Shown: positions 1-9,701 of the stretch, one piece after another
Layout: each line of letters begins with the position of its first letter
Numbering within the stretch: position 1 is the stretch's first letter
Origin: a virus
Lineage: Duplodnaviria; Heunggongvirae; Uroviricota; Caudoviricetes
Direction: 5' to 3' (one strand)
IMG/VR virus record: IMGVR_UViG_2703719365_000027
Span: 1-9,701 of that record
Length of the DNA stretch: 9,701 nucleotides
Translations under genes and position numbers: made by a program
The notes under the pieces: model-generated
Seen by the model: the letters and a program-made list of their open reading frames with translations, nothing else
Database searches by the model: none
What the model was told of the DNA's origin: nothing

Positions 1-948
1 TCACTCTCCTTTGATGCGAATGCCAGCAAGCCAGTTTCTTATGCCGATATATTCAGCGTTCCTGAAACCGCTTTTTACATATATAAATGGCAAGCGAAGA
101 TTGTGACCATTGACTGCCAGGTAGTCTTTACAACCCTGTTCGGTGAAACAGCAGGTAACGAATTCATCAATATCTTTCACAGCAACGCGCCGCCATTTTT
201 CTGGTGGCTCTCGAAAGTTTTCATGAAGTAGCTCGAGACGACGACTATGGCGTTTATTGGCTTCATTGCCATCTTCGTCAACCCAGACAATCCGGTCATG
301 GTCATAATCAGCATCAACAACGATTTCGCGCTTTTGATACACACAAAACATGGGATCTGACGTTATTCGATTGTCCTGTGTTCGAATATTTTCACCGATG
401 ATGCCAAACGAATCTGGTGCAGATTTTGTCTGCATCTCTTCGATACGTTCAGCCATCGCAGCACACTCTTCAAAGTTGCTTAATGCTTTTCGCTCCCATT
501 CGGCGCATTGTTTTTCCAGTTCTGCTATGCGCTTACTTCCATCCGCGATTACTCCCTCGTAATATTCACGCTGCTCGTTGAGTTTTGATTTTGCTGCTTC
601 AAGCTCAACGCGCAGCTTCCCTACCGTAAGCGCAATATCCTCGTTCTCCTGGTCGCGGCGTTTGATGTATTGCTGGTTTCTTTCCCGTTCATCCAGAAGC
701 GCCAGCGCAACATTTGGATTAAAGGCAGCAATAAATTCAGCGTTTGCGTAAGCCTGAGCATCTGTTTCAACCAGGCAGTTAACATGACATTCTGCAATCA
801 CGCCACCGGGTTCTCCTTTCCATTTTTGACAAACAAAAACTCCTGTTATATTCCCATGCTGATTGCCCGATGTATGCCCTACGATGTAGCATCCTTTAGT
901 TGCTTTCTCTGCTGCTTCACGCAGCGCCTGATAGTCAATCTCGCTCAT
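1..948 (-). CDS. Ea22-like (ead/Ea22 family) prophage early protein, 315 aa
   Basis: Complete minus-strand ORF with ATG at 948 and TGA at 1-3. N-terminus MSEIDYQALREAAEKAT resembles the conserved N-terminal signature of ead/Ea22-like prophage proteins (from memory). Central coiled-coil-like charged region. ATGA start/stop overlap with the upstream ORF at 945-948. Confidence 0.6.
   Translation of the reverse strand: MSEIDYQALREAAEKATKGCYIVGHTSGNQHGNITGVFVCQKWKGEPGGVIAECHVNCLVETDAQAYANAEFIAAFNPNVALALLDERERNQQYIKRRDQENEDIALTVGKLRVELEAAKSKLNEQREYYEGVIADGSKRIAELEKQCAEWERKALSNFEECAAMAERIEEMQTKSAPDSFGIIGENIRTQDNRITSDPMFCVYQKREIVVDADYDHDRIVWVDEDGNEANKRHSRRLELLHENFREPPEKWRRVAVKDIDEFVTCCFTEQGCKDYLAVNGHNLRLPFIYVKSGFRNAEYIGIRNWLAGIRIKGE
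4..29. repeat. 26-bp repeat CTCTCCTTTGATGCGAATGCCAGCAA (copy A) at the 3' end of the Ea22-like gene
   Basis: 25 of 26 identical to 1751-1776. Encodes the C-terminal AGIRIKGE and the AAAGGAGAG ribosome-binding site for the next gene. Confidence 0.7.
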
Positions 949-1121
949 TCATCGCCCCACTCATCACAATATGCTTCGACCGCAGTTTTCCCTGCTTCAT
1001 AATCATCACGCCATGCTTCAGCATCAGCGGCACTTCCACCGCGTAACTCTGCATAATCCATTAACAGTTCATGCCATTCTTCAAAACTGGCGTTATATTT
1101 AGTTGAACCAAAATCAGCCAT
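945..1121 (-). CDS. small highly acidic hypothetical protein, 58 aa (MADFGSTKYN...)
   Basis: ATG at 1121 is preceded by GAGGAAGGA at good spacing. The track start at 1139 has no Shine-Dalgarno. 16 Asp/Glu versus 4 Lys/Arg. Stop overlaps the Ea22-like start (ATGA). Confidence 0.45.
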   Translation of the reverse strand: MADFGSTKYNASFEEWHELLMDYAELRGGSAADAEAWRDDYEAGKTAVEAYCDEWGDE

Positions 1122-1296
1122 TTTGTCCTTCCTCTTCATCTTTTATTTCGTGGTATGAGTAATTGCAGTGGTTAAAGAAAATTCCTTTTGCTTCGTCATG
1201 AATTTCATCAGGTGTTGCGTCATCATCTACTTCGAATACATCCTCAAAATCTCCACCAGCTATTCCCGTTTCAATAATTATTTTGAATTTTCGCAT
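1114..1296 (-). CDS. small highly acidic hypothetical protein, 60 aa
   Basis: ATG at 1296, TGA at 1114-1116, overlapping the next start by 8 nt (ATGGCTGA). 17 Asp/Glu versus 5 Lys/Arg. No strong Shine-Dalgarno, so confidence is modest. Confidence 0.4.
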   Translation of the reverse strand: MRKFKIIIETGIAGGDFEDVFEVDDDATPDEIHDEAKGIFFNHCNYSYHEIKDEEEGQNG

Positions 1297-1389
1297 TTCA
1301 CTACCGCCATTTCGAACGGCCTCCTGATGTTCTGAGGGTGCAGAAATCCCTCCGGTTAAGGATTAAATTTTTAACAGTGCTAAATTTAA

Positions 1390-1746
1390 TTATTCAGTTC
1401 TTGATTTTGCCGCCCTGCGTATCCGCGCTTTCGCGTTACGCTCAATCTGAATTAGCTTTTCTATATTTTTCCGCCTTTCCTGTTCCTCCTGTCGCAATAG
1501 CCTTACGTCATCTGCCAGTCTGGTTTCTCTTTTCGCCACAGAGAGCATCCAGTCAAACGGCTCCACAACTGCACCGCAGATTTTACAACGGACCTGACGC
1601 TCTTTTTCGTCAACCCGGACAGAGGCGTGATGACAATATGGTCTTTCCGATGGCTCATAAAGAAAATTAACCTGATTACGTGGGTCATCCTCTTTTACCG
1701 GAAATAAAACAATATTACTTAACTCATCTTCTGGTTTGATTTCCAT
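1390..1746 (-). CDS. hypothetical zinc-ribbon-like protein with basic coiled-coil tail, 118 aa
   Basis: ATG at 1746 is preceded by AAAGGAGAGGAG. The track start at 1779 is GTG with no Shine-Dalgarno. Cys/His cluster (CHH ... CKIC) followed by an Arg/Lys/Glu-rich C-terminus. Start overlaps the upstream ORF by 23 nt. Confidence 0.5.
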   Translation of the reverse strand: MEIKPEDELSNIVLFPVKEDDPRNQVNFLYEPSERPYCHHASVRVDEKERQVRCKICGAVVEPFDWMLSVAKRETRLADDVRLLRQEEQERRKNIEKLIQIERNAKARIRRAAKSRTE

Positions 1747-2188
1747 GCTCCTCTCCTTTGATGCGAATACCAGCAACACGTAGTACGTGCTCTAAATCAG
1801 CCAGATAAATCCAGCAGCCATTTTCTTTAGGTATCATGACGTGGCGCTCATCAGCATTTATCGGATGTCCATATCGAAGGCCGTAGCGAGTCGGTAAATG
1901 AACTTCCCGCGCTTCCAGCTCTTTAACGCGCTCCTCGAGTGCGTAGACTCTGCATTGTTCTTCATCATCAATCAGATATAACCCTAGACATTCGCTTTCT
2001 ACCCAGCCACCGAAATCATGATCGTAACGCTCACACGAAAACTCACCATCGCTGTCCTTTGTTGGAATGGTGTAACTGTCTAATGGGCCACCATACGTCG
2101 GTACATTTCCCAATTTCGGATGCTCAATCCACATGAAAAATGCACGTCCGGTTATTGGGCAAATATCTGGTCGCCATTGGTTACTCAC
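1724..2188 (-). CDS. hypothetical protein whose C-terminus resembles the Ea22-like C-terminal module (DUF551-like, tentative), about 154 aa
   Basis: ORF open from 2215. I prefer GTG at 2188 because AGGAGG lies 6 nt upstream. C-terminal ...VAGIRIKGE is shared with the Ea22-like ORF (...LAGIRIKGE), and a YDHD motif is also shared. Confidence 0.5.
   Translation of the reverse strand: MSNQWRPDICPITGRAFFMWIEHPKLGNVPTYGGPLDSYTIPTKDSDGEFSCERYDHDFGGWVESECLGLYLIDDEEQCRVYALEERVKELEAREVHLPTRYGLRYGHPINADERHVMIPKENGCWIYLADLEHVLRVAGIRIKGEEHGNQTRR
1751..1776. repeat. 26-bp repeat (copy B) at the 3' end of the 1724-2188 gene
   Basis: 25 of 26 identical to 4-29. Identity stops abruptly on both sides. Confidence 0.7.
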
Positions 2189-2480
2189 TGTTTGCCTCCT
2201 GGAAAATAACTGCATGCCCCAGCTTCTCCGCCAGTGCCAGTTCTGCCTTAGCGCCTGCCGACCGCTGCCAGCCTTTCAGCATGTAAATCGCATCCACGCA
2301 GCGTATCATTGACATGCAAATATCCATGTAGTGCGGCTGTGTCAGCCCGTCCGGAAGTACTGCCGGGTTTAAGACTGTATGCCCTTCCCGTTTCAGTTCC
2401 TCTTCCGCCTTGTGGAACGCCTCACGGTTGAAATTTTTATACCCGGTCATCGGACCGGCGATATAAACCCTCACCCTCAC
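2181..2480 (-). CDS. DUF4406-type protein (nucleoside 2-deoxyribosyltransferase-like fold), 99 aa
   Basis: GTG start at 2480 with AGGAGGTGA 5 nt upstream. GTGA overlap with the upstream stop. N-terminal VYIAGPMTGY...N motif is typical of the deoxyribosyltransferase-like/DUF4406 family (from memory). Confidence 0.55.
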   Translation of the reverse strand: MRVRVYIAGPMTGYKNFNREAFHKAEEELKREGHTVLNPAVLPDGLTQPHYMDICMSMIRCVDAIYMLKGWQRSAGAKAELALAEKLGHAVIFQEANSE

Positions 2481-2869
2481 TCCATCACCTCCTGAAAATT
2501 ACCCCGATAGAACGCCAGCACACGCTGCATAACTTCGCTCTGGCGGCACTCACGACAAATTATGTTCTGCCGTCTGTTGTAACGACGTATTTCTCCGTCA
2601 GGTAACTTTCGAATCAGTGTCGGGTCAGCAGCCTTCTCCGGTGTCTTACGCCATACGCGATACGCCTGCTCTGATAGAAATACCCCGCAACCAGAGAGCC
2701 AGACATCACCACTGGCCGCAAGCGCACCAGATAAACGACGAATAGCGGTCTTACTGACACCCGTTTTATCTGCCAGTTGTCGAAAAGTTTCTCGTCCGCT
2801 CAGGCGCACGAATTCCACAATGCGCGCCCTCACTTCTTCCCGCTCTTCTGGTGTAAATACTTTTGCCAT
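2477..2869 (-). CDS. hypothetical protein with probable winged-helix segment, 130 aa
   Basis: ATG at 2869 with GGAGG 5 nt upstream. The track start at 2884 is TTG. Segment FRQLADKTGVSKTAIRRL is HTH-like. Cys pair CRECRQ. Confidence 0.5.
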   Translation of the reverse strand: MAKVFTPEEREEVRARIVEFVRLSGRETFRQLADKTGVSKTAIRRLSGALAASGDVWLSGCGVFLSEQAYRVWRKTPEKAADPTLIRKLPDGEIRRYNRRQNIICRECRQSEVMQRVLAFYRGNFQEVME

Positions 2870-2884
2870 AAGCGCCTCCGGCAA

Positions 2885-3655
2885 TCACTTTTCCGACACA
2901 ATACGACCGGATGAATCGACAATCTGCCGAACAATATCCCGGTGCTTGTTCAGCTCCCGCAGCGCGGCGCAGACACGCTCCCACTTCTGAACCTGACCTT
3001 TTGCCCGGCGCAGCTCGCGGTTTGCCATTTGCAGCGATGGTAAAATCAGGTCATTGGCTCGCGTTTCAGTGAACGATGGTAGTAACTGCACAATGTCCCC
3101 CACAGTATCTGTTTTAATTTCTTCCTGTGTTGCCGCTTCCCGGACTGGTAACGCAGCACCTGCTGGCTGAGGAAAGGCCTTACCATCACTTTCCGTTACC
3201 AGCGCGGCTTTCGGCTCTGCTGGTAAATTATCGCCCGGCATGCAGTAACGAAATCCACCGTTCTGATTAACGCGTGCCAGCCGCCCCGTTGCGGTTACCA
3301 CCGCCAGCGTGGAAGCAACCTTGCGAGTACTGACACCGAACTTACCCGCTATTTCTTCACAGGTTTTAGCCCCCTCCTGAGCGATAAACTCAATCATCAT
3401 GTTAGCGCTAACTTTTGGAGCGACCTCTTCGGTCAGCATATTCTGTGTTTCAGATTTTACTGGCCGCTCTTCGGTTACCCGGGATTCACCTTCGACAGCC
3501 AGAAACCAGGTGTGACCCGTTTTATCAACAACGCCATTTTTTTTGAGCTCCCACAGTTCGTTCAGCACTTCTTCACGACTGATATCAAGTCGAGCAGCAA
3601 GTTCTATGGATGTGGCTTTTCCCATTGCTTTCAGTGCGTCAAAAACAGTCTCCAT
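2885..3655 (-). CDS. phage-associated winged-helix DNA-binding protein (DUF1627-like, tentative), 256 aa
   Basis: ATG at 3655 with GGGAGA upstream. The track start at 3688 is TTG. N-terminal ~60 aa look like a winged helix ([28 protein letters not shown]); a second HTH-like stretch sits mid-protein; C-terminus is coiled-coil. Immediately downstream of the DnaC-like gene. Confidence 0.5.
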
Positions 3656-3677
3656 TAAATTTTTCTCCCGGTAAAAA

Positions 3678-4424
3678 TTACTTCGCAATTCCTAGCTGGA
3701 CGACATTCGGACGCCAGCTCTCCCAGTTAAAATTCACCCATCGCCCGCCGTTCATGGTCATGCGATCCATAATCCGCTCGCCGAGCAATGTTTTCATGGC
3801 CTCATAGTTCAGGTTTGTCAGCATCCCCACGCTGCGCATCGAAGCTGTCCGGCGATCAACAATCTGGTGCAGTACCACCTGCTCGTTTTTCGTCTCACGC
3901 TGGATGCCAATTTCGTCAAGAACCAGGAGGTCCACTTCGCACAGTTCACGCAAAAATTTTTCGCCTGACTGCCCGTCGTCATAGCTGGCGTGCAGGGCGC
4001 TCATAACATCAGCCACGGTAACCACAATCACTGTCTGACCGTCTTTCAGCAGGCGATTCCCGATAGCTGCCGCTAAGTGATTCTTCCCGGTACCAGGTTT
4101 TCCGCTGAACGCAAAATTTGTATACCCAGTCATCAGTTCATCAGCGATGGATTTCGCCTGGCTTAACGCGTATCGCTGGCCGTCGTTCTGCACCTGGTAA
4201 TTCGCAAACGAGCATTTACGGTGCAACGGCTGGATGCCAGAGCGATTCAGAATTTTTTCCACCCGCAACTGACGATTCAGACGGTTGATCTCCTCGCAAC
4301 GTTTCTGGCCTTCAGTAAGTTGCCACTCACGCCACTCCGCAACCGTTCTGAATGGGGCGGTTACATGTGGTGGGGTCAGTCTGCGGATACGCTCCAGAAC
4401 GCCGCCTGTCGCAATATTTTTCAT
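3678..4424 (-). CDS. DnaC/IstB-like AAA+ helicase loader, 248 aa
   Basis: Walker [12 protein letters not shown] and Walker B LLVLDEIG. Size and motifs fit phage DnaC-like loaders. Sits directly downstream of the replication initiator gene. Confidence 0.85.
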
Positions 4425-4430
4425 GGTCTG

Positions 4431-5219
4431 TTACCCCCTGAAGCCTGGCGGGATCGCACTGTCCGGCAACGAGACGGTGTTAACCTGTCGGAGCAACGTC
4501 TCAGGCCGAACACCTTTCGGTGCGAACAAGCCCTGGTATTCATTGGCGATGCTGTGTCGAATCACCTGCTCAGGTGTAAAACCCTGCTGACGGAATTTTT
4601 CCAGTTCCCGTATCGCCCCGTTAGCGCCCTGCTCCGTTCGAATCGGTTTTCGCAATGCCTGCCTGAACTGAACCCACTCATGCCAGAGTGTTTCCGGCAA
4701 CCAGTCAGGCAGCTCGATAGCCTCCGGCTCGAATTTTTTAGACGCTCGTTTTTGGCGAGGGGGATTTAGGGGGAGATCAGTATTTATATCTTCCTCTTCC
4801 TCTTCCTCTGGTAACGCTTTTTGATCCGTTTGTGTAACGCTGGCAGCGTTACCTTTTCGTTTCAGTTCGCGTATTTTTGTAACTCGCTCGTTTGTAACCG
4901 CCCGTTTTTTAGAGCTTTTCCCGTTATGACGTTCAAAGTTAGGTAGAGAAAGCCCACCGTCATTTTCGACCAGCCATCCAACCTGAATTAACGCATCAGC
5001 AAAACCAGCCATAAAAGTGATGCGATCTATTGCACTTTTTGTAACGCCGCGAGCGTTACAATCTGCATTACCGTCTATCATTTGTTGATCCGCCCATGCC
5101 CAGAAGCGAATAACCTTCCCTAATGCGGCATCTGGATCAATATTCAGAATCTCAGCAAGCCTGAATATTTCCGGCTTATCCGGCGTAATAACCTCGAGCT
5201 TTATCCAGTTTGAAGCCAT
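4431..5219 (-). CDS. phage replication initiation/primosomal protein (C-terminal region DnaT-like, tentative), 262 aa
   Basis: ATG at 5219 with AAGGTGA upstream. Sits ahead of the DnaC-like gene as in lambdoid replication modules. Internal poly-Glu linker (EEEEEED). The gene body carries palindromic repeats (see repeat features). Confidence 0.6.
   Translation of the reverse strand: MASNWIKLEVITPDKPEIFRLAEILNIDPDAALGKVIRFWAWADQQMIDGNADCNARGVTKSAIDRITFMAGFADALIQVGWLVENDGGLSLPNFERHNGKSSKKRAVTNERVTKIRELKRKGNAASVTQTDQKALPEEEEEEDINTDLPLNPPRQKRASKKFEPEAIELPDWLPETLWHEWVQFRQALRKPIRTEQGANGAIRELEKFRQQGFTPEQVIRHSIANEYQGLFAPKGVRPETLLRQVNTVSLPDSAIPPGFRG
4834..4852. repeat. 19-bp palindrome GTAACGCT-GGC-AGCGTTAC (copy 1), with extra half-site GGTAACGCT at 4810-4818
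   Basis: Perfect 8-bp arms. Lies inside the replication initiator coding sequence. Confidence 0.7.
5041..5059. repeat. 19-bp palindrome GTAACGC-CGCGA-GCGTTAC (copy 2)
   Basis: 7-bp perfect arms. Lies inside the replication initiator coding sequence. Confidence 0.65.
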
Positions 5220-5232
5220 TTGTTTTCACCTT

Positions 5233-5251
5233 GTAACGCTCGCAGCGTTAC
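5233..5251. repeat. 19-bp palindrome GTAACGCT-CGC-AGCGTTAC (copy 3)
   Basis: Perfect 8-bp arms. Intergenic, 14 bp upstream of the replication initiator start codon, directly abutting its ribosome-binding site. Confidence 0.7.
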
Positions 5252-5296
5252 ATTTAACTGATACCGAACAAAACAATCCGGCACGATTAATTTCAA

Positions 5297-5719
5297 TCAA
5301 TGCACTACGACAGAATCGCCGGGCGACCCACCACCGCTGAAATGTGCTTTCCGGTAAACGGCCTGGACTGCATCATCATGCGCATCAATTGCCGTACTCA
5401 ACGCTTCCTGCGCCGCCAGTAATGCACGGCGTTCCAGGGTATCGAAGATGCAGAGTCGGTGACGCAGCTCGCGCGGAATAATTGCCAGAACCGCAGGGAT
5501 CAGTTTCTGAATTTTTTCCCTTTGCGCTTTCGTTTCACCTTTCAACCAACGGTGATAGATATTCTGCTGATTGTTCCAGTCCTTGCCTGGTACAAGGGGC
5601 AATTCGCCGCCCCCCTGGCGCAGATATTCTTCAGTAATTGCGTTAGCGACCCACGCCTGCCCTTTTTCGGCTGCCAGGGCTAACAACACTGATTCGATGT
5701 GCTCATGCCTGATTTTCAT
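5297..5719 (-). CDS. CII-like regulator, YdaT-family candidate, 140 aa
   Basis: ATGA overlap with the Cro-like gene stop (5716-5719), implying translational coupling. Second gene of the rightward-equivalent operon, same size as Rac YdaT (from memory). Confidence 0.5.
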   Translation of the reverse strand: MKIRHEHIESVLLALAAEKGQAWVANAITEEYLRQGGGELPLVPGKDWNNQQNIYHRWLKGETKAQREKIQKLIPAVLAIIPRELRHRLCIFDTLERRALLAAQEALSTAIDAHDDAVQAVYRKAHFSGGGSPGDSVVVH

Positions 5720-5958
5720 GAATCAACCGCTCCTATGCTGTTTTCGCTATGCTTACCGTCTGGGGGGAATACATCGTCAAGTCCACAATGAGCGCCAAGC
5801 CGATTAAGGGTAGAAACAATTTTTCTGCACTCCTCTAGTCCAGGGGTACGAAAATTTGCTTCGTAATTTGCCAGTCGGCTTTGTATCCACCCTAACTGAA
5901 CAGCAAGTTGTCTTTGAGACAGCCCAAGCTGTTTTCGATATGTTGAAATTTTGTTCAT
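5716..5958 (-). CDS. Cro-like XRE-family HTH regulator, 80 aa
   Basis: ATG at 5958 with GGAGG 6 nt upstream. HTH LGLSQRQLAVQLGWIQSRLANYEA. Divergent from the repressor gene across a 96-bp operator region. Confidence 0.7.
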   Translation of the reverse strand: MNKISTYRKQLGLSQRQLAVQLGWIQSRLANYEANFRTPGLEECRKIVSTLNRLGAHCGLDDVFPPDGKHSENSIGAVDS

Positions 5959-5978
5959 TGAAAACCTCCGATGACAAT

Positions 5979-6007
5979 TTTAAACACATCCTGTGTTATA
6001 TGGTCAA
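5979..6007 (-). promoter_or_regulatory. candidate PR-like sigma70 promoter for the Cro-like operon (TTGACC-17 bp-TTTAAA)
   Basis: Reading the minus strand: -35 TTGACC (plus 6002-6007), 17-bp spacer containing the AACACA-N3-TGTGTT operator, -10 TTTAAA (plus 5979-5984). The resulting leader is short (~14 nt). Confidence 0.4.
5983..5997. promoter_or_regulatory. operator-like inverted repeat AACACA-TCC-TGTGTT
   Basis: Perfect 6-bp arms with a 3-bp spacer inside the divergent intergenic region. The same motif family recurs at the rightward early promoter (6559-6573 and 6582-6596). Confidence 0.5.
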
Positions 6008-6029
6008 GCTGTTTTGTGTTTTATGTAAA

Positions 6030-6042
6030 TCACGATTCGTGA
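6030..6042. promoter_or_regulatory. perfect 13-bp palindrome TCACGA-T-TCGTGA just upstream of the repressor ribosome-binding site
   Basis: Seen directly. It is a different motif from the AACACA/TGTGTT sites, so it may bind a second regulator. Confidence 0.4.
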
Positions 6043-6054
6043 TACAAGGATGCA

Positions 6055-6474
6055 ATGGAAAAAGAAAACGAAAAAATTGCCGCTAGTAGGCTCAATGACA
6101 AAATTGCAATGCGTCTTAAAGAGCGCAGGCAGAAGCTTGGTTTATCTCAAGGAAAACTTGCTGAAATCTGCGGATGGACGCAATCGCGTATAGGTAACTA
6201 TGAGGCGGGCAGCAGAAATGTTGGAGTGCATGACGCTGTCGTATTGGGAAAGGCACTTGGCATATCTCCTCCTGAGCTCCTCTTTGGAGAACAGGAATCT
6301 TCTGAATTGTGGTTAAATGAATCCCAACGAAAACTTCTTGAGTTGTTTAACCAGCTACCGGGCTCAGAACAACAACGAATGATTGAGCTATTTGAAGTCC
6401 GGCTAAAAGAAATCGATGAGTATGTAGAAAAATATTTGAGAGGCAGGCTTAAAGATAATCCCCTACCGGAGTAA
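6055..6474 (+). CDS. prophage repressor, XRE/cI-like HTH without peptidase domain (RacR/DicA-type), 139 aa
   Basis: ATG at 6055 with AAGGA upstream. HTH LGLSQGKLAEICGWTQSRIGNYEA. No S24 peptidase Ser/Lys motif and too short to carry one. Divergent from the Cro-like gene and followed by an intrinsic terminator. Confidence 0.8.
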   Translation: MEKENEKIAASRLNDKIAMRLKERRQKLGLSQGKLAEICGWTQSRIGNYEAGSRNVGVHDAVVLGKALGISPPELLFGEQESSELWLNESQRKLLELFNQLPGSEQQRMIELFEVRLKEIDEYVEKYLRGRLKDNPLPE

Positions 6475-6503
6475 TGATCTTGCTATCACAGTAATATGCC
6501 AAT

Positions 6504-6530
6504 CAGCCCGCTATCAGCGGGCTTTTTTTG
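6504..6530 (+). terminator. intrinsic terminator after the repressor gene
   Basis: Stem AGCCCGC / GCGGGCT (7 bp) with loop TATCA, followed by TTTTTTT. Confidence 0.75.
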
Positions 6531-6558
6531 TACCATCATCATATGACACCCACCCTAA

Positions 6559-6573
6559 AACACATTTCGTGTT
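6559..6573. promoter_or_regulatory. operator-like site AACACA-TTT-CGTGTT overlapping the -35 of the rightward early promoter
   Basis: Same 6-3-6 geometry as the site at 5983-5997, with 11 of 12 arm positions matching. Confidence 0.45.
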
Positions 6574-6600
6574 GACATAAGAAAACGTATTGTGTTTAAT
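6572..6600 (+). promoter_or_regulatory. near-consensus sigma70 promoter (pL-like): TTGACA-17 bp-TTTAAT
   Basis: -35 TTGACA at 6572-6577, exact 17-bp spacer, -10 TTTAAT at 6595-6600. A second degenerate operator AAAACG-TAT-TGTGTT (6582-6596) overlaps the -10. Drives the ydaF-like to recE operon. Confidence 0.6.
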
Positions 6601-6780
6601 AAGCATATCCAAACAACGCCCCACCAGAGAACGGCAGGACAATACCTCGAGTTATCCAGCCACTGAACAGGGCTAAGTAGCCAGCCTGAGGCATACGAAC
6701 ATGACGGCAGTTGTTGATTGATACAAAGCGCAGTAGATAAAACGTTCCGCCACCCGGCGTTAAGGGGAAATGAGGTCAAC

Positions 6781-6933
6781 ATGGATACTATCGATCTTGG
6801 CAACAACGAATCTCTGGTATGTGGCGTGTTTCCCAATCAGGACGGCACATTCACCGCCATGACGTATACCAAAAGCAAATCGTTTAAAACCGAAGCTGGC
6901 GCACGTCGCTGGCTTGCCAAAAATACCAGCTAA
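6781..6933 (+). CDS. DUF1391-type small protein (YdaF/YdfA-like), 50 aa
   Basis: ATG at 6781 with GAGG 5 nt upstream. MDTIDLGNNESLV... resembles the small proteins that follow the repressor in the Rac and Qin prophages (from memory). Preceded by a ~174-nt untranslated leader. Confidence 0.6.
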   Translation: MDTIDLGNNESLVCGVFPNQDGTFTAMTYTKSKSFKTEAGARRWLAKNTS

Positions 6934-7114
6934 ACCATTTATTGGATTAATTCAATATTCTTGCTGTAGGGGTATAGCCGAGGCCACCAAAGCCCGGAGG
7001 TGGTGAAATAAAACCGGGCACAACACGAAGGCGCATTTCCGGTATCCATAAAGAGTCGGTCTTGTCTGTTAAATTTAAATGGTGGGAGTGCGCCTCCGGT
7101 TGTGAATAACAACA

Positions 7115-7178
7115 CTGCTGTGTGTAGTCTTGGCGGCATCAGTTTTTTCTTGAAGTTCGACTGATGTCCGCCCTTTTT
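7115..7178 (+). ncRNA. dicF: DicF-like small RNA candidate (5' end approximate)
   Basis: Sequence TTGGCGGCATCAGTTTT ... CCGCCCTTTTT matches the DicF 3' region as I recall it from the Qin prophage. Sits in a 420-bp ORF-free gap and ends in an intrinsic terminator. Confidence 0.5.
7132..7178 (+). terminator. intrinsic terminator (also the 3' hairpin of the DicF-like RNA)
   Basis: Stem GGCGGCATCAG / CTGATG-T-CCGCC (11 bp, one bulged T), 18-nt loop, then CTTTTT. Confidence 0.7.
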
Positions 7179-7353
7179 AAAGTGAATTTTGTGATGCGGT
7201 GAATGCGGCTAAGCGCACGCGGCACAGTTAAAAGTCATGTTAGTCCTTATTGGTTTGGGTGGGAAAGCCGACTGTAATTGTTAACTGGTTGCAGTCACCT
7301 GGAGGCACCAGGCACCGCATCAACAAAGTTCATTTGTAAAAATGGAGATAATT

Positions 7354-7575
7354 ATGATTGCACATCACTTCGGAACTGATGAAATACCACGTCAGTGTGT
7401 GACTCCTGGTGATTATGTTCTTCATGAAGGCCGGACATATATCGCCTCGGCAAACAATATTAAAAAACGAAAACTTTATATTCGTAACCTGACCACAAAA
7501 ACATGCATTTCTGACTGCATGGTTAAAGTCTTCCTCGGTAGTGATGGTTTACCTGTAAAAGCGGAGTCATGGTGA
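7354..7575 (+). CDS. kilR: KilR, Rac-prophage FtsZ-targeting cell-division inhibitor, 73 aa
   Basis: ATG at 7354 with GGAG 6 nt upstream. [46 protein letters not shown]... matches KilR as I recall it. Position ahead of ydaE-racC-recE is as in Rac. Confidence 0.75.
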
Positions 7576-7745
7576 TGGATAAGAAAATAAAATGTGCTTA
7601 CCACCTTTGCAAAAAAGACGTTGAAGAAAGCAAAACTATTGAAAGAATGCTTCATTTCATGCACGGAACTTTATCAAAAGACGAACCGAGAAAATATTGC
7701 AGTGAAACTTGTGCCGAAAAAAACCAGATGGCACACGAACTTTAA
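7575..7745 (+). CDS. ydaE: YdaE-like small zinc-binding protein, 56 aa (absent from the ORF track, below its length cutoff)
   Basis: ATG at 7575 overlaps the kilR stop (TGATG), with GGAG 8 nt upstream. Cys pairs CAYHLC and [24 protein letters not shown]... matches Rac YdaE as recalled. Confidence 0.6.
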   Translation: MDKKIKCAYHLCKKDVEESKTIERMLHFMHGTLSKDEPRKYCSETCAEKNQMAHEL

Positions 7746-7819
7746 TTAACTGACTATTCGAAACTGAATTTATGCCAGCAATGGCAGGGATTCACTCAAC
7801 CTTAATTAAGGAGAAAAAC

Positions 7820-8095
7820 ATGATTACCAATTATGAAGCCACTGTTGTAACTACTGATGACATTGTTCACGAGGTCAATCTGGACGGAAAGCGTATTGGC
7901 TACGTGATTAAAACAGAAAATAAAGAAACCCCATTCACTGTGGTTGATATCGACGGTCCATCAGGCAACGTTAAAACACTTCACGAAGGCGTCAAAAAAA
8001 TGTGCCTGGTGCACATTGGAAATAATCTACCAGCAGAAAAAAAAGCTGAGTTTCTGGCAACTCTGATTGCAATGAAATTAAAAGATGAAATTTAA
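7820..8095 (+). CDS. racC: RacC-like protein, 91 aa
   Basis: ATG at 7820 with AAGGAG 6 nt upstream. The track start at 7772 has no Shine-Dalgarno. Size and position immediately upstream of recE match Rac racC. Confidence 0.65.
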   Translation: MITNYEATVVTTDDIVHEVNLDGKRIGYVIKTENKETPFTVVDIDGPSGNVKTLHEGVKKMCLVHIGNNLPAEKKAEFLATLIAMKLKDEI

Positions 8096-8124
8096 AAAAA
8101 AGAAAGCCTGCACAGTGTACAGGC
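8093..8124 (-). terminator. hairpin plus U-tract oriented for minus-strand transcripts, between racC and recE
   Basis: Plus strand reads A-tract (8093-8105) then hairpin GCCTG-CACAGTGTA-CAGGC (8106-8124). On the minus strand this is a hairpin followed by UUUCUUUUUUUU. No U-run follows it on the plus strand. Confidence 0.35.
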
Positions 8125-8195
8125 CTGAGTGAAAAACCTGGGACATTTATTCATCACTCGCACTAAATTTTAATCTGAGTTGAGGTTAAAAAACA

Positions 8196-9701
8196 ATGAG
8201 CACTGACAAACAAAATTTTGCGTTACATTGCGACGCGAAAAATGAGGGCGCAAGAAAACGCCTCGGCATCAAAGGCGGCTTTTTCTGGACAGAGGCAAAA
8301 AAACTTTCTGTTGCGGTTTCACGCTGCATTGCTGCAATGGACGATGCTGGCTACGATGAAGATGACTTTAAAAAACCCGTTCGCGTAAATTTCCCCGTCG
8401 TGAATGACCTTCCACCGGAAGGCGTGTTTGATACTGAATTCTGCAACCGCTATGAAAAAGGCGGGGAAGATGGCATCACCATGATGGCTATATCCTTCAA
8501 TGACAACATCAACGGTGAAGATGCCACAACTGCTGGCGATGACAACGATGACCCGGACGGAACTATTCCGGATGATGTGGAGAAAAGCGAATCCCCGGAC
8601 AGCGACGATGACTGTTCTGAGTGTGAAATTCCCGTCGCCACTCTGAGCCTTACTCATCGCTTCCTTCACCTCTTCTTCTTCAGCAAGGATGAAGATGGAA
8701 AATACCGGCATCACGCCACACCAGAACAACGCAATAACGTGATCCGTATGGAGATGGACACAGAGGACAGTTACCTTCAGAGCCTGCTTACTGCTGTGCG
8801 CGCCGCACATCATGAACTGGATAAACTGACGAACTATCACCTTAGTCGCCTGGCTGAATCTGTAGGGAAAGCATTCCCCCACTCTGCAAATCATCGCATC
8901 AGCCCGGCTGAATTCGACAAGTTCATTTCCACCTGGATGAAAACTGACTACCTTGATCAGGGCCTGCTGACAAAAGAATGGCAGAACGGAAATTATGTTT
9001 CAGGAATTACCCGTACGCCTTCCGGTGCTAACGCTGGCGGCGGAAATATTACCGATCGTGGTGAAGGATTCAAACATGATAAGACATCACTCGCACGAGA
9101 TGTAGCCACCGGCGTTCTGGCCCGTTCAATGGATGTGGATATTTATAACCTTCATCCGGCACACGCTAAACGTGTCGAGGAAATTATCGCTGAAAATAAA
9201 CCGCCCTTTTCTGTTTTCCGCGACAAATTCATCACCATGCCTGGCGGGCTGGATTATTCCCGCGCCATCGTGGTTGCGTCCGTAAAAGAAGCACCAATTG
9301 GGATCGAGGTTATCCCTGCGCATGTCACTGAATATCTGAACAAGGTGCTGATTGAAACCGATCATGCCAACCCTGATCCGGAAATCGTGGATATTGCCTG
9401 CGGTCGTTCCTCTGCCCCGATGCCGCAGCGTGTAACAGAAGAAGGAAAACACGATGGTGAAGAAAAACCGCAACCATCTTGCGCAATGGCAGATAAACAG
9501 GCAACGGCTGAAACAGTGGAACCGGATGCAACTGAACATCATCAGGACACGCAGCCGCTGGATGCTCAGTCACAGGTAAATTCTGTTGATGCGAAATATC
9601 AGAAACTGCGGGCAGAACTCCATGAAGCCCGGAAAACCATTCCGCCCAAAAATCCTGTCGATGCCGACAAATTGCTGGCTGCCTCTCGCGGAGAATTTGT
9701 T
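8196..9701 (+). CDS. recE: RecE (exodeoxyribonuclease VIII) N-terminal and central region, 502 codons, 3' end beyond the window
   Basis: ATG at 8196 with GAGG upstream. Open frame with no stop to the window end, which is why the track omits it. Segments [32 protein letters not shown] and [66 protein letters not shown] match Rac RecE as recalled. All minus-strand ORFs in 8300-9573 are antisense artefacts. Confidence 0.8.

Follow-up and report, generated by a model that had tools for sequence, protein, structure and literature searches.

The 9,701-nucleotide stretch of viral DNA analyzed here (the window) carries the replication module of a Rac-like prophage, in which three 19-bp palindromes lie within or just upstream of the gene for a 262-residue initiator. 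We consider it probable (about 70%) that these palindromes are binding sites of the initiator's own winged-helix-like N-terminal domain (N-domain), and that together they form a replication origin of the lambda type. Most likely they mark an undescribed, lambda-style type of origin that resides within a single initiator gene family. A literature search returned no account of these sites and no experiment on any member of the initiator family; an earlier description may exist, for instance in review articles on phage replication modules.

Palindromes and half-sites of the replication module

The features referred to below, with their positions in the window, are as follows.

3678-4424, minus strand: ydaV, encoding a DnaC-like helicase loader (Pfam IstB_IS21 and Bac_DnaA; phrog_50), the gene that directly follows the initiator gene
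4431-5219, minus strand: initiator gene (262 aa), with an N-domain (residues 1 to ~122), an acidic linker and a C-terminal domain
4781-4788, minus strand: AT-rich octamer TATAAATA, the end of the conserved block and also the mosaic junction with the C-terminal domain
4789-4809, minus strand: polypurine tract of 21 nt, AGAGGAAGAGGAAGAGGAAGA, encoding EEEEEED; candidate unwinding or loading element
4811-4817, minus strand: lone half-site reading GCGTTAC along the gene strand; it follows the proximal P1 arm by 23 bp and directly precedes the polypurine tract
4834-4852: palindrome P1, GTAACGCTGGCAGCGTTAC (GTAACGC-N5-GCGTTAC), lying in the interdomain linker (initiator codons 123-129)
4879-4900, minus strand: GAGTTAC and CGGTTAC (as read on the gene strand), both resembling degenerate half-sites; status uncertain
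5041-5059: palindrome P2, GTAACGCCGCGAGCGTTAC, codons 54-60, in the part of the initiator gene that encodes the N-domain
5065-5071, minus strand: half-site in degenerate form, GTAATGC; on the gene strand it precedes P2 by 12 bp
5233-5251: palindrome P3, GTAACGCTCGCAGCGTTAC, in the spacer between ydaT and the initiator gene; ends 13 nt before the ATG and adjoins the AAGGTG Shine-Dalgarno sequence
5297-5719, minus strand: gene for the CII-like YdaT (PF06254, phrog_163), upstream of the initiator gene; context only

The window contains 11 copies of the heptamer GTAACGC where 0.88 would be expected, and none of 200 shuffles reached that number; seven of the 11 fall within 4811-5251. The spaced palindrome is present in three exact copies, and in four (0.24 expected) when up to three mismatches are allowed. 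An earlier note on this DNA had placed the three palindromes exactly where we find them, and their occurrence is far above chance. It had also counted the 8-mer GTAACGCT or its complement seven times; there are six exact copies, the site at 5041 reading GTAACGCC. The lone half-site and the plus-strand polypyrimidine tract that it described do exist, with true limits of 4811-4817 (given as 4810-4818) and 4789-4809 (given as 4786-4808), respectively.

P1 and P2 share a reading frame in the window (xGT AAC GCx xxx xGC GTT ACx) and encode the peptides CNARGVT and GNAASVT, so the claim that the intragenic copies encode unrelated peptides was mistaken. The P2-encoded peptide falls in a low-confidence loop of the predicted N-domain structure. 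The degenerate half-site GTAATGC at 5065-5071 belongs to a 12-bp (4-codon) duplication, DGNAD-CNARGVT, and a 4-codon insertion is visible at this point in comparison with other homologues. The half-site-like sequences at 4879-4900 coincide with the conserved AVTN and RVTK codons, where relatives have CTTAC, and they may reflect protein constraint solely.

The N-domain belongs to a family of about 10,000 clusters at 50% identity. Its predicted model contains a helix-turn-helix and a beta-hairpin, and is winged-helix-like. Pfam gave no match for the initiator or for 51 homologues, and no model of Pfam or NCBIfam covers the N-domain. The C-terminal domain is common to the YdaU protein of E. coli K-12 and terminates in a DnaT-like tail; elsewhere in the family it varies, with either a DnaT domain or none detected, and the downstream gene in relatives encodes DnaB or a DnaC-like protein. 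The boundary between the two domains was located by PHROG sub-matches and by mosaic junctions, and five E. coli relatives (H34-H38) share DNA with the window only up to about 4792. A supposed mosaic junction at P2 in another relative (H33) was dropped, as that gene is a deletion pseudogene. The initiator gene appears to be co-transcribed with ydaS and ydaT. The sole nearby terminator called by the promoter and terminator scan is P1 on the antisense strand, which is probably incidental.

Selection on the DNA of the palindromes

We compared 80 homologous genome loci from Enterobacterales, Pseudomonas, Burkholderiales, Planctomycetota, and Verrucomicrobia. A motif search of related replication modules had been proposed in the earlier note, which named conservation of the protein without the palindromes as the outcome that would speak against its reading; the opposite was found, as nearly all of the 80 loci keep the two intragenic palindromes at the same gene positions. 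Specifically, most loci have a P1 match (at most two arm mismatches) at +334 to +393 from the ATG, and a P2 match at +136 to +172. Motif matches cluster at -100 to 0, +100 to 200, and +300 to 450, and elsewhere they occur at 0.28 per kb. Relatives with 68-71% DNA identity have both intragenic palindromes exact and different spacers. The usual layout at P1 is two direct followed by two inverted half-sites (>> <<), spaced by 11-12 bp, with 23 bp also seen. The distance from P2 to P1 is 189-237 bp across loci, and no preferred helical phase between the two clusters was detected among the 80.

An equivalent of P3 is found at -32 to -44 in several genera of Enterobacterales (Shigella/Escherichia, Serratia, Winslowiella, Erwinia, Mixta, Yersinia, and Pantoea), several of which have an extra direct half-site about 12 bp upstream of it. 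No such upstream site was found in those of the 80 loci that belong to other phyla. Among about 70 near-identical viral contigs P3 is retained, and the differences are mostly in its spacer.

Codon usage separates constraint on DNA from constraint on protein. At P2 sites located via the protein alignment, Val is encoded by GTT in 71 of 75 cases (background use of GTT for Val, 26-35%), Asn by AAC in 73 of 73, Ser by AGC in 55 of 55, and Lys by AAA in 47 of 52. The residue preceding Asn is mostly Gly, Cys, or Ser (xGT codons) and that preceding Val mostly Ser or Gly (xGC codons), as constraint on the DNA predicts. P1 is read as NAxSVT (frame 1) in 54 genes and as VTxxAL (frame 0) in 12; the third frame would introduce a TAA stop. 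Half-sites are also duplicated by 12-bp (4-codon) insertions in relatives, and the information content is about 2 bits per position in the arms and 0.1-0.5 bits in the spacer centers. Selection therefore acts on the DNA of the palindromes. The earlier note was right in placing the conservation at the DNA level, yet it is these comparative data, not the argument from unrelated peptides, that show it.

A similar signature is seen in the segment next to P1. At the polypurine tract and TATAAATA the GC content drops to 0.40 and the AT skew is strong (-0.5). The AT content of the polypurine tract itself is only moderate. In relatives, the purine run begins 1-2 nt past the last half-site, and often no other run in the 5.4-kb locus is as long. 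Within it, AGA accounts for 76 of 77 Arg codons, compared with 6% elsewhere in the same genes, even in genomes of about 60% GC, and the tract is translated in differing frames (PEEEEEED, PEKRREE, and PREEKRRE). The sequence GCGTTACC, directly before the purine run, is kept across phyla, and TATAAATA is kept in Uetakevirus-type relatives. The earlier suggestion of a lambda-like origin within the initiator gene is borne out to the extent that the P1 cluster sits at the interdomain linker beside a strand-asymmetric, lower-GC segment. The T-tracts at 4853-4920, which had been likened to an AT-rich unwinding element, encode a conserved basic helix instead; the conserved candidate (4789-4809 plus TATAAATA at 4781-4788) is on the opposite side of P1.

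Initiator subfamilies and the proposed origin

The half-site changes together with the initiator. Phage CP2 (48% identity) retains GTAACGC, while both clusters read GTAGAC/GTCTAC in Raharianne (41%) and GTCCGC/GCGGAC in epsilon15, phiPSA1, and RPZH3 (about 33%). These three classes of half-site (GTAACGC, GTAGAC, and GTCCGC) track the subfamilies of the N-domain. The polypurine tract is retained in subfamilies with other half-sites, and CCAGAGAAGAGAAGAGAAGA is kept in all five of these phages. A search by DNA pattern alone retrieved at least 120 viral contigs, and in 120 of the 120 listed the N-domain is encoded at that spot, a strict association between the palindrome pair and this domain. Flanking open reading frames in ten diverse genome loci showed neighbors other than those in the window, and the initiator is the sole constantly present partner of the sites. 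Among the binders considered in the earlier note, the initiator is the probable one, and YdaT and the winged-helix proteins DUF1627 and DUF977 are unlikely because the neighbors differ among loci while nearly all of the 80 loci keep the sites.

From these comparisons we infer the following mode of action. The recognition unit would be the 7-bp half-site GTAACGC, an inverted pair of which, 12 bp apart, would bind a dimer, and additional single half-sites 11-12 (or 23) bp away would align the bound proteins on one face of the helix. The P1 cluster (4811-4852) and the polypurine/TATAAATA segment (4781-4809) would constitute the origin core, in which initiator bound at P1 may distort and open the adjoining strand-asymmetric segment. 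Host DnaB would then be recruited jointly by the DnaC-like YdaV and the C-terminal domain, which ends in a DnaT-like tail. The P2 cluster (5041-5071), about 200 bp upstream of P1 and almost universal in the family, is a candidate auxiliary site of the initiator that probably cooperates with P1, for instance by looping, and P3, which is restricted to Enterobacterales, is probably an auxiliary or autoregulatory site. Points against this reading are the division of the sites into clusters 190-240 bp apart that show no conserved helical phasing, the moderate AT content of the polypurine tract, and a P3 that is not universal and that no promoter-like site overlaps.

This arrangement resembles that of phage lambda in several respects. 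In lambda, the ori is found midway along the initiator gene, where the DNA-binding N-domain meets the loader-recruiting C-domain, and is made up of repeated initiator sites with dyad symmetry and a purine-rich AT segment after them (PMC7466680). The P1 cluster is placed alike, at the interdomain linker: the lambda iterons occupy codons 116-144 of the 299 of O, and the P1 cluster codons 123-137 of 262. A purine-rich AT tract, AAAAGAAAAAAGAAAAGA, follows iteron 4 in lambda, and the polypurine tract with TATAAATA follows the last half-site here. Additional repeats lengthen the protein in each case, by 13 aa in Stx phages (PMC7466680) and by 4-codon units here, and the loader gene (here ydaV) follows the initiator gene in both. 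On the other hand, lambda has four tandem 18-19 bp iterons, whereas here 7-bp half-sites spaced by 11-12 bp form convergent arrays in separate clusters. Further differences from lambda are a second cluster some 200 bp upstream, in the part encoding the N-domain, and a third that precedes the gene in Enterobacterales; the polypurine tract adjoins the last site, and the motif is almost unchanged across phyla. No relationship between the initiator and lambda O was detected (hhalign probability 0.4%; no PF04492 match).

The Rac prophage of K-12 (ydaS-ydaT-ydaU-ydaV, oriJ) has the same gene order and context as the window, and the DNA encoding the C-terminal ~85 residues of the initiator, together with ydaV, is 94% identical between the two. 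Pfam detected no DUF1376-type N-domain in the initiator, and an hhalign comparison of its N-domain profile with K-12 YdaU gave no match in that domain. Since K-12 YdaU has a dissimilar, unrelated N-domain, and TGTTCAAACA and GATGTTCAA repeats in place of GTAACGC sites, the window appears to be a mosaic with a different origin specificity.

In bacterial oriC, the DnaA boxes are directly followed by purine-biased, short-period DnaA-trios, where opening starts. By analogy only, a purine-biased repeat on one strand likewise directly follows the recognition sites here, with the differences that the protein is another one and that GAGAA or GAGGAA is repeated instead of a 3-mer trio. A tentative and rather doubtful extension of the proposal is that recognition is in two parts: a variable winged-helix surface would read the variable half-site, and the protein stretch common to all subfamilies, P(N/R)F(E/D)xHNGxxAKxRA together with the basic helix, would engage the invariant polypurine tract beside the last half-site, possibly as single-stranded DNA, in a phage counterpart of the module of DnaA box and DnaA-trio. 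If this were true, the family's best-conserved apparent protein motifs, NAxSVT and REEKRRE, would be imprints of origin DNA and not functional peptides.

Alternative explanations and implications

The explanation that survives best alongside an origin, and that we still regard as unlikely, is that the initiator-bound sites are mainly operators through which the initiator gene regulates itself, by transcriptional roadblock or translational repression, with the true origin elsewhere. The present data fit an origin and mainly autoregulatory initiator-binding sites alike. In favor of operators, palindromes are typical of them, P3 adjoins the Shine-Dalgarno sequence, and the clusters are dispersed over 440 bp rather than forming a tandem array. 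The Rep proteins of iteron plasmids use inverted repeats as operators (PMC13028717). As with the iteron-plasmid initiators F RepE, R6K pi, and pSC101 RepA, an initiator of the winged-helix type would here read a single half-site sequence arranged in direct arrays as well as inverted repeats, and an inverted repeat near the start of its own gene suggests autoregulation. However, the universal clusters are intragenic and P3 is confined to Enterobacterales, and a scan for sigma-70-like promoters in the window found none at P3. Moreover, the polypurine and AT-rich block at the domain linker invariably accompanies P1, matching the lambda ori.

It is very unlikely that the sites are bound by another protein, such as the CII-like YdaT, DUF1627, DUF977, a RacR-like or Cro-like repressor, or a host factor. 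Several helix-turn-helix proteins are encoded nearby and a sequence resembling the YdaT box is found 32 bp from P3, but the flanking genes differ in the examined loci of Planctomycetota, Pseudomonas, Burkholderiales, and Akkermansia, while nearly all of the 80 loci keep the sites, and the half-site changes along with the initiator subfamily. The palindromes are also unlike the YdaT operator, an inverted repeat published as TTGATT-N6-AATCAA (PMC9986795); the YdaT-box-like sequences of the window (5283-5300 and 5709-5726) are away from them. A sequence-specific host factor common to all these phyla is improbable.

Still less credible is a role of the palindromes as mRNA hairpins or DNA cruciforms governing processing, stability, or translation, as the earlier note had in part suggested for RNA. 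Each copy folds into a hairpin of 8-10 bp, the surrounding segments are more stable than shuffles (z = -2.8 to -3.8), and P3 is immediately beside the ribosome-binding site. Yet arm changes among 120 distinct sites comprise 98 that break pairs, 13 that yield G-U, and only five that are compensatory; unpaired single half-sites in direct orientation are conserved too, an Rfam scan of the window gave no match, and strict invariance of arm sequence is unexpected of a purely structural element. Finally, that the repeats are a by-product of coding constraint or chance, a notion encouraged by the shared frame and similar peptides of P1 and P2 and by the GNAxxVT peptide conserved in the family (a repeated NAxxVT), is contradicted by codon usage and reading frame, with synonymous sites fixed far beyond codon bias, P1 in another frame in 12 genes, and P3 non-coding, while chance is excluded by the shuffle statistics. 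Overall, the interpretation of the earlier note is partly supported.

The sites clearly illustrate how a cis-acting DNA element can be more strongly conserved than the protein overlapping it and dictate the apparent signature motifs of that protein. An initiator-bound, lambda-type origin, if correct, would give a sequence-level definition of the origin to a very large and unannotated family of phage and prophage initiators. Its members include Rac-like prophages of E. coli and Shigella, epsilon15-like and Xanthomonas CP2-like phages, and prophages of Pseudomonas, Burkholderiales, Planctomycetota, and Akkermansia. The position of the origin core at the domain linker would explain why mosaic junctions fall at that point of the gene. 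Three classes of origin specificity would be predicted, and origins could be placed by motif search in thousands of prophages.

Palindromes and half-sites in the replication module

Direct reading of the sequence over 4500-5600 located three 19-bp palindromes, GTAACGC-N5-GCGTTAC, exactly where an earlier note had placed them, while its count of seven for the exact 8-mer was corrected to six. A lone GTAACGC half-site lies at 4811-4817. The relevant genes are all on the minus strand, apart from a divergent RacR-like gene.

Features of the replication module
3678-4424, minus strand: DnaC-like loader (ydaV); DUF1627 and DUF977 genes come next
4431-5219, minus strand: 'replication initiation protein' of 262 aa (phrog_2509, E = 7e-90; no Pfam match)
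4834-4852: P1 palindrome, exact GTAACGC-N5-GCGTTAC
5041-5059: P2 palindrome, exact GTAACGC-N5-GCGTTAC
5233-5251: P3 palindrome, exact GTAACGC-N5-GCGTTAC, abutting the Shine-Dalgarno sequence
5297-5719, minus strand: YdaT (CII-like) gene
5716-5958, minus strand: Cro/YdaS-like HTH gene
6055-6474, plus strand: RacR-like HTH gene, divergent

Across the 9.7-kb window there are 11 copies of the 7-mer GTAACGC where 0.88 would be expected, and 0 of 200 shuffles reach 11; the spaced palindrome has three exact matches and four with up to three mismatches (0.24 expected). Four isolated exact copies of GTAACGC were found outside the candidate origin region (window 1433, 2024, 3148 and 8220; about 0.9 expected in the whole window). 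P1 followed by CTTTTCGTTT on the antisense (window 4834-4862, plus strand) scores as intrinsic-terminator-like, which probably reflects the Lys/Arg codons preceding P1.

In four relatives at 68-71% identity both intragenic palindromes persist, their arms unchanged and their spacers different, and so does the block GCGTTAC-AAAAAG-(A/C)GTTACC-AGAGGAAGAGGAAGAGGAAGA-TATA(A/T)ATA. Among about 70 near-identical viral contigs the spacers carry most of the differences, and each arm position carries about 2 bits of information, compared with 0.1-0.5 bits at the spacer centre. Homologues of the initiator N-domain (residues 1-135) reach down to about 40% identity, and a profile search with it retrieved 80 genome loci (Enterobacterales, Pseudomonas, Burkholderiales, Planctomycetota, Verrucomicrobia and others) and 80 viral contigs. 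In nearly all of these genome loci, equivalents of P2 and P1 with up to two arm mismatches lie at +136 to +172 and +334 to +393 from the ATG, respectively, an architecture shared across phyla; a P3 equivalent, at -32 to -44, is restricted to Enterobacterales. Pooled over loci, GTAACG/CGTTAC is clustered in the P1, P2 and P3 intervals and occurs elsewhere at 0.28 per kb. By profile search the family comprises 9,951 clusters at 50% identity with E <= 1e-3 (7,095 at 1e-10), and scans of the initiator and its homologues found no Pfam or NCBIfam model for the N-domain.

In gene orientation, the P1 cluster typically consists of two direct and two inverted half-sites (>> <<), spaced 11-12 bp or 23 bp start-to-start. 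A purine run, often the longest of its locus, starts one or two bases past the last half-site (GCGTTACC) and reads AGAGAAGAGAAGAGAAGA... in most phyla and AGAGGAAGAGGAAGAGGAAGA in the window, where TATAAATA comes after it, GC drops to 0.40 and AT skew is strong. P3, which abuts the Shine-Dalgarno sequence, may act as an operator. That the sites serve as operators only is nevertheless improbable, as the promoter scan detected no promoter-like site overlapping P3, the universal clusters lie inside the gene, and P1 comes coupled to the polypurine block.

The N-domain as partner of the sites

In the sequence comparisons, the N-domain alone always accompanies the sites. The C-domains vary, some with a DnaT domain and others with none detected, a DnaB-like or DnaC-like gene lies downstream, and 10 diverse genome loci with flanking ORFs listed had neighbours unlike those in this window. 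Conversely, a search by DNA pattern only (two palindromes 170-200 bp apart) matched at least 120 viral contigs, and the N-domain was encoded at the pattern location in 120 of 120 among the matches listed. The half-site also covaries with initiator subfamily: GTAACGC is kept in CP2 (48% identity), Raharianne (41%) carries GTAGAC/GTCTAC at +141 to +183 and +357 to +389, and epsilon15, phiPSA1 and RPZH3 (about 33%) carry GTCCGC/GCGGAC at +54 to +105 and +333 to +395. None of these five contained half-sites of other classes, and all kept the polypurine tract.

Both this covariation and the variable neighbour genes make it quite unlikely that another local protein or a host factor binds the sites. 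The YdaT operator is TTGATT-N6-AATCAA (PMC9986795), and the sequences resembling it lie away from the palindromes, which speaks against YdaT as the binder. These are ACGATTAATTTCAATCAA (5283-5300), between the ydaT stop codon and P3, and CTGATTTTCATGAATCAA (5709-5726), at the ydaS/ydaT junction; four matches with up to two mismatches were found against 1.0 expected.

Profile comparison detected no similarity between the N-domain of E. coli K-12 YdaU and that of the window, which rules out membership of the DUF1376/YdaU family. The K-12 Rac ydaU gene (2928-2999 and 3147-3243 of its locus) has TGTTCAAACA and GATGTTCAA repeats at corresponding places: TGTTCAAACA three times in the linker, and GATGTTCAA or GATGTTGAA four times, two of them within the N-domain coding part. 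These repeats probably underlie the classical Rac origin oriJ, which would share the two-cluster layout.

Selection on DNA rather than peptide

Codon usage and reading frames indicate that selection at the sites acts on the DNA, not the peptide. At P2, located via protein alignment without using the DNA match, Val is GTT in 71/75 cases, Asn AAC in 73/73, Ser AGC in 55/55 and the next Lys AAA in 47/52, whereas outside P2 the same genes use GTT for 26-35% of Val and AGC for 21-25% of Ser codons. The residue preceding Asn is mostly Gly, Cys or Ser, always an xGT codon, and that preceding Val mostly Ser or Gly, with xGC codons, as constraint on DNA predicts. For P1 the translation is NAxSVT in 54 genes and VTxxAL in 12; a TAA stop would arise in the third frame. 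In the window, the P1 palindrome and the half-site after it differ in frame, while the two intragenic palindromes, said earlier to encode unrelated peptides, share one (CNARGVT and GNAASVT). Half-sites are also duplicated by 12-bp (four-codon) insertions, seen here as DGNAD-CNARGVT and elsewhere as SNAKGNAKSNA. Within the purine run, translated in differing frames as PEEEEEED, PEKRREE or PREEKRRE, Arg is AGA in 76/77 cases (6% elsewhere), even where genome GC is about 60%. Among 144 family representatives, NAxxVT occurred at P2 in 141, NAxxVT or VTxxAL at P1 in 120, and an E/K/R run of at least six residues in 114. On this evidence, the most recognisable peptide motifs of the initiator family appear to be imprints of DNA elements in alternative frames.

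The palindromic copies could form hairpins, but action as RNA hairpins or DNA cruciforms is very unlikely: across 120 distinct sites, 98 arm changes disrupt pairing and only 5 are compensatory, direct half-sites lacking a pairing partner are also conserved, and Rfam had no match in the window. Coding constraint or chance is excluded by the codon, frame and shuffle data.

A candidate origin and initiator mosaicism

We infer that the initiator binds these sites and that they act as an origin. N-domain dimers and monomers would bind along the phased P1-cluster half-sites and assemble, jointly with the P2 cluster some 200 bp upstream, into a nucleoprotein complex that would open the neighbouring polypurine and AT-rich stretch. 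Loading of host DnaB would follow, carried out by the C-domain, which bears the DnaT-like tail, together with the DnaC-like YdaV. In Enterobacterales, P3 would be an added site by the ribosome-binding site, from which autoregulation may result.

The candidate element would work like lambda ori/O. In lambda, fetched to compare, four iterons lie at O codons 116-144 of 299, followed by an 18-nt purine run (AAAAGAAAAAAGAAAAGA), and O gains residues from extra iterons (PMC7466680). Pfam scans and profile comparison found no homology to lambda O. Unlike in lambda, the repeat unit here is a 7-bp half-site in convergent turn-spaced arrays, a second conserved cluster lies within the N-domain coding part, the polypurine tract is common to all specificity classes, and the motif is conserved across phyla. 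No earlier description of the element was found in the searchable literature, of which coverage is incomplete.

DNA searches placed the window with Rac-like prophages of E. coli and Shigella and revealed a mosaic initiator gene. K-12 ydaU has only the last roughly 290 bp in common with it, other E. coli ydaU genes share DNA up to window about 4792, the limit also seen in matches H34-H38 and H5, and for Uetakevirus-type phages and one Klebsiella phage the shared part is 4781-5208 alone (68-71% identity), which in them is fused to a DnaT-type C-domain. Initiator residues 244-262 (window 4431-4487, ...IPPGFRG, the C-terminal 19) match the C-terminus of the E. coli primosomal protein DnaT (NF002770 positions 161-179), as does K-12 YdaU; this tail may be a common partner-binding element. 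In E. coli Combat13F7, the initiator is a pseudogene without its N-terminus, fused to a truncated HTH regulator, and the deletion ends at about window 5070, adjoining the P2 cluster. Two near-identical loci (L005, Shigella flexneri; L006, E. coli) have a 210-aa initiator ORF and a shortened, interrupted polypurine tract (CCAGTGGAAGAGGAAGATCT), and are possibly decayed copies. The mosaic junction is the acidic linker, adjoining the palindrome at 4834-4852, and in E. coli relatives the junctions coincide with the conserved block at window about 4781-4810. Conserved candidate origin DNA may be the crossover point for domain shuffling.

Follow-up and report, generated by a model that had tools for sequence, protein, structure and literature searches.

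The repeated 15-bp sites that flank the gene of a DicA-like repressor are, very probably, the operators by which this repressor silences the early promoters to its left and right. The window, that is, the whole 9,701-nucleotide stretch of DNA analysed here, comes from the early region of an E. coli prophage, a lambdoid one with the Rac/Qin type of mosaic (Table 1). A 96-bp divergent region holds three sites placed over the leftward early promoter and a candidate maintenance -10, and a second, conserved and covarying set of sites lies at an early promoter beyond the repressor gene. The proposal of the first-pass annotation, in which one repressor would act from operators flanking its own gene, is supported by two lines of evidence: a conservation footprint in 80 loci, and the covariation of the half-site with the recognition helix of the repressor.

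Table 1. Features of the immunity region and of the operons on either side of it, in window coordinates
Feature	Position	Strand	Description
DnaC-like gene	3678-4424		Leftward set
O-like replication gene	4431-5219		Leftward set
YdaT, CII-like regulator	5297-5719		Leftward set; YdaT_toxin Pfam E 2e-10; phrog_163 (CII-like) E 3e-36
YdaT (CII-like) operator-like repeat	5709-5726		CTGATTTTCATGAATCAA; where the Cro-like gene meets ydaT
Cro-like HTH protein	5716-5958	-	80 aa; YdaS/DicC position; HTH_3, E 7e-10
Exchangeable immunity cassette	5959-6603		645 bp; OR, repressor gene, terminator, OL/PL
Leftward early promoter (PR-like), predicted	5979-6007	-	TTGACC (6007-6002), 17 bp, TTTAAA (5984-5979)
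OR1	5983-5997		AACACATCCTGTGTT; AACACA-TCC-TGTGTT; full 6-3-6 palindrome, 0 mismatches
OR2	6006-6020		AAGCTG-TTT-TGTGTT; half-operator, right half alone conserved; repeat family D6
OR3	6029-6043		ATCACGATTCGTGAT; ATCACG-ATT-CGTGAT; perfect palindrome, directly before the repressor gene
Candidate maintenance -10	6043-6048	+	TACAAG; repressor ATG 6 nt further on
Repressor	6055-6474	+	139 aa; XRE-type HTH (HTH_3, E 6e-13), DicA-like C-terminal domain
Intrinsic terminator past the repressor gene	6505-6530	+	8-bp stem (6505-6523), then T run
OL1	6559-6573		AACACATTTCGTGTT; AACACA-TTT-CGTGTT; full site, 1 mismatch vs AACACA-N3-TGTGTT
Rightward early promoter (PL/dicBp-like), predicted	6572-6600	+	TTGACA (6572-6577), 17 bp, TTTAAT (6595-6600)
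OL2	6582-6596		AAAACGTATTGTGTT; AAAACG-TAT-TGTGTT; half-operator, 2 mismatches vs AACACA-N3-TGTGTT
ydfA-like gene (DUF1391)	6781-6933	+	First in rightward operon; E 4e-29
DicF-like small RNA	7119-7173	+	Inside rightward operon; 42.8 bits
Kil/KilR gene	7342-7575	+	phrog_294, E 2e-37
recE	~8190 to past window end		After kilR

A complete O103 genome is 99.6% identical to the window over 5716-6940, and at least 80% of this segment is present in at least 153 complete E. coli genomes, including STEC O103 and O145 strains. Annotation of the O103 genome bears out the earlier assignment of kilR and recE to the downstream operon, which continues beyond kilR with ydaE, recE, recT, ralR, xis and int; the same prophage is annotated as encoding antirepressor and ORF6N-domain proteins. 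On the leftward side, the gene order is that of the YdaS/YdaT switches of the CP-933P/Rac type: ydaT directly follows the Cro-like gene, and the repeat between them departs from TTGATT-N6-AATCAA at a single position. The DicF-like RNA was recognised with E 3e-8 in a search of 351 nt, at a score under the Rfam gathering score of 48; at gathering thresholds, Rfam gave no match in the window. A structured put- or nut-like RNA in the strongly conserved leader of 175 nt that precedes ydfA, downstream of the rightward promoter, was considered and rejected, folding being no better than that of shuffled sequences (z = +1.5); unstructured signals in this leader are possible despite the folding result.

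The repressor is, by homology, a distant relative of DicA rather than DicA proper. It is 29% identical to K-12 DicA over 129 aa (E 2e-15) and scores 57.2 bits against the NCBIfam DicA model (NF007257), short of the curated cut-off of 101, with K-12 DicA itself scoring 234 bits. The match is full-length, residues 15-133 aligning to model positions 4-131 of 135, and the broad features of DicA-like proteins are present: an XRE HTH, a conserved helical segment in the C-terminal part (LLELFxxLPxSEQ), and the order Cro-like gene, repressor, promoter, ydfA. No S24 peptidase domain was found in the 139-aa protein, in which Pfam finds HTH families alone and the C-terminus aligns with DicA; lambda-style, RecA-driven self-cleavage is therefore not expected. 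A search of the PDB returned a weak sequence match to the HTH of the 434 repressor (E 7e-4) and no sequence-level match to any PaaR2 structure. The recognition helix of the Cro-like protein, GWIQSRLANYE, closely resembles that of the repressor, GWTQSRIGNYE, and the HTH-coding stretches of the two genes form an inverted repeat (I1) that is 83% complementary.

The sites are rare outside the regulatory regions. With up to two mismatches allowed, AACACA-N3-TGTGTT matches the window four times against 0.57 expected, and three of the four matches fall within the two intergenic regions, which together measure 226 bp (Poisson 4e-7, the regions having been picked after the matches were seen). The 9.7-kb window has three copies of the core CACR-N3-YGTG, each of them inside one of these regions, and 6 of the 14 YGTGTT half-sites in the window crowd into 76 bp (P about 7e-10). 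Over a 41-kb stretch of the O103 genome, which takes in the early and lysis genes of the prophage and some flanking chromosome, the motif is likewise confined to the two regions. The three 15-bp sites proposed by the first-pass annotation, at 5983-5997, 6559-6573 and 6582-6596, are all found there; its picture of the switch was right as to the site at 5983-5997 and too simple in making it the single one, as two more lie at 6006-6020 and 6029-6043. The last of these, OR3, is a variant in which T replaces A at position 2 of the half-site. Site centres fall at 5990, 6013 and 6036 in the switch and at 6566 and 6589 downstream, so that the step is 23 bp in both sets, as had been claimed for the downstream pair. 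The OR and OL pairs are moreover in register, direct-repeat families D3 and D6 both being offset by 576 bp. The most likely form of the 15-bp operator is A-A/T-CAC-R-N3-Y-GTG-T/A-T, with a repressor dimer as its presumed ligand.

Both early promoters are built alike: one site reaches 2 bp onto the -35, and after a gap of 8 bp a second site fills the spacer and reaches 2 bp onto the -10. OR1 lies in the leftward spacer, as first proposed, and it is OR2 that laps the -35 there. At the rightward promoter, which has the TTGACA-17-TTTAAT form and the overlaps given in the first-pass annotation, OL1 laps the -35 and OL2 the -10, the two sites lying 85-126 bp past the repressor stop codon. Each promoter combines one full palindrome (OR1, OL1) with one site that has a single good half (OR2, OL2). 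The leftward promoter is predicted from sequence, and its hexamers are largely conserved in the aligned relatives; an alternative -10, TAAAAT (5982-5977), is a better hexamer with a 19-bp spacer, and the exact hexamer and its overlaps are thus uncertain. In the aligned relatives, the rightward TTTAAT does not vary and TTGACA hardly does. At position 2, T stands in place of the usual A in both -10 hexamers. A consensus promoter scan listed neither early promoter, because the scan demands A at this position; both were read by eye and then checked against relatives. Before the repressor start, a TA..A. hexamer followed after 6-7 nt by ATG is found in nine divergent classes. A -10-like hexamer only 6 nt before the ATG suggests that the maintenance mRNA of the repressor is leaderless, and a leaderless start at 6055 would centre OR2 at -42 and OR3 at -19.

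The first line of evidence for the biological significance of the sites is their conservation in close relatives. Eighty loci of the viral collection carry the same repressor, 64 of them at 97-99% protein identity (a set that counts the window itself and leaves out one fetched locus that was too short) and 16 at 83-84%; 1.26 kb around the repressor gene were aligned with MAFFT under fast settings. Nucleotide diversity (pi) is 0.004 in the half-sites of OR1, OR3 and OL1; it rises to 0.137 in the central triplets, and the third codon positions of the repressor gene lie between, at 0.026. Only 2 of the 48 positions in half-sites scored as conserved vary, against 52 of the 119 other positions of the operator zones (Fisher 1e-7); for the third codon positions of the repressor, the count in the 80 loci is 28 of 139. 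The half-sites of OR1 and OR3 are invariant throughout the 80 loci, and so are AACAC and GTGTT of OL1. The centres, by contrast, are free: TCC, TCT, CCT, CAT, AAT, ATT, GAT, AGT and ATC are all seen in OR1, nine centre variants of OL1 occur in class A, and the spacers between sites likewise vary freely. Constant arms around a free centre are the pattern that would be expected of a dimeric HTH protein making no contact with the middle bases. It should be noted that conservation among such close relatives is in part a matter of common ancestry.

The operator zones are also rich in haplotypes: 25 and 32 were counted in the two zones, against 4-12 per 96 bp of coding DNA. Positions with three or four alleles make up 11 of 119 in the zones and 2 of 139 among third codon positions (P = 0.008). 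Relaxed constraint together with recombination may account for the excess of haplotypes; it is also possible that the set-point of the switch is tuned by selection, which would have produced the many alleles found at spacer positions and at operator positions that are not contacted.

The second line of evidence comes from distant relatives in Citrobacter, Enterobacter and Raoultella, in a second E. coli phage group (phage pPE4) and in metagenomic phages; a scan of a genome collection yielded 5 such loci, and the viral collection proved a much better source. Their repressors share the C-terminal domain and differ in the recognition helix, and the half-site differs with the helix. Thus, GWTQSRIGNYE and GWAQSRIGNYE are found with AACACA-N3-TGTGTT, GWSGSSRIANYE and GWS..SRLANYES with TTCACR-N3-YGTGAR, GWATASRVGNYE with GACACR-N3-YGTGTC, and the helix of K-12 DicA with TGTTAG-N6-CTAACA. 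Every motif type is present in two places, in the divergent region and at a TTGAC promoter just past the repressor terminator, in steps of 23-25 bp. Since the half-site changes with the helix at both regions, the sites are tied to the repressor and the two-sided layout is a family trait. The deviation of the third switch site at half-site position 2 is seen in type 1 phages and in the Citrobacter and Enterobacter relatives; in the TTCAC-type phages, no position-2 deviation was found at this site.

The status of OR2 and OL2 calls for separate consideration. In OR2, TTTTGTGTTTT (6012-6022) is invariant in the 80 loci and 6008-6011 vary; in OL2, 12 variants were counted for class A and 9 for class B, which differ in the left half and centre only. 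Pooled over the two sites, the left halves have a pi of 0.09-0.27, which places them with the most variable parts of the locus, the right halves being constant. The earlier designation of 6582-6596 as an operator accordingly needs to be narrowed: its right half is constrained, its left half (6582-6587) is hypervariable, and it is at best a half-operator. These variable left halves lend some support to a reading that we nevertheless regard as unlikely, namely that OR1, OR3 and OL1 are the only operators and that 6006-6020 and 6582-6596 are unbound, TGTGTT being kept there for the promoter or by chance. At OL2 the reading has a further argument, as TGTGTT at 6591-6596 extends into the -10 and promoter function alone could account for the conservation of this right half. 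At OR2, however, TGTGTT (6015-6020) lies outside any good promoter hexamer, and yet the stretch containing it does not vary. The pairing of a full site with a half-site at each promoter recurs in relatives, where the half-site is kept at the same 23-25 bp step; in type 2 (TTCACA) phages, the full palindrome occupies the spacer and the half-site lies at the -35. Repeats without a left half are found in the footprinted region of CP-933P as well (PMC8630535).

Two further explanations dispense with the repressor as the reader of the sites. It is extremely improbable, in our opinion, that the two regions resemble each other merely as copies of one duplicated promoter module whose repeats no protein reads: shared ancestry leaves unexplained both the palindromic symmetry and the invariance of half-sites beside free centres, OR3 belongs to neither early promoter, and duplication does not account for a half-site that changes with the helix at both regions. 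The near identity of the recognition helices and the resemblance of the CACA/TGTG words to CRP half-sites might instead suggest that the Cro-like protein, or else a host factor, is the chief reader of the sites, with the 139-aa protein acting elsewhere; this, too, has very little to recommend it, as operator type tracks the repressor, Cro-like proteins with the same helix adjoining AACACA-type and TTCACA-type operators, and as the motif does not recur elsewhere in the 41-kb stretch. A host site of the CRP type was rejected in its own right: the CRP consensus is TGTGA-N6-TCACA, and here the order of the half-sites (CACA...TGTG, with a 3-bp gap) is reversed and the spacing wrong.

We therefore retain the reading in which the DicA-like repressor uses these sites to control both early promoters. 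A repressor dimer would occupy OR1 and OL1, and cooperation with it would bring another dimer to the weak sites OR2 and OL2. Because the sites overlap promoter elements, an occupied site should exclude RNA polymerase at either early promoter. Two operons would be silenced in this way, Cro-like/YdaT/replication on the left and ydfA/DicF-like/kilR/recET/xis-int on the right. OR3, which lies over the putative leaderless maintenance promoter, probably serves negative autoregulation at high repressor levels and is probably also the site at which the Cro-like protein turns repressor synthesis off. With its centre at -42, OR2 would match the position from which lambda CI activates transcription. The Cro-like protein should share its operators with the repressor because the recognition helices are nearly identical, as in phage 434. 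The guess that OR3 is a dedicated high-affinity site for the Cro-like protein, of the TCAC type common to type 2 phages, is weakened because IQSR of the Cro-like protein is nearer to TQSR of type 1 than to GSSR of type 2. Induction probably proceeds through an antirepressor, as it does for DicA with Rem and for the Gifsy repressors; this route is expected because the repressor has no peptidase domain.

Comparison with a second phage reveals the part of the switch that is exchanged as a unit. Phage pPE4 shares 95-100% identity with the window as far as the start codon of the Cro-like gene (5958) and again from 6604; between these flanks, pPE4 has TTCACA-type operators, repressor, terminator and promoter instead. 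A second background (L066 vs L098), with flanks that are 98.5% identical, shows the same cassette swap. The Cro-like gene lies outside the swapped 645-bp unit, and Cro-like proteins with one recognition helix are thus paired with two operator dialects, AACACA and TTCACA, in two phage backgrounds. This does not fit a simple model in which one specificity serves both proteins. One possible solution, which we put forward tentatively and hold to be somewhat less than even in its chances, is that the Cro-like protein reads the shared CAC-R-N3-Y-GTG core alone and the repressors read the outer two bases as well, which would uncouple immunity from lytic commitment. If this is true, immunity specificity would be genetically separate from the lytic-commitment function, unlike in the imm regions of lambda, 434 and 21.

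The comparison of the layout with lambda, made in the first-pass annotation, is sound in that operators lie on both sides of the repressor gene; the closest models are, however, the DicA switch of Qin and that of CP-933P, not lambda. The original work on the Qin operators is said to be that of Bejar and colleagues. As in the window, Qin has a short repressor that lacks a peptidase and is homologous in its C-terminal domain, a divergent Cro-like gene, intergenic operators, sites at a TTGAC promoter upstream of ydfA, and a DicF-type RNA downstream. One report describes three operators, like those of lambda PR/PL, in the dicA-dicC and dicA-dicBp regions, the latter just upstream of ydfA, and antirepressor induction of DicA by Rem (PMC10448788). 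The K-12 sequence confirms the dicBp placement, with one site at the -35, one in the spacer and a TTGAC promoter. DicA bound Oc in vivo, and in K-12 Oc alone was found bound (PMC3441716). Qin differs in its operator, which in K-12 is TGTTAG-N6-CTAACA, 18-20 bp long and read by another HTH, whereas the type found here is a 15-bp 6-3-6 AACACA operator; and dicB lies downstream in Qin, kilR-recET here.

In CP-933P of E. coli O157:H7, control of PR, PRM and PL by PaaR2 and YdaS has been shown by EMSA, footprints and gfp fusions; PL lies beyond the repressor operon, has similar operators and is repressed by both proteins, the paaR2 mRNA is leaderless, and some of the repeats are without one half (PMC8630535). 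YdaT of this prophage binds TTGATT-N6-AATCAA at the end of ydaS, a site termed OM (PMC9986795). The window resembles CP-933P in the order of repressor, divergent Cro-like gene and YdaT, in the evenly spaced switch repeats, some of them half-only, in a PL past the repressor operon, in a repeat resembling the YdaT site where the Cro-like gene ends, and in a repressor mRNA that is here predicted to be leaderless. The two differ in that the repeats of CP-933P are 18-bp palindromes with the half-site consensus GTTTAGTAA and in that a toxin-antitoxin pair, absent here, follows PaaR2.

With lambda CI/Cro, the window shares operators that flank the repressor gene and a tripartite OR with 23-24 bp steps and a weak middle site. 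The maintenance transcript of lambda cI is leaderless, and the lambda OR sites are centred at -65, -42 and -19; the same three values would be obtained here with a maintenance start at 6055. Unlike the repressor described here, CI has an S24 self-cleavage domain. The lambda operators measure 17 bp, not 15, and OL has three sites there and two in the window; the distance between OR and OL is here just 576 bp, and the Cro-like protein does not have the lambda Cro fold but, as in 434, is paralogous to the repressor, with an XRE HTH. Phage 434 is similar in having a recognition helix and operators common to repressor and Cro, and short palindromes with variable, uncontacted centres; Koudelka, Harrison and Ptashne reportedly found in 1987 that the central bases of the 434 operator tune affinity. 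It differs in its 14-bp, ACAA-type operators, its cleavable repressor, and the position of cro within the immunity region, the Cro-like gene here being outside the swapped cassette.

Operators on both sides of a repressor gene are a textbook principle, and the layout described here is ordinary for lambdoid prophages and known from experiments on the nearest relatives. The operator sequence itself is another matter: among the papers listed by a full-text literature search and judged by title and abstract, none was found to describe an AACACA-N3-TGTGTT operator. The present analysis provides an operator consensus that can be put to the test, together with a promoter map; the immunity type in question is present in at least 153 complete E. 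coli genomes. In these prophages, the repressor would keep kilR, the DicF-like RNA, recET and xis-int silent, and the map indicates where derepression of these genes might be sought. As helix and half-site vary in concert among the related cassettes, the latter constitute a natural series on how the specificity of XRE-type repressors changes.

In nine divergent classes, a -10-like hexamer (TA..A.) is present 6–7 nt 5′ of the ATG of the repressor gene. Because the hexamer is so near the start codon, the sequence suggests that the repressor maintenance mRNA is leaderless. In this respect, the predicted transcript resembles the leaderless mRNAs of lambda cI and paaR2.

Where the Cro-like gene meets ydaT, the repeat CTGATTTTCATGAATCAA differs by one mismatch from the YdaT operator TTGATT-N6-AATCAA. 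Its location is the same as that of site OM of CP-933P.

A single 645-bp unit, comprising OR (the predicted operators between the Cro-like and repressor genes), the repressor gene, its terminator, and OL/PL (the predicted operators and rightward early promoter beyond it), is swapped between phages that are otherwise 95–100% identical. The Cro-like gene lies outside this cassette, and the same Cro-like recognition helix is paired, in two separate backgrounds, with both AACACA-type operators, as in the window, and TTCACA-type operators, as in pPE4. Phage vB_Apl-pPE4 (L001; PP818812.1) was deposited as an Actinobacillus pleuropneumoniae phage and has stretches of 90–100% identity in common with the E. 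coli prophage region of the window; the recorded host may be worth a check.

Separating the rightward promoter from ydfA is a 175-nt leader, which is nearly invariant among immunity types and, over most of its length, 100% identical to pPE4. No stable fold of this leader was found (z = +1.5). Its minus strand carries a hairpin that resembles a terminator and is followed by a T-rich tail; the hairpin depends on G-U pairs and would therefore form only in a leftward transcript, and no leftward gene requiring it was identified. Farther along the rightward operon, the interval from ydfA to kil holds a DicF-like RNA, whose 5′ seed region departs from the Rfam consensus, and, 3′ of this RNA, a sub-threshold STnc100-like match.

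Features of the switch region and rightward operon
Feature	Position	Strand	Remark
YdaT operator-like repeat	5709-5726
Immunity cassette	5959-6603		L001 4244-4863; also L066, L098
-10-like hexamer and repressor ATG	6043-6057		equivalent place in related loci L066, L082, L085, L091, L098, L121, L122, L125
Leader	6604-6780
Leader stretch identical to pPE4	6604-6768
Terminator-like hairpin	6617-6641	-
DicF-like RNA	7119-7173	+	42.8 bits; gathering score 48
STnc100-like match	7175-7361	+	37.4 bits

Among 64 near-identical loci, operator zones 5959-6054 and 6540-6610 contain 25 and 32 haplotypes, respectively, compared with 4–12 per 96 bp in coding DNA or leader. Several operator-zone positions (6550, 6567, 6580, 6587, and 6588) carry three to four alleles, while the half-sites are unchanged. 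This excess of haplotypes could reflect relaxed constraint together with recombination, or tuning of the switch.

Follow-up and report, generated by a model that had tools for sequence, protein, structure and literature searches.

The small RNA KilS of Escherichia coli K-12 was named by Bar et al. (2021; PMC8175672), who described it as a 98 nt RNA (1,418,405<-1,418,502) and classed it as a kilR 5′ UTR. It is detected on northern blots of the wild type, is absent from the delta-hfq strain and accumulates in stationary phase. The RNA has its own start site at 1,418,502 (supplement file 6 of that paper) and an RNase E site at 1,418,471. Its expression is weak and its RIL-seq chimeras are few; three partners were recovered, of which yncL is the named one. 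The naming paper makes no mention of DicF, RprA or prophages. DicF, from the Qin prophage, pairs through its 3′ region with the ribosome-binding region of ftsZ and through its 5′ end with xylR (Balasubramanian et al. 2016), and a 72-nt RNase III form of it has been reported. Compensatory mutations established that RprA nt 60-75 (anti-site Ib) pair with site Ib of csgD and, just past the start codon, with ydaM (dgcM); RprA60-105, "the highly conserved region", lowers csgD by itself, and anti-sites Ia and II are partly redundant with Ib (Mika 2012, PMC3465796). RprA, too, has the mRNA yncL as a partner, both in TRIC-seq and in RIL-seq.

We analysed a stretch of viral DNA of 9,701 nucleotides (IMG/VR record IMGVR_UViG_2703719365_000027; hereafter the window), in which a hairpin lies upstream of kilR. 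The best overall explanation, to which we give a probability of about 0.75, is that this region encodes a KilS ortholog that carries an RprA-type seed and ends in a terminator that also shields kilR. The features on which the argument turns are as follows.

6055-6474, + strand: HTH repressor gene (Pfam agrees)
6781-6933, + strand: DUF1391 (ydaF-like) gene (Pfam agrees)
6934-6961, no strand assigned: short spacer forming the sieB-less junction (three-way alignment of the window, K-12 Rac and Qin; K-12 annotation)
6962-7081, + strand: region upstream of KilS (colinear with K-12 Rac by alignment)
7082-7178, + strand: KilS ortholog, 97 nt, comprising a 5′ hairpin, a putative RprA-like seed and a DicF-type intrinsic terminator (alignment to K-12 kilS, b4833)
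7101-7131, + strand: RprA-like block GUGAAUAACAACACUGCUGUGUGUAGUCUU, equivalent to RprA nt 47-77, with its core at 7112-7129 (partial alignment to the RprA model; pairwise score)
7119-7173, + strand: subthreshold match to the Rfam DicF model (42.8 bits; gathering score 48)
7132-7178, + strand: intrinsic terminator GGCGGCAUCAGU...ACUGAUG-U-CCGCC, followed by C and UUUUU (folds)
7179-7353, + strand: structured kilR leader, 175 nt, shared with the Qin dicB leader (fold; alignment to Qin)
7354-7575, + strand: kil (kilR), encoding an FtsZ-inhibiting host-killing protein (RefSeq annotation of an identical record; K-12 kilR annotation)

The 1-kb stretch around the hairpin is 100% identical to EHEC-type E. 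coli chromosomes (2013C-3342, 95NR1 and O111:H8 8B), in which the prophage is Rac-like and integrated beside yebY/copD. The order on the + strand is HTH repressor, DUF1391, KilS, leader, kil, ydaE, racC-like and recE, and KilS thus has its native place in a Rac-type early-left operon. RefSeq names the kil product in the identical record "cell division protein FtsZ", which is a mislabel. Between the DUF1391 gene and kil lie 420 nt that, as the initial annotation stated, contain no credible ORF. The sole ORF of this gap, encoding 66 aa on the minus strand (6939-7139), begins within the terminator stem and gave no match in a Pfam search; we rejected it as coding, as its length varies from 21 to 96 aa among relatives and it matches no family.

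The absence of sieB was also correctly observed. The DUF1391 gene stops at 6933, homology to the K-12 Rac sieB-kilR spacer starts at about 6958-6962, and the two prophages are colinear from 6962 through the kil start codon, leaving the missing sieB as the sole structural difference from K-12 Rac. The sieB-less junction (query 6905-6990) was found in 223 of 5426 complete E. coli genomes, including O157:H7, O55:H7, O111 and O26. The initial annotation had gone further and placed the RNA in the position of sieB. This does not hold: the RNA coexists with sieB in K-12, and the loss of sieB is a separate upstream indel, not a replacement by the sRNA.

In the K-12 Rac annotation, the ncRNA kilS (b4833, 1,418,405-1,418,502) lies between sieB and kilR. 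The window RNA is 97 nt long against 98 nt in K-12 and differs by five substitutions and one indel; the two share locus, strand, neighbours, start-site context, seed block, terminator and downstream leader. That 7082-7178(+) encodes a KilS ortholog is, in our judgement, close to certain. Apart from the loss of sieB upstream, the window copy differs from that of K-12 in lacking one loop U, in G30A and U34C beside the seed, which extend the perfect match to csgD to 16 bp, and in G80A, by which a U-G pair of the K-12 stem becomes U-A. The K-12 start site at 1,418,502 maps to position 7082, and its context is conserved in the window together with a TGtTAAATT motif. We infer an extended -10 promoter (TG at 7067-7068, TAAATT at 7070-7075, 7 nt before 7082); a simple -35/-10 scan did not have this element at 7067-7075 among its listed promoters. 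The 97-nt RNA folds at -35.4 kcal/mol (z = -3.46), and one of 200 shuffles folded as well.

The hairpin upstream of kilR therefore belongs to an element that is already known, an sRNA annotated in K-12, and lies where this sRNA normally lies in the prophage. Since K-12 Rac carries the same RNA (b4833) at the same site, between sieB and kilR, the arrangement is native to Rac, and the "hybrid dic/kil module" proposed by the initial annotation is not one. KilS-type copies with at least 90% identity occur in 413 of 5426 complete genomes, many EHEC lineages among them, and the copy was unannotated in all matches listed. Two isolated phages also carry such copies, vB_EcoS-683R6 (99% identity) and Rac-SA53 (90%). 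Reportedly, Faubladier and Bouché may already have noted a dicF-like sequence in Rac in 1994.

A scan of the whole window against Rfam at gathering thresholds returned no matches, and only the E-value mode revealed matches to DicF, STnc100 and, in part, RprA. The DicF model (RF00039) aligned over its full length to 7119-7173(+) with 42.8 bits (E 5.1e-8 in a 601-nt search), compared with 39.1 bits for K-12 KilS and 76.7 bits for authentic DicF. The suggestion of a DicF-like sRNA was thus half right: a real sRNA gene on a DicF-type scaffold does precede kilR, and the check that had been proposed for it, the Rfam model at the hairpin, gave the low E-value stated above but a score under the gathering threshold of 48 bits. 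Alignment of Qin with Rac begins at the base of the terminator (UGGCGG.AUCAG...CUG...CCGCCCUUUUU) and runs through the 175-nt leader. Both RNAs have a terminator with a GGCGG...CCGCC base and an AUCAG...CUG inner stem, followed by a U-tract; both lie between a DUF1391 gene and a division inhibitor; and both are followed by a homologous structured leader of 175 nt up to the ATG of dicB or kilR. They also share an architecture in which a single-stranded 5′ seed precedes the terminator hairpin, depend on Hfq and are processed by RNase E.

The regulatory parts of the two RNAs, in contrast, are different. The 5′ seed is UGCUGUGUGUAGUC in KilS and UUUCUGGUGACGUUU in DicF; the DicF 5′ sequence UUUCUGGUGAC, which is used for xylR and pykA, is absent from KilS, its place being taken by UGCUGUGUGUAGUC; and the ACUCCG...CUGCUCUGCC 3′ region of DicF is missing from the loop and 3′ arm of KilS. 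KilS, unlike DicF, is transcribed from its own promoter and includes a 5′ hairpin of 50 nt; the gene that follows it is kilR rather than dicB. The alignments indicate that the homology between KilS and DicF is genuine and limited to the scaffold.

This bears directly on the model of the initial annotation, in which a DicF-type antisense RNA would pair with the ftsZ Shine-Dalgarno region through its loop (7141-7153), so that RNA and KilR would act as division inhibitors in series within a hybrid module. The match to the DicF model and the shared synteny speak for it, and the pairing that it cited, 12 of 13 positions, was counted correctly: AGUUUUUUCUUGA is complementary to the real leader UCGGAGAGAAACU-AUG to that extent, with four G-U pairs and a mismatch. 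The energetics, however, are poor. The hybrid is worth -6.6 kcal/mol for the 13-mer and -8.2 kcal/mol for the best local duplex, while pairing requires the CAGU of a very stable stem to open, at a cost of 11.4 kcal/mol plus 2.4 kcal/mol for the target (13.8 in all), giving an unfavourable net energy of +5.6 kcal/mol on the real K-12 leader. K-12 KilS, with one more U, forms a slightly better hybrid (-10.9 kcal/mol), and its net energy is still +2.9 kcal/mol. For comparison, nt 31-53 of DicF bind ftsZ at -28 to -7 with a hybrid energy of -22.7 to -27.9 and a net energy of -8.2 kcal/mol; this experimentally supported site uses ACUCCG and CUGCUCUGCCGCC, both of which are absent from KilS.

Net energies here and below are the sum of a windowed hybrid energy and the opening costs, by our own calculation rather than with IntaRNA; as positive controls, DicF-ftsZ and RprA-rpoS were both recovered at their known sites. 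Plain RNAduplex on the full-length RNAs was rejected, as it yielded whole-molecule duplexes no better than those of shuffles. An unbiased scan of ftsZ found no favourable site for full-length or processed KilS, and the KilS seed was unfavourable against the ftsZ upstream region (+10 to +14 kcal/mol, where RprA gives -6.7). The real ftsZ leader, on which the initial annotation had let its model stand or fall, thus offers no favourable pairing. Nor is ftsZ a reported KilS RIL-seq partner (PMC8175672), and the arrangement itself is that of native Rac. KilS very probably does not target ftsZ, and we regard the model of RNA and KilR acting in series as highly improbable.

The part of KilS that departs from DicF resembles RprA instead. 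Positions 7101-7131 align locally to RprA with a score of 37-40, compared with 12.4±2.0 for shuffles, none of which (0 of 400) reached that value. Within about 30 nt of similarity, 16 nt of the window KilS and RprA are identical (UGCUGUGUGUAGUCUU); the K-12 KilS matches the RprA block at 24 of 26 positions. A resemblance of the DicF 5′ end to DsrA was considered in the same way and dropped, as 71 of 400 shuffles scored as well. The RprA family model (RF00034) gave 24.5 bits against the window (E 2.1; gathering score 70), and the alignment is convincing only around model positions 47-77. KilS is thus not a member of the RprA family, but would work like the RprA core. The candidate seed is (C)ACUGCUGUGUGUAGUC at 7112-7129, the same sequence as RprA anti-site Ib. 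KilS and RprA alike carry the block immediately 5′ of the terminator, are processed at a homologous AUUGCUG and have yncL as a partner. The RNAs differ in the 5′ half, KilS having no rpoS-pairing or anti-site II region; in the terminator; in anti-site Ia, which KilS lacks; and in their setting, as RprA is a core enterobacterial gene and KilS is prophage-borne. We did not find an RprA-type reading of the KilS seed in the literature searched.

The window KilS contains the anti-site Ib seed complementary to csgD -96 to -84 and ydaM +3 to +14. The predicted duplexes are given below.

csgD, -99 to -83: 16 consecutive pairs (RprA 15) with full-length window KilS; hybrid -29.5, net -14.2 kcal/mol
csgD, -99 to -83: with processed KilS; net about -18 kcal/mol
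dgcM, +3 to +14: 11 pairs with processed KilS; net -8.7 kcal/mol
yncL, -38 to -27: with processed KilS; net -5.6 kcal/mol

The predicted yncL duplex falls exactly on the RprA-like block. Against the rpoS leader KilS had no favourable site (+1.3 to +2.4 kcal/mol), whereas RprA gave a net energy of -9.8 kcal/mol at its known site. The 5′ hairpin predicted for full-length KilS sequesters most of the seed, which is opened at a cost of 10-13 kcal/mol. The K-12 RNase E site at 1,418,471 falls after KilS nt 32, corresponding to 7113/7114 in the window. Cleavage there would free a form of about 65 nt with AUUGCUGUGUGUAGUC... at its 5′ end, homologous to RprA60, in which a single-stranded 5′ seed would precede the terminator hairpin, as in DicF and RprA60-105. 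Such an RNA would repress csgD, dgcM and yncL, and so tie the prophage to the curli and biofilm circuit of the host.

We put the chance that an RprA-type seed in KilS regulates csgD and dgcM at roughly even. With the recognition sequence of RprA in place of the anti-ftsZ sequence of DicF, KilS is more likely to act on biofilm genes than on cell division. As KilS lacks anti-sites Ia and II, which are partly redundant with Ib in RprA, pairing through Ib alone may not suffice. The csgD mRNA is not among the named RIL-seq partners of KilS (PMC8175672), although the libraries came from growth in which csgD is poorly expressed. Nearly all genomes (5345 of 5426) contain the csgD leader, and strain E2865 carries both KilS and the csgD leader at 100% identity. 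Loss of rac is reported to lead to more early biofilm (PMC4632033); this circumstantial observation fits the action of KilS on csgD and proves nothing.

The same seed could serve a different end, with KilS acting as a decoy or competitor that modulates the output of RprA, either by titrating RprA targets or Hfq or by being sponged itself. Seed identity, the shared partner yncL and the accumulation of both RNAs in stationary phase would suit such a role, but the abundance of KilS appears low, which argues against effective titration. We consider this improbable. The more specific form of the reading that we prefer is that KilS is a prophage copy of the RprA core on a DicF-type terminator, repressing the CsgD/DgcM switch and yncL independently of Rcs/Cpx, and that the DicF/KilS locus is a seed-swapping cassette; taken as a whole, this proposal is tentative, and we hold it at slightly less than an even chance. 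The "hybrid division-control module" is no discovery, and the added value of the analysis lies in the reading of the seed, which is a prediction. If KilS does use the RprA seed, the decision on biofilm that the host makes through CsgD/DgcM receives direct input from a common prophage RNA, and this would be a clear example of the functional core of a host sRNA having been acquired by a phage. Reporter constructs for csgD, ydaM and RprA already exist, making the idea directly testable.

Whatever its action in trans, the RNA ends in a strong terminator directly ahead of a toxic gene. The hairpin had been described as an 11-bp stem with an 18-nt loop at 7132-7178; our fold has 13 pairs with one bulged base (5′ arm 7132-7144, 3′ arm 7159-7172) around a 14-nt loop (7145-7158), near enough to the description, and the 3′ arm is followed by C and then UUUUU (7174-7178). 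The KilS promoter points at kilR, making the terminator the first barrier to kilR expression. In cis, the terminator would halt transcription from the KilS promoter and from further upstream short of toxic kilR.

The plainer alternative offered in the initial annotation, a terminator gating kilR, is plausible on these grounds, with hairpin and U-tract lying between the KilS promoter and kilR. In its strict form it would have a tL1-like terminator or attenuator silencing kilR-recE, with the short RNA a by-product that has no role in trans. The strength of the hairpin between promoter and toxic gene is what one would expect of such an element, as is the pattern among copies, in which the stem base and U-tract are invariant and the loop and 5′ part vary freely. 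The classification of KilS as a kilR 5′ UTR by Bar et al., its few RIL-seq chimeras and the silencing of kilR at the level of transcription termination (OxyS-nusG-kilR) point the same way. Yet the K-12 RNA depends on Hfq, on which it becomes ligated to specific mRNAs. In the 5′ block of the window copy, 16 nt exactly reproduce the proven seed of a core sRNA, and the resemblance extends over about 30 nt; yncL, the named partner shared with RprA, is complementary to exactly that block; and the mapped RNase E site exposes the block. A role in cis is, moreover, compatible with one in trans rather than opposed to it. We therefore think a purely cis-acting element unlikely, and favour a KilS ortholog with an RprA-type seed whose terminator also protects against kilR expression.

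The 175-nt leader between the terminator and kil is highly structured. It folds at -62.5 kcal/mol (z -4.22) into a 20-bp closing helix that begins 3 nt past the U-tract, a CCUGG-AGGCA-CCAGG hairpin and a variable central domain; the Shine-Dalgarno GGAG lies at 7345-7348, ahead of the kil ATG at 7354. Among 57 unique copies, the consensus has 44 pairs, all of them formed in at least 98% of copies except one (51 of 57), and four pairs are changed on both sides, while the central domain is hypervariable. The kil gene is plausibly gated by terminator and leader together. The 72-nt RNase III form of DicF would end inside the closing helix, which suggests that RNase III processing also takes place in Rac; transcripts that read through the terminator would bear this long helix and, by analogy with Qin, would probably be cut by RNase III.

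In Rfam, the leader is closest to STnc100 (RF02076), also described as PasD (bioRxiv 10.64898/2026.05.13.724894). Positions 7175-7361 align over the full model with 37.4 bits (E 1.4e-6), below the gathering score of 47; the leaders of relatives score 28-42 bits, also under 47. The closing helix and an invariant CACCUGGAGGCACCAGGCACC hairpin are held in common. Copies of PasD lie near Q and LpxR genes (bioRxiv 10.64898/2026.05.13.724894), whereas the element here precedes kil or dicB as a 5′ leader within the early-left operon. We found no evidence that the leader accumulates as an sRNA.

We surveyed copies of the KilS/DicF family by their conserved 3′ flank, using an exact 18-mer, a search that under-samples divergent relatives and yielded 136 copies. 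Across these, 5′ seeds and loops are interchangeable on an invariant stem base and U-tract. In 15 representative variants the basal GGCGG/CCGCC stem and the U-tract are unchanged, and the upper stem and loop vary by type. Applied across the hairpin types, RNAalifold found no covariation and retrieved the invariant 5-bp base alone, as the upper stems differ by indels. Searched with the same 18-mer in one genome per species, family copies were found in Escherichia and Shigella only; other matches to the flank lacked the hairpin and were rejected as chance.

Three 5′ seed types were distinguished, that of DicF (UUUCUGGUG), that of KilS (UGCUGUGUGUAGUC) and a third (CCAUGUUGAUUACC) for which no partial Rfam match was found, together with several loop types. 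DicF is usually followed by dicB and KilS by kilR, and either partner occurs with either RNA. Two copies (L165 and L187) join a KilS 5′ end to a DicF loop before kilR, and in another (L156) KilS precedes dicB. If the locus works as a cassette, at least three 5′ seeds and at least four loops would recombine on one invariant terminator and leader, with dicB or kilR used interchangeably, and the DicF/KilS locus would be a natural system for modular seed exchange. True DicF-kilR hybrids, with DicF placed before kilR, occur in nature at three loci outside this window (L109, L111 and L060).

The DicF/KilS family (136 copies collected via the conserved 3′ flank) includes natural recombinants. Canonical DicF lies upstream of kilR at three loci from IMG/VR and genome contigs (L109, L111 and L060), while at two others (L165 and L187) the KilS 5′ seed is joined to the ftsZ-pairing loop of DicF, again upstream of kilR. 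The reciprocal arrangement, with KilS preceding dicB, was found at a single locus (L156). A third type of 5′ seed (…CAACAACCCAUGUUGAUUACC…), for which no partially matching Rfam family was found, is present in L132, L177, L183, L073, L154 and L123 on an unchanged terminator and leader scaffold, usually with dicB downstream. Seeds, loops and downstream toxin genes assort semi-independently in this family. The window features around KilS are:

6505-6523 (+), terminator-like hairpin AGCCCGC-TAT-CAGCGGGCT followed by TTTTTTT, directly 3′ of the HTH repressor gene
6934-6961, junction lacking sieB, with the DUF1391 gene on its 5′ side and the region upstream of KilS on its 3′ side
6939-7139 (-), 66-aa antisense ORF starting within the terminator stem
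7179-7353, leader that runs from the sRNA terminator to kil/dicB; also at 2436-2609 of L002 and 1731-1905 of L004 (minus strand), two of the sequences compared
7354-7575, kil, corresponding to 9655-9876 of the compared sequence L001

The kil/dicB leader forms a conserved structure closed by a 20-bp helix; of its other parts, the CCUGG-AGGCA-CCAGG hairpin is invariant and the central insert hypervariable. Its match to the Rfam family STnc100 falls below threshold (28–42 bits against 47). RNase III probably cuts the closing helix, given that the end of the 72-nt DicF form would fall there.

The hairpin that follows the HTH repressor gene makes simple co-transcription of the repressor with the DUF1391 gene, KilS and kil unlikely. 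The sieB-less junction is a common polymorphism, observed at 289 places in 223 complete genomes, for the most part of EHEC lineages; of the K-12 sequence, the window retains the part that runs from the KilS start site to a point ~47 bp 5′ of the sieB ATG. The antisense ORF was rejected as coding, since it has no match in Pfam and its length in relatives varies between 21 and 96 aa.

For the host sRNA RprA (L005), nucleotides 56–76 are predicted to pair with positions -28 to -10 of the ftsZ leader (L003) in a gappy duplex with a net energy of -6.7 kcal/mol. This is the same stretch of ftsZ that is bound by DicF; the predicted RprA site was not reproduced by KilS. TRIC-seq and RIL-seq both list ‘ftsA’ as an RprA partner.

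In several genomes, RefSeq labels the kil product ‘cell division protein FtsZ’, apparently a misnaming of the FtsZ inhibitor Kil.
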